A DNA stretch of 64,000 bases, from positions 24,404 through 88,403 of the forward strand of contig JAUSHZ010000007.1 in assembly GCA_030648255.1 (NCBI GenBank), given 5' to 3'. The translations under genes and the position numbers were made by a program. Each line of letters opens with the position of its first letter. Position 1 is the stretch's first letter. The stretch is from a bacterium (lineage in GTDB: Bacteria; Patescibacteriota; Minisyncoccia; Minisyncoccales; CG1-02-41-26). The notes below the pieces were generated by a model. The model did not search any database. It was given only the letters and a program-made list of their open reading frames with translations, and had not been told where the DNA came from. This document shows positions 1-64,000 of this stretch, one piece after another.

Positions 1-617
1 TCCTCTGGTGTAATAACGCCATTTGTTTCAACCTCTAAAATCACTTTGTCAAAGTCAGTCCTTTTCCCAACCCGCATATTTTCAACTGTAGAGTTTACCT
101 TTCTCACTGGGGTAAAAATTGCATCCATTGGAAAAACTCCAACTTCAGACTTTCCACCTTCTCTTTTTTCTAAGGGTTGATAGCCAATGCCTTTTTCAAC
201 AACTGCGTCAATCTCTAATTCAGAAGTTGACTTTGTTAATGTGGCAATATGAGCCTCTGGATTTGCTAACTTTAATTGAGCAGTGAGCTTAAAGTCTTTT
301 GCCTTTACGTCTTTTTCACCTTTAATTTTTAAAGTTATTGTTTGAGGTTCGTCGCTGTAATTCTTAAAATTCAATTTTTTAAGGTTTAAAATAATCATTA
401 TCACATCTTCCATAACACCGCTTATTGCTGAAAACTCGTGAGGAGCTCCTTTTATTTTAACTTGAGTAATAGCTGCCCCCTCCAAAGAAGAAAGCAAAAC
501 TCTTCTCATAGCGTTTCCAATAGTAACTCCATAGCCGGGATAAAGGCCTTCTATTTCAAAAAAAGCGGTATTTCCTTCCTGAGTGCTTATTTTTGGTTTT
601 GATGGTAATGGAATCAT
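1..617 (-). CDS. rpoA: DNA-directed RNA polymerase alpha subunit, N-terminal part (3' end runs off window start)
   Basis: Reverse complement translates MIPLPSKPKISTQEG...GNAMRRVLLSS...RTDFDKVILEVETNGVITPE. This matches the RpoA NTD motifs GNALRRILLSS and RTDLDKLVIEMETNG. ATG is the complement of 615-617. The ORF track missed it because it is edge-truncated. Confidence 0.85.
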   Translation of the reverse strand, partial: MIPLPSKPKISTQEGNTAFFEIEGLYPGYGVTIGNAMRRVLLSSLEGAAITQVKIKGAPHEFSAISGVMEDVIMIILNLKKLNFKNYSDEPQTITLKIKGEKDVKAKDFKLTAQLKLANPEAHIATLTKSTSELEIDAVVEKGIGYQPLEKREGGKSEVGVFPMDAIFTPVRKVNSTVENMRVGKRTDFDKVILEVETNGVITPE

Positions 618-641
618 ATAGTTTTTAATTTAATTATTTTT

Positions 642-1277
642 TTAGCGAGAATAGAACTCAAAAATAGATGAAATATCAATATTATTAACGTCTTCTGCTG
701 TGGGCTCGGCCATAATTTTACCTTCCATTTTTTCTTTATCTAAATCCAGCCATTTTGGCTGTTGATAATTTTTTAAGGCAGAAGAAAGATTCTTAAAAAT
801 CACTTTTCCTTTTTTATTCTCCTTAAAAGAAATGGCTAATCCTTTTTTAGTAGCAAAAGATGATATATTAACTGGTTTTCCATTTACTAAAAAATAACCA
901 TGAGAAACCATCTGCTTTGCCTCTCTCCTTGATTTAGCAAAACCTAATCTAAAAACAACATTGTCTAGCCGTCTTTCCAATTCTTTTAACAAAAACAGGG
1001 TAGCATCGCCTCCTTGCCCTCTTTTTTTCAAAACAAATTTAACATGGTTTCTAAACTGGCGCTCTCCCAAACCATAGTAGTTTCTTAATTTTTGTTTTTC
1101 TTTTAATTGTTTCGCAAACTCCGAAAAAGAGCCGCTTCTTCTTTTCTTTTTAGGGCCTGGGGCATATGGCCTTCTAATAAAAGGGCAGGTGGGGGAAAAG
1201 CATTTCTCCCCCTTTAAAAAAGTTTTTTGGCCTAATCGCCTGCAAACCTTGCAATTTGTGATAGTTTTTTTCTGCAT
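642..1277 (-). CDS. rpsD: 30S ribosomal protein S4
   Basis: 211 aa with a CKVCRR Zn-ribbon-like N-terminus and an S4 domain. Sits next to rpoA as in the alpha operon. Confidence 0.9.
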   Translation of the reverse strand: MQKKTITNCKVCRRLGQKTFLKGEKCFSPTCPFIRRPYAPGPKKKRRSGSFSEFAKQLKEKQKLRNYYGLGERQFRNHVKFVLKKRGQGGDATLFLLKELERRLDNVVFRLGFAKSRREAKQMVSHGYFLVNGKPVNISSFATKKGLAISFKENKKGKVIFKNLSSALKNYQQPKWLDLDKEKMEGKIMAEPTAEDVNNIDISSIFEFYSR

Positions 1278-1489
1278 GTTAGAAGCTGTGTGAATTTTTA
1301 AATTTAATGATTTAAAAATTCATTACAGATTCTTACACCCCGTTAAGTGCGAGCGATGAGCGAGCTACTTAACTGGGGTTTGTTTGTATTCTTATCCACC
1401 CCAGTGAAGTAAAATTTGAGTACAAATTCACTTCACGGGGTTAAGCGATTGTATTTGTTCAGCCTCGGCTTCGGCTTCGCAAACAATCG
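1278..1489 (-). repeat. Intergenic modular repeat copy 1 (head A, middle I, tail 1)
   Basis: Starts right after the rpsD ATG (cat 1275-1277) and ends at the rpsK stop. The tail hairpin agcgattgt...acaatcgCTA supplies the TAG stop of rpsK. Confidence 0.9.
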
Positions 1490-1981
1490 CTAAACCCTTC
1501 TTGGTTTTCTTGGCCGACAGCCATTATGAGGAATTGGCGTTACGTCTCTTATTGATTCTATCTCCAAGCCTTGAGCGGCAATAGTTTTTAAAGCTGAATC
1601 TCTTCCGCCTCCAACCCCCTTAACAAAAACAGCAACTTCTTTAATTTTAAATTGTTCGCAAGCTAAAGCTACCGCTTGGGCAACTTTAGAGGCGGCAAAA
1701 GAAGTGCCTTTCTTTGTGCCCTTAAACCCAACATTTCCAGCAGACCTCCAAAATAAGACATTTCCTTTTTCATCAGCCAAGCTGACAATAGTATTGTTAT
1801 AGGTTGAAGAAATATAAATTCTGCCCTTTCTAAAAGAAGTTCTGGTAGAAGCAACATTCAAATCTTTTCCTAATTTCTTTTCAACTTTATCTGTTTCTTC
1901 AATAAGCTCTTTTTCTGTTTTTTGTATTACTCTTTTCTTTCCCATGTTAGTATTCGTTAATGAATGAAGTGGCTTTGCCAC
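1490..1981 (-). CDS. rpsK: 30S ribosomal protein S11 (N-terminal extension)
   Basis: 163 aa. The C-terminal half matches S11 (ISSTYNNTIVSLADEKGNVLFWRSAGNVGFKGTKKGT...). Confidence 0.9.
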   Translation of the reverse strand: MAKPLHSLTNTNMGKKRVIQKTEKELIEETDKVEKKLGKDLNVASTRTSFRKGRIYISSTYNNTIVSLADEKGNVLFWRSAGNVGFKGTKKGTSFAASKVAQAVALACEQFKIKEVAVFVKGVGGGRDSALKTIAAQGLEIESIRDVTPIPHNGCRPRKPRRV

Positions 1982-2136
1982 GAATGAATTTACGAAGACT
2001 TACACCCTGTGGAGTAGAAATTTGCTCTGCAAATTTCTGTTTTAAATTTTTAGTAAAAAATTTAAAACTACTCCACGGGGTAAATTCGTCGTAAGCTCTG
2101 GCTTCGCCTGCTGGCTTTCCCTCGCTAACGGCTCAT
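1982..2136 (-). repeat. Intergenic modular repeat copy 2 (head C, middle II, tail 2)
   Basis: Has the catgttagtattcgttaatgaatga... head and the ccctgtggagtag...ctactccacgggg middle. The tail ...cgctaacggctcaTTTA abuts the rpsM stop. Confidence 0.9.
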
Positions 2137-2526
2137 TTACTTTGGCCCTGGGGCTGTTTTTCTTCCAGAACTTACAGTTCTCTTAACATTGCCCCTTACA
2201 GTTCTTGAATTCTTTTTTGTTTTTTGCCCTCTAACAGTCAAGCCCTTTATGTGCCTGGTTCCTCGCCAACACTTAATCTCTTTTAATCTTTTAATATGGG
2301 CCACGTGCTCTCTTCTTAAGTCTCCTTCAATCTTATAACTTGCATCAATAACCTCTTTTATCTTCATTGCTTCTTGCTCGGTTAAATCTTTAGCTTTTTT
2401 CTGTGGCTCTATGTTGCATTGCTTTAAAATTCTTAAAGCCAATGGCCTGCCAATGCCAAAAACATAAGTCAAAGAAATGGCTATTTGTTTATTATCTGGA
2501 ATTGTGATGCTTGCTATTCGTGGCAT
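2137..2526 (-). CDS. rpsM: 30S ribosomal protein S13
   Basis: True start is MPRIASITIPD (cat 2524-2526). The ORF track extends 8 codons into the repeat via a TTG start (MKIHTASNM...). Confidence 0.9.
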   Translation of the reverse strand: MPRIASITIPDNKQIAISLTYVFGIGRPLALRILKQCNIEPQKKAKDLTEQEAMKIKEVIDASYKIEGDLRREHVAHIKRLKEIKCWRGTRHIKGLTVRGQKTKKNSRTVRGNVKRTVSSGRKTAPGPK

Positions 2527-2751
2527 GTTAGAAGCTGTGTGAATTTTCAAATTTAATGATTTGAAAATTCATTACAGATTCTTACACCCCGTTAAGTGCG
2601 AGCGATTAGCAAGCTACTTAACTGGGGTTTGTTTATATTTCTATCCACACCCCAGTGAAGTAGAATTTAATTTCATTAAATTCACTTCACGGGGTAAATT
2701 CCGCCAACCGCTCAAACTTCGGCTCATCGCCTCGTTTTCGCGGGGCGTCAT
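2527..2751 (-). repeat. Intergenic modular repeat copy 3 (head A, middle I variant, tail 3)
   Basis: Lies between the rpsM ATG and the rpmJ stop. The tail is ...ctcaaacttcggctcatcgcctcgttttcgcggggcgtcattta. Confidence 0.9.
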
Positions 2752-2868
2752 TTATGCGCCTTGGCGCTGTTTGTGTTTTGGAGTTTTGCAAATAACATAA
2801 ACCCTCCCCTTTCTTCTGGCGATTTTACAATCCTTACATAATTTTTTTACTGATGGTTTAACCTTCAT
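2752..2868 (-). CDS. rpmJ: 50S ribosomal protein L36 (missed by the 60-aa ORF cutoff)
   Basis: Reverse complement reads ATG AAG GTT AAA CCA TCA... and translates [38 protein letters not shown]. This is a classic L36 with C-x2-C...C-x4-H, 38 aa, in the expected infA-rpmJ-rpsM position. Confidence 0.9.
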
Positions 2869-3085
2869 GTTAGAAGCTGTGTGAATTTTTAAATTTAATG
2901 ATTTGAAAATTCATTACAGATTCTTACACCCCGTTAAGTGCGAGCGATTAGCAAGCTACTTAACTGGGGTTTGTTTGTATTTCTATCCACACCCCAGTGA
3001 AGTAGAATTTGAGTACAAATTCACTTCACGGGGTAAATTCCGCTTGCCAATCGCGCTTCGCCTGCTGGCTCGCACTCTTGGAGCG
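2869..3085 (-). repeat. Intergenic modular repeat copy 4 (head A, middle I, tail 4)
   Basis: Near-identical to copy 3 across the head and middle. The tail ...gcttcgcctgctggctcgcactcttggagcgTCAttta uses tca as the TGA stop of infA. Confidence 0.9.
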
Positions 3086-3304
3086 TCATTTAAGTCTATA
3101 AACTATTCTGCCTCTTTTATCATCAATAGAGGCCATTTCAACCAACACCTTATCGCCCAACAAAATTTTTATGCGATTAATTCTAAGCTTCCCGGCCAAA
3201 TGCGCCAAAACCTCGTTTCCATTTTCCAATTGAATTTTAAATAAAAGACTAGGCAAAGCCTCTACAACTTGGCCTCTTTCTCTTATTGTATTAATTTGTT
3301 TCAT
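3086..3304 (-). CDS. infA: Translation initiation factor IF-1
   Basis: 72 aa with S1-like IF-1 sequence (LENGNEVLAHLAGKLR...GDKVLVE...RGRIVYRLK). Confidence 0.9.
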   Translation of the reverse strand: MKQINTIRERGQVVEALPSLLFKIQLENGNEVLAHLAGKLRINRIKILLGDKVLVEMASIDDKRGRIVYRLK

Positions 3305-3358
3305 CTCGTTACGATTGTCTAAAATAGCAAATTATTCAAAAAAGGTCAACCCCTTTGG

Positions 3359-4738
3359 CTAGAAAACCATTTCTATCTTTATCTTATCTAGGCTTTTTGG
3401 CGCTCTTTTTATCCAAAAAGGCCAAAATTGCGTGTCCAGTCGTTCAATTTGGGGGTAGCTATTATTCAATAAAATCTCCATATCTTCTTTAGATTTTCCA
3501 GCTAAATCCGCAATTAAGGCTGTTTGGTCAATATCATTATAAAGCTTGGCATCTGTTTTTAAATTAAAAATCAAACTCCCTTTTTCCGTAATGCTGCCTT
3601 TTGGAACTACGCTTGTCGCTAAGCTTTGTTCGTATAATTTCTTTGAAGAAGATAGTTTTGTATCAATAAAGCTTTTGGCCATATCCTGCAAATCTGATCC
3701 CTTAAAAACAATTGTCTTAGCTTTTATTTTTGCATAACAATTAAATTCAGCGAGGTTGGCGCCAACAGCTTGAGAACAAGAGAACTCGGGCTCGCCATAG
3801 TCAACTGATTCTTGGTTAAAAGAAAATCCAGCGGTTGTTTGCTCCTTCAAGCCCGAAACAGCCATTTTTTTTAACTCCCTAATCAAGCTTTCTTGAGCAT
3901 TATCCATATCTCCTTGAGTTACTTGATCAACTTCTTTCTGACCCCCGCCGTCAATTTTTTCTCTTGATTCACCCCAAACATTATAGTATAAAGCTGTTCC
4001 TGTTAATCCTGGAATAGAAAACTTAGCAGGGGCTATATTATATTCCTCTCCCTCCTGATCAGCGACAACCTGAACCTCTGTAATGCTTGGGGTTAATTTT
4101 CCATTAAACAATGTGGCTTGGGGCAAAGAAATCTTATTTTTTGCCCGATAAACCTTTCCATCTTTTGATGATATAAATCTTGTTCCTGCTTTTAAGTTTA
4201 AGGGCATTGGGGGATTAATATTATTGTAAACAAATATAGCGCCCGTTGCCCCAGATTGTTCTGTTTCTTTTCCAGTTGACTTAAATGTTTCCCATTTCTC
4301 TACTTCTTTTTCAATTACATTTCCGGGAATAATCTTTTTTTCAAAATCGATTTGCGCTTGAGAAAAAGAAACTTGAATCTCGTCTTTAATTGTAATTGGC
4401 TCTAATAGCGGTTTCACGCTTATTTCTGCTTTTGCCTGCATCGTTAAATATAAAAAGGCTCCCCCTAAAAGCAAAATGGCTACACCAATAACTATGGGAA
4501 TTTTTAGAGCAAGTCTTGGTAAAGTAAAAGAAACTCGAATTTCTTTTTTTCCCTTGCCACGTCGGAGTTCCGCAGGAACGGAGGCGGGTCTTTCTTTTTT
4601 CACCTCCCCCTTCTTCATCCCCTTTCTTGTAGGTGATTTTTTTTGAGGCTTAGTTGAAGCTAAAACAATTGGAAATTGTTCCTCTGTTTCTTCTGCTTCT
4701 TCCTCATCTGGATTTGTTATATCAATAATTTGCTTCAT
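3359..4738 (-). CDS. Hypothetical membrane-anchored protein: acidic then basic N-terminus, one TM helix, ~380-aa extracytoplasmic domain
   Basis: 459-aa ORF. The TM segment is IPIVIGVAILLLGGAFLYL. No recognisable family. It sits inside the r-protein operon. Confidence 0.5.
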   Translation of the reverse strand: MKQIIDITNPDEEEAEETEEQFPIVLASTKPQKKSPTRKGMKKGEVKKERPASVPAELRRGKGKKEIRVSFTLPRLALKIPIVIGVAILLLGGAFLYLTMQAKAEISVKPLLEPITIKDEIQVSFSQAQIDFEKKIIPGNVIEKEVEKWETFKSTGKETEQSGATGAIFVYNNINPPMPLNLKAGTRFISSKDGKVYRAKNKISLPQATLFNGKLTPSITEVQVVADQEGEEYNIAPAKFSIPGLTGTALYYNVWGESREKIDGGGQKEVDQVTQGDMDNAQESLIRELKKMAVSGLKEQTTAGFSFNQESVDYGEPEFSCSQAVGANLAEFNCYAKIKAKTIVFKGSDLQDMAKSFIDTKLSSSKKLYEQSLATSVVPKGSITEKGSLIFNLKTDAKLYNDIDQTALIADLAGKSKEDMEILLNNSYPQIERLDTQFWPFWIKRAPKSLDKIKIEMVF

Positions 4739-4866
4739 GTTAGAAATTCTTAATTGAGTGGCGAATTTATGAGCCGTGAAATTTAGAAGTTTTTAGTCCT
4801 CCGTAAATTCAAACTTCGCCTACTGACTCGTTTTCATTAACGGATTACTTATTCTACCACAAAAAT
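4739..4866 (-). repeat. Intergenic modular repeat copy 5 (short: head B + tail only)
   Basis: Sequence catgttagaaattcttaattgagtggcgaatttatgagccgtgaaatttagaag...cgttttcattaacggattacttatt. It lacks the middle module and sits between alaS and the membrane-protein gene. Confidence 0.8.
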
Positions 4867-6615
4867 TTACTGCTGCAAAATCGCTTTAATTCGCCGAACG
4901 CCAGCTGAACTGGCTTCTTCTTTAATAATTTTAAATACGCCCAAAGTTTTGGTATTTTCAACATGAGGACCAGCGCAAATTTCTTTAGAGAACTCTCCTG
5001 CGGAATAAACTTTCACTTTTTCTGGATACTTGTGGCCAAAAACTCCTGTGGCCCCTTCATCAAATGCTTTTTGAGTTTCCATTTCACGGCAAACAACAGG
5101 CAACTCCTTTTTTATTTGCTCGTTAACTAAGTCCTCCACTTTTTTTATTTCTTCTGGGGTTAATTTTCTTTCAAAAGAAAAATCAAACCTTATTCTTTCA
5201 GAAGTAATATTGCTACCTTTTTGCTGAACATCCCCTCCCAAAACTTGCCTTAAAGCAGCCAGCATTAAATGAGTGGCTGTGTGGTATTTTGTGGTTTGTT
5301 CAGAATCATCAGCTAAGCCGGATTTAAACTGCCCAGCACTGGCTGTTCTAGACAACTCTTGATGCTTTTTTAATTCCTCTTGAAAACCTTTTTCGTCAAT
5401 TTCCTTGTCTTTCTCCTTGGCAATCTCTCTTGTTATTTCTAAAGGAAATCCGTAAGTTTGATAAAGATTAAAAACCTCTTCCCCAGAAATAATTGGCATA
5501 TTTATTTTTTCAAATTCTTTTAATCCCCTGTCTAAACAAGTTAAAAATCTTTCTTCTTCTTTTTGTAGTTCATTTAAAATAAACTCCTGATTTTCTTTCA
5601 GTTCTGGGTAAACATTTTCATACATAGCAATAATAACTTTAGCAATCTCGCCCGTAAAAGCGCTCTCAATACCCAACAGCTTGCCGTATCTTATTGCCCG
5701 CCTTATTAATCTCCGCAACACATATCCTCTTTCTGTGTTTGACGGAACAAGCCCATCGGCTAATATAAAAACGCTGGCTTTTATATGGTCTGCAATAATG
5801 CGAAAAGATTTTGTATTTTCCTCATATTGCTTTCCCGAAATTTCTGAAATTCTATTTATTATCGGAGTAAACAGCTCTGTTTCATAAACATTACTTTTTC
5901 CTTGCAAAACCATTGTAGTTCTCTCCAGGCCCATGCCAGTGTCCACATTTTTCTGCGATAATTCTTCAAACTTTCCGTCTGCAGTTTTGTTATACTGCAT
6001 AAAAACATTGTTCCAAATCTCCACCCATTTTTTATCGCTTGGGTCAAATTTTTCAGGAACTTCCCCCTCTCCAACCCAATAAAACATTTCTGTGTCTGGG
6101 CCGCAGGGCCCTGTACTTCCTGCTGGGCCCCACCAATTATCCTCACGGCCCAAATAAGCAATCCGCTCTGGCTTAACCCCCAAACCTTGCCAAAGATTAA
6201 AGGCCCCCTCGTCTTTTGGTATATTATTTTCTGTTTCACCTTCAAAAACCGTAAAAGCTAACTTTTCCAAAGGAATATTTAATTCTTTAGTTAAAAATTC
6301 AAAGCTCCATTCAATGGCCTCTTTTTTAAAATAATCCCCCAAACTCCAATTACCAAGCATTTCAAAAAATGTTCCATGGGTGTTGTCCCCCACATCATCA
6401 ATATCACCCGTTCTAATACATTTTTGGCTATTGCAAAGCCGTTTACCTAGGGGATGGTTTTCCCCAAGCAAATAAGGCACCAATGGGTGCATACCTGCTG
6501 TGGTAAATAAAACTGTTGGGTCGTTTTCTGGAATTAAAGGGGCAGATGGTATTCTTTTGTGTCCCTTGTTCTCAAAAAACTTTAAATATTTTTCTCGTAT
6601 TTCTTTAGCTGTCAT
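4867..6615 (-). CDS. alaS: Alanine--tRNA ligase, aminoacylation + editing domains, lacking C-Ala domain
   Basis: Starts MTAKEIREKYLKFFENKGHKRIPSAPLIP with class-II AlaRS motifs. The C-terminus carries the editing-domain zinc motif HTATHLM...CAGPHVENT...GVRRIKAI. Length is 582 aa versus about 870 for full-length AlaRS. Confidence 0.85.
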   Translation of the reverse strand: MTAKEIREKYLKFFENKGHKRIPSAPLIPENDPTVLFTTAGMHPLVPYLLGENHPLGKRLCNSQKCIRTGDIDDVGDNTHGTFFEMLGNWSLGDYFKKEAIEWSFEFLTKELNIPLEKLAFTVFEGETENNIPKDEGAFNLWQGLGVKPERIAYLGREDNWWGPAGSTGPCGPDTEMFYWVGEGEVPEKFDPSDKKWVEIWNNVFMQYNKTADGKFEELSQKNVDTGMGLERTTMVLQGKSNVYETELFTPIINRISEISGKQYEENTKSFRIIADHIKASVFILADGLVPSNTERGYVLRRLIRRAIRYGKLLGIESAFTGEIAKVIIAMYENVYPELKENQEFILNELQKEEERFLTCLDRGLKEFEKINMPIISGEEVFNLYQTYGFPLEITREIAKEKDKEIDEKGFQEELKKHQELSRTASAGQFKSGLADDSEQTTKYHTATHLMLAALRQVLGGDVQQKGSNITSERIRFDFSFERKLTPEEIKKVEDLVNEQIKKELPVVCREMETQKAFDEGATGVFGHKYPEKVKVYSAGEFSKEICAGPHVENTKTLGVFKIIKEEASSAGVRRIKAILQQ

Positions 6616-6621
6616 ATATTT

Positions 6622-7377
6622 CTAAATATTTTTTACCATAGCAGTAAATTCTTTTATATTCAATGAAGCGCCACCAACTAAGAGGCCATCAATTGCTTCA
6701 TTTTCTAAATATTTATTTGCGTTGTCTGACCCAACGCTTCCACCGTATAAAACTCTTACTTTCTCTTTGGCTTTTCTGCCGTAAATTTCAGCTATTAATT
6801 TTTTTATATATAAAGCCATTGTTAAGGCGTCGTCGGGAGCACAGGTTAATCCTTGGTTTGTGCTAATTGCCCACAAGGGCTCATAGGCTATAACAAGCTC
6901 TCCTACTTGTTGTTTTTTAATAGCTTTTAAGCTTTCCCTTAGCTTTTTCTCAACAATTTGAAATGTTTTGCTTTGGTTTCTTTCTTCTAATGTCTCGCCA
7001 ATGCAAACAACTGGTGTTAAACCCGTGCTTAACACGGCTTTTACTTTTTTGGCAGTCATCTCATTTGTTTCTCCCATTACCATTACTCTTTCAGAATGAC
7101 CTAAAATAACATACTTAACTCCTAAATTTTTTAGCATTGTTGGCGAAACCTCGCCCGTGAATGCTCCTTGATTTTCCCAAAAACAATCTTGCGATCCAAT
7201 TTTTACTGCCCCAACTCCAAAAACTTTTTTTGCCTCTGCTAAATAAACAAAGGGGGGGCAAACCACAACTTCTATTTTATTGTTTTTTATCCCCGCTCTC
7301 AATCCAACCATCATCTTTTGCGCCTCTTTTAGGGTTGTTGGATTACACTTCCAATTTGCAATAATTAGCTTTTTCAT
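6622..7377 (-). CDS. tpiA: Triosephosphate isomerase
   Basis: 251-aa TIM barrel with conserved ANWKCN, GHSERV and YEPLWAI motifs. Confidence 0.9.
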   Translation of the reverse strand: MKKLIIANWKCNPTTLKEAQKMMVGLRAGIKNNKIEVVVCPPFVYLAEAKKVFGVGAVKIGSQDCFWENQGAFTGEVSPTMLKNLGVKYVILGHSERVMVMGETNEMTAKKVKAVLSTGLTPVVCIGETLEERNQSKTFQIVEKKLRESLKAIKKQQVGELVIAYEPLWAISTNQGLTCAPDDALTMALYIKKLIAEIYGRKAKEKVRVLYGGSVGSDNANKYLENEAIDGLLVGGASLNIKEFTAMVKNI

Positions 7378-7381
7378 AGAT

Positions 7382-8368
7382 TTAAATCTTTATCTTTCTT
7401 AAATATTCAGCGGCTTTTTCTGGAGGCATTGTTATTATTTCAATGCCACTTCCCAGCTCAAAGCCAGCCCACACAGAAATGCGGGGCATAATAGTGAAAT
7501 GCCAATGGAAAAAAGAGTACTCTTTGTCATCGCACGGGCTTGTGTGTAAATAAAAATTATAATCTGGAAACTCCAAACCATAACCAATCTTTTTTAAAAC
7601 CTCGCCAAAAATTTGGGCTAAATCGCTTTTTTCTTCTTTGGTTATTTTTTCAAAATAAGGCAAGTGGTTTTTTGGAGATATAACAACTTCAAAATTCACT
7701 TTTGAAGCAAAAGGACAAATGGCTAAAAAATTGCTGTTTTCAAAAACAATTCTTGTTTGAACTGATTTTTCCGCCCTATTTGTAGCGCAAAAAAGGCACT
7801 GGCTTTTTTCTTTAAAAAACTCGCGAGAGGAATTTAAAGAGATAGACAAGTCTTTATCAAAAAATGGAATAGCAATAATTTGAGAATGCGGGTGAATTAA
7901 AGAAGCCCCGGCCATCTTGCCATGATTGTGGAAAATAGAAACATAGTTAACAATTTTTTCTTTTGATAGTTCAGTGTATCTTTGCTGGTAAATGCCAAGC
8001 AATTCTTCCCAATCTATTTGAGAAAAATCAGTTAATTGCTTTGAGTGGTCATTAAAAACCACAACTTCATGAAAGCCATTTGAAGGCAATCTTTGGAACA
8101 AAGCGTTGTCAGTTTTTAGTAAATTATTTTTCTGTGGAAAAAATGCGGGAAACTTATTGGGTATTACTACAAAATTTTTATCCCTGAATTTTTCCTGCGC
8201 AAAATAATCACAAAAAGCGCAAGGCATGTTGTCTATCGCCTCGTCTGTTTTTTTCTTTTTAAAATCCTCTGGTCTCTTACCCCTCCCCTCTGCCACCACC
8301 ACCCAATCCTTGTTAATAATGTCGTATCTCAACTCGGATTTTGATTTTACTACTTTTTTGAAAAACAT
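7382..8368 (-). CDS. Galactose-1-phosphate uridylyltransferase-like (GalT/HIT superfamily) nucleotidyltransferase
   Basis: Carries a CAFCDY Zn site and the H-P-H-S-Q active-site motif (LIHPHSQIIAIP), over 328 aa. Confidence 0.7.
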   Translation of the reverse strand: MFFKKVVKSKSELRYDIINKDWVVVAEGRGKRPEDFKKKKTDEAIDNMPCAFCDYFAQEKFRDKNFVVIPNKFPAFFPQKNNLLKTDNALFQRLPSNGFHEVVVFNDHSKQLTDFSQIDWEELLGIYQQRYTELSKEKIVNYVSIFHNHGKMAGASLIHPHSQIIAIPFFDKDLSISLNSSREFFKEKSQCLFCATNRAEKSVQTRIVFENSNFLAICPFASKVNFEVVISPKNHLPYFEKITKEEKSDLAQIFGEVLKKIGYGLEFPDYNFYLHTSPCDDKEYSFFHWHFTIMPRISVWAGFELGSGIEIITMPPEKAAEYLRKIKI

Positions 8369-8438
8369 ATTTACTTATTATAGCAAAATCTTTAAATAAA
8401 CAAAAAGGCAGGGTTAAATTCCCCCGCCAAATCATAGA

Positions 8439-8573
8439 TCAAAAGTCCTGATTTGCTCTTGATTCCATAATTTCTTTGGATCTATCAATCATGCGAATCC
8501 TCTCCAGATATTTTTTAAGTAAACGCTCACGACATGTCTCTCTTTTTTTTAAAGTTCTTCTTCTTTTGTTCAT
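8439..8573 (-). CDS. Small basic protein (44 aa) with strong Shine-Dalgarno
   Basis: Sequence MNKRRRTLKKRETCRERLLKKYLERIRMIDRSKEIMESRANQDF. An AAGGAGG lies 7 nt upstream of the ATG, which is one of the few strong SDs in the window. Confidence 0.5.
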   Translation of the reverse strand: MNKRRRTLKKRETCRERLLKKYLERIRMIDRSKEIMESRANQDF

Positions 8574-8584
8574 TTGAAACCTCC

Positions 8585-9337
8585 TTATTTTGTAAGAATT
8601 TCTGCTCCTTTTCTTGTAATGGCTATGGTGTGCTCGAAATGGCAAGATAGGGAGCCGTCGGCTGTTTTATAGCCGAAGCCGTCATTAGCTTTTCTTAATT
8701 TCCAATTACCCATTGTTACCATTGGCTCAAGGCAAAAAACCATGCCAACCTCAATCTTTTCACCAGAGTTTCGCTTGCCATAGTTAGAAATTTTTGGGTC
8801 TTCATGCAATGCCTTGCCAATACCATGCCCGCACAAATCCCTAACCACATTAAACCCTTGGTATTCAACAAACCTTTGCACAATATTGCCAATATCTCCA
8901 AAAGTATTACCCGGCCTTGCTTTAGCAATGGCTAGTTTCAACGCTTTTTGCGTGGCTTTAATAAGCCGAATCTTTTCCGAATCCTCTGCTTCAGGCTTGC
9001 CCACCAGAGTAGAAAAAGCGTAATCAGAAAAATAATCTTGATATTTAATTCCTAAATCCAAACAAAGCAAATCGCCCTGCTTTAGAATATAACCATCGGG
9101 CACCCCATGCACCACCATATCATTAATAGAAATACAAGAAACACAAGGAAATCCTTCGTAATCTTTAAAGGCTGGTTCGGCCCTATATTCTAAAATAAGA
9201 TTTTCACACGCTCTGTCTAATTCTTTAGAAATAATGCCCGGAGCTATCATTGGCTTTATTTTTTCAATAATTTCAGCCAAAATTTTTCCAGCCTCTCGCA
9301 TTATTTTTATCTCATTTTCTGTTTTAATAATTATCAT
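8585..9337 (-). CDS. map: Methionine aminopeptidase type I
   Basis: 250 aa with MetAP metal-ligand motifs (D...D...H...E...E). Confidence 0.9.
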   Translation of the reverse strand: MIIIKTENEIKIMREAGKILAEIIEKIKPMIAPGIISKELDRACENLILEYRAEPAFKDYEGFPCVSCISINDMVVHGVPDGYILKQGDLLCLDLGIKYQDYFSDYAFSTLVGKPEAEDSEKIRLIKATQKALKLAIAKARPGNTFGDIGNIVQRFVEYQGFNVVRDLCGHGIGKALHEDPKISNYGKRNSGEKIEVGMVFCLEPMVTMGNWKLRKANDGFGYKTADGSLSCHFEHTIAITRKGAEILTK

Positions 9338-10001
9338 TTTTCTTTCTCACTTCATCTAAAATATCTTGAAAAACTTTTTCAATTGCCTGTTCGCCATTTA
9401 TCTTAATAAGTCGCTTTTTCTTTTTAAAATATTTTATTACCTTGCTCACGTCTTTATCAAAATAATCAAGCCGATTATTTATGGCTTGGGGAATATCGTC
9501 TGCTCTTTCTTCTAAATCACCGCCGCACTTATCGCAAGCTTGCAAGCTTTTATAATCCCCAACCCAAGGAATAATCTGTCCGCAATTCTTGCAAATTCTT
9601 CTTTTAGTTAATCTATCAAAAGCCTCTTTTCTTGAAATATTAAGCAAAATAACCATAGTACTTTTTTTTCTATCTAAGTAATCCAAAAAATCGTCTAGGT
9701 CTTTTGCCTCCTGCAATCTTCTTGGCATTCCATCCATAATAATTCCTTGCCCCTCTTTAACATTAAAAGCAATTTCGTGCATCCATAAAGTAGTAGCAAT
9801 ATCGTCAAATGGCAAGCCACCCCCTTCAATCAATTCTTTAATATGATGGCCCATTTCTGTATCTTGCCCAGCTAATTTTCTAAATAAAGAACCTGAAGAA
9901 ATGTAATAAAGATTACCAAAATGCTCACCTAAAAGCTTAGCTTGCGTACCCTTGCCACACCCCGCCCTGCCAATTAGAACAAAATTTATAGGTTTATGCA
10001 T
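9324..10001 (-). CDS. adk: Adenylate kinase (Zn-finger lid)
   Basis: P-loop GRAGCGKGTQ and a C-x2-C...C-x2-C lid. Occupies the secY-adk-map position. Confidence 0.9.
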   Translation of the reverse strand: MHKPINFVLIGRAGCGKGTQAKLLGEHFGNLYYISSGSLFRKLAGQDTEMGHHIKELIEGGGLPFDDIATTLWMHEIAFNVKEGQGIIMDGMPRRLQEAKDLDDFLDYLDRKKSTMVILLNISRKEAFDRLTKRRICKNCGQIIPWVGDYKSLQACDKCGGDLEERADDIPQAINNRLDYFDKDVSKVIKYFKKKKRLIKINGEQAIEKVFQDILDEVRKKNDNY

Positions 10002-10024
10002 ATTATTTAATGATAACAGAATTT

Positions 10025-10052
10025 AAAAAAGGGGCAAAGCCCCTATCGCACA
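10025..10052 (-). terminator. Intrinsic terminator (minus strand) between lipoprotein gene and adk
   Basis: On the minus strand, aggggctttgcccct followed by ttttttaaatt. Confidence 0.5.
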
Positions 10053-10239
10053 TATTTAATATATCATAAAAAAACTAACTTTCAATACTTGTGGATAATT
10101 CGGGTTAAATATTTTGATTCACTTTTGCGACGACCGTCTCAGAATTGAATCGTTTGAGATTTATGTTTTTTTAGCTTGAAATAAAGAAAAACAGGCTGGT
10201 CAGACCTGTATATTAGTTAACTTAACGACCGACTTTATT

Positions 10240-10524
10240 TTATCGAAAAACTACAAAATACCCACAGTTGACCCCATAGGGTTGATCAGTTGAATCGTCT
10301 GCTATAGAAATAAGTGTAAGGTTAGAGTGATTGGCAATAAATTTAGATAAAGAATTACCAAATGCCGCTTGAGTGGCAGCGAAATAATATACACCATTCC
10401 CATAATTAACTGGGGAAATAGTTTCTGTGGAATTAACTTTTGTTTCTTTGCCCGCATTACTACCACAGCCACAAATTATAAGAACAAGAACCATTAGAGA
10501 TATCAATATCGCTATTTTTCTCAT
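10240..10524 (-). CDS. Small lipoprotein
   Basis: Signal peptide with lipobox LIICGC. SD GAGGAG sits upstream. Confidence 0.6.
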   Translation of the reverse strand: MRKIAILISLMVLVLIICGCGSNAGKETKVNSTETISPVNYGNGVYYFAATQAAFGNSLSKFIANHSNLTLISIADDSTDQPYGVNCGYFVVFR

Positions 10525-10679
10525 TTTTTAACTCCTCTTAGATAATTTACCTAAAGCCAGTTTAAAGTATTCACGACAACACAAATATTACTACTTAACC
10601 ACAAAAAATCAAGCCATGCTGTCAAAACCCGATTTTGGGCTCCCTAAAAATCGGATTTCAAGGGATCCTTGATTGAAAT

Positions 10680-10712
10680 AAACAAAAAACGCCTTTCGGC
10701 GAGATATATATT
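10680..10712 (-). terminator. Intrinsic terminator downstream of secY
   Basis: On the minus strand, ctcgccgaaaggcg followed by ttttttgtttattt. Confidence 0.5.
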
Positions 10713-10937
10713 CTTTTTTCTCTTCACCCCCCAACAAGAAAACTTGGAGAAATGCGAGCTTGTTTGTTTTTCTTTGCCTTACGAAGAGAGATTAGAAAAT
10801 TTAGGAGCGAAACGAGGGAAAATAGTGGTAGGTCGCCGAAGGCGATCGGGCACCACGTAATTTTTCCGAAGTTTCGCGACTAAAATTTTCAAGCTCTTGA
10901 AGTTCAGCAAAGAAAAATAAATAAGCGAAGTCAGCTT

Positions 10938-12221
10938 CTACAAGTTTTCGTAGTCCCTCATTTCCATTTGGGCTTTTACTTGCCTCCAAATATCCAAAAC
11001 CACAGAAACCACAATCAATATGGCAGTTCCTCCAATTAAAAATTGAAAAGCCACCACCCCTGTTATCCCCTGAATAATTGAAGGCATTACCGCAATTAAG
11101 CTTAAAGATAAAGCGCCAATAAAAAGTGTGCGGTATAAAATCTTTTGCAAAAACTTGGCAGTTGATTCCCCCGGCCTAATGCCTGGCACAAAGCCACCCA
11201 TTTTTTGCAAGTTAGTGGCAATTGATTTTGGGTCAAAGGTAACGGCTGTGTAGAAAAAAGTAAACAGAAAAACCAAAACAAAAAATAGAGATCCGTTCAC
11301 CCAAACATTTGATAAAAATAATGAAACTGCCTTGGCGGTATTGGCAATAAAAGCGTTTCCTCCAACAGTTAAAAAATTAGCAATCATTGTAGGGAAAAGT
11401 AAAATGCTTAAAGCAAAAATAATAGGAATCACGCCAGCCGGGTTTAAATTAATTGGCAAATAAGTGGACACACCTCCATACATTTTATTGCCCCGCACTC
11501 TCTTGGCATAGTTAACTGGAATATTTCTTTTCGCTTCAGTTATTAAGACAACTCCAGCAATAATTACCAAAGCAATGATAAAAAATGCAATATATGGAAG
11601 CGCTTTTGAAGAGTCCCAACTTAAAGCAATTTGTCTGATTTGCGAAGGCGTATCAGCCACAATGCCAGCAAATATCAAAATTGAAACACCATTACCAACA
11701 CCCTTTTCAGTAATAAGTTCGCCAAGCCACATTAAAAATAACGCCCCCCCAGTAATTGTGATAATAGAGGTAATCATTTGCCACGCTGGCAAAACAGCAA
11801 TGGCTCCCTGTTTCTGAAATAGCATTAACATTGCGTAGGCCTGTAATACTGCTAAAGGCACTGTTAAAATTCTGCCATATTTATTAAACCTGGCTCTGCC
11901 TGCTTCTCCTTCTTCTTTATACATTTTTTCCAAAGCTGGAAAAATCATTGTTAAAAGCTGAATAATAATGGTTGAAGTGATATACGGGCCCAAGCCAAGC
12001 ATAACAATTGATAAATTAGAAAAAGCCCCCCCGACGAAAACATTTAAAAGCCCCAAAAGCTCGTTTTGGCTAAAAAATCTTTTTAAATTTTCTAAGTCAA
12101 TCCCTGGAATGGGAATGTTAGCGGCCAATCGTGAAACAGCCAACAAAGCCAAAACAAATAGAATTTTATTTCTTAATTGTTTGTCTTTAAATATTAATAA
12201 TAGTTTTTGAAACCACTCCAT
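10938..12221 (-). CDS. secY: Preprotein translocase subunit SecY
   Basis: 427 aa with 10 TM segments. Sits at the end of the spc operon. Confidence 0.9.
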   Translation of the reverse strand: MEWFQKLLLIFKDKQLRNKILFVLALLAVSRLAANIPIPGIDLENLKRFFSQNELLGLLNVFVGGAFSNLSIVMLGLGPYITSTIIIQLLTMIFPALEKMYKEEGEAGRARFNKYGRILTVPLAVLQAYAMLMLFQKQGAIAVLPAWQMITSIITITGGALFLMWLGELITEKGVGNGVSILIFAGIVADTPSQIRQIALSWDSSKALPYIAFFIIALVIIAGVVLITEAKRNIPVNYAKRVRGNKMYGGVSTYLPINLNPAGVIPIIFALSILLFPTMIANFLTVGGNAFIANTAKAVSLFLSNVWVNGSLFFVLVFLFTFFYTAVTFDPKSIATNLQKMGGFVPGIRPGESTAKFLQKILYRTLFIGALSLSLIAVMPSIIQGITGVVAFQFLIGGTAILIVVSVVLDIWRQVKAQMEMRDYENL

Positions 12222-12409
12222 GTTAGTAATTCTTAATTGAACGGCGAATTTATGAGCTGTGAAATTTAGAATTTCTTACACCCCGTGGAGTAGAAATTTG
12301 CTCTGCAAATTTCTATTTTAAATTTTTTACTAAAAATTTAAAATTACTCCACAGGGTAAATTCCGCTTGCCAATCGCGCTTCGATTACTCAGCACTCTTG
12401 GAGCGTCAT
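12222..12409 (-). repeat. Intergenic modular repeat copy 6 (head B, middle II, tail 4 variant)
   Basis: Sequence catgttagtaattcttaattgaacggcgaatttatgagctgtgaaatttagaa...ggagcgtcatTTA. The last tta is the rplO stop. Confidence 0.9.
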
Positions 12410-12841
12410 TTACTTTACTGTTCCTCCTGCTTTTTCTATTTTAACTTGAGCAGCTTTTGAAACCAAGCAATCCTCAATAGTAAGTGATTTAGTAAGTTCG
12501 CCATTTCCTAAAATTTTTACCAATGGAACTTTGCCTATAATTTTTCTAATTAATTTTTTATCAACTAAAACTTCCGGGGTAATTTTGTCTCCTTTTTCAA
12601 AATTCTTTTCTAAAACATTAAGATTTATAGAGGCTGTTTCTTCTCCTCTTAATTCCTGCCTGTATCCTCTTATTTTTGGATATCTTTTAATAATCTCTCT
12701 CATAAAGGGTTGCATTTTTCTCCCAGCCCTTGATTTTTGGCCTTTGCAACCCTTCCCACAGTAAGTTCCCTTCTTGCCTCCTCTGCCAATTCTTTTTCTA
12801 TCTTTTGTCTTATTATTTGGTTGTATTTCGTGAATTTGCAT
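12410..12841 (-). CDS. rplO: 50S ribosomal protein L15
   Basis: Starts MQIHEIQPN...RIGRGGKKG...GQKSRAG. Confidence 0.9.
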   Translation of the reverse strand: MQIHEIQPNNKTKDRKRIGRGGKKGTYCGKGCKGQKSRAGRKMQPFMREIIKRYPKIRGYRQELRGEETASINLNVLEKNFEKGDKITPEVLVDKKLIRKIIGKVPLVKILGNGELTKSLTIEDCLVSKAAQVKIEKAGGTVK

Positions 12842-13040
12842 GTTAGTAATTCTTAATTGAACTGCGAACGATTAGTGAGCTGTGAAATTTAGAAGTACTT
12901 ACACCCTGTGGAGTAGAAATTTGCTCTGCAAATTTCTGTTTTAAATTTTTAGTAAAAAATTTAAAACTACTCCACGGGGTAAATTCCGCCTTCCACTCAA
13001 ACTTCGGCTAATCGCCTCGTTTTCGTGGGGCGTCATTTAA
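12842..13040 (-). repeat. Intergenic modular repeat copy 7 (head B, middle II, tail 3); tail overlaps rpsE 3' end
   Basis: The tail ...cttcggctaatcgcctcgttttcgtggggcgtcattta is homologous to the copy-3 tail. Here it is read in frame as the last 11 codons of S5 ([10 protein letters not shown]). Confidence 0.85.
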
Positions 13041-13526
13041 CTGTTGTAAGGCCGCTACTGTTGCCCGGGCGATATTTAATTTATTTCTTGATCTTGACAA
13101 TAACTTTGATGATATATTCCTAATTCCAGCTAAACTGCAAATAACTCTTACCTGGCCGCCAGCCACCAACCCCCTACCTTTTGCCTGAGGCCTTAACAAA
13201 ACCCTTGCTGGGCCATACTTTGCTGTAACCTCATGGGGAATTGTTTCCTCAAACATTGGAACAGAAATTAAATTCTTCTTGGCCAACCGAGTTGATTTTT
13301 CAACAGCAATTGCCACATCAGGCCCCTTGGCCACACCTAATCCAATTTTTCCCTTTTTATTGCCAACCACCACAACTGCCCTAAACCTCATTTGCTTTCC
13401 TCCCTTTGTTACTCTTGTAACTCTGGCTAAATCTAAAACCACCGAGTCGAACTCATCTTTCGGTTTTGCTGGAAATTGACCTCTTCTTTCTCTATTAAAT
13501 TTTCCTTGTTGTTGCTGTTGTTCCAT
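13008..13526 (-). CDS. rpsE: 30S ribosomal protein S5 (C-terminus encoded by repeat tail)
   Basis: 172 aa with an S5 dsRBD-like domain. No L30 gene lies between rpsE and rplO. Confidence 0.9.
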   Translation of the reverse strand: MEQQQQQGKFNRERRGQFPAKPKDEFDSVVLDLARVTRVTKGGKQMRFRAVVVVGNKKGKIGLGVAKGPDVAIAVEKSTRLAKKNLISVPMFEETIPHEVTAKYGPARVLLRPQAKGRGLVAGGQVRVICSLAGIRNISSKLLSRSRNKLNIARATVAALQQLNDAPRKRGD

Positions 13527-13720
13527 GTTAGTAATTCTTAATTGAACGGCGAACGATTAGTGAGCTGTGAAGTTTAGAAGTACTTACACCCTGTGGAGTA
13601 GAAATTTGCTCTGCAAATTTCTGTTTTAAATTTTTTACTAAAAATTTAAAACTACTCCACGGGGTAAATTCCGCTTGCCAATCGTGCCTCACCTGCTGGC
13701 TCGCACTCTTGGAGCGTCAT
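13527..13720 (-). repeat. Intergenic modular repeat copy 8 (head B, middle II, tail 4)
   Basis: Runs from the rpsE ATG to the rplR stop (gagcgtcatTTAaaattg). Confidence 0.9.
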
Positions 13721-14065
13721 TTAAAATTGTAGCCCACCTTCTCTCGCTCCTTCAGCCAACGCTTTTATTCTACCATGATATTTAAAGCCTCCTCTATCAA
13801 AAACAACTTTTTTAATCTTTTTTTCTATTGCTAATTTAGCAATTTCCTTACCAACATTAAAAGCCTTTTCTAATTTTTTCAGTTTTTTCTCTTTTGAATC
13901 GTTTGCTGAAATAATAGTTTTGCCTTTTGTGTCGTCAATTATTTGAGCATAGATATGCTGGTTTGATTTAAATACGCAAAGCCGAGGCGCGGTTGGTGTG
14001 CCAATGACTTTTGCCCTGATTCGGCTGTGTCTTCTTGTTCTTTTTTGTTGTTTTGTCTGTTGCAT
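13721..14065 (-). CDS. rplR: 50S ribosomal protein L18
   Basis: 114 aa with L18 motifs [17 protein letters not shown]. Confidence 0.9.
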
Positions 14066-14258
14066 GTTAGTAGTCGTTAATGAATGAGTGGCGATTAGCC
14101 ACGAGTGAATTTACGAATTCTTACACCCTGTGGAGTAGAAATTTGCTCTGCAAATTTCTGTTTCAAATTTTTAGCAAAAAATTTGAAACTACACCACGGG
14201 GTAAGTCCTCCGTAAGCTCTGGCTTCGGCTAATCGCCTTGCCATCGCTAACGGATTAC
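14066..14258 (-). repeat. Intergenic modular repeat copy 9 (head C, middle II, tail 2)
   Basis: Sequence catgttagtagtcgttaatgaatgagtggcgattagccacgagtgaatttacgaa...cgctaacggattacTTA. Confidence 0.9.
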
Positions 14259-14819
14259 TTATTTTCCAGCTTTCTTGCCCTCTTTCTTGCGGACAATTTC
14301 ACCAAAATATCTAACGCCCTTGCCTTTGTATGGCTCTGGCTTTCTTAAAGCTCTTATTTTTGCTGCAAACTGGCCAACCTGTTGCTTGTCAAAACCAAAA
14401 ATATTTATAAATTGTTTTTCTATTTTTATAGACAAACCCCCTGGAATCTCCATAAAAATAGGGTGAGAAAAACCCAAGTCCAATCTTATTTTCGATTCTC
14501 CCTCCATAGCAGCCTTGTATCCAACTCCCCTAAGCTCTAATTTCTTTTCAAATCCAACTGAGACGCCATGAACATGGTTCAATAATAAAGCAGTGGTTAA
14601 CCCCCAGAGAGCAGGAATTTCTTTGCTCTCTTTTTCCTGTCTGCCGACAGGCAGGGCTGGCTTTACAACTAAAATATTACCTTGTTGTTCCACAACAATA
14701 CCAACAGGAATTTCCTGTTTTATCTCTCCCTTAGGCCCTTTAAATAAAACATTATCTTTTTCAAGAATAACTGTTACGCCTTGGGGTATTTCTATTGGTT
14801 TTTTTCCTATTCTTGACAT
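14259..14819 (-). CDS. rplF: 50S ribosomal protein L6
   Basis: True start MSRIGKKPIEIP (cat 14817-14819). The ORF track adds MKTHTISN from the repeat head. Confidence 0.9.
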   Translation of the reverse strand: MSRIGKKPIEIPQGVTVILEKDNVLFKGPKGEIKQEIPVGIVVEQQGNILVVKPALPVGRQEKESKEIPALWGLTTALLLNHVHGVSVGFEKKLELRGVGYKAAMEGESKIRLDLGFSHPIFMEIPGGLSIKIEKQFINIFGFDKQQVGQFAAKIRALRKPEPYKGKGVRYFGEIVRKKEGKKAGK

Positions 14820-15021
14820 GTTAGAAATTGTGTGAGTTTTCAAGCTATAATCTTTTTTATGGCTTGAAAACTCATTACAAGTTCTTACACCCTGTGGAGT
14901 AGAAATTTGCTCCGCAAATTTCTGTTTTAAATTTTTTACTAAAAATTTAAAACTACTCCACGGGGTAAGGTATCCGTAAGCTCGGGCTTCGCCTGCTGGC
15001 TCGCCCTCGCTAACGGCTACC
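14820..15021 (-). repeat. Intergenic modular repeat copy 10 (head D, middle II, tail 2)
   Basis: Sequence catgttagaaattgtgtgagttttcaagctataatcttttttatggcttgaaaactcattacaag...cgctaacggctaccTTA. Confidence 0.9.
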
Positions 15022-15411
15022 TTACCACACTTCCACCATTAATTCACCTCCGACTTTATCTTTTCTGGCTTGCTTATCTGTTAATAAACCATTGGTGGTT
15101 GAAACAATAGATAAGCCATAGCCACTTCTTACCTTTGAAATCTCGTCTGCTTTTTTATAAATTCTTTGCCCTGGCTTTGAAATCCTTTTAAACCCAGAGA
15201 CGGCTGGCATCTTTTCATTATATTTTAACTGTATTTTTATAATTTGAAACGGCTTTTTCCCTTTTTTCTTGCAATCCAAAATAAGCCCCTCTGCTTTTAA
15301 AATTTCAGCAATTGAGTATCTTAGTTTTGAAAAAGGAACATCGGTTGTTTTATGGAAAACAACTTGAGCGTTCCTTATTCTATTAAACATGTCTGTTATT
15401 GGATCGGTCAT
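15022..15411 (-). CDS. rpsH: 30S ribosomal protein S8
   Basis: True start MTDPITDMFNRIRNA. The start context here is ttctaaT-ATG rather than ttctaaC-ATG. Confidence 0.9.
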   Translation of the reverse strand: MTDPITDMFNRIRNAQVVFHKTTDVPFSKLRYSIAEILKAEGLILDCKKKGKKPFQIIKIQLKYNEKMPAVSGFKRISKPGQRIYKKADEISKVRSGYGLSIVSTTNGLLTDKQARKDKVGGELMVEVW

Positions 15412-15612
15412 ATTAGAAGTTGTGTGAGTTTTCAAGCTATAATTTTTTTTATGGCTTGAAAACTCATTACAAATTCTTATACCCCGTGGAGTAGAAATTT
15501 GCTCTGCAAATTTCTGTTTTAAATTTTTTACTAAAAATTTAAAACTACTCCACAGGGTAAGTCCTCCGTAAGCTCTGGCTCGGCTGTTGCCTCGCCATAG
15601 CTAACGGATTAC
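15412..15612 (-). repeat. Intergenic modular repeat copy 11 (head D, middle II, tail 2)
   Basis: Very close to copy 10. Ends ...agctaacggattacTTA at the rpsN stop. Confidence 0.9.
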
Positions 15613-15798
15613 TTACCAAGACGACTTCTTAATCCCGGGTATTTCTCCTTTACTTGCCATTTCCCTAAAACAAATTCTGCACAAACCAAAGTCCCTTATA
15701 AATCCCCTGTACCTTCCGCACTTAAAACATCGCCTCACTATTCTTGAAGAAAACTTTGGTTTTCGGTTTGATTGATTAATTAATGATTTTTTTGCCAT
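15613..15798 (-). CDS. rpsN: 30S ribosomal protein S14, Zn-ribbon type
   Basis: 61 aa with C-x2-C...C-x2-C. Confidence 0.9.
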
Positions 15799-16020
15799 GT
15801 TAGTGATTCTTAATTGAACGGCGAGCGATTAGCGAGCTGTGAAATTTAGAATGACTTACACCCCGTTAAGTGCGAGCGATTAGCGAGCTACTTAACTGGG
15901 GTTTCGTTGTATTCTTACCCCACCCCAGTGAAGTAGAATTTGAGTACAAATTCACTTCACGGGGTAAGGCTCTGCTACCGCTCAACCTTCGCCTTCGGCT
16001 CGGCTTCACGGGCAGAAGCC
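15799..16020 (-). repeat. Intergenic modular repeat copy 12 (head B, middle I, tail 3-like); tail overlaps rplE 3' end
   Basis: The tail ccgctcaaccttcgccttcggctcggcttcacgggcagaagcc is homologous to the tail-3 family. It encodes the L5 C-terminal residues ...ASAREAEPKAKVER*. Confidence 0.8.
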
Positions 16021-16634
16021 TTAAATGGAAACCCCAGCAATCTTAATAATGCAGCGCCTTCTTCCTTTGTTTTGGCTGTTGTTGAAATTGTTACTTCTAA
16101 TCCAAAAATGCCTTTCTCTTTTTCAACTTTCAATTCAGGAAATGGAACATACTCTTTAAATCCAACTGTAATATCTCCTTGGCTTGTCATAGATTTCTCT
16201 TCAACGCCCCTAAAGTCTCTAGACCTTGGCAAAACAACCCAAATCAACTTCTCTAAAAAATCATACATTCTTTTCTTTCTTAAGGTGCAGCTGGCTCCAA
16301 CCGCCATACCTTCTCTTAGCTTGAAAGCAGCAATTGATTTTTTTGCTTTATTTAGAGATGGTTTTTGCCCGGTAATAGCGGCTATTGATTGAGCAATATA
16401 TTCTTCCGCTTTTTCTCTCTCACTGGCGCTTTTTCCAATAACCATTTTGCCAAAACCGCAATTAACAACAATCTTCTTTATTTTTGGCACAGCCATAACA
16501 GAACTATACCCGAATTTCTTCGTCATTTCAGGAATAACTATTTTATTGTATTGCTCTTGTAATTTCATATTTTTCATGAAGCTGTCGAAGCTGTTGAAAC
16601 CGAGCTTCTGGAAGCCCTTGAAGCTCGGTTTCAA
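15975..16634 (-). CDS. rplE: 50S ribosomal protein L5 (with N- and C-terminal extensions)
   Basis: 219 aa. The core is NYSSVMAVPKIKKIVVNCGFG. Confidence 0.85.
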   Translation of the reverse strand: MKPSFKGFQKLGFNSFDSFMKNMKLQEQYNKIVIPEMTKKFGYSSVMAVPKIKKIVVNCGFGKMVIGKSASEREKAEEYIAQSIAAITGQKPSLNKAKKSIAAFKLREGMAVGASCTLRKKRMYDFLEKLIWVVLPRSRDFRGVEEKSMTSQGDITVGFKEYVPFPELKVEKEKGIFGLEVTISTTAKTKEEGAALLRLLGFPFKASAREAEPKAKVER

Positions 16635-16655
16635 CAGCTTCAGGCTCCATAGCTT

Positions 16656-16961
16656 TTAAATATCAGCTTTGCATTTCTTGCAAATTCTAACTTTATTTTC
16701 TCCTTCTACCTTATAGCCAATTCTTGTGGGTTTATTGCACTTAGGACATAAAGCCTGCGCTTTGGAGGCATTCATTGGAAAAGAAATTTCCACAATTTGC
16801 CCTTTTTCTCCTTGTTTTTTTGGCTTTTTATGCGTCTTTTTTATATTAACTCCTTCAACCAAAATCATTTCCTTAGATGGAAAGCTTTTTAAAACCTTGG
16901 CTTTCTTGCCTTTATCCTTGCCAGCGATTATTAAAACATTGTCTCCTTTTTTGATTCGCAT
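16656..16961 (-). CDS. rplX: 50S ribosomal protein L24
   Basis: True start MRIKKGDNVLIIAGKDKGK (KOW domain). Cat is at 16959-16961. Confidence 0.9.
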   Translation of the reverse strand: MRIKKGDNVLIIAGKDKGKKAKVLKSFPSKEMILVEGVNIKKTHKKPKKQGEKGQIVEISFPMNASKAQALCPKCNKPTRIGYKVEGENKVRICKKCKADI

Positions 16962-17177
16962 GTTAGAAATTGTGTGAGTTTTCAAGCTATAATCTTTTTT
17001 ATGGCTTGAAAACTCATTACAAGTTCTTACACCCTGTTAAGTGCGAGCGATGAGCGAGCTACTTAACTGGGGTTTGTTTATATTATTCTCATACCCCAGT
17101 GAAGTAGAATTTGATTACAAATTCACTTCACGGGGTTAAGCGATTGTAATGCTCGGCTATCGCCTCGCAGACAATCG
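16962..17177 (-). repeat. Intergenic modular repeat copy 13 (head D, middle I, tail 1)
   Basis: The tail hairpin agcgattgt...acaatcgCTA supplies the TAG stop of rplN. This matches copy 1 and its use at rpsK. Confidence 0.9.
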
Positions 17178-17546
17178 CTAAACAACATCTTTAGCCATGG
17201 TTATTATGGCATCAAATCCTTTTTCTTTTAATTCTCGAGGAACCGGCCCTAAAATTCTATTTCCTTTAGGCTGTTTCTGATCATTTAAAATACAGCAAGC
17301 ATTGTCATCAAATCGCAAATAGGAACCGTCTTTTCTTCTAAACGGACTCTTTTGCCTTACAATAACGGCCTTAACAACCTGATGTTCCTTAACATCGCGC
17401 CTTGGCTCTGCTTTTTTAACCGCTGCAACAATTATGTCGCCAATTCTTGCATATTTCTTTCTTGTGCCTCCAGGCACCCCAAAACACTGAACTATCTTAG
17501 CTCCAGTATTATCTGCCACATTTAACATTGTTCTTAACTGAATCAT
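17178..17546 (-). CDS. rplN: 50S ribosomal protein L14
   Basis: 122 aa starting MIQLRTMLNVADNTGAK. Confidence 0.9.
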   Translation of the reverse strand: MIQLRTMLNVADNTGAKIVQCFGVPGGTRKKYARIGDIIVAAVKKAEPRRDVKEHQVVKAVIVRQKSPFRRKDGSYLRFDDNACCILNDQKQPKGNRILGPVPRELKEKGFDAIITMAKDVV

Positions 17547-17550
17547 GGGT

Positions 17551-17778
17551 TTATTTTTTTACTACTTTCCAACACTTATCTTTACTCAAAGGCCTTGACT
17601 CTTCTATTAAAACCTTGTCTCCAATTTCAAAAATATTGCCCGCTGTATCTGCCTTATACTTTTTCGAAGATGTGTATCGCTTTCTGTATTTTGGATGCAC
17701 CTTTATTGTTTCCACTTTCACCACAACAGTGTTTGTCATTTTATTGGAAACTATTTGTCCTTTTAATATCTTTTTCAT
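17551..17778 (-). CDS. rpsQ: 30S ribosomal protein S17
   Basis: 75 aa. GQIVSNKMTNTVVVKVE is typical of S17. Confidence 0.85.
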   Translation of the reverse strand: MKKILKGQIVSNKMTNTVVVKVETIKVHPKYRKRYTSSKKYKADTAGNIFEIGDKVLIEESRPLSKDKCWKVVKK

Positions 17779-17966
17779 TTTTTTATTAAAGTTAATATGC
17801 GAGCTATATTTCTTCTTGATGTTCTTATCTGTCTAATATCCTTTATTTTTCCAGCAGCCAAATCAAATCTAAAAACTCGAAGATTTTCTTGCTTTTCCCT
17901 CAATGATTTTTGCAAATCATCTTTGCTTAATTTTGAAAGCTCTTTTAGCGCTTCTTGTCTTTTCAT
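17775..17966 (-). CDS. rpmC: 50S ribosomal protein L29
   Basis: 63 aa. L29-like sequence at the expected position, overlapping rpsQ by 4 nt. Confidence 0.8.
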   Translation of the reverse strand: MKRQEALKELSKLSKDDLQKSLREKQENLRVFRFDLAAGKIKDIRQIRTSRRNIARILTLIKK

Positions 17967-17967
17967 A

Positions 17968-18375
17968 CTATTTTTTTACAAATTTAACTTTAATTGGCAA
18001 TTTATCTGAGGCCTTGCCAAACGCCTCAACAGCAATCTTTTCATCCACTCCATCAATTTCAAATATCACTCTACCAGGTTTTATCGGAAAAACATAATGG
18101 TCAACAGCCCCCTTGCCTCCACCCATTCCAACTTCTCCGCCTTTTTGCGTAATTGGTTTTTGGGGGAATATCCTAATCCATAGCTTACCCTTTCTTTTCA
18201 TTGCTTTTGTAATAGCTTTTCTAGCTGATTCCATTTGGTTGGCTGTAATCCATTTTGTTCCCATTGATTTCAATCCAAAAGAACCATAGGAAACTTCTGT
18301 TCCTCTTGTATCATTTCCTTTGCTTGTGCCCTTATGCCATTTCCTATGTTTCATTTTTCTTGGTTGTGTCAACAT
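17968..18375 (-). CDS. rplP: 50S ribosomal protein L16
   Basis: True start MLTQPRKMKHRKWHKG (cat 18373-18375). Confidence 0.9.
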   Translation of the reverse strand: MLTQPRKMKHRKWHKGTSKGNDTRGTEVSYGSFGLKSMGTKWITANQMESARKAITKAMKRKGKLWIRIFPQKPITQKGGEVGMGGGKGAVDHYVFPIKPGRVIFEIDGVDEKIAVEAFGKASDKLPIKVKFVKK

Positions 18376-18566
18376 GTTAGAAGCTGTGTGAATTTTCAAA
18401 TTTAATGATTTGAAAATTCATTACAGATTCTTACACCCCGTGGAGTAGAAATTTGCTCTGCAAATTTCTGTTTTAAATTTTTAGTAAAAAATTTAAAACT
18501 ACTCCACAGGGTAAATTCCGCTTGCCAATCACGCTCGCCTGCTGGCTCGCGCTCTTGGAGCGTCAT
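18376..18566 (-). repeat. Intergenic modular repeat copy 14 (head A, middle II, tail 4)
   Basis: Runs from the rplP ATG to the rpsC stop (ggagcgtcatTTAattaaag). It carries a 3-nt deletion relative to copies 4 and 8 in the tail. Confidence 0.9.
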
Positions 18567-19226
18567 TTAATTAAAGCGTTCTCCCTTATACATCCAAACC
18601 TTAACGCCAATAACCCCATAAGTGCAGTGTGCCTCGCATGAGCCATATTCAACTATGGCTCTTATTGTTTGAAGCGGAAGTCGCCCATCTTTTAACCATT
18701 CTCTTCTGGAAATTTCAACTCCATTTAACCTACCTGATACCTCAACCTTCACGCCTTTTATTTCTTTTTGCTCAGCTGTTTTGCTTATTGCCATTTTCAA
18801 AACTCTTCTAAACGGCACTTGCTTTTCGATTTGGCCAGCCATCCATTGAGCTGTTAAGCTGGCTGAAAGCCATGGGTTTCTTATTTCAATAATTTCTATT
18901 TTAATGCTGTTTTTATCTGTTTTTATCTTCCCCTTTACTTTTGATATTGCTTTTTCAATTCCCATTTTCAAATCCTCAACTCCTTTGCCCCCCCTGCCGA
19001 TAATCAAAGCGGGTCTGGAAGTTTTAATAATAATTTTTAAGGCAGCGGATGTTCTCTCTATCTCTACTTCCTGAATAATACCCGCGGGTAGCTTCTTAGT
19101 GATAAACTGCCTAATTATAAAATCCTCCTCTAAGTAAACAGGAAAATTGTTCTTATAAAAGCCTCTTGAAAGCCAGTCTTTCATTTCTCTTATCTTAAAA
19201 GATTTTGGGTTGACTTTATGGCTCAT
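18567..19226 (-). CDS. rpsC: 30S ribosomal protein S3
   Basis: 219 aa with KH and S3-C domains. Confidence 0.9.
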   Translation of the reverse strand: MSHKVNPKSFKIREMKDWLSRGFYKNNFPVYLEEDFIIRQFITKKLPAGIIQEVEIERTSAALKIIIKTSRPALIIGRGGKGVEDLKMGIEKAISKVKGKIKTDKNSIKIEIIEIRNPWLSASLTAQWMAGQIEKQVPFRRVLKMAISKTAEQKEIKGVKVEVSGRLNGVEISRREWLKDGRLPLQTIRAIVEYGSCEAHCTYGVIGVKVWMYKGERFN

Positions 19227-19576
19227 ACTTTTGATTTATCTTGTTTAAAAATATCTAAATTTAAAGTAATATTAGAAGTTTTCTTTTCTATTCTACAAGC
19301 CCTGCCCCTAGCTCTGGCCCTCCATCTTTTAAGGGTTCTGCCCTCATCAACTTTAATTAAGGAAATAAACAAATCTTTTTCTTCTAATTTAAAATTGTTT
19401 TTAGCGTTGGCCACTGCTGAATCCAAAAGCTTTTTTAAAGGCAAGGCTCCTTTTTTAATGCAAAATCCTAAAGATGCTTGGGCTTTCCCAGCAGATTTTC
19501 CTCTAACCATATCAGCCACCAAGCGAACTTTTCTGGGTGATATTCTTAAATTGTTTAATTTTGCTATAACTTGCAT
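19223..19576 (-). CDS. rplV: 50S ribosomal protein L22
   Basis: True start MQVIAKLNNLRISPRK (cat 19574-19576). Confidence 0.9.
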   Translation of the reverse strand: MQVIAKLNNLRISPRKVRLVADMVRGKSAGKAQASLGFCIKKGALPLKKLLDSAVANAKNNFKLEEKDLFISLIKVDEGRTLKRWRARARGRACRIEKKTSNITLNLDIFKQDKSKV

Positions 19577-19776
19577 GTTAGAAATTGTGTGAGTTTTCAA
19601 GCTATATTTCCTTATGGCTTGAAAACTCATTACAAGTTCTTACACCCCGTGGAGTAGAAATTTGCTCCGCAAATTTCTGTTTTAAATTTTTAGTAAAAAA
19701 TTTAAAACTACTCCACAGGGTAAATTCCGCTTGCCAATCGCGCTTCGCCTGCTGGCTCGCGCTCTTGGAGCGTCAT
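19577..19776 (-). repeat. Intergenic modular repeat copy 15 (head D, middle II, tail 4)
   Basis: Ends ...gctcttggagcgtcatTTA at the rpsS stop. Confidence 0.9.
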
Positions 19777-20103
19777 TTATTTCTTTACTGGTACTGGTGC
19801 TTTAGGTTGGGTTTGAGTTTGCACTTTTGATTCTTGCTCTCTTTGCATTTTTCCGCCATGCCTGCCAAACTTCGTGGTTGGGGAAAATTCTCCTAATTTA
19901 TGGCCAACCATATCTTCTGAAACATAAACGGGAATATGCTCTTTTCCATTATGGACTCCAAAAGTAAAGCCAACCATTTCTGGTGTAACAGAACACTCGC
20001 GAGACCATGTCTTAATAACTTTTTTCTCGCCAGCTTTCTGGTTGATGACTTTTTTTATTAATCTTTCGTCCACAAAAGGACCCTTTTTTAGTGATCGTGG
20101 CAT
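19777..20103 (-). CDS. rpsS: 30S ribosomal protein S19
   Basis: Starts [12 protein letters not shown]..., a classic S19. Confidence 0.9.
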
Positions 20104-20107
20104 AAAA

Positions 20108-20902
20108 TTATTTGTGCTTCTTCTGAATTCGTCTTTTTAAAATTAACCTACTTGTCCAGCTTTTCCTTCTGGTTTTAACTCCCAAGGCTGGTTTTCCCCA
20201 AGGAGTTCTTGGGTGGCGGCCAATTGGCTGTTTGTTCTTTCCACCTCCATGAGGGTGGTCGCAAGCATTCATAGCTGAACCTCTCACAGTTGGACGGTGG
20301 CCCATTTTTCTGGCAGTGCCTGCTTTCCCAATTTGCTTAAATCTGTGTTCCGGATTTGAAACCTGACCAATTGAGGCAAAACATTCGTTTAAAACTTTCC
20401 TTACTTCAGTGGAAGGCATTTTTAACTGGCTATACTTTCCCTCGTGGCCCATAATAACAATGCCACTTCCAGCGGATCTTGCCATTTTACCCCCAGCCAT
20501 TGGAAATAGTTCAATATTATGGACAATTGAACCAACGGGAATATTTTTTAAACGCATTCTGTTGCCGGCCTTAATCGGAGTTAAGTCCGAACAAACTAGT
20601 TCATCGCCAACGGTTAATCCATCTGGAGCAATAATATATTTCTGTTCGCCATCATTATACTTTAATAAAGCAATATGGCAAGTTCTATTTGGGTCATATT
20701 CAAGAGATTGGACAACCGAAGATTCATTAATTCTTGATTGGCCAAAATCAACCATTCGATACATCCTTTTTACCCCGCCTCCTTTATGGTGTACAGTAAT
20801 ACGGCCGGTATTATTTTTACCGCCTGTTTTTTTCAACACCCTTAATAAACTCTTCTGGGGCTTGTTCTTTGATAAAATTGTTTTTTTTCTGTGTAAAGCC
20901 AT
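20108..20902 (-). CDS. rplB: 50S ribosomal protein L2
   Basis: 264 aa with [16 protein letters not shown]. Confidence 0.9.
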
Positions 20903-20904
20903 AA

Positions 20905-21348
20905 TTATCGCGGAATTATTTCAATCTCTTGCCCCTTCTTAATAGTAACAATTGCTTTTTTATATCCTTTTTTCCAGCCGGTTGTTCTGCCCAATCTTTT
21001 TTTCTTCCTGTCAACATTAATTATTCTTACTTTTTCAACGACAACACCATAAACCTCTTGGACTGCTTTTTTTACTTCTGGCTTGGTGGCTGTTTTAAAA
21101 GCTTGAAAAATATATTGGTTTTTTTCCATTAAAAAAGTGGCTTTTTCAGTAATTTGAGGCCTGCTTAAAACGCTTGGAGCTAATTTTATATCCACTTTTT
21201 TTGCTTTGCCCGCCGTAGTTTTAATAGGGGCGGACTTTTCCTCTACAACTTTCCTTTCCTTCTTGTCCGCCGAAGCTTTAGCGGAGGTGGACTTTTTCTT
21301 ATCTTTAAAGCTTTCCTCTTTTTTTGTTTTTTTAAAAAATAATGACAT
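20905..21348 (-). CDS. rplW: 50S ribosomal protein L23 (long K/E-rich N-terminal extension)
   Basis: The C-terminal 95 aa are L23-like (FKTATKPEVKKAVQEVYGV). Confidence 0.8.
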   Translation of the reverse strand: MSLFFKKTKKEESFKDKKKSTSAKASADKKERKVVEEKSAPIKTTAGKAKKVDIKLAPSVLSRPQITEKATFLMEKNQYIFQAFKTATKPEVKKAVQEVYGVVVEKVRIINVDRKKKRLGRTTGWKKGYKKAIVTIKKGQEIEIIPR

Positions 21349-21349
21349 A

Positions 21350-21988
21350 CTACTTCTTTTCTTTTATAAATAAATCCTGCATAACCTTTATACTTTCCTT
21401 GGGCATAATTAAATATTTGTTGTTCAAAACATCTAAAGCATTCAGGTCTTTTACTTGCATAATTTTTGTTTTGTCTATATTTCTAGAAGCCAAAATAAAG
21501 TCATTGTCCATTTCAGGTAAAGCAATTAAAGTTGTCTTGCCAAGAGTTGGCATTTTTTCTAAAATACCAGCTGCTAATTTTGTTTTAGCAGTTTTTATTT
21601 TTAAATCCTCTATTAAAATTACAAAATTATTCTTAGCTTTTTCAGTCAAAGCCATAAATAGAGCTGCTCTTTTTATTTTCTTTGGCACAATTTTTTTATA
21701 AACTTTTTCGTTTGTGGGGCCAAAAGTAACACCTCCGCCCTTCCAAATAGGAGACCTGGTGGAGCCAGCTCTGGCTCTGCCTGTTCCTTTTTGACGCCAT
21801 GGTTTTTTGCCTCCCCCAGAAACATCGCCTCTGTCTTTTGTGTGGGCGTTGCCTTGCCTTCTGTTTGCCATCTGGGAAACAGCCACTTGATGCAACAAAT
21901 CCTTAGATAATTTCACATCAAAAATCTCCTTCGGCAATTCCGCCTGGCCTGTTTTCTCACCCATTTGATTGTATATATCGATTTTCAT
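21350..21988 (-). CDS. rplD: 50S ribosomal protein L4
   Basis: 212 aa with L4 family motifs (KPWRQKGTGRAR). Confidence 0.9.
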   Translation of the reverse strand: MKIDIYNQMGEKTGQAELPKEIFDVKLSKDLLHQVAVSQMANRRQGNAHTKDRGDVSGGGKKPWRQKGTGRARAGSTRSPIWKGGGVTFGPTNEKVYKKIVPKKIKRAALFMALTEKAKNNFVILIEDLKIKTAKTKLAAGILEKMPTLGKTTLIALPEMDNDFILASRNIDKTKIMQVKDLNALDVLNNKYLIMPKESIKVMQDLFIKEKK

Positions 21989-22014
21989 GTTGGCTATTTT
22001 CTATCCACTGCTTA

Positions 22015-22641
22015 CTATTTACTCTTTTTCTTATTTACTATTGAACTTGTAATCTCTACAAGCGTTCCTCGCCTGCCAGGGATGGCGCCTTTTACTGCAA
22101 TCAAATTATTTTCCAAATCAATTTTAACAATTTTTAAATTTCTCACCGAAATTCGCACAAATCCCATATGGCCTGGCATTCTCTTGCCCGGGAAAACTCT
22201 ACCCGGGTCAGTAGCACCAACCGAACCAATTGTTCTTACTTCATGCTTTGTGCCATGGGTTGTGTGATGCCCCCTAAAATTATATCTCTTAACACCTCCT
22301 TGAAACCCTTTGCCCTTGCTAATACCTGAAATTTTAACTTTATCTCCTTCTTGAAAAACAGAGGCATTAATCTCCTGCCCTAATTCATAATTCTTAATTC
22401 CTGATTCCTGAGGCCTGAACTCTTTTAAATATCTATACTCTTTGCCTTTCTCGGTTTTCTTAATTTTTCTAGCTTTTTTTTCAAAACCAATCTGAACCGA
22501 TTCATAGCCATCTTTGCTTTCCTTGGTCTTATTTTGTAAAACAACACAAGGCCCAGCTGTAATCAAAGTTACTGGGACTGCATCTCCCTTTTCATTAAAT
22601 ATTTGAGTCATCTCTAATTTTTTTCCAAGAATAAATGACAT
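22015..22641 (-). CDS. rplC: 50S ribosomal protein L3
   Basis: 208 aa with GKGFQGGVKRYNF. Confidence 0.9.
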   Translation of the reverse strand: MSFILGKKLEMTQIFNEKGDAVPVTLITAGPCVVLQNKTKESKDGYESVQIGFEKKARKIKKTEKGKEYRYLKEFRPQESGIKNYELGQEINASVFQEGDKVKISGISKGKGFQGGVKRYNFRGHHTTHGTKHEVRTIGSVGATDPGRVFPGKRMPGHMGFVRISVRNLKIVKIDLENNLIAVKGAIPGRRGTLVEITSSIVNKKKSK

Positions 22642-22941
22642 GTTAGAAGCTGTGTGAATTTTTAAATTTAATGATTTAAAAATTCATTACAGATTCTTAC
22701 ACCCTGTGAAGTAAAATTTGAGTACAAATTTTAATTTTAAATTTTTTACTAAAAATTTAAAATTACTTCACGGGGTTAATAATCCGTAAGCTCAAGCTTC
22801 GCCTGCTGGCTCGCTCTCGCTAACGAATTATTAAAAACACGAGGCATTAACTCCCCGCATTTTTGTTAAAAACTCAAGGGTTAAATTCTTCCCACTTTCA
22901 AGGGTTAAACTAATTAAGTTTTACCTTGAACTCTATATTAA
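22642..22941 (-). repeat. Intergenic modular repeat copy 16 (head A, chimeric middle, tail 2 + ~110-bp unique extension)
   Basis: The middle is a hybrid: ccctgtgaagtaaaatttgagtacaaatt (the M-I loop) fused to ...ttttttactaaaaatttaaaattacttcacgggg (the M-II 3' half). The tail is followed by caagggttaaa(t/c)t direct repeats before the rpsJ stop. Confidence 0.8.
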
Positions 22942-23280
22942 TTAAATCGTTTTAATTTCAATTTCCACGCCCGCTGGCAAGGTTAAATCACGAAGCGACT
23001 CAATAAATCTTTGGTTTGGATTTGTTACTTCTATCAATCGCTTGTGCACTCTCATTTCAAATTGCTCTCTAGCATCTTTGTGAACAAATGTTGACCTGTT
23101 TACTGTGTATTTTTTTATTTCTGTTGGCAAAGGCACAGGCCCAACCATTTCCACGCCCGACCTGCCCGAAATTTCTGTAATCTGATGGCACGAAGCGTCA
23201 ACCACCTTGCTATCATATGATTTTAGCTTAATTCTTAGCTGAACCGCCTGCTCCACTGGTTTTTCTTTTACTGTTGCCAT
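22942..23280 (-). CDS. rpsJ: 30S ribosomal protein S10
   Basis: 112 aa. The S10 fold motif is RIKLKSYD...VHKRLIEV. Confidence 0.9.
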   Translation of the reverse strand: MATVKEKPVEQAVQLRIKLKSYDSKVVDASCHQITEISGRSGVEMVGPVPLPTEIKKYTVNRSTFVHKDAREQFEMRVHKRLIEVTNPNQRFIESLRDLTLPAGVEIEIKTI

Positions 23281-24479
23281 TATTTTATTATCTTTGAAAC
23301 CACCCCAGCGCCAACTGTTCGCCCGCCCTCTCTAATAGCAAATTTCTGTTTCTCTTCTAAGGCAATTGGGGTAATCAATTTAACTGTCACACTGATCGTA
23401 TCTCCCGGCATAACCATTTCAACTCCCGCTGGCAAAATAACATCTCCTGTTACATCGCAAGTTCTAATAAAGAACTGTGGCTTGTATCCAGAGAAAAACG
23501 GAGTGTGCCTTCCGCCTTCATCTTTAGTTAAGGCGTAAATTTCTGCTTCAAATTCAGAATGAGGAGTCACAGAGCCTGGCTTAGCAAGCACTTGCCCCCT
23601 TTCAATATCTTCCTTTTTAAACCCTCTCAACAAAATACCCACGTTATCGCCAGCTCTGCCTTCATCAAGAATTTTGTTAAACATTTCCACGCTTGTGGCA
23701 ATAGTTTTTTGAGTGGCTCTTAAGCCAACAATTTCCACCTCCTCTCCGCCCTTCACAATACCTCTTTCTACTCTGCCAGTAGCCACTGTGCCTCTGCCTT
23801 CAATAGAAAAAACATCTTCCACAGCCATTAAAAATGGCTTGTCAGTAGCTCTTACGGGTTCGGGAAAGAAAGAATCAATCTTTTCAAATAATTCAGCAAT
23901 TGGCTTCATATCCTCATCATCCGCTGATTCGGCCGCCACTGCTTTTAATGCTGAGCCTCTAATAATTGGGGTTGTGTCTCCCGGGAAATCGTATTTCTTT
24001 AACAACTCTCGCAATTCTGATTCCACTAATTCAATCATTTCTGGGTCATCCACCTGATCGCATTTATTTAAAAAGATAAGCAAATTTGGCAAACCCACTT
24101 GATTGGCAAGCAAAACGTGCTCTCTGGTTTGAGGCATAGGGCCTTCGGCCGCAGACACAACCAAAATACCTCCGTCCATTTGAGCGGCGCCAGTAATCAT
24201 ATTTTTGATATAATCAGCGTGGCCCGGGCAGTCAATCAAAGCGTAGTGCCTGTTAGCTGTTTCAAATTCGTTGTGTGAAATGTTAATCGTTACGCCTCTG
24301 GCTTTTTCTTCTGGAGCTGAATCAATTTCATCAATTGATTTATTTGAAGATTTAAAACCTTTTAAGTGGGCGTACTTCAACATAGCTGCTGTTAAAGTAG
24401 TTTTGCCGTGGTCAACATGGCCAATAGTGCCAATATTTAAGTGCGGCTTAGTTCTTTCGAATTTTTGTTTCTCTGCCAT
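23280..24479 (-). CDS. tuf: Elongation factor Tu
   Basis: 399 aa with [15 protein letters not shown] and NKCD motifs. Confidence 0.95.
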
Positions 24480-24535
24480 AGATTTAAATTATTTTATTAT
24501 GTTTATTATATTGATTAAAAAAATAAAGTCAATGC

Positions 24536-24805
24536 TTAAAACGGTAAATCATCTAAAGTTAGATCAGCTGTGGGCTTTTCTGACGCTGAAATTTTTTCTA
24601 ATTGCGATTCTGGTTTTGCTTCTAACTCTATTTCTTCAACTGTAATGGGCGTTTTTGATTCTAATAAAGCCGAAGTTAAATCTAAATTTTTTCTTTTTGT
24701 TTTTTCGTACTCGTTAAAAGACATAACCACCATAATATCGTCATTGTCAATTATGAGAACCTTTCCCTCTTCAGAAACAATTTGTTTTATTTTAAATAAA
24801 TCCAT
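24536..24805 (-). CDS. Phd/YefM-like antitoxin-fold small acidic protein (orphan) between fusA and tuf
   Basis: N-terminus VLIIDNDDIMVVMSFNEYEKT resembles the YefM/Phd N-terminal fold (cf. ...CVLMSLEEYNSL). No toxin gene is adjacent. Confidence 0.4.
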   Translation of the reverse strand: MDLFKIKQIVSEEGKVLIIDNDDIMVVMSFNEYEKTKRKNLDLTSALLESKTPITVEEIELEAKPESQLEKISASEKPTADLTLDDLPF

Positions 24806-24898
24806 AATCTTAGAAACCAGAATTCCGAAACCAGAATTCCGAACTTTAATAACTAGAAATTTTTCGGATTTCGGATTTCGTGCTTCGGATTTTTATTG
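24806..24898. repeat. Tandem/inverted short repeats (accagaattccgaa x2; ttcggattt x3) in fusA-downstream spacer
   Basis: Direct repeats are visible in sequence. The two repeat sets are partly complementary to each other, which would form an imperfect hairpin. Confidence 0.6.
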
Positions 24899-27001
24899 TT
24901 ATATTCTTTTTCCTTCCACTATTTCTTGCGCTATGTTACTTGGCACTCTTTCATAATGATCAAATTCCATTGTAAAAGCTCCTCTGCCTTGAGTCAATGA
25001 CCTAAGCGAAGTGGCATAGCCAAACATTTCTGACAAAGGCACCTTGCCTTTAATTATTTTTTGGCCAACTCTGTCATCTGTTTCTTCAATCAATCCCCTT
25101 CTTCTATTTAAATCGCCAATTACATCGCCAAAAAATTCTTCTGGGCAAGCTGCTTCAAGTTTCATGATTGGTTCCAAGACAATTGGAGTAGCTTTTTTAC
25201 AAGCTGCCTGAAACGCCATAGACGAGGCAATTTTAAAAGCGATTTCTGACGAATCAACGTCATGATAAGAGCCATCATACAAAGTTATTTCAATATCCAC
25301 CACTGGATACCCCGCCACAACGCCCTTGTTAGTAGCTTCTTTAACTCCTTTCTGAACGCCTGGAATAAACTCTTGAGGAATAGCCCCTCCTTTAATAGCA
25401 TTGATAAATTCATAGCCAAGCCCTCTTTCTTTTGGCTTAACTCTCAAATACACATGGCCATATTGACCTCGCCCGCCTGACTGCTTAATATATTTTCCTT
25501 CAGCTTCGGCCTGGGCCATAATTGTTTCTTTGTAGGCCACTTGGGGCTTGCCAGTATTGGCCTCAACGCCAAATTCTCTTTTCATTCTTTCAACTAAAAT
25601 ATCTAAATGCAATTCTCCCATACCCGACATAATTGTCTCCCCAGTTTCCAAATCCTCTTTAATCCTAAAAGTTGGGTCTTCATCAGATAACTTCTTTAAG
25701 GCAATAATAAGCTTTTCTTGGTCTGCCTTTGTTTTTGGCTCAATTCTAATAGAAATAACTGGCTCTGGGAATACTGGCTTTTCTAAAATAATTTGATTAG
25801 CTTCATCACATAAAGTGTGACCTGTGCCAGTTCTTCGCAAGCCCACGGTGGCTGCAATATCTCCGGCCATAATCTCATCAATATCTTTTCTGGAATTTGC
25901 ATGCATTTGCAAAATTCGGCCAATTCTTTCTTTTTCACCAGTAATTGGATTTAATAAATAAGAACCTTTTGTTAAAGTTCCAGAATAAACCCTAAAATAA
26001 GCCAAACTGCCCACAAATGGGTCGGTGGCAATTTTAAAAACTAAAGCTGAAAATGGCTCTGTGTCATCTGCTTTTCTGGTAATTTCTTTTTCAGTTTTTG
26101 GGTCAAGGCCCTTAACTGGTGGCAAGTCGGCTGGGCTTGGCAAATAATAGCAAACAGCGTCAAGCATTAGTTGAACGCCTTTATTTTTTAAAGCTGAACC
26201 CGCCATCACTGGAATAAGCTTATAAGCTAAAACTGATTTTCGTAAAGATGCCCTCACTTCGTCCACTGAAATTTCTTTACCTTCCACAAACCTGTCTAAT
26301 AAATCTTCGTCTTCTGAAGCAATTTTTTCCATCATATTATGCCTCCATTCTTTGGCTTTTTCTTTTAGGTTTTCCGGGATTTCATTTTCAATAACTTTTT
26401 CTCCTTTTTCTCCCTCAAATGTATAATATTTTTGCGTAATTAAGTCCACAATGCCTTTAAATCTTTCCTCGTGGTCATCGGGAAATTGAATAGCCACAGA
26501 CGACTTGGTAAGTTTTTGTTCAATAGAAGCCAAGCATTTATCAAAACTTGCTCCCATTCTGTCCAGTTTATTAACAAAACAAATTCGGGGCACTTTATAA
26601 TTGTCGGCCTGTCTCCAAACAGTTTCAGATTGAGCTTCCACTCCAGCTACTCCATCAAACACAACCACAGCCCCATCTAAAACCCGCAAAGATCTTTGCA
26701 CCTCGGCTGTAAAATCAATGTGGCCGGGAGTATCAATTAAATTAAATCTAAATAAATTGTCTTTTTCTTTTTCCATTCCAGTGGGCGTCCAATAACAAGT
26801 GGTAGCAGCTGATGTAATAGTAATGCCCCTTTCTCTTTCTTGTTCCATCCAATCCATTACTGCCTCGCCTTCGTGCACTTCGCCAATTTTATGGGAAATG
26901 CCGGTATAAAACAAAACCCGCTCCGAAACGGTTGTTTTTCCTGCGTCAATATGAGCAATAATGCCAATATCCCTTGTTTTTTCTATAGAAAATTCTCGCA
27001 T
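24899..27001 (-). CDS. fusA: Elongation factor G
   Basis: 700 aa with AHIDAGKTT and DTPGH. Confidence 0.95.
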   Translation of the reverse strand: MREFSIEKTRDIGIIAHIDAGKTTVSERVLFYTGISHKIGEVHEGEAVMDWMEQERERGITITSAATTCYWTPTGMEKEKDNLFRFNLIDTPGHIDFTAEVQRSLRVLDGAVVVFDGVAGVEAQSETVWRQADNYKVPRICFVNKLDRMGASFDKCLASIEQKLTKSSVAIQFPDDHEERFKGIVDLITQKYYTFEGEKGEKVIENEIPENLKEKAKEWRHNMMEKIASEDEDLLDRFVEGKEISVDEVRASLRKSVLAYKLIPVMAGSALKNKGVQLMLDAVCYYLPSPADLPPVKGLDPKTEKEITRKADDTEPFSALVFKIATDPFVGSLAYFRVYSGTLTKGSYLLNPITGEKERIGRILQMHANSRKDIDEIMAGDIAATVGLRRTGTGHTLCDEANQIILEKPVFPEPVISIRIEPKTKADQEKLIIALKKLSDEDPTFRIKEDLETGETIMSGMGELHLDILVERMKREFGVEANTGKPQVAYKETIMAQAEAEGKYIKQSGGRGQYGHVYLRVKPKERGLGYEFINAIKGGAIPQEFIPGVQKGVKEATNKGVVAGYPVVDIEITLYDGSYHDVDSSEIAFKIASSMAFQAACKKATPIVLEPIMKLEAACPEEFFGDVIGDLNRRRGLIEETDDRVGQKIIKGKVPLSEMFGYATSLRSLTQGRGAFTMEFDHYERVPSNIAQEIVEGKRI

Positions 27002-27088
27002 AAGTTAATCGGTTTAGTCATTCTGAGCCAACGGGCGAAGAATCTCGGCCGAGACCCTTCGCTAATCACTTAGGGTGACAACAATATT

Positions 27089-27550
27089 TTATCGGGCTAG
27101 ATAAGCAAAAGCTTTGTTGGCTTCGGCCATTTTATGGACATTGATTTTCTTTTTCACTGCCTCGCCCTCCCCCTTGCTTGCCTGCATAATTTCTTCAGCT
27201 AATCTGCTGGCCATATCTTTGCCTTTTTTCTTTTGGGCAGATGAAATAAGCCATCTCATGGCCAAGCTCAAAGCCCGTTTGTCTTTAACCTCTCTGGGCA
27301 CCTGATAAGTAGCTCCCCCAACACGCTGTGGCCTCACTTCAACTTTTGGAGCAGCTTCTTCTAAAGCTTTTTCAAAAATATCCATTGGCTCTTGTTTGGT
27401 TTGCTCTTTGACAATATCAAAAGCGCTATAAACAATTTTTTGGGCAATGCTTTTTTTGCCTTGAGTCATTACAGTGTTTATAAATTTTGCAACAATAACG
27501 CTGTCATAAGATGAATCAGGCAATATTTCTCTTGTTTTAAATTTAGCCAT
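27089..27550 (-). CDS. rpsG: 30S ribosomal protein S7
   Basis: 153-aa S7 family protein. Confidence 0.9.
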   Translation of the reverse strand: MAKFKTREILPDSSYDSVIVAKFINTVMTQGKKSIAQKIVYSAFDIVKEQTKQEPMDIFEKALEEAAPKVEVRPQRVGGATYQVPREVKDKRALSLAMRWLISSAQKKKGKDMASRLAEEIMQASKGEGEAVKKKINVHKMAEANKAFAYLAR

Positions 27551-27814
27551 GTTAGTAATCGTTAATGAATGAGTGGCGATTAGCCACGAGTGAATTTACG
27601 AGGACTTACACCCTGTGAAGTAAGATTTGAGGTCTCTTCCAAAAAGTGTATTCTCTTAAACTTTTAACTATTTTTCTCTCGCATCAATTGTTAATAATCG
27701 TACCCTCAAATCTTAATTTTAAATTTTTTACTAAAAATTTAAAATTACTTCACGGGGTAAATTCCGCCAACCGCTCAAACTTCGGCTCATCGCCTCGTTT
27801 TTGCTGGGCGTCAT
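27551..27814 (-). repeat. Intergenic modular repeat copy 17 (head C, middle with ~75-bp nested insertion, tail 3)
   Basis: The apical loop of the middle hairpin is replaced by the stem-loop gatttgaggtctc...gtaccctcaaatc. The tail ...ctcgtttttgctgggcgtcatTTA supplies the TAA stop of rpsL. Confidence 0.85.
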
Positions 27815-28231
27815 TTAACTTTTAACTCTTTTTGCTCCGTATTTAGATCTTCCATTTTTTCTGCCAGCCACCCCTGTGGTATCTAAATGTCCTCTAACAA
27901 TATGATATCTCACGCCGGGTAAATCTTTAACCCTTCCCCCTCTCACCAAAACCATTGAGTGCTCTTGTAGGTTGTGGCCTTCCCCGCCAATATAAGCAGA
28001 AACTTCTTTGCCATTTGATAGCTTAACCCTGGCTACTTTTCGTAAAGCCGAGTTTGGTTTTTTTGGAGTAACTGTGAAAACCTTAGTGCAAATTCCTCTC
28101 TTAAATGGAGACGCGTAGTCCTGTGGCCTGTTTTTTAAAACATTAAAACCATAAGTCAAAGCTCTCATCTTGATTGTTTTTTTCACTGGCTTTCTTGGCT
28201 TTTTAATTAATTGATGAATTGTTGGACACAT
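27815..28231 (-). CDS. rpsL: 30S ribosomal protein S12
   Basis: 138 aa with [11 protein letters not shown], a classic S12. Confidence 0.95.
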
Positions 28232-28235
28232 AAAT

Positions 28236-28320
28236 AATAAAAATAAATAAAAAATAAATCACTCTTTCACAAGTAAATTTAATTTACCAAATAAAAAATT
28301 TAATGTCAACAATGCTTGAA
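28236..28320 (-). promoter_or_regulatory. Putative sigma70-type promoter of the str operon (rpsL)
   Basis: On the minus strand, TTGACA then 17 nt then TAAATT, about 60 nt upstream of the rpsL ATG. Confidence 0.45.
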
Positions 28321-28321
28321 C

Positions 28322-28360
28322 TAAAACTCAGCAGATATCTGCTGAGTTTAGTTTTTAAAA
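28322..28360. terminator. Palindromic hairpin aaactcagcag-atat-ctgctgagttt flanked by A/T tracts (bidirectional terminator)
   Basis: Perfect 11-bp inverted repeat immediately 3' of the 28367..29317 gene. Confidence 0.55.
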
Positions 28361-28366
28361 TAATTT

Positions 28367-29317
28367 TTACTTACACTGCTGGGGTTTCACAGAGGTGCAG
28401 GTCAATGTTCCGTCAAGTGCTGTGCACCAAGTAATTCCTGCTTTGTCTGTATCTCCAATTCCCAAACAGCCAGTCAACGCTCCACTTCCTATCATAACTG
28501 TTGTCGAAGCAGAAGACGACACCTCCAAATTATACGCCGGCGTTGTCGTCCCAATCCCGATATTACCCTTCAATATTGTTTTCGTAATACTAGTATTTCC
28601 TAAAGTTACAGAATTGCTGCCATTGCCTATAGCACTCGCTCCTATTACTATTTCATTGGTATTCCCGTCTGCTCCAGCCATTGCGTTATAACCCTCATAA
28701 ACAGAGTTACTGGAAGTTGTATTGGCGGTAACACCATCGGCAATATAAACACCAGCCTTCGTGCCATTGGCGGTGTTTTGATAACCAGTATTATAGTAGA
28801 GAGCCTGCATACCGTTAGCGGTATTTTGATAACCAGTAGTGTTTGAGAAAAGAGCCTGCATACCGTTAGCGGTATTGTAATCGCCAGCAGTATTAGAATA
28901 AAGGGCATACACGCCATTAGCTGTATTTGTATATCCTGTAGTGTTAGAGTAGAGAGATCTATAACCAACAGCAGTATTATAACCCGCTTCATTTGTACTG
29001 GCTGTTGAACTTGCCATCCCCGCTTGATAGCCAACAAAAGTATTGTATAAGGATACATCATAATGACCTGCCTGGTAGCCAATATTAGTTTTAAAGCCAA
29101 TATTATTAAAATCAATTAGATCAGTAACCGCTATACCAAGAGAGGTTAGATATGTAGTAGTAGTTGTAGCTAATGTGCTAGTACTAAAAACATCTAGAGC
29201 TCCCCCAATAGAAACATTATTACCAATTGTGGTAACAGCTTGGGCGACTATAACTACGCAAAAAACCGTTGTTATGACGCTCACTACTACAGTAAAAATT
29301 TGCTTTTTATTATTCAT
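28367..29317 (-). CDS. Secreted repeat protein with T-rich N-region and ~19-aa tandem repeats (GYQNTANGMQALYSNT...)
   Basis: N-terminal signal/TM segment. Five or more degenerate tandem repeats are visible at both the DNA (about 57-60-nt period) and protein level. The C-terminus is Cys-containing. Confidence 0.6.
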   Translation of the reverse strand: MNNKKQIFTVVVSVITTVFCVVIVAQAVTTIGNNVSIGGALDVFSTSTLATTTTTYLTSLGIAVTDLIDFNNIGFKTNIGYQAGHYDVSLYNTFVGYQAGMASSTASTNEAGYNTAVGYRSLYSNTTGYTNTANGVYALYSNTAGDYNTANGMQALFSNTTGYQNTANGMQALYYNTGYQNTANGTKAGVYIADGVTANTTSSNSVYEGYNAMAGADGNTNEIVIGASAIGNGSNSVTLGNTSITKTILKGNIGIGTTTPAYNLEVSSSASTTVMIGSGALTGCLGIGDTDKAGITWCTALDGTLTCTSVKPQQCK

Positions 29318-29448
29318 AGCTTCTTCATTCTTAATTTTTTAGTTTATATCCTATACTACCTTTTACACTTAGTCAAACAAAAAACTAACACTTTTTGTTA
29401 GTTAAATTTTTACTTCACTTTACCCGCGGTCGCCGGTATTTTGAAGCA

Positions 29449-29610
29449 TTGACAAATGACTTTGAAATTTGCTATTATTTAAATAACCTGCTGGATGCCT
29501 TAGTGACCACCGCTCGTAATTGACGGTCTGAGCTAAGGATTACTTGGGCACAGACCCAAGTCGATCCCTGCAGAACGAAGCCCGCGGCTATTTAAGCCGT
29601 GGTTTTCGTT
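29449..29610 (+). ncRNA. Candidate sRNA with consensus-like promoter and intrinsic terminator
   Basis: TTGACA (29449-29454), 18 nt, TATTAT (29473-29478). About 120 nt of transcript with stems ccttag...ctaagg and cttggg...cccaag. Terminator ccgcggct-attta-agccgtgg plus ttttcgttt. No ORF. Confidence 0.45.
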
Positions 29611-30103
29611 TATCTGAAGAAAAAATGTCTAAAACATTATTGGCTTTTACTACAACATCTGGCTTTCTTTCACCTCGGAAAACAGCGATGGCCTCTTGAT
29701 GCGCTTTACTTTTCTTGCCTATTTGGCTAAAAGACACCTTTGGCGATTTAATTTTATTTTTATCAAACAAAGAAAGTAAGATGCTTCTAATTACGGCTTC
29801 GTGACCTGGGTATTCTCTATCAATAATTAAAGAATCAATTTTTTCGTTTTTAATTAGTAAAAATACTAAACCAGCAAAAATTCTAAATACAAAATTTTTG
29901 TGGGGCCTGTCTATCTCTCGCATAACAATTAAAACCTTTCGTTTTTCTTTAGCGCTAATCAAAAGAGTTCTCGCCTTACCATTAGCAAAACAAACTACCG
30001 TTAGTTTCCTAGTATCTTCAACTTTTCCTGATTGATCAATTTCTATAGGCATAAAGTTATCATAATTTATTCTAATTCTAACATAAGGATTTTTACAAAA
30101 CAA
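29588..30103 (-). CDS. Hypothetical protein
   Basis: 171-aa ORF with no recognisable motifs. Confidence 0.4.
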   Translation of the reverse strand: MFCKNPYVRIRINYDNFMPIEIDQSGKVEDTRKLTVVCFANGKARTLLISAKEKRKVLIVMREIDRPHKNFVFRIFAGLVFLLIKNEKIDSLIIDREYPGHEAVIRSILLSLFDKNKIKSPKVSFSQIGKKSKAHQEAIAVFRGERKPDVVVKANNVLDIFSSDKRKPRLK

Positions 30104-30299
30104 AACCGCCCTAATAAAATCAAAAGCGGAATTTTGTTTAGTATTTTATTTTTTTATTTCGCTGGGAAGGCTGGAATATTTGGTCTTATCTGGATTGACT
30201 GGGCGGTGATGCTGCCGTCATAGCTAGCGATTTTTCATCACCTTTCAAGTTGTGGAAATATCATACCATTTTTCACCCAAAATTCAAACCCTAAAATAC

Positions 30300-30335
30300 A
30301 ACAACGTTCGGAGTTCCGAACGCTGTCTAATATGC
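30300..30335 (-). terminator. Intrinsic terminator (cagcgttcggaactccgaacgttg + U-tract)
   Basis: 10-bp stem with a U-rich tail on the minus strand, downstream of the small ORF and the M50 protease gene. Confidence 0.5.
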
Positions 30336-30340
30336 AAAGC

Positions 30341-30436
30341 TCATTTAATATTATGATTTTTGCCAAAAAATTGGCTAAAAAACACAACACACAAAACAAG
30401 AATACTAGCAATTAAAGTACTATAATTAATGGTCAT
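30341..30436 (-). CDS. Candidate 31-aa hydrophobic small protein
   Basis: AAGGAGG, 8 nt, ATG. Sequence MTINYSTLIASILVLCVVFFSQFFGKNHNIK*. A hairpin terminator follows (see 30300-30335). Confidence 0.35.
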   Translation of the reverse strand: MTINYSTLIASILVLCVVFFSQFFGKNHNIK

Positions 30437-30518
30437 TATTTACGCCTCCTTTTAAGTTAAAGAGCCCTTACTTAAGACACAAAAGAAATTGCTATACTTT
30501 AGCAACTTTTTTTGTGGC

Positions 30519-31142
30519 TCAAACGATTTTTGTTCCAACCAAAAACTGAAAAATCTCCATCAAATAACTTCCAAAATACGGGAATACAAAATAAATAAAC
30601 ATAATAAGAAAAAATATTCCAAATTGGTTTAAAAAAGCTATGGCGTTTTCTGCTGATTTTGGTAAAAAAGCAAACAAAATATGCGAGCCGTCAAGCGGAG
30701 GTATCGGCACCAAATTAAAAAATGCCAATAGTAAATTTATCCAAACAACTTCCAAGAAAATCGCCCCTAAATTTTGGCTAAATAAAGAACTGCCCAATGG
30801 TAAAAAGCGCAAAACTAAAGTAAAAATCAAAGCCACAGAAATATTAGCCAAGGGACCTGCCATAGCCACCTTAGCTTCGCCATATTTTCTATCTCGCAAG
30901 GCATACGGATTTATTGGCACTGGTTTTGCCCAGCCAATCAACATACTGCTATGAGATATTACCAAAAGCAAAGGCACAATTATTGAGCCAAACAAATCAA
31001 TGTGTTTTATGGGGTTTAAGGTTATTCTCCCCATATCTCTGGCGGTTCTATCTCCCAAGCGTTCAGCCATGGCTCCATGGGCCACTTCGTGGATAATAAT
31101 AGAAAAAACCAAAACAATTACGCTAAAAATAATATCAATCAT
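30519..31142 (-). CDS. Peptidase M50 family (site-2 protease-like) membrane metalloprotease
   Basis: HEVAHG motif in the first TM helix, multi-pass membrane, 207 aa. Confidence 0.7.
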   Translation of the reverse strand: MIDIIFSVIVLVFSIIIHEVAHGAMAERLGDRTARDMGRITLNPIKHIDLFGSIIVPLLLVISHSSMLIGWAKPVPINPYALRDRKYGEAKVAMAGPLANISVALIFTLVLRFLPLGSSLFSQNLGAIFLEVVWINLLLAFFNLVPIPPLDGSHILFAFLPKSAENAIAFLNQFGIFFLIMFIYFVFPYFGSYLMEIFQFLVGTKIV

Positions 31143-31189
31143 TGTTTTTTCTTACATATTATACTAATATGATTAAAACTACAAATTAA

Positions 31190-31401
31190 ATGGTGGGCTA
31201 CCCCAGCTCAAATTTTGCGAAGTAATGCGGGGGCAACCCGCTTCGCCCACCGCCAGCTGGCGGTAAGGGATGGGGCTATTCGCCCCACGCAGGTTGCAAG
31301 ATATTTTTTTAAGTTTAATTAAATTTTATATAAAGTGGTGTTAGCGGAGGCAAAATTTGAGCGGGGTGCTCATTTTGTTAATTCGCTTCGCTCAAAACAA
31401 A
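31190..31401 (+). promoter_or_regulatory. Structured GC-rich leader upstream of rpmB
   Basis: Nested stems ggtgggc...gcccacc, gcgaag...cttcgc, gccagctggc, ggggctattcgcccc and gagcg...cgctc lie immediately 5' of the rpmB ATG. Confidence 0.35.
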
Positions 31402-31686
31402 ATGGCAAAAGTATGTACAATATGTGGCAAGGGCTCATTAATGTTTGGAAAATTAAACAAGTTAAGGGGAAAATATAACCCAGCCCCAAAAGTAAGAAAA
31501 TACCCAAACCTTCAATGGCTAACTGTGCCAAAAGATGTTCGCAATAAAAAATTCACTAAGCTTGCTGGCCAAAGAATCGAGGCCTGTACTAAGTGTATTA
31601 AAACTTTATCTAAGCCCGTGCGACAGAAAAAGCAAAAAGAATCTCCAAAAGAAGAAGTAAAAGAACCCGCAAAAATCGGGGCATAG
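31402..31686 (+). CDS. rpmB: 50S ribosomal protein L28 with K/E-rich C-terminal extension
   Basis: Starts MAKVCTICGKGSLMFGK...NPAPKVRKYPNLQ (L28 signature). The ORF track starts 15 codons early. Confidence 0.8.
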   Translation: MAKVCTICGKGSLMFGKLNKLRGKYNPAPKVRKYPNLQWLTVPKDVRNKKFTKLAGQRIEACTKCIKTLSKPVRQKKQKESPKEEVKEPAKIGA

Positions 31687-31764
31687 TATATCAGTATTAT
31701 GCAGGGCTGGGGGTCCTGTGAGCTGGGTGCGATTCCCAGTGCCCCGACTGTAAAGCCCGCCAAA

Positions 31765-31795
31765 CCAAAAACCGCCGAAAGGCGGTTTTTGGTTA
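31765..31795 (+). terminator. Intrinsic terminator of rpmB
   Basis: aaaaccgccgaaaggcggttttt. Confidence 0.7.
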
Positions 31796-31832
31796 AATTA
31801 TTACACTGGTAAGACCTGTGTAAAACTTTATC

Positions 31833-32060
31833 TTGACAATGGTTATATTTTTTTGCTAATATAACAGTGTGCTTGTGGGGCGTCAGCCCTATTCGGCTAA
31901 TTCCTAAGCTGAAGGCAGGCACATTTACATCTTCTTGCGGGGCTGAAATGCAGAAAATCGGCTCTACTGCGGGGTGCGAGTAGTCCCTTTACGGGGTATC
32001 CAAAGCGCTACGAGGGAGGGTTGCCGTCCTCCCAGCTCCACAAGAGGATGTATTTTTTTA
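31833..32060 (+). ncRNA. Candidate ~190-nt structured sRNA with promoter
   Basis: TTGACA (31833-31838), 18 nt, TAATAT (31857-31862). The 5' cuugugg pairs with the 3' ccacaag (a terminal closing helix) followed by auguauuuuuuu. The ORF called on the opposite strand (31512..31922) overlaps rpmB and is judged spurious. Confidence 0.4.
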
Positions 32061-32247
32061 TATAATCGTTATCTCGCAATCTAAATGCTGTGGCAATTTG
32101 AATTTCTTCTAATTCTATTCCATCGCATAATATTTTTACAGCTTCAATGGAGCATAAATAATCTAAACTTCCAATTCTTTTCACCAAGCAATACCCACCC
32201 CGTTTGCTTGTTTTATTTTGGTAAATTTTATCTGGATACTTAACTAT

Positions 32248-32436
32248 TTATTCCTCAACCTCAACCCCACACTCCCGACAAAAAATCTTAAAATCATTTA
32301 TGTTCTCGGTATGGTCAACCTGAAGCTGGCCATCAGAAAAAGTCAAAATGTCGTATTGATTCGGCTCACTAACAAACTCCCCCGCCCCACACTTCGCACA
32401 ACACCCATCAACTATTTTAAAAAACTTTTTTGACAT
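32248..32436 (-). CDS. Small Zn-ribbon protein (two C-x2-C pairs)
   Basis: 62 aa with CCAKC...CREC. Confidence 0.45.
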   Translation of the reverse strand: MSKKFFKIVDGCCAKCGAGEFVSEPNQYDILTFSDGQLQVDHTENINDFKIFCRECGVEVEE

Positions 32437-32440
32437 GAGT

Positions 32441-32983
32441 TTAAAATATTCTAAAAATAAAAAAATCTTGTGGTAAAAAAGAAACTAGAATAACCGTAGT
32501 GCCAATGACAAATAAAATTAGTAAAACATTTAATGCGGTAGTTCCATAATTTTCCTGTTCTTTTGGTTGCTTCATTGTGTTTGCTAAATTTATCGTTTTT
32601 TCTTTTAATTGTTCCATTCTAATTTCTATCAAATCCTTTGACACTATTTGCATTCTTGCCTCAATGATTTTACCTAATTCCTTAATCCATTTTTTATATT
32701 TTCCAGCTTCATCAATAAAAGTTCTCTTCACCCAAAAAATTGCGTATGCGATAGATAAAAATAATATAAATTGTCCAAGTAGCCATAATTCTAAATGTTT
32801 TGCAAAAGATAATGCTGTAAAGCCAAAACCAGCTATTAAACCAAACACTTGGACTAATTTATATACATAATCAAGTGCCCTTTCCCTCACTTTCTCGTGT
32901 GCTTGCACTATTTCTTCCTGTAATTTTATATCCTCGTGAAGATAATATAAATTATCTTTGAGTAATTGTGTGTATTCTTTCAT
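32441..32983 (-). CDS. Hypothetical membrane protein
   Basis: 180 aa with 3-4 TM helices. Confidence 0.4.
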   Translation of the reverse strand: MKEYTQLLKDNLYYLHEDIKLQEEIVQAHEKVRERALDYVYKLVQVFGLIAGFGFTALSFAKHLELWLLGQFILFLSIAYAIFWVKRTFIDEAGKYKKWIKELGKIIEARMQIVSKDLIEIRMEQLKEKTINLANTMKQPKEQENYGTTALNVLLILFVIGTTVILVSFLPQDFFIFRIF

Positions 32984-33036
32984 ATTTTAAAAACCTTCTT
33001 TGCCATAGATTTAATTAGCTGGAATCTAAAAGAAAT

Positions 33037-33285
33037 TTACCTATATTTTTCTGGCATAAATTTTGCTTCTTCCTGCCAAGTCAAATTAAATACATCTTCG
33101 CCAATTCTATGAAATTCAAATAGACAATCTCCATCTACACATCCATCTTCTTCGTCCCATTCCTCAACACTAACCATATTTTCGTCTTTTAAACAATCAA
33201 CCGTACCTAATCCATTTTTTTCGCAAATGTCTGCTATATCGTCAAAAGAATACTTTTTATCTTTTGTAAAAATTTCCATAATCAT
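33037..33285 (-). CDS. Small acidic Cys-containing hypothetical protein
   Basis: 82-aa ORF. Confidence 0.35.
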   Translation of the reverse strand: MIMEIFTKDKKYSFDDIADICEKNGLGTVDCLKDENMVSVEEWDEEDGCVDGDCLFEFHRIGEDVFNLTWQEEAKFMPEKYR

Positions 33286-33457
33286 AATTAAGAAATATTT
33301 CTTTTACATCTTTTTTTGAGTATCTCTCAATAACAACACTCTTATTCCAAACTTGTAGATCTTTTCCCTCGTACTCCAAATAATCAAACGGCTCAGTAGT
33401 CGTTTTGAAATACGAATAAATTTTATTGTATTGAGATTCTAATTTTTTATAATTCAT
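33257..33457 (-). CDS. Small hypothetical protein
   Basis: 66-aa ORF. Confidence 0.3.
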   Translation of the reverse strand: MNYKKLESQYNKIYSYFKTTTEPFDYLEYEGKDLQVWNKSVVIERYSKKDVKEIFLNYDYGNFYKR

Positions 33458-33462
33458 AATTT

Positions 33463-34305
33463 TTATGAAAAATCTGTTAAAAACTTGATTTGGTTTGCTT
33501 GTTGCACATTAAAGTTTATTTTATTTTTGATAAATTCCAAACGATATTCTGGAGAAATTTCCCCGCCATTTGCCAACCTATCTAAAATCATTTGATAATA
33601 TTTAGGATGTATTTCACAAGAAACAAAATCTCTCTTAAGTTCTTTACATTTTAGTAGCTCTGAACCACTCCCACCAAACAACACAAAAATATTGTCGCCT
33701 TCTTTGGTGCTTGATTTTATCAACATTTCAACTAAGCTCAAAGGTATTTGGCAAGAATGAAAAGTTTTATCTTTAGAAACATTTTTAACTAAATCAAAAT
33801 AAAACCAAGAGTATGGCATCCTTCCAGCACTTCCATTTTTAATTCTTCCCTGTATTCTTTTATCGGTTGGATTTTGATAGGGTAAAGCAACTTGATCTTT
33901 ATAAAAATTATTATTTTTTGTTTTTGTAGCGTGTAAAATAACTCTATGGGCAGTGGTAAATTTTTTATCGCTATGGCCAATATTTGAGTTATAAACCCAA
34001 ACATAGTCATTTACTAAAAAGGCATTGTCGTCTAGAAATTTTACTCTTAAATAGGCATTTTGTTTTGGGTAATTCATCATAAATAAATTCCCTGTCGGTT
34101 TTAAAACCCTCATACATTCTTTCGTAAGCTCAATATACCAATCAATATACTCATTCCATTTAGCGGTAAATTTTTTACCAGCATAATTTATGCCCACATT
34201 ATAATCTGGGTCACCATATACCATATCAACCGAATTATCTGGCATTTTCTTTAGAGTAACTAGAATATCGTCATTAAAAATTTTGTTTATAAAATTTTCT
34301 ATCAT
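33463..34305 (-). CDS. DNA methyltransferase, beta-class N4/N6 (DPPY-like DPDY then FGGSGS)
   Basis: Motif IV-like VYGDPDYNVG lies N-terminal to the AdoMet motif VLFGGSGS. This is the ParB-less PF01555 architecture. Confidence 0.7.
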   Translation of the reverse strand: MIENFINKIFNDDILVTLKKMPDNSVDMVYGDPDYNVGINYAGKKFTAKWNEYIDWYIELTKECMRVLKPTGNLFMMNYPKQNAYLRVKFLDDNAFLVNDYVWVYNSNIGHSDKKFTTAHRVILHATKTKNNNFYKDQVALPYQNPTDKRIQGRIKNGSAGRMPYSWFYFDLVKNVSKDKTFHSCQIPLSLVEMLIKSSTKEGDNIFVLFGGSGSELLKCKELKRDFVSCEIHPKYYQMILDRLANGGEISPEYRLEFIKNKINFNVQQANQIKFLTDFS

Positions 34306-35141
34306 TTTTTGTTTTGATTTATTAAGTTATACCTAACTGACTTTAAAAATTTAATTGAAGTTATGTCTTGGGGATTAGTAAAAGTATAAGCATACAAATT
34401 AAGTGCATCAAACCCCTTTTGCCTTTCCCTGACCACATAGATACAAACAATTTCTTTTATTTTTGTTTTTAATTCTGGTTTTTGTTTTGCCTGCCAATAA
34501 TAAAGAAAGGGGTGGTAAATTTGGTATATCGAAAAATTCGTTGGCTTACCATTTTTTGCTTCAAAAATCCCTATTTTGCCCATAAATTCAATCGTTAAAT
34601 CAATCTCAATCTGAACTTTATTTAGTTTTATCCCTACATTTTTACCAAAACCATACCCTAAATTAGCTTTTGTTCTATGGGGAAAATATGTTTTTGGTCT
34701 ACTGGCAATGTCCGAATTATCAAACTCTTTGTCTTGACCAAATAAAAAGTGATGCAAAATTCGCTGATTGTTTGCAACCGACAAAATATTCGATTCGCTG
34801 GTGTTGTATTGGTTTAAAATTGATTTTTTATATTGCCAATCAATTATCTTTTGTATTGGCTCAAAATTATGATAAATTTTTTCTATATCTTTAATAAACT
34901 GGTGCTTTCCACTTCCTAAATGAATAAGAGCAAAATCTTCTTTTTGCAAAGCAACAGGCAGTCTTTCTTTGGTATCTAGTTTTGTAGCGTCGAAATGATT
35001 TTGAAATCCTACTTTTTTAGAAACCGCTTTAACTAAGTCATTGTCAAAAACAAAATCGTTTTTATCTTTACAAATTTTAAAAATCATCGACAAAACCTTT
35101 TTCTTTTTATTTTCTTTTTGTGAAGCTTTTTTGGTACTCAT
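34302..35141 (-). CDS. Putative type II restriction endonuclease (partner of adjacent MTase)
   Basis: Overlaps the MTase gene by 4 bp. Has a PD-(D/E)xK-like ...IEID...FEAK. No other homology is recognisable. Confidence 0.45.
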   Translation of the reverse strand: MSTKKASQKENKKKKVLSMIFKICKDKNDFVFDNDLVKAVSKKVGFQNHFDATKLDTKERLPVALQKEDFALIHLGSGKHQFIKDIEKIYHNFEPIQKIIDWQYKKSILNQYNTSESNILSVANNQRILHHFLFGQDKEFDNSDIASRPKTYFPHRTKANLGYGFGKNVGIKLNKVQIEIDLTIEFMGKIGIFEAKNGKPTNFSIYQIYHPFLYYWQAKQKPELKTKIKEIVCIYVVRERQKGFDALNLYAYTFTNPQDITSIKFLKSVRYNLINQNKK

Positions 35142-35165
35142 AATTTTATTTTTACTATATCAAAA

Positions 35166-35786
35166 TTAAATACTTTTGTCTTTCACTACATCTGTGAAAT
35201 TTCTCAAAACACTGATGACTTTGCCTTGGATTATTACGGTTTTAACATATAGGGGTTTTAAGGCGGGGTTGGCGGGTTGGAGGCGGATGCGGGTTTTTTC
35301 TTTAAATATCTTTTTTAAAGTAACTTCGTTGCCGTTTATCAACGCCACAGCTGTTTCCCCATTTTCTACGGTGTTTTGTTTGCGGATTATCACAGTATCC
35401 CCATCAAAAATACCTTCGTCAATCATACTGTTGCCTTTTACCCCCAAAGCAAAATGTTCGCCCGAGACAGCCACCATATTTTGAGGCACGGTTATAGTTT
35501 CGTGTTCTTCAATAGCTTCAATTGGCTCACCTGCGGCAATGTATCCCTTAAATGGAATGCTAACACTTGACTCCTGCTTGCCAACTTTTACAGCTCTAGC
35601 GATATTTTTTTCTCGCGTAATATAACCCTTTCCTTGCAAGACCTGCATATAGTGGTTCACTGTTGAAACAGACGCCAACTTAAAATGTTTTCTTATTTCC
35701 TCGTGCGATGGGCTATACCCATTTTTTTCAAAACAATTTTGAATATAATCCAAAAACTTTTTTTGTTTTTTAGTAAGTGAAAACAT
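35166..35786 (-). CDS. lexA: LexA-like repressor (HTH + S24 peptidase)
   Basis: N-terminal winged HTH. C-terminal VKGNSMIDEGIFDGD with a Ser/Lys dyad. Start taken at MFSLTKKQ. Confidence 0.75.
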   Translation of the reverse strand: MFSLTKKQKKFLDYIQNCFEKNGYSPSHEEIRKHFKLASVSTVNHYMQVLQGKGYITREKNIARAVKVGKQESSVSIPFKGYIAAGEPIEAIEEHETITVPQNMVAVSGEHFALGVKGNSMIDEGIFDGDTVIIRKQNTVENGETAVALINGNEVTLKKIFKEKTRIRLQPANPALKPLYVKTVIIQGKVISVLRNFTDVVKDKSI

Positions 35787-35850
35787 ATGAATACTTTTAT
35801 TCACTGTAATAGAACAAAAATAGAAAATCAAGCCAAGTTATCCACAGCAA

Positions 35851-35875
35851 CCAAAAAGACGGCTTTAGCCGTCAT
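35851..35875 (-). terminator. Intrinsic terminator after hicB locus
   Basis: On the minus strand, gacggctaaagccgtc followed by tttttgg. Confidence 0.5.
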
Positions 35876-35901
35876 TAGACAAAAACACCCCTTAAAAAAT
35901 T

Positions 35902-35962
35902 TTACAGAAACTTTGAAAATTCTGCTGGCGAAACATTTATTTCCCGCAAAATTTGTCTTAAT
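35902..35962 (-). pseudogene. HicA-toxin C-terminal remnant (…LLRQILREINVSPAEFSKFL*)
   Basis: A 20-24 codon open frame directly after hicB. It resembles the HicA C-terminus (...ILKQAGIS.EEFLKLL). It has no start codon, and a stop lies 5 codons upstream. Confidence 0.35.
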
Positions 35963-36155
35963 AATTTAGGCTGTACTTAGGATTTGTTTTCGCTACTTCA
36001 AGGCAAAGCAAGATTGCTTCGCGAATTCTTTCTTTTAAATCCCCTAATGTTTTTGCTTGCGTATGACAACCAGGCAGGGCTGGCACAGAAGCCACGAAAT
36101 AGCCGTCTTCATCCTGCTCAATAATAATTTTATATTGATTGATTTTTTTAGCCAT
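35958..36155 (-). CDS. hicB: HicB-family (UPF0150) antitoxin
   Basis: 65 aa. ...DGYFVASVPALPGCHTQAKTLGDLKERIREAI is the hallmark of standalone HicB. Confidence 0.75.
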   Translation of the reverse strand: MAKKINQYKIIIEQDEDGYFVASVPALPGCHTQAKTLGDLKERIREAILLCLEVAKTNPKYSLNY

Positions 36156-36225
36156 AAGTTTATTTTTATGTTAGACAAAAAATTCCCCAAAGTCAAATTT
36201 TCCGCCAAAATACCATTAACTCATC

Positions 36226-36552
36226 TTAAACTCCCAAATCCCTTTTCTTCTCCTCAAATTCTTTTTTATCTATTTCACCTTTCGCGTATCGTTCTTTCAA
36301 AATCTCAAGCGGAGATTTTTCATGCGCGCCATCGCTATGGTTGTGTCCGCACATATGACCCTTTCCAGAACCTCCTCTTATTAAAGCTATAATCCCCCAA
36401 ATTATGAGGCCCCAAAAAACCAGCATAAAAATCCAACCGAATCCGCCAAAAGGCGTAAATCCAAAATTCATCATACCTTGCGCAAGGGAGAAAGTCGGCA
36501 AAACAAAACTTAAAATAAAAATAAAAGTTGTGATAAAAAATATTTTTTTCAT
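36226..36552 (-). CDS. SHOCT-domain membrane protein
   Basis: Signal/TM region followed by the C-terminal LEILKERYAKGEIDKKEFEEKKRDL. Confidence 0.55.
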   Translation of the reverse strand: MKKIFFITTFIFILSFVLPTFSLAQGMMNFGFTPFGGFGWIFMLVFWGLIIWGIIALIRGGSGKGHMCGHNHSDGAHEKSPLEILKERYAKGEIDKKEFEEKKRDLGV

Positions 36553-36562
36553 AAATTTATTG

Positions 36563-36955
36563 TTATCTAAACCACTCCTTTAAACTTTTTGGAATTTCCA
36601 ACAGATATAAAAGCGCCAACGGCGCGCCGATATTGGCAAATCGTTCTACAAAGTCCCAAATGGGTTCTCCGGCTATTGGCCGAATAAGCGCGGTGGCAAA
36701 TGCCCAAAACGTCATCCAGAGCAAAGCTATTCTAACTGGTTTTATCAGAATTAAAATGGCAAGGGCTATATCTAAAGCGCCGATAAGCGGTAAAAGAGTA
36801 ACGGCGGTATCCGCCGAAATGCCCACCGAAGTAAAATAAGGAATCCAGCCTTGCTTTGCTTGCAAGCCAAATACGCCATGGCCGATAAACTCGCCAGCCA
36901 CGGCTACCCGCAGAATCCATTCAATTTTTTTAGAGTTTTCCATATTTTTATTCAA
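36563..36955 (-). CDS. DoxX-like small membrane protein
   Basis: 130 aa with 3-4 TM helices. Confidence 0.4.
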   Translation of the reverse strand: MNKNMENSKKIEWILRVAVAGEFIGHGVFGLQAKQGWIPYFTSVGISADTAVTLLPLIGALDIALAILILIKPVRIALLWMTFWAFATALIRPIAGEPIWDFVERFANIGAPLALLYLLEIPKSLKEWFR

Positions 36956-37282
36956 TTAACCGAAAACTAAAACTTTATCCGAGTCCTCGACCATTTTTAG
37001 CAAGTCGGGCATCGTGGAAACAGGACACACCTTGCTTTCCTCTTTGCCACGAACTTTTAGACAAGTTCCGCAAGCATAAATTTCACCTTTTGACTCTTTA
37101 AACTCCGCCACTTTCATGGATATGTCAAAATTCTCGCTGTCTGGAATAATATCAAGTTCTGACCCCTCGTTCATTAAAAAAATTTTCACTTGATGGCTTG
37201 CTTTTAAAGCGGTAATTCCAAAACGAAATGTATTCCACACATGTTCAGGTTTATTTGATTGCAAGATAATACCGAGTTTCAT
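36956..37282 (-). CDS. DsrE/DsrF-like family protein
   Basis: 108 aa. The architecture MKLGIILQSNKPE...CGTC is DsrE-like. Confidence 0.45.
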   Translation of the reverse strand: MKLGIILQSNKPEHVWNTFRFGITALKASHQVKIFLMNEGSELDIIPDSENFDISMKVAEFKESKGEIYACGTCLKVRGKEESKVCPVSTMPDLLKMVEDSDKVLVFG

Positions 37283-37863
37283 AATTTAATATGTTGTTTT
37301 GATTCTTTTATAATTTTAACCGAAAAATATAAAACCAATCCAGCCATTCCCATTCCAACGATTATATCAGGCCACATAGAGTTGAAGTAGCCAACCAAAA
37401 TTCCAGCTCCAATAACGCTGATGTTTCCATACACATCATTTCTGGAGCAAATCCAGGCAGACTTCATATTTATGTTTTTATCTCTATATCTTGTTAGAAG
37501 GAAAAAACATACGACATTGGCTACAAGGGCCAAAATACCAATCAGCGTAATAGTTTGCGCCGATGGAACTACTGGATAAAACACTCTATAAAATGATTGC
37601 CAAAGAACATACAAACCTACTGTAAGCATTATAACACCTTTTATTAGAGACGCCCTCGCTTGGGTTTTATGGTTTTTAGATAAAACAAATAAACTAAGCC
37701 CGTACACAAACGCGTCCCCAAACATATCCAAAGAATCAGCGATCAATACATTAGAGTGAGCCACTATTCCGCTTGCCAATTCAGTAAAGAACATCCCGGC
37801 GTTGATAAAAAAAGCTACATAAAGCACCCACTTTATCCTCGGCTCTATATTACAGCAATCCAT
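37279..37863 (-). CDS. Cation diffusion facilitator family transporter, TMD only
   Basis: LIADSLDMFGDAFVYGLSL is a CDF signature. 194 aa with no cytoplasmic C-terminal domain. Confidence 0.6.
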   Translation of the reverse strand: MDCCNIEPRIKWVLYVAFFINAGMFFTELASGIVAHSNVLIADSLDMFGDAFVYGLSLFVLSKNHKTQARASLIKGVIMLTVGLYVLWQSFYRVFYPVVPSAQTITLIGILALVANVVCFFLLTRYRDKNINMKSAWICSRNDVYGNISVIGAGILVGYFNSMWPDIIVGMGMAGLVLYFSVKIIKESKQHIKL

Positions 37864-37867
37864 AATT

Positions 37868-38800
37868 TTAGAATATTATAAATTTTTTAATCTCGGTTCT
37901 GTAAACACGGTATGGCTTGGGCCCTACGAAAGCTTTGCCATTGATAAAAACTGTCGGGGTGCCATAGAGATGGGTTTTTTGCAGCTGTTCGAGCTGATAC
38001 TCTACTGCGTCAACGGTTTCTGAATTATTAAGGCATTGATTAATTTTATTTACATCAAACTCAAAATTATCCAAGATTCTTTCCATATAATCCTTGCCAT
38101 AAATTGCCACTTTATCTACTGTAAATAAATAATCGTTAAACTGCCAAAATCGTTCACCATATTCTTTATACACGCAATATCCAATCTCCGACAAGTAATT
38201 TGTGGTTTCTTTAGCGGGATAGTGGGCAAAAGTATAATTGGTTTTTTGTTCTTTCACTAATTTTTGAATATCGGGATATGCCTTTCGAGTATAGTCACAC
38301 TCATAACACCCTATTAAAACAACTGTATTTTTTGAACCGATATTTTTAGTTGGAAAACTTGATAAATCTACATTGTCAAGAGTTACATTTTCCTCTTTCT
38401 TTTCTACCTCCGGGCACTGAACGTTAATTTCAGTCACTTTATTGTTTTCGCCTTTTGGGTCAAAAGCGCAAAAACCGCTTTGGTTGAGGCCATTACAGCT
38501 GCCATAAAGATAATAATTATATCCGCCTTTTACCACCCAAAAAGTGCTGGCTACCATTAAGATAAGAAATGCCCAGGAAAAAACTTCAAAGTATTTATTG
38601 AAAATACGAGCGGCAAAAACAGACCTGTTTAACAGTCGGGCGACTAATTGACTTTTTATTTTTTCATTGAATCCGGTGTTGCACGGACGGAGTGTTACTC
38701 TTCTAAATACGCAGTCTAACGCCTCTTTAGCTAACACTCGGTGCGTAGCGCTGAAAATTCCGAGTATAGAAAATACAATCAAAGCTATAATACAAATCAT
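37868..38800 (-). CDS. Membrane-anchored DsbA-like thioredoxin-fold protein
   Basis: N-terminal TM helices. The C-terminal thioredoxin-like domain has CYEC. Confidence 0.5.
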   Translation of the reverse strand: MICIIALIVFSILGIFSATHRVLAKEALDCVFRRVTLRPCNTGFNEKIKSQLVARLLNRSVFAARIFNKYFEVFSWAFLILMVASTFWVVKGGYNYYLYGSCNGLNQSGFCAFDPKGENNKVTEINVQCPEVEKKEENVTLDNVDLSSFPTKNIGSKNTVVLIGCYECDYTRKAYPDIQKLVKEQKTNYTFAHYPAKETTNYLSEIGYCVYKEYGERFWQFNDYLFTVDKVAIYGKDYMERILDNFEFDVNKINQCLNNSETVDAVEYQLEQLQKTHLYGTPTVFINGKAFVGPKPYRVYRTEIKKFIIF

Positions 38801-40005
38801 AATATTTTAATTATTTTATTGAATGTTTCAATAAAAATTTTTGCCTCATCCATAGTATTATAAAAATACAAAGACACCCGAGCAGAATTTTTAATCTTTC
38901 TATCATTAAACCAAGAATGGACGCAATGCTGGCCAGACCTAATCATTACATTGGACATCTCATCTAGTATTAAAGTGGTCTGGTGCATATCCGTACCATC
39001 AATATAAAAAGAAATAATGCCCGACCTTAAAGCCGAATCGCTAGGGCCAATGATTTTAATTTTTGGAAATTTGCTTATTTCTTCGGTAATATAGCGATTT
39101 AGTTTCAACTCCTGCTCTCTTATATTATCAAATCCTATGGCTTCAAGGTACTTAATCGCCTCGCCAAGCCCTATAATTCCAGCGTAATCCTGAAGTCCGG
39201 CCTCAAATTTTTCTGGCGATTGCAACATTTTGTGGTCAGTATAAGTAGAATATTCTACTGTGTCTCCCCCAACCATAAATGGTTCTAATTTTTCAAGTAA
39301 GTTATATTTTCCATAAAAAACACCTGTGCCAGTCGGCCCCAACATTTTATGCCCAGAAAAAGCCATAAAATCAACATCTAAATCCCTTACATCAATTTTT
39401 TTATGCGGAGCGCTTTGCGCCGCATCCAAAAATACTAAAGCGCCATTTTCGTGGGCAATTTTAATAATTTCTTTAGCTGGAATTGTCGCGCCATCTAAAT
39501 TTGAAGTGTGAACCATTGACACCAATTTTACCCCCCTTACCAATTCTTTGTACTTTTCAAAATTAAAAACACTGTCGTCGTTTGATTTGACTATCTCATG
39601 ACGAATTCCTTTCTTCTTAATCAATACTTGCCACGGAATCAAATTGGAATTGTGCTCCTTGTCGGTAGTTAAAACCAAGTCCCCGTTTCTTAGATCTAAT
39701 GAGTTGGCTAACAAATTGATTCCTTCGGTGGTGTTTCTCGTAAAAACGATTTCTTGTTCGTCAGCGTTAATAAACCTGGCAACTGCCTGTCTCGCTCCTT
39801 TTATTTTCTTTGTAACCAATTCGCCTAGACGATGCGAACTTCTACCCGCACACGCTGGAAATTCAAAATAATATTCGTTCATCGCTTCAATAACCTGCCT
39901 CGGCTTCAAGCTCATACAAGAACTGTCAAAATAAATTATCTTTTTATCATTTATCTGCTTACTCAATAATGGAAAATCATTTTTAATTTTTTCGTAATTT
40001 AACAT
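38797..40005 (-). CDS. Cysteine desulfurase (class V aminotransferase, SufS/NifS-like)
   Basis: 402 aa with a SGHK PLP-lysine motif. Confidence 0.8.
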   Translation of the reverse strand: MLNYEKIKNDFPLLSKQINDKKIIYFDSSCMSLKPRQVIEAMNEYYFEFPACAGRSSHRLGELVTKKIKGARQAVARFINADEQEIVFTRNTTEGINLLANSLDLRNGDLVLTTDKEHNSNLIPWQVLIKKKGIRHEIVKSNDDSVFNFEKYKELVRGVKLVSMVHTSNLDGATIPAKEIIKIAHENGALVFLDAAQSAPHKKIDVRDLDVDFMAFSGHKMLGPTGTGVFYGKYNLLEKLEPFMVGGDTVEYSTYTDHKMLQSPEKFEAGLQDYAGIIGLGEAIKYLEAIGFDNIREQELKLNRYITEEISKFPKIKIIGPSDSALRSGIISFYIDGTDMHQTTLILDEMSNVMIRSGQHCVHSWFNDRKIKNSARVSLYFYNTMDEAKIFIETFNKIIKIL

Positions 40006-40017
40006 TTTTTACAGGAT

Positions 40018-42660
40018 TTAGCTCATTTTGCTCAAGCGAGCGAAGAGAAAGAAAATTAAAGTGAATATTATGGCCATGGCAAACGGGGCTACACTAGAAA
40101 GCCAGTTGCGTTTGTTTGGCTTAAAGCCACGCAAAAATAATGAATTAGAAACCACCGAAACCGAGCTCAAAGCCATAGCCAGGCCTGCCAATTCGGGTTT
40201 TAAAACAATGCCCAGCCCCACCAAAACTCGAGCCGCAATTGGAATGCCCATTACATTATAAAACAAAGCAAAAAACATATTTTGTTTTATTTTGCTCATT
40301 GTTTCTTTGCTTAACTGTATGGCAGTTAACACATCTCGCAAATCATCTTTGATTATCACAATGCCCCCTGCCTCCATTGCCACGTCTGTGCCACTGCCCA
40401 TAGCAATGCCCAAATCCGCTTGGGCTAAAGCTGGAGCGTCATTTATGCCATCTCCCACCATTGCCACTTTAATACCTGTATCTTGCAATTTTTTAATTTC
40501 ATTGGCTTTATCTTGAGGCAGAACTTCAGCTAAAACATTTTTTATGCCAGCCTGTTTAGCGATAGCTTGGGCTGTTCTTTGATTGTCCCCTGTTATCATA
40601 TAAACGGCTATGCCTCTTTTTTGTAATAAAGAAACTGTTTCTGCTGATGTTTCTTTAATAGTGTCAGCCACCGCCACCAATCCCAAAATTTCCTGGCTTG
40701 AAGCCAAGATCATTACGGTCTTTCCTTCTTCTTCTAAGCGTTTCATCTTTCTTTCGATGCCTTCCACTTTAAAGCCAGCGATATCCATAATTAACTTACG
40801 ATTGCCCAAATAATATTTATTAGCATTGATAACTCCCTCAACACCATGCCCGGGAATTGCTTTAAAATTACTTGCTTCTTTTATAGTAATTGCCTCTTCT
40901 CCTGCGTATTTAACAATGGCTTCAGCTAATGGATGTTCGGATAATTTTTCCAAGCTTGCTGCTATAGCGATAACTTCGTCTTCGTCAATTGAGGTAACTC
41001 CAACAATATCTGTAACCTCTGGCTTGCCTTTAGTTAAAGTGCCTGTTTTATCAAAGACAATCGCCCTTACTTTACAAGCCGCTTCCAATGGCTCCCCTCC
41101 TTTAATTAAAATACCGCTTTCAGCGCCCTTGCCAGTTCCTACCATAATAGCGGTTGGCGTGGCTAATCCCAAAGCACAAGGGCAGGCAATAACAATTACC
41201 GAAGTAAATGCCATTAAAGCAAAACTCAAGCTAGAACCTAATATAAAAAACCAAATTAAAAATGTTAAAACAGATATTCCCAAAACAATAGGCACAAACT
41301 TAGCGGAAATTTTATCAGCCACCGCCTGAATAGGGGCTTTAGAGCCTTGGGCGTCTTCAATTAAGCGGATAATTTGCGCTAACGCAGTTTCTTTGCCAAC
41401 TTTAGTGGCTTTAAATTCAAAACTGCCATTTTTGTTAATAGTGGCGCCAATAACCATATCCCCAATATTTTTTTCTTTGGGAATGCTCTCCCCTGTTAGC
41501 ATTGACTCGTCCACCGATGACTGGCCTTTAACAATAACACCGTCAACTGGAATTTTTTCACCCGGCCGAACCACCACAATATCCCCTGCCATTACTTGGT
41601 CCACTGGAATATCAACTGTTGAACTGCCACGAGTCACTCGAGCTGTTTTTGGCTGCAAGCCAACCAGCTTTTTAATGGCTTGAGAAGTTCTGCCTTTGGC
41701 TTTTGCCTCAAGAAACTTTCCTAAAGAAACAAAAGTAATTAAAAAAGCGGCTGTTTCAAAATAGAGTTCTGGTATTTTGGCGCCAGCCAATCCGATTACA
41801 GAATTATTTACAACAATATAATTAATAAACTGCCACAAGCTATAGAAAAAAGCGGTGCTGGTGCCAATGGCAATCAAACTATCCATATTAAAGGTTTTCA
41901 TTTTCAGCCCGCTCCAAAACCCTTTGTAAAATCCCTTGCCAATAATAAACTGGACAGGCAAAGTTAAAATTAAAGAAATAATGCCAATGTAGGGTAAAAA
42001 AGCAACGCCTCCCGGTAAGAACTTAAAAAAGTCCAAGAACATAAAGTAAAGCATTGGGGCAGACAACACTGCTCCCCAGATAAATTTCCTCCACAATGAT
42101 TTTATATGCTTTTCTTTGTTAGCGCTTTCTTCCTCTGTGTTTGCCTCCTCGTGTACAGATGCTTTATAGCCAGCTTTATTAACAGCAGAAATTAAATTTT
42201 CAACTGAAGAAACCGAGCTATCAAAAATAACCCGGGCTTTTTCCGCGGCAAAGTTAACCGAAGCGGTTTTAACCCCAGGCGTTTTTTTAATTGCTCTTTC
42301 AATAATACCTGCGCACGAAGCGCAATGCATTCCGCCTAAAATTAAGCTAATATGTTCTTCTCCTTTGCTTTTTGTTGAAGAGGAATCTGGCAATGAGTCG
42401 TGATGGGGCATTTGAGGTGGCTGCAGAACAACCCCAGAGCTAATATTTTGGGTTGATTTAACATCCCCAGAAAAAATACTGAACAACTGGCTAATTTTTG
42501 AAGAGTGAATTAAATTTTCAACAATTTTATCAATGTCTTCTCGGCCTTGGGGCACCTCAAACTCGCCTTTTTTATAATGCTTAACCTTACCTTCAAAATT
42601 TGGAATGTCATTTTTAGAAGAAAAGCTACCTTCTGCTTCCACCATTGACTCCACCTTCAT
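40018..42660 (-). CDS. copA: Copper-translocating P1B-type ATPase
   Basis: HMA domain [25 protein letters not shown]. The likely start MKVESM (cat 42658-42660) avoids overlap with the upstream copZ. The longer six-frame ORF reaches 42765. Confidence 0.9.
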
Positions 42661-42676
42661 TTTAAAAGGCGCGTCG

Positions 42677-42970
42677 CTATTTACCGTTTTTTTTTTCCAG
42701 AGAAATTTGCGACTCTTCATTGGCGCTGTTATTGCTATTGTTTTGATTGCCCTCTTCGTTGGCAATCTCTGCTTTATAGCCAGCTTTTTCTATTGTCTGT
42801 AAAACAGCTTGCTCGCTAACAAGACCGCTGTCTATTTCTAATTCCCCAACTCCAGATGTAGAATCTATTTTTATATTGCTTACCCCTGGCAATTCGCCAA
42901 GCTCCATAGTGATAATTTTTTCACAAGAAGCGCAGTGCATACCGCTAATTTTTAGAATTATTTTTTTCAT
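42677..42970 (-). CDS. copZ: Copper chaperone (HMA domain)
   Basis: [13 protein letters not shown] over 97 aa. Confidence 0.8.
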
Positions 42971-42983
42971 AAATTTTTTTTGT

Positions 42984-43211
42984 TTAAATCCATATCTTAA
43001 AATTTTGACCCAAAACCGCTAAAGCAAAATGAACGAGAAAGAACACTACTGCCAAATAAATAATCTTTTTGTGGTATTTTTGGGCTAAATTGAAAAATTT
43101 ATTTCTCGCCAGCCGTAAATTGCAACAGCAGCCCAAAAAGCTAAGAACGAAAAATATGCCTGTTAGCATGCCCGACCAATAAACCAAGCTTTTATCAAAG
43201 ATTGTTATCAT
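42984..43211 (-). CDS. Small membrane protein
   Basis: 75 aa with 2 TM helices. Confidence 0.35.
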   Translation of the reverse strand: MITIFDKSLVYWSGMLTGIFFVLSFLGCCCNLRLARNKFFNLAQKYHKKIIYLAVVFFLVHFALAVLGQNFKIWI

Positions 43212-43215
43212 TGCA

Positions 43216-43644
43216 TTATTTCACTATCAACTTGCCTTGCATGGCTCTATGCCCTTCCCCGCACATATTAGTACAGTACCAAGAAAATTCTCCAACCTGG
43301 TCTGCTGTAAATTCTAATACTTCATTACCGCTTATTCCCAAGTCCGGAATTCTCATCCCATGAAGGACATCTGTATTCTCTATATTAATTTTTATTTTTT
43401 CGCCCTTTGTTGCATTAATAACATTTGGCTCATAGCCAAACCGAAACGCTTTTATACTTACCTCTCTTGGTGGCTGTTCTTTTCCTTTTTGAACTTCTTG
43501 TTGAACTTCTACCGGCTTTTTTTCTAAAGCCAAGTTAGTATTGGCTGTCTTGGGGATATTTCCTTTTAAAAGTGATAAAAATGCTATTCCACCTATAAAA
43601 ATAATTCCCACCACAGCTGAAATAATTTTTTGATTTTTTGTCAT
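43216..43644 (-). CDS. Cupredoxin-domain protein (type-1 copper site H...C...H...M)
   Basis: C-terminal ...HGMRIPDLG...YCTNMCGEGHRAMQG. Confidence 0.65.
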   Translation of the reverse strand: MTKNQKIISAVVGIIFIGGIAFLSLLKGNIPKTANTNLALEKKPVEVQQEVQKGKEQPPREVSIKAFRFGYEPNVINATKGEKIKINIENTDVLHGMRIPDLGISGNEVLEFTADQVGEFSWYCTNMCGEGHRAMQGKLIVK

Positions 43645-43670
43645 ATGTTTTTTTTCTTTAAATGATTTGA

Positions 43671-44504
43671 TTAAAAAAGATTAGAAACTTGCTCAATATC
43701 GGCCTGTTCTATAATTATTTTACCATCTTGTAATTGTAAATTGGGGTTTATTGGCCCGGGATTGCACCCGCCCTTTTCTGTGGCGATTTTTTCTATAGGA
43801 TAGCGATTGCCACAATTATTGCAAACAATTTCATCTCCTTCTTGGCGGAATCCTTTTCGCTCTCCGAAACAAACTTGGCAAGCATCTGCGGCGGCTCGAT
43901 AAACTCCTTTCTTATCCTTAATCACAAAAAAACGAACTATCTTCCCATCAGGCATCTCCACATTATAAAAACGAGCTTTGTTATCATTAAATTGCGTGGC
44001 TTCCAACCTAATTTCTTTGTTCTCAAAAACCACTTTTTCGCCCTTTTGGCCAAAAAAAGATTTTTCTGTTTGAACTTGAACTGCAGGCAAAGAAACAGAT
44101 GTGGAGGACGGTTGATTTTCAGCTTGATAGCCATCGCCTACCGGGCAAGAAAGCAATTCTTTTATTTCATCAAAAGTTCTGTAGCCCTCATAAACTTTTT
44201 CATTAATAATAAAAGTGGGCACCCCTGTAAACTTATAGCGAACAGGGCCCACAGAGGCATTTATTTTATTTATCTTAATGCCTAACCCCTCTATTTTCTC
44301 CAATGTGCCCTCTGATTTTACTTTATTACACCATTCACAGCCGTCAAGATAGTAAAAAGTTATTTCTTTAATTGCGCAAATAGAAGAAGCATTGCCTCCT
44401 TGTTTTCCCTGCTCTCCTGGCTTGGCAAAAAGAAAATAACCAGCCATAGCAACTGCCACAGCCACAATAATAATGCTAATAATAAAATTTCGTTTTATTT
44501 TCAT
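43671..44504 (-). CDS. Thioredoxin-like (CEWC) + C-terminal 4-Cys domain membrane-anchored protein
   Basis: YYLDGCEWC is thioredoxin-like. The C-terminus carries CQVC...CNNC. Confidence 0.45.
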   Translation of the reverse strand: MKIKRNFIISIIIVAVAVAMAGYFLFAKPGEQGKQGGNASSICAIKEITFYYLDGCEWCNKVKSEGTLEKIEGLGIKINKINASVGPVRYKFTGVPTFIINEKVYEGYRTFDEIKELLSCPVGDGYQAENQPSSTSVSLPAVQVQTEKSFFGQKGEKVVFENKEIRLEATQFNDNKARFYNVEMPDGKIVRFFVIKDKKGVYRAAADACQVCFGERKGFRQEGDEIVCNNCGNRYPIEKIATEKGGCNPGPINPNLQLQDGKIIIEQADIEQVSNLF

Positions 44505-44507
44505 AAA

Positions 44508-45482
44508 TTATTTCAACAAACTATCAATGGCTTCTTTAAAGGTGGCGTAAGGCAATGCTCCGCTAATTAACTGACCATTTATAAAAGTAGCTGGCGTGCC
44601 ATCCACTCCTTTTTCTTGGCCTTCTTTGGCATCGGCTTGAACTTTTTGAGCGTATTTTCCAGAATCAAGACAGTTATTAAACTGGCTACTCTTTAAGCCC
44701 AAATCACTGGCCCATTTTTTGAAATTTTCAACGCTATAACTGCTCTGGTTTTCGAATAGTTTATCGTGATATTCCCAAAAGCCGTCTTGTTCGCTAGCAC
44801 ACTCTGACGCTTCAGCCGCTTTTTGAGCGTATTGATGAAAACCCAAAGGAAAATGCTTATAAACCAACCTTATTTCTTTTGGATATTCTTTTTGTAACTG
44901 CTTTAAAGTTTGATATTGCTTTTCGCAAAATGGACACTGAAAATCAGAAAATTCCACCAAAGTAATATTAGCATTTGAGTTGCCTCTAATATGGTCGTCT
45001 TTGGTAATAGTAAAGGTTTGTACTGTTTGGGCGTCTTGAATGATGCCCGCATCTTGAGCTTGTTTTTGAGGTAGATTGTTATTTTTTGCAGAATCCGCTT
45101 TTGCTTGCAAAGATGATTGCTTATACGAAACGCTAAAAAATATATTTAATAACAAAAAAACAGCTACCCCGCCCGCTAAAAGCCCTTTTAAAAAGGACTT
45201 GGAAAAAGTAGGCGTTGCATTTTGACCATCTGCTTTATCTTGGCCATCGCTATCGCCAAGTTCTTGGGCTTGATAATCTCCCGCTTTTTTAACAGCGTCA
45301 AAAATGCCTTGCTTTTGTATTTTTGTTTTATCATACATAACCAAGCCGGAATTGGATTCAAAATCAACTTTGGCCTCAATAACTCCATGCTGTTCTTTCA
45401 ATTCTTTAGTAATTAATTGAACGCAAGCATTACAGCTCATTCCTCTTATTTTAAAATTTATTTTATTCATATGATTTAGCAA
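44508..45482 (-). CDS. HMA-domain + DsbA-like thiol:disulfide oxidoreductase fusion
   Basis: N-terminal HMA motif GMSCNAC. The C-terminal thioredoxin fold has FQCPFC. Confidence 0.6.
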   Translation of the reverse strand: MLNHMNKINFKIRGMSCNACVQLITKELKEQHGVIEAKVDFESNSGLVMYDKTKIQKQGIFDAVKKAGDYQAQELGDSDGQDKADGQNATPTFSKSFLKGLLAGGVAVFLLLNIFFSVSYKQSSLQAKADSAKNNNLPQKQAQDAGIIQDAQTVQTFTITKDDHIRGNSNANITLVEFSDFQCPFCEKQYQTLKQLQKEYPKEIRLVYKHFPLGFHQYAQKAAEASECASEQDGFWEYHDKLFENQSSYSVENFKKWASDLGLKSSQFNNCLDSGKYAQKVQADAKEGQEKGVDGTPATFINGQLISGALPYATFKEAIDSLLK

Positions 45483-45494
45483 TATAACCTTGAT

Positions 45495-47045
45495 TTATTT
45501 CCCGCCACAGCTACTACCACCTCCCCCCCCACAGCCACAGCCCTTAGCCCCAGACGGGACAACATCCGTATTATTTACAGCGATATTAGCATTACCGCTA
45601 TTTCCGCTTGGAGCTGAATTTACATCCACCACCTCCATAATCCCCGAAACCATTCCCATCCAGCAGGAAAATTTAAACTTTCCTGTTTTTTTAGGCGTAA
45701 ACTCTTTAACACTGGTTTGCCCGGGAGTTAAACCAATCTGCCCGCTAAATAAACTATTAGAGATAACCGCATTAGTACAACCGCTTGTGCCTTTGTCAGT
45801 AATTTCCCATCTAACTGGCACGCCAACCCTTACTTTAAAATAATTAGGACTATACCCCGAAGAAGAAGCGTCCATCTTTATCACCTGCTTGCCATCTACA
45901 ATTGCCGGCAAGCCCTCTTCGTTATTGCTATTATTATTTTGAGTTTTGTTGCTTGCTGATTGAGTTGTCTTGCCAAGAAAATCGCCAATACCCGAATAGC
46001 CCAAAACATTCATTTGGTTATTGGCATTAAATAGGGCAAAAAATAGAACCACCACTCCAGCTGTTTTCAAAAACCTTTCTGATAACTTCCTATTGTTTAC
46101 AAGCTTAGCGCTAGAAAGCCCAATAAACAACAAAACCGGCAAAGTTCCCAAAGCAAAGGCCAACATAATTAAACTGCCTTGTAAAAAACTCCCGGAAATT
46201 AAAGCCAAGCCCTGCGCGGTTATAGTGAACCCGCAAGGCAAAAAGAAAGTTAAAGCGCCCATTACAAGAGGCATATATTTGCCCTTAAAATTTTTCTCGT
46301 TAGCCACATAGCGAGTCATTGACTTTGGCATAGTTATCTGGAAACGCTGAAAAGCCTTAACCCCTATCATTTGCAAAGCCAAAAATAGCATTAAAACCGA
46401 AACCCCTAAAACCAAAAGAGCCGAAAAGCTGGGCGATAATTGCAGCTTGCTTCCAATAGCGCCTAATATGCCTCCCAATAAAGCGTACGAAACTAAACGG
46501 CCAGCATTAAACATTAAATGAGGAGTTGATTTTTGCTTGTTGCTTCCGCCTGCGTAGGCCTCATTCCATTGTTTGGACATAGAAAGCACTAAACCCCCAA
46601 CCAAGGCCGCACAAGTAGAAAGCCCAGCCAACAGCCCAAATAGCATAAAAGCTGGCAAGGAAGATTTCTCGCCCACATTAACCCATCTTGAAAGCCCTAA
46701 TTTATTTAAAAATAGAAACCCTAAAAATACGAACGCCCCTATCACAACAGCCATGATAATATTATAAGAGCTGTTAGAATTTTTTTCTTCCTCGCCACGC
46801 CGAACCCCCGCAGGGACGGAGACGGTTTTTTCTTTTTCCGAAAAAATATAACCGTCTTTTTCAAATAGCTTATTCAAATGATGGGCAGAGGGCTTTTCGC
46901 CTGTATATTCAACTAAAACCTCGCCCCTTTGGTTTGATGCCTCCACTGCTTCTATGTTTTTTTCTTCAAGTAATTTTTTCTCAATTAAAATTTCACAGCT
47001 CGCACAATGAGTTCCCTTAACGAAATATTTTTGTTCTTTTATCAT
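45495..47045 (-). CDS. HMA + CcdA/DsbD-like transmembrane + cupredoxin-like fusion with Cys/Gly-rich tail
   Basis: HMA motif GTHCASC. Six-TM CcdA-like core. The C-terminus is ...KGCGCGGGGGSSCGGK. Confidence 0.55.
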   Translation of the reverse strand: MIKEQKYFVKGTHCASCEILIEKKLLEEKNIEAVEASNQRGEVLVEYTGEKPSAHHLNKLFEKDGYIFSEKEKTVSVPAGVRRGEEEKNSNSSYNIIMAVVIGAFVFLGFLFLNKLGLSRWVNVGEKSSLPAFMLFGLLAGLSTCAALVGGLVLSMSKQWNEAYAGGSNKQKSTPHLMFNAGRLVSYALLGGILGAIGSKLQLSPSFSALLVLGVSVLMLFLALQMIGVKAFQRFQITMPKSMTRYVANEKNFKGKYMPLVMGALTFFLPCGFTITAQGLALISGSFLQGSLIMLAFALGTLPVLLFIGLSSAKLVNNRKLSERFLKTAGVVVLFFALFNANNQMNVLGYSGIGDFLGKTTQSASNKTQNNNSNNEEGLPAIVDGKQVIKMDASSSGYSPNYFKVRVGVPVRWEITDKGTSGCTNAVISNSLFSGQIGLTPGQTSVKEFTPKKTGKFKFSCWMGMVSGIMEVVDVNSAPSGNSGNANIAVNNTDVVPSGAKGCGCGGGGGSSCGGK

Positions 47046-47088
47046 ATGTTTTTAGCTTTAATAACATTATTACAACCAAAAACAAATT

Positions 47089-64000: not shown

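Follow-up and report, generated by a model that had tools for sequence, protein, structure and literature searches.

What kind of gene occupies the space downstream of rpmB is the question raised by this locus, which lies in a stretch of bacterial DNA of 64,000 nt (hereafter referred to as the window). The window is AT-rich (about 30% GC), and homologues of its ribosomal protein L28, the product of rpmB (31402-31686, plus strand), place it in the Patescibacteria/Parcubacteria, ultra-small bacteria of the CPR; a protein identical to the L28 of the window was not found among recorded sequences. An earlier note had proposed a promoter-bounded RNA gene at this site, with the promoter directly following the rpmB terminator, and had considered a 6S-like or other housekeeping RNA. 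The terminator hairpin was confirmed at approximately 31768-31795, 5′ of the candidate, but a gene for tRNA-Pro(GGG) (31677-31748, plus strand), detected by both Rfam and ARAGORN, sits between rpmB and this hairpin. The terminator therefore serves rpmB-tRNAPro. The last 10 nt of rpmB are overlapped by the tRNA gene, an arrangement that is the same in all L28 loci examined (L001, L009, L011, L012). On the other side of rpmB, towards a Peptidase_M50 gene, the window contains another GC-rich element (31200-31320, plus strand; about 120 nt), which is predicted to form a long hairpin (-48.7 kcal/mol) and ends in a T7 run. It has no Rfam match and is absent in the closest relatives, where the gap between the M50 gene and rpmB is only 73 bp, as well as among the approximately 100 loci compared.

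The promoter read in the note is present and reaches a score of 10/12, with an upstream TG (Table 1). With 10 promoter-like matches where 5.9 are expected, a single match is not significant. What makes the promoter credible is the recurrence of such sites (at least 10/12) in about half of the distinct homologous loci, where they are found 34-41 nt upstream of the motif GCAG, just 5′ of the closing helix P1. Judged from its position, transcription would start at about 31868-31870, resulting in a predicted transcript of about 190 nt with a lineage-specific 5′ extension. The element is a GC island (GC approximately 0.49 compared to a background of approximately 0.30), and its fold (MFE -83 kcal/mol, z = -4.2) was better than those of all 200 shuffles. 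The internal hairpin GGGAGG...CCTCCC of the note was found at 32014-32033. The U tract also exists, but comprises seven and not eight residues. With regard to the closing helix of the note, the repeat finder revealed the inverted repeat CTTGTGGGGC (31872-31881)/GCTCCACAAG (32035-32044) with 90% complementarity; the helix common to the family, however, uses the proximal 5′ strand (P1 5′ strand, Table 1) and not the distal one. The distal strand is a second copy of the P1 5′ strand carried by the 5′ extension, which the window has in common with only one other locus (L082) showing the same promoter and a few pair-preserving changes. In all other homologues P1 directly follows the promoter, and the extension lies outside the family covariance model. 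Its own promoter, the long closing helix and the U-tract terminator support a stand-alone structured RNA gene on the plus strand, in line with the note.

A search for known families did not account for the element. Rfam 15 yielded no match on it, neither with the window at the gathering score nor with the section 31650-32250 at E ≤ 10; the model check envisaged in the note (6S, SRP, RNase P, tmRNA, extended to all other families) was thus empty even at the permissive threshold. RF00013 (6S) and related models, applied at the gathering score and at E ≤ 10, left 31868-32058 without a match, and no match to the element was obtained with SRP RNA, RNase P RNA and tmRNA models (Rfam, ARAGORN) or with the Rfam models DUF3800-I to DUF3800-XI, drum, skipping-rope and FuFi-1. 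Nine homologous loci compared to Rfam at the gathering score did not reveal any family on the element either. In the window, ARAGORN called only two tRNAs and no tmRNA; neither this program nor RF00005 identified the element as a tRNA. Two apparent resemblances were rejected. The likeness of GCAGAAAAUCGGCUC to the CR-V/P4 region of RNase P RNA is not sustained by the order of the elements, the CR-I partner is lacking and the distribution is patchy. For a likeness to SRP domain IV, a GNRA hairpin and an Rfam match are missing.

By pattern scans, about 50 homologous loci were recovered. A 17-mer from the centre of the RNA matched one phage contig (L014), whose alignment with the window revealed an identical 27-nt core and a conserved 3′ motif, while the arms were completely different. 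When species-representative genomes were scanned with a degenerate pattern, seven of the 11 matches were due to chance and four were true homologues, which belong to three MAGs of Patescibacteria and one MAG labelled Woesearchaeota. A 20-mer applied to metagenomes detected 46 loci, all of them (46/46) true homologues. Scans of viral sequences gave no match with GGGGTATCCAAAGCGCTAC, L014 and two chance matches with AAAATCGGCTCTACTGC, and 17 loci with the P4 pattern, 16 of which were chance matches in GC-rich coding DNA. The homologue from the MAG with the archaeal label (L037/L071) is preceded by a promoter of bacterial type (TTGACA-19-TATTAT), yet the label is archaeal; mis-binning or horizontal transfer are possible explanations. 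In the closest relatives of the window (10 contigs, L28 86% identical, same Peptidase_M50-rpmB-tRNAPro synteny) the RNA was absent at the syntenic site throughout. L001-L012 do not possess it downstream of rpmB-tRNAPro, and more distant L28 loci were also devoid of it. At the corresponding site of L001 (2900-3040) and of L002-L010, a TTGACA-17-TATATT promoter is followed by an unrelated hairpin of about 75 nt and a terminator.

That the homologues represent a genuine conserved structured RNA can be regarded as almost certain. When 31 distinct sequences of the long form were aligned by MAFFT (alignment A1), the result supported a four-way junction composed of the helices P1 to P4, and identical helices were independently obtained by RNAalifold. 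In A1, 95.3% of the cells at paired positions were able to pair, compared to 82.5% in shuffles and 41-50% with slid partners. The covariation, proposed in the note as a check, proved to be strong: 29 of the 45 pairs changed on both sides, and the covariation score was 0.454 against 0.22 in shuffles, with 0 of 500 shuffles attaining any of the measures. The folded strand is the plus strand, since G-U cells prevail over A-C cells (148 vs 25), the model scores the sense strand much higher (for L071, 145 bits compared to 34 bits for the antisense strand) and promoters recur upstream. Within the 64-kb window, the covariance model R1 matched only at this site, in full length with P1-P4 and the core AAAUGCAGAAAAUCGGCUCUACUGCGG. 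Every helix of the window RNA is intact and its promoter is kept.

Table 1. Coordinates of the RNA gene, its structural parts and the adjoining gene remnant in the window
Feature	Position	Strand	Description
Sigma-70-type promoter	31833-31862	+	TTGACA 31833-31838, 18-nt spacer, TAATAT 31857-31862; TG upstream of -10
Lineage-specific 5′ extension	31868-31923	+	Predicted Y-shaped three-way junction (MFE fold)
Family member (covariance model R1)	31924-32054	+	135.1 bits, E = 3.4e-34, model positions 1-131 of 131; although part of the R1 seed, the window sequence scores like the non-seed loci L093-L099 (123-135 bits)
P1 5′ strand	31926-31945	+	Pairs with 32033-32052; 18/23 P1 pairs changed on both sides
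Near-invariant core	31946-31972	+	AAAU-GCAG-AAAAUCGGCUCUA-CUGC-GG; J1/2, P2, 13-nt loop, J2/3; 27 nt
P2	31950-31953 with 31967-31970	+	4 bp GCAG/CUGC, 13-nt loop AAAAUCGGCUCUA
Candidate pseudoknot	31959-31962 with 32023-32026	+	CGGC (P2 loop) with GCCG (P4 loop); family form CGGC with GYCG
P3 arm	31973-32009	+	5-bp stem 31973-31977 with 32005-32009; 4/5 pairs changed on both sides
P3 internal loop	31979-31983	+	Conserved AGUAG (alignment A1)
P3a inner hairpin	31985-31988 with 31993-31996	+	Variable; 4/4 pairs changed on both sides
J3/4	32010-32014	+	ACGAG here, ACGAU in most homologues; nearly invariant
P4 hairpin	32015-32019 with 32028-32032	+	8-nt loop; 3/5 pairs changed on both sides
P1 3′ strand and U7 tract	32033-32052 and 32053-32059	+	Intrinsic-terminator-like 3′ end
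PBECR3 remnant, 5′-truncated	32008-32247	-	tblastn 32247-31984, E = 4.9e-32, residues ~76-177 of the full-length homologue

Across the family, P1 comprises up to 23 bp and is followed by the U tract. P4 consists of 5 bp with a loop containing GYCGU and is directly joined to the P1 3′ strand, while the P3 arm is shrunk to a plain hairpin in short forms. The core is nearly invariant: it is identical in all homologues found by patterns and shows only single-base variants in loci found through the protein. Being invariant, P2 and the pseudoknot are without covariation support, and the search patterns imposed part of their invariance. The pseudoknot between the loops of P2 and P4, which we infer from their complementarity, can pair in 100% of the 31 sequences (G-C, or G-U at one position) and shows no two-sided covariation. 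An alternative helix between AGUAG and CUACU was discarded as it clashes with P2 and is missing in the short forms, and as mutations of AGUAG are not accompanied by changes that restore it.

The RNA has a companion on the opposite strand. Full-length products of the convergent neighbour gene comprise 145-185 aa and match the Pfam family PBECR3 (PF18812). The protein of L038 scored 37.4 (cut-off 30), that of L045 scored 26.8 and thus remained below the cut-off; most database homologues of the neighbour protein carry PF18812. PBECR3 is predicted to adopt a BECR fold like the RNases RelE, colicin D and CdiA-CT, and its fold matches are toxins and tRNase-like proteins. The conserved residues, among them K56-H57, T126 and R129, agree with the published description of PBECR domains, which have a His and Thr-Ser signature (PMC5512222). 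The PADLOC library yielded nothing for the protein, and a search of PHROGs gave only matches to families of unknown function. In the literature searched (PBECR, BECR proteins with RNA antitoxins, RNA motifs of the CPR), no connection between PBECR and an RNA was described. As far as Rfam 15 and this literature go, the RNA family appears to be undescribed.

The two genes overlap at their 3′ ends. The last approximately 16 codons of PBECR3 (..Y.LLWSW(E/R)D..PSS*) are antisense to P3-3′, J3/4, P4 and P1-3′, i.e. to the 3′ third of the RNA, with perfect complementarity over at least 47 nt. The PBECR3 stop codon is located inside the RNA gene, usually as CUA/UUA just before CGAUG. As the overlapping nucleotides are kept where the reading frame differs (L045 type) and even where there is no ORF at all (phage L014), constraint at the RNA level dominates. 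In the window, only a 5′-truncated remnant of the gene is left; it does not give a Pfam match, but can be aligned with full-length homologues (E = 5e-32). It ends with a stop codon at 32008-32010, and over approximately its final 17 codons it runs antisense to P3-3′, J3/4, P4, P1-3′ and the U tract. An unrelated 62-aa zinc-ribbon gene in the same frame stops immediately before the remnant, which is deprived of the N-terminal part bearing the LKH(I/L)YD motif (K-H). A second PBECR3 gene was not found within the 64-kb window.

The association was studied from both sides. Starting with the protein, all six PBECR3 homologues (6/6; seven loci, L093-L099), which belong to a single PBECR3 clade, carry the RNA on the opposite strand over the 3′ end of the gene. 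Starting with the RNA, an intact PBECR3 gene was present in 20 of the 32 distinct loci with enough flanking sequence, a remnant in six and none in the other six. Degraded toxin genes lie beside the RNA not only in the window but also in L055, L066, L078 and L084. Gene tables and ORFs did not reveal any conserved protein partner next to PBECR3, the RNA being the sole conserved neighbour. In the loci examined, the PBECR3 gene was never seen without the RNA, while the RNA was seen without intact PBECR3. A protein that seems to rely on the RNA, having a protein partner in none of the loci and never being seen without the RNA, and an RNA that does not rely on the protein, occurring as an orphan and in a phage, form the pattern to be expected for a toxin and its antitoxin. 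A functional partnership of the RNA and PBECR3 is very probable.

The genomic contexts of the module are diverse. In L045 it is found within a type I RM operon, where the RNA/PBECR3 module and a 160-aa ORF are inserted between hsdM and hsdS (2577-7000). The Escherichia coli anticodon nuclease PrrC sits at this kind of site in a type I RM operon. L093 has a TrbL/PIN neighbourhood, and other PBECR3 loci lie beside mreCD-PBP2. Two contexts are devoid of the toxin gene. Phage contig L014 and near-identical relatives from metagenomes contain a short form of the RNA upstream of the terminase and portal genes; no PBECR domain was detected by Pfam in nine of the larger ORFs of L014 (the split terminase and small ORFs excepted), and no PBECR3 relatives were confirmed in viral contigs. 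The gene similar to the terminase large subunit of this contig (10855-12283, minus strand) seems to be split into overlapping ORFs of 143 and 347 aa, which could be due to a frameshift, an intron or an assembly error. In L091 (1-1383, minus strand), the RNA lies within nine co-oriented tRNA genes (1.4 kb), only 1-3 nt apart from tRNA-Ile(UAU) and tRNA-Lys(UUU), and its P1 is cut to 5 bp. The tRNA array looks phage-like, the contig being too short to tell. The window itself harbours a variable island downstream of tRNA-Pro (32248-35141, minus strand) that contains the 62-aa zinc-ribbon protein, a 180-aa protein with hydrophobic stretches but without a Pfam match, two small ORFs, an N6/N4 DNA methylase and a DUF6996/DUF6997 protein, which likely acts as a restriction partner. 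Relatives possess NYN, RE_AlwI/HNH or pEK499_p136 genes at the site of the island. A prophage downstream of the RNA was also considered and dismissed, the genes there being chromosomal or of RM type.

As judged from sequence comparison, the RNA would be the RNA antitoxin of the BECR RNase PBECR3, in a module of the toxin-antitoxin or abortive-infection type; we assign this reading a probability of roughly 0.55. For the window, it is most likely that the RNA is an orphan antitoxin beside a dead toxin gene, located in a variable island after tRNA-Pro, because the N-terminal half of the toxin, with the K-H motif, is no longer encoded. Neutralisation of the RNase by the RNA would most likely proceed in a type III-like manner in which the folded conserved core binds the PBECR3 protein, and the core may possibly play the role of a tRNA-shaped pseudo-substrate. 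The obligatory antisense overlap at the 3′ end would add a type I-like layer and keep both genes inseparable and co-inherited. Direct recognition of the folded RNA is favoured because the invariant core lies outside the overlap and is retained in the toxin-less phage copies, and because no conserved complementarity in trans was found between the non-overlapping part of the RNA and the toxin mRNA. The core is far more conserved than the PBECR3 protein (27-60% identity), which is unusual for an antitoxin. Such conservation may indicate a universal contact partner of the RNA in place of the toxin.

The pair combines features of several known systems. Like type III toxin-antitoxin modules (ToxIN, CptIN, TenpIN), it has a structured RNA as the sole partner of an endoribonuclease toxin and no protein antitoxin. 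Phage PhiTE is said to escape such a module by means of a pseudo-ToxI, and a toxin-less RNA copy borne by a phage would parallel this strategy. On the other hand, ToxI is made up of tandem repeats, which TRF and the repeat finder did not detect in the RNA described here. The type III RNA gene lies upstream of the toxin gene in the same direction, whereas here it is convergent and overlaps the toxin 3′ end in all pairs. Moreover, the ToxN/AbiQ fold of the toxin contrasts with the BECR fold, and a processed RNA unit of 34-36 nt with a four-way junction of about 130 nt. Convergent genes, transcripts overlapping at their 3′ ends and an antitoxin RNA with its own promoter and terminator are shared with the Bacillus subtilis type I systems txpA/RatA and bsrG/SR4. 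The antitoxin RNAs of these systems measure 130-220 nt, a size that the RNA described here shares, and their toxins are small hydrophobic peptides. By contrast, the protein found here is an alpha/beta RNase-fold protein of 145-185 aa, and the RNA has a near-invariant core outside the overlap and occurs without the cognate gene in a phage. A third group of similar layout are the orphan RNAs reported in 2017 (DUF3800 and others), which possess a complex conserved core, a 3′ intrinsic terminator and one protein family nearby, often on the other strand, and to which no function was assigned (PMC5737381). The traits of core, terminator and linkage are shared, but there is no match in sequence or structure to any of their Rfam models and the partner is PBECR3 and not DUF3800. 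One DUF3800-V RNA (RF02964, 41.9 bits) is present in the window at 48983-49080 (plus strand), tail-to-tail with a DUF3800 gene (49116-49784, minus strand) at a distance of 35 nt; this layout is the same as that of the RNA/PBECR3 pair.

The RNA also resembles a tRNA, as its cloverleaf follows the order stem, 4 nt, 4 bp, 2 nt, 5 bp, 5-6 nt, 5 bp, 0 nt, stem, and the loops of arms 1 and 3 are complementary, similar to the D-loop/T-loop elbow. What separates it from tRNA is the lack of a T-loop/D-loop consensus, of a 7-nt anticodon loop and of a CCA or discriminator end, and a P1 of usually about 20 bp. This junction geometry, together with the copy in the tRNA array and the tRNase-like fold matches, suggests a more specific, still tentative version of the mechanism. 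It is conceivable that the RNA is a tRNA-shaped decoy that keeps a BECR tRNase toxin silent by filling its substrate site. Phages might then have captured the minimal core as an anti-defence RNA disarming the host toxin, including the copy in the tRNA array, which would be released by RNase P/Z. We put this forward with reserve, since tRNA detectors do not recognise the RNA.

Other explanations have to be weighed against the antitoxin reading. That there is no RNA gene at all, the conservation being caused by the minus-strand PBECR3 coding sequence in combination with a bidirectional terminator, might be assumed from the 3′ third, which is antisense to conserved codons (..LLWSW(E/R)D..). This has virtually no probability given that the ORF includes neither the core nor the P1 5′ strand, yet the latter covaries with the 3′ strand, that G-U cells are far more frequent than A-C cells and that homologues without any ORF keep the element. 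An equally extreme outsider is the housekeeping RNA of the earlier note (6S-like or a variant of SRP RNA, RNase P RNA or tmRNA). Its size of about 190 nt, the closing helix, the GC-rich composition and the position next to rpmB and tRNA-Pro were in its favour, and 6S RNA is indeed similar in size and likewise has its 5′ end paired with its 3′ end. However, 6S RNA is a long irregular hairpin with a large central bubble, which the four-way junction does not have, and neither Rfam nor ARAGORN recognised the element. The closest relatives do without the RNA at the syntenic site, so that it is not a housekeeping RNA; its occurrence is patchy, tied to mobile or defence contexts, and it travels with a toxin-like RNase gene. 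A self-cleaving ribozyme or a ligand-sensing, riboswitch-like element, as might be suspected because the multi-helix junction is compact, contains invariant unpaired nucleotides and may form a pseudoknot, is very unlikely, too. The RNA has its own promoter and terminator and no sense gene downstream, the linked gene lying on the opposite strand, and no ribozyme or riboswitch family of Rfam was matched.

Two further explanations accept the link to PBECR3 and differ in what it means. The RNA could be a pure cis-antisense regulator of type I-like character that acts solely because it is perfectly complementary, over at least 47 nt, to the 3′ end of the coding sequence in the PBECR3 mRNA; the duplex would trigger decay or the convergent transcription would interfere, and the core would be needed for stability or termination only. 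Every intact pair shows the convergent 3′ overlap, a layout like that of the type I systems txpA/RatA and bsrG/SR4. This explanation is nevertheless unlikely, as an antisense RNA would need far less conservation in the 27-nt core and in the motifs of J3/4 and P4, and as the copies in the phage and the tRNA array keep the core without a toxin gene, their P1 3′ strand being shortened and partly diverged. Furthermore, the overlapping strand is locked in a 20-bp helix, and the protein is a soluble RNase of 150-180 aa and not a small membrane peptide. It is similarly doubtful that the RNA belongs to a PBECR3 ribonucleoprotein, as its component, substrate or cofactor, with a task other than that of a toxin-antitoxin module. 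Such a role would be in line with the extreme conservation of the RNA, which suggests a demanding biochemical function, with the DUF3800-V RNA convergent with a DUF3800 gene in the window and with the traits shared with the DUF3800-type RNAs (PMC5737381), namely a terminator at the 3′ end, a strongly conserved core and a close link to a single protein domain encoded on the opposite strand. Against it stand the fold of the protein, which matches toxins, the asymmetry of an RNA occurring without the protein while the protein was never seen without the RNA, and the frequent degradation of toxin genes beside intact RNAs.

Returning to the reading of the RNA as an antitoxin of PBECR3, its implications extend beyond this locus. 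To our knowledge, the BECR fold (RelE/colicin D/CdiA-CT) has so far been known only together with protein antitoxins or immunity proteins. With about 50 loci, a near-invariant core of 27 nt, clear covariation and a tRNA-like cloverleaf, the RNA is an informative subject, and a cheap test is possible by co-expression of a 150-aa protein and a 130-nt RNA. The pair also provides a testable hypothesis for the orphan RNAs of 2017 that are tied to one protein family. If the RNA is truly a decoy, it would represent a new class of RNA antitoxins characterized by a BECR toxin, a substrate-mimicking RNA and a compulsory 3′ overlap of the genes, and might possibly account for the protein-linked terminator RNAs such as those of the skipping-rope, drum and DUF3800 motifs. 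RNA-based counter-defence is hinted at by the copies that occur without a toxin gene in a phage contig and within a tRNA array. For annotation, the locus is a warning not to take every GC-rich RNA that reaches from promoter to terminator for a housekeeping RNA when it adjoins ribosomal genes of an AT-rich CPR genome. Should the inference hold, the module would be an undescribed RNA-antitoxin system with a BECR toxin in the CPR/Patescibacteria, whose defence biology is poorly known.

What the first reader, a model, noticed from the sequence alone, without database searches (positions are those of the whole stretch)
35851..36155. hicB antitoxin followed by a decayed hicA toxin remnant
A textbook 65-aa HicB (UPF0150; ...YFVASVPALPGCHTQAKTLGDLKERIREAI) is followed, in the -1 frame, by ~20 codons resembling a HicA C-terminus (LLRQILREINVSPAEFSKFL*). 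There is no start codon and a stop lies 5 codons upstream. A terminator follows. The arrangement suggests a degraded toxin with a retained, possibly repurposed, antitoxin.
Basis: partly seen in the sequence, partly recalled or inferred. Interest (0 to 1): 0.5.

Follow-up and report, generated by a model that had tools for sequence, protein, structure and literature searches.

The report
Broken hicBA toxin-antitoxin cassette
This is an ordinary relic of a small toxin-antitoxin gene pair: one 219-base deletion removed most of the toxin gene (hicA) and also the conserved end of the antitoxin gene (hicB), so only a shortened antitoxin and a dead 20-codon toxin stub remain.

Summary
A 65-aa HicB ORF lies at 35958-36155 (minus strand; Pfam PF15919, 34.6 bits against a cut-off of 27). 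In the -1 frame it is followed by 20 codons plus a stop (35902-35964). These are identical in protein sequence to the C-terminus of intact 75-aa HicA toxins that sit directly downstream of the closest HicB relatives. A conserved promoter and an intrinsic terminator flank the pair.

The HicB is not "textbook". Its nearest homologues are 82 aa, and the window copy lacks their last 20 residues, which carry the invariant YEPxFxGLE motif. Compared with an orthologous locus (L169, same flanks, intact hicA), the window lacks 219 bp. The missing stretch runs from hicB codon 63 to hicA codon 55 and includes the catalytic Gly-x-His.

No other hicA lies in the 64 kb. About one third of 153 related hicB loci also lack an intact hicA, so this decay is common. 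The cassette belongs to the described Class 2 hicBA type (small HicB without a DNA-binding domain, upstream of HicA).

One puzzle remains. An identical junction occurs in a diverged allele in a different genomic context (L168), and the two toxin stubs differ almost only at synonymous sites. Overall the finding is ordinary and of low interest.

The parts
36168..36196 (-). Promoter-like site of the cassette: TTGACT, 17 nt, TAACAT. The ATG of hicB lies 12 nt downstream.
   Evidence: Consensus scan, 9 of 12 matches. The TTGACT box and the TA(A/C)AAT box sit at the same positions upstream of hicB in L001, L002, L005, L006, L168 and L169. Function is inferred, not shown.
35958..36155 (-). Truncated hicB (hicB'), 65 codons plus stop. 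Residues 1-62 (36155..35970) are native. L63-N64-Y65 (35969..35961) and the TAA stop (35960..35958) arise at the deletion junction.
   Evidence: PF15919 at 34.6 bits. It is 90% identical over residues 1-61 to 82-aa homologues that end ...KYCQQIKDYSYEPSFIGLELITV. The protein is identical to GenBank MDO8524259.1, annotated 'HicB family antitoxin'.
35962..35969 (-). Deletion junction zone (CTAAATTA). hicB sequence lies to the left and hicA sequence (TTATTAAGA...) to the right. The exact breakpoint is ambiguous within these bases.
   Evidence: Alignments with intact cassettes L001, L002 and L169. From the hicB ATG to the end of the hicA stop the cassette is 254 nt here and 473 nt in L001 and L169, a difference of 219 nt or 73 codons. 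Only 4-7 nt direct repeats flank the breakpoints in intact relatives.
35902..35964 (-). hicA remnant: codons for L56-L75 of a 75-aa HicA plus the original TAA stop, in the -1 frame relative to hicB'. It has no usable start codon. The catalytic G29-x-H31 and the whole beta-sheet are missing.
   Evidence: phmmer E 2.5e-6 and HicA HMM E 1e-4. The peptide is identical to the C-terminus of HicA in L002 and L169, and all DNA differences from those two are synonymous (5/0 and 6/0). The intact relative passes PF07927 at 71.9 bits and matches PDB 1whz at E 5e-11.
35853..35873 (-). Intrinsic terminator of the cassette: a 6-bp GC-rich stem, a 4-nt loop and a T5 run.
   Evidence: Scan result. The same hairpin sits at the same place after hicA in L169, and similar ones follow hicA in L001, L006 and L168.

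Best explanation
The locus is the wreck of a Class 2 hicBA type II toxin-antitoxin cassette. This type has a promoter, a small HicB without a DNA-binding domain, an overlapping hicA, and a terminator.

In the intact form, seen in relatives, hicB encodes 82 aa and its stop overlaps the hicA start (ATGA). HicA is a 75-aa RNase with a double-stranded-RNA-binding-like fold, and HicB neutralises it by covering its active site.

In the window lineage a net loss of 219 bp removed hicB codons 63-82 and hicA codons 1-55. What remains is:
- the promoter;
- a 65-codon hicB' (62 native residues plus LNY), which ends at a stop codon created by reading hicA's Leu-Leu-Arg codons out of frame;
- the last 20 codons of hicA, which cannot be translated;
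- the terminator.

The toxin is certainly dead, because it has no start codon, no Gly-x-His catalytic motif and no beta-sheet.

The shortened antitoxin keeps strands 1-3 and helix alpha1. In solved HicAB complexes this surface packs on HicA. It has lost the conserved YEPxFxGLE tail, which probably forms the fourth strand of the fold.

Shown: the homology, the extent of the deletion, the loss of the motifs, and the absence of another hicA in 64 kb. Inferred: the deletion is evolutionarily recent; hicB' is most likely a relic that may still be transcribed, rather than a selected orphan antitoxin.
For: - HicB identity.
- Homologues are 82 aa with a conserved tail.
- Intact hicB-hicA with an ATGA overlap in L001, where HicA scores 71.9 bits on PF07927.
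- The hicB-then-hicA order holds in 104 of 153 assessable related loci.
- L169 is an orthologous locus. Its flanks are 86-89% identical to the window on both sides, it has an intact 75-aa hicA, and its cassette is 219 nt longer.
- The stub matches HicA residues 56-75.
- The stub's differences from L002, L169 and L088 are 5/0, 6/0 and 7/1 synonymous/nonsynonymous, so most divergence accumulated while the gene was still coding.
- Promoter and terminator are conserved.
- The same sequence was assembled independently in a Logan contig (L087), 100% identical over 7987 nt.
- The catalytic Gly/His and the HicB-alpha1 interface come from the literature.
Against: - The junction cannot be derived from any sampled intact allele by one clean deletion. 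A further 2-nt or 9-nt change has to be assumed.
- An identical junction exists in a diverged allele in another context (L168). This fits neither a single recent private deletion nor simple neutral decay.
- Nothing here shows whether hicB' is expressed or stable.
- The AlphaFold model of the 82-aa homologue gives the tail pLDDT below 50, so its structural role (strand 4 or toxin contact) is inferred from family knowledge only.
- dS values near 1 are close to saturation.
Confidence: 0.9

Rival explanations
1. The shortened HicB' is kept by selection as an orphan antitoxin. It is expressed from the intact promoter and neutralises HicA toxins encoded elsewhere in the genome or on incoming mobile elements (an anti-addiction role). 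The deletion origin is the same as in the best explanation; only the present-day status differs.
For: - The promoter and ORF are intact.
- The retained part contains helix alpha1, the HicA-contacting element in solved complexes (PDB matches).
- L169 carries an intact hicA together with a hicB stopped at codon 66. If that sequence is real, a 65-aa HicB is enough to neutralise HicA.
- Truncations just after Tyr61 recur: window and L168 (LNY*), L006 (QPI*), L169 (QQI*), L170 (LSFLT*).
- If the window and L168 junctions are identical by descent, the core has evolved at dN/dS 0.055 since the deletion.
- Solitary hicB genes are known.
Against: - The lost tail holds the most conserved residues of the subfamily.
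- No hicA partner lies in the 64 kb.
- The low dN/dS is equally explained by a recent deletion.
- L169 comes from an unpolished assembly. Its tail codons after the stop are still intact, so the stop may be very recent or an error.
- Solitary hicB genes, both full-length and truncated, are what ordinary decay of toxin-antitoxin loci produces.
Confidence: 0.2
2. The deletion is an assembly or sequencing artefact, and the real genome carries an intact hicBA.
For: The window is evidently from a metagenome-assembled genome, and such assemblies can collapse repeats.
Against: - A second assembly pipeline (Logan, L087) gives the identical 7987 nt.
- The breakpoints share no repeat longer than 7 nt, so a de Bruijn graph collapse is not expected.
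- An independent sample carries the same junction in a different sequence background (L168).
Confidence: 0.03
3. The stub is still read, either as a 15-codon micro-ORF starting at the in-frame TTG (35949..35947) or as a fusion to HicB' by ribosomal frameshifting. Its protein sequence is therefore under selection.
For: Between the window and L168, which share the junction, 8 of the 10 nucleotide differences in the stub fall on third codon positions and only one amino acid changes. In a simulation of random substitutions the probability of one or fewer changes was about 4e-4.
Against: - There is no ATG or GTG start.
- No slippery heptamer lies between the upstream stop (35979..35977) and the hicB' stop (read directly from the sequence).
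- The only upstream TTG in L168 is CAG in the window.
- The TTG at Leu61 is the ordinary Leu codon in intact genes as well.
- No HicB-HicA-tail fusion protein is among the 120 closest homologues. All 50 aligned ones carry the canonical tail.
- The synonymous pattern is explained more simply if both stubs were coding until recently.
Confidence: 0.03
4. The 20-codon resemblance to HicA is a chance match, and the downstream sequence is merely the 3' untranslated region of a naturally short hicB.
For: Pfam and NCBIfam give no hit for the fragment on its own.
Against: - phmmer E 2.5e-6, and a family HMM E 1e-4 as the only hit in the window.
- 55/60 nt identity to the hicA 3' end of L002, including the stop and the following bases.
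- The position between hicB and the shared terminator matches that in L169.
Confidence: 0.005

Closest known systems
Class 2 hicBA modules (Gerdes, 'Diverse genetic contexts of HicA toxin domains', bioRxiv 10.1101/2023.12.08.570793)
   Same: - Gene order is hicB then hicA.
- HicB is small (63-103 codons) with no recognisable DNA-binding domain.
- The genes overlap, suggesting translational coupling.
- HicA is 60-85 aa.
The intact relatives of this locus (L001, L169, L088 and others) fit all of these.
   Different: The window copy is not a working module. hicA is reduced to its last 20 codons, and hicB lacks the last strand region of the beta-beta-beta-alpha-beta fold.
Solitary hicB genes (for example the two in the Methanosarcina barkeri defence island noted in the same paper)
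   Same: A hicB stands without a functional hicA partner next to it. In my census 29 of 153 related loci have no hicA downstream and 20 more have a disrupted one.
   Different: Here the remnant of the partner is still visible, so the route of loss can be reconstructed. The hicB itself is also truncated.
Structurally solved HicAB systems: Burkholderia pseudomallei HicAB (PDB 6g26, 6g1c), Yersinia pestis HicA3-HicB3 (4p78), E. coli HicAB (6hpb)
   Same: - The N-terminal partial RNase H fold of HicB. Sequence hits: E 0.004 to 6g1c and E 0.008 to 6g1n/6g26. Foldseek probability 0.96-1.0 to 6u0i, 6g1c, 4p78 and 6hpb.
- The HicA catalytic His preceded by Gly.
   Different: Those systems have the order hicA then hicB, and their HicB carries a C-terminal RHH or HTH DNA-binding domain. 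This subfamily has neither.
Thermus thermophilus small HicB-like proteins TTHA1756 (2yzt, 67 aa) and TTHA1013 (1wv8), and HicA TTHA1913 (1whz)
   Same: These are the closest solved sequences. HicB matches 2yzt at E 2.4e-8. The intact relative's HicA matches 1whz at E 4.8e-11 over residues 10-72, which includes the stretch retained in the window.
   Different: Those are complete proteins. The window has 62 native HicB residues and 20 HicA residues.

Membership tests
HicB antitoxin (Pfam PF15919, HicB_lk_antitox) | Sequence matches the family profile above the curated cut-off | tested here: met
   34.6 bits against a cut-off of 27, E 2.4e-8, residues 8-55 on profile positions 1-48. The UPF0150 model PF21748 is below its cut-off (22.6 against 27.3).
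HicB antitoxin (Pfam PF15919, HicB_lk_antitox) | Complete beta-beta-beta-alpha-beta partial RNase H fold | tested here: not met
   The AlphaFold model of the 82-aa homologue shows strands 11-14, 20-23 and 31-34 and helix 37-57, all retained in the window. Foldseek matches this model to solved HicB structures. The region after residue 62 is deleted in the window. It aligns to the pre-strand-4 segment of B. pseudomallei HicB and carries the invariant P72, F74 and G76. Caveat: the model itself gives this tail low confidence.
HicB antitoxin (Pfam PF15919, HicB_lk_antitox) | Encoded next to a hicA gene | tested here: inconclusive
   Only a 20-codon hicA stub is adjacent. Intact partners are present in relatives.
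HicB antitoxin (Pfam PF15919, HicB_lk_antitox) | Binds and neutralises HicA | not testable with these tools
   This needs a co-expression rescue or binding assay. No multimer structure prediction was available.
HicA toxin (Pfam PF07927) | Sequence matches the family profile | tested here: not met
   The 24-aa or 31-aa fragment gives no Pfam hit. Only about 10 of 58 profile positions could remain, because the profile ends at residue 65 of the intact protein. Homology to the C-terminus of bona fide HicAs is nevertheless significant.
HicA toxin (Pfam PF07927) | Catalytic His with Gly two residues upstream (G29-S30-H31 in the intact relative) | tested here: not met
   Residues 1-55 are deleted and only L56-L75 remain. 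The role of these residues is taken from PMC11594946.
HicA toxin (Pfam PF07927) | Complete ORF with a start codon | tested here: not met
   The stop-free stretch is 24 codons (35976..35905) and contains no ATG or GTG.
Class 2 hicBA module (Gerdes classification) | hicB upstream of hicA, closely linked or overlapping | tested here: met
   The order is preserved in the window, with the stub downstream of hicB'. An ATGA overlap is seen in L001, L002, L088 and L169. hicA is immediately downstream in 104 of 153 related loci.
Class 2 hicBA module (Gerdes classification) | Small HicB without a recognisable DNA-binding domain | tested here: met
   The 82-aa homologue hits only PF15919 and PF21748. The structure model shows no RHH or HTH.
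Functional type II toxin-antitoxin system | Both toxin and antitoxin genes intact | tested here: not met
   A 219-bp internal deletion removes parts of both genes.

The most novel reading that the evidence does not exclude
The 65-aa HicB core followed by the hicA tail may be a recurrent or spreading allele that selection maintains, not a private accident. The identical junction (GCCTAAATTATTAAGRCAAATTTTGCG) occurs in the window, which lies upstream of lexA, and in L168, which lies upstream of a gene whose first 19 codons resemble arginyl-tRNA synthetase. The two alleles are 14% diverged, and the differences in both the hicB core and the hicA stub are overwhelmingly synonymous.

This would mean one of three things:
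- a sequence-directed deletion hot spot that repeatedly disarms this cassette in the same way;
- lateral spread of a disarmed cassette that serves as an anti-addiction antitoxin;
- a stub that is still translated.
Probability: 0.12. Interest if true: 0.5.

Novelty: new member of a known kind. Interest (0 to 1): 0.2.

Why it matters
On its own it matters little. Decayed toxin-antitoxin loci and solitary antitoxin genes are common, and the protein is already labelled HicB in GenBank.

It has some practical value for annotation. The gene should be flagged as a truncated hicB next to a hicA pseudogene, not counted as a working toxin-antitoxin system or as a complete antitoxin.

The comparative set gives a small natural experiment on Class 2 hicBA modules, which have not been studied experimentally. 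It contains intact, frameshifted, nonsense, partly deleted and fully deleted alleles of one cassette. It suggests that the first 62-65 residues of HicB may be the part that matters for neutralisation. It also suggests that loss of the toxin often goes together with loss of the conserved HicB tail. Both ideas can be tested cheaply.

Tried and rejected
1. A frameshifted full-length HicB. Because the relatives are 82 aa, I checked whether the 'HicA-like' codons were the shifted HicB tail. They are not. The tail ...YSYEPSFIGLELITV is not encoded in any frame downstream.
2. Pfam and NCBIfam scans of the fragment alone and of an artificial HicB-stub fusion gave no HicA hit. I replaced them with phmmer and a purpose-built HMM.
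3. A second hicA or hicB in the window: none found in six-frame searches.
4. A clean microhomology-mediated deletion. Direct repeats at the breakpoints in intact relatives are only 4-7 nt (TTAA at a spacing of 219 in L169; TTATT at a spacing of 209 in L002). None reproduces the observed junction without an extra 2-nt or 9-nt change. No intact allele with ...KYSLNYSYEP... was found.
5. More copies of the junction. The pattern is absent from viral contigs. Only two LNY* alleles exist in the protein collection's cluster.
6. A known RNA in the stub or terminator region: no credible Rfam match in 35000-37000. The fold z-score of -2.1 is mainly the terminator.
7. The structural role of the HicB tail. 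AlphaFold on a 50-sequence alignment left residues 71-82 at pLDDT below 50, so no conclusion can be drawn from the model.
8. dN/dS as a test for relaxed selection on hicB'. Values of 0.03-0.09 are indistinguishable from those between intact alleles (0.04-0.11), and dS is near saturation. The test is uninformative.

Full report
**What is in the sequence**

On the minus strand, ORF 35958..36155 encodes MAKKINQYKIIIEQDEDGYFVASVPALPGCHTQAKTLGDLKERIREAILLCLEVAKTNPKYSLNY. It passes Pfam HicB_lk_antitox (PF15919) at 34.6 bits, cut-off 27.

In the -1 frame, bases 35964..35905 read LLRQILREINVSPAEFSKFL and are followed by TAA (35904..35902). The same frame has a TAA four codons upstream (35979..35977) and no ATG or GTG in between.

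A promoter-like site (TTGACT, 17 nt, TAACAT; 36196..36168) precedes hicB. A terminator hairpin (35873..35858, then T5) follows the stub.

**Is the HicA resemblance real?**

Pfam and NCBIfam do not detect the 24-residue piece. Comparative data settle the question.
- The closest HicB homologue on a long contig (L001, a Pacebacteria MAG) is followed, with an ATGA overlap, by a 75-aa gene. That gene passes Pfam HicA_toxin at 71.9 bits and ends ...GRGLLRQILREINVSPADFFKFL.
- phmmer with that HicA against six-frame pieces of the window and all fetched loci hits the window stub at E 2.5e-6, aligned to residues 55-75.
- An HMM built from 106 intact HicAs next to related HicBs hits it at E 1e-4. It hits nothing else in the 64 kb.
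- The stub peptide is identical to the HicA C-termini of L002 and L169. The DNA is 55/60 and 54/60 identical to them, and every difference is synonymous.
- The Pfam model covers only residues 10-65 of the intact protein, which explains why it misses the stub.

**The HicB is also truncated**

Nearly all of the 120 closest homologues are 82 aa, not 65. They end ...KTNPKYCQQIKDYSYEPSFIGLELITV. In an alignment of 50 of them, P72, F74 and G76 are invariant and Y70, E71 and E78 nearly so. The window protein diverges after S62 and stops three codons later. The missing tail is not encoded in any downstream frame, so this is loss and not a frameshift.

**The deletion**

L169 (Logan assembly of SRR22388067) has the window's flanks. 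Upstream it has the 3' end of the 915-aa gene (89% identical). Downstream it has the same terminator, intergenic region and lexA (86% identical). Between these flanks it carries a full-size cassette with an intact 75-aa hicA.

From the hicB ATG to the hicA stop, L169 and L001 measure 473 nt and the window measures 254 nt. The difference is 219 nt, or 73 codons. The loss spans hicB codons 63-82 and hicA codons 1-55. This includes the Gly29-Ser30-His31 motif, which corresponds to the catalytic Gly/His of characterised HicAs (PMC11594946). It also includes the entire beta-sheet of the fold; the alignment to PDB 1whz covers residues 10-72.

The new hicB' stop codon is made from hicA's Leu57-Arg58 codons read out of frame.

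The exact breakpoint is ambiguous within CTAAATTA (35969..35962). No sampled intact allele yields the junction by a single clean deletion. Either a 217-nt deletion at a TTA microhomology plus a 2-nt change, or a 210-nt deletion at TTATT plus a 9-nt in-frame loss, has to be assumed.

A Logan contig (L087) is 100% identical to window 32309..40295, which argues against an assembly error.

**What it was, and how it worked**

The intact relatives match the Class 2 hicBA modules of Gerdes (bioRxiv 10.1101/2023.12.08.570793). In this class hicB lies upstream of hicA, the genes overlap, and HicB is small with no DNA-binding domain.

The AlphaFold model of an 82-aa homologue gives three strands and a long helix (residues 11-57, pLDDT about 80-87). 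Foldseek matches this model to solved HicB structures (6u0i, 6g1c, 4p78, 6hpb, 1wv8). The closest solved sequence is TTHA1756, PDB 2yzt, at E 2.4e-8.

In solved complexes, helix alpha1 of HicB packs on the HicA sheet and masks the catalytic His. The window's HicB' keeps that helix but lacks the conserved tail. By family knowledge the tail should supply strand 4. The model left it unstructured at pLDDT below 50, so this step is inference.

**How common is this?**

I examined 166 related loci fetched from genomes and metagenomes. Of these, 153 have enough downstream sequence to judge:
- 104 have an intact hicA immediately downstream;
- 20 have a disrupted or partial one;
- 29 have none.

Within the closest clade there are several independent inactivations:
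- a 1-nt deletion at about hicA codon 14 in L002-L004, seen in three samples, while L005 is intact at that site;
- a deletion of the HicB tail and all of hicA in L006, upstream of argS;
- an in-frame stop or frameshifts in L008, L009 and L091;
- solitary truncated hicB genes in L170 and in L171/L172.

Decay of hicA beside a surviving hicB is therefore routine.

**Age of the deletion and status of hicB'**

The stub has no nonsynonymous difference from L002 or L169, although 5-6 of its 60 nt differ. Most of that divergence therefore accumulated while hicA was still coding, and the deletion is comparatively recent.

For that reason the low dN/dS of the hicB core does not show selection on the truncated protein. 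It is 0.03-0.09, against 0.04-0.11 among intact alleles.

L169 combines an intact hicA with a hicB stopped at codon 66 (AAA to TAA). The tail codons behind that stop are still perfect. If this sequence is real, a 65-aa HicB can hold HicA in check. It could also be a very recent mutation or an error in an unpolished assembly.

I rate 'relic' as more likely than 'selected orphan antitoxin', at about 0.2 for the latter.

**An unexplained detail**

L168 is a 778-nt contig of GCA_041643195.1 whose HicB ends ...RYCLNY*. It carries exactly the same junction as the window (GCCTAAATTATTAAGGCAAATTTTGCG). Yet it differs from the window at 25 of 183 nt in the hicB core and 10 of 63 nt in the stub. It lies upstream of a gene whose first 19 codons resemble the argS of L006, not upstream of lexA.

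In the stub, 8 of the 10 differences fall on third codon positions and only one amino acid changes. In a simulation of random substitutions the probability of one or fewer changes was about 4e-4.

A single old deletion followed by neutral decay does not predict this pattern. Two independent deletions giving the same complex junction are also unlikely. Short-patch recombination that moves the deletion between backgrounds is a third option. Only two such alleles are on record, so I could not resolve this.

**Context**

The cassette sits between a SHOCT-domain membrane protein gene and lexA. No known RNA family lies in the region. The closest relatives are from Patescibacteria (Pacebacteria or Paceibacterota) MAGs. 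The window's own protein is GenBank MDO8524259.1, from a MAG labelled only 'bacterium'.

**Verdict**

The locus is a decayed member of a described class of toxin-antitoxin modules. Interest is low, at 0.2. The shared junction is the only feature that might repay a further look.

Noticed in passing
window 35962-35976 (-) and L168 535-561: The identical hicB/hicA deletion junction occurs in a 14%-diverged allele in a different genomic context (L168, upstream of an argS-like gene). The differences between the two hicA stubs are almost all synonymous: 8 of 10 fall on third codon positions and only one amino acid changes. This fits neither one old deletion nor two random ones.
   Followed up: partly
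window 36228-40018 (-): A block of six genes is absent from the related contig L169. The genes are a SHOCT membrane protein, a DoxX-like protein, DsrE, a cation efflux protein, a DSBA/thioredoxin protein and a class V aminotransferase. In L169 the 3' end of the 915-aa gene (window 40019-40176, 89% identical) directly abuts the hicB promoter. This is either an insertion in the window lineage or a deletion in L169.
   Followed up: partly
L169 223-695: This locus is orthologous to the window. hicB carries a TAA at codon 66 (AAA in relatives), while the downstream tail codons and the 75-aa hicA are intact. Either a 65-aa HicB is sufficient to neutralise HicA, or this is a very recent mutation or an assembly error.
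   Followed up: partly
window 33463-35141 (-): Directly downstream of lexA lie a DUF6996/DUF6997 protein (34302-35141) and an N6/N4 DNA methylase (33463-34305) whose ORFs overlap. This looks like a restriction-modification pair.
   Followed up: no
window 35787-35969 (+): A 60-aa ORF runs antisense to the terminator and the hicA stub. It was called as a gene in the Logan contig L087, has no Pfam hit and is probably spurious.
   Followed up: no
L002-L004 about 4285-4290, compared with L005: The same 1-nt deletion at about hicA codon 14 (GATGTT-TTAGTG) is present in contigs from three different samples. A fourth contig (L005) with the identical HicB has the intact reading frame. A hicA frameshift allele therefore appears to be segregating in nature.
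   Followed up: partly
L170 999-1199; L171 1501-1713; L172 124-336: Further truncated solitary HicBs. In L170 a 66-aa form ends ...ARYLSFLT and is overlapped by a convergent comEC gene. In L171 and L172 a 70-aa form is followed, with an ATGA overlap, by a 188-aa protein with no Pfam family in the place of hicA.
   Followed up: no
window 35166-35831 (-): The mechanical ORF for lexA starts at TTG 35831. The likely start is ATG 35786, giving 206 aa as called in L087. The intergenic stretch between the hicBA terminator and lexA is nearly identical in L169.
   Followed up: no
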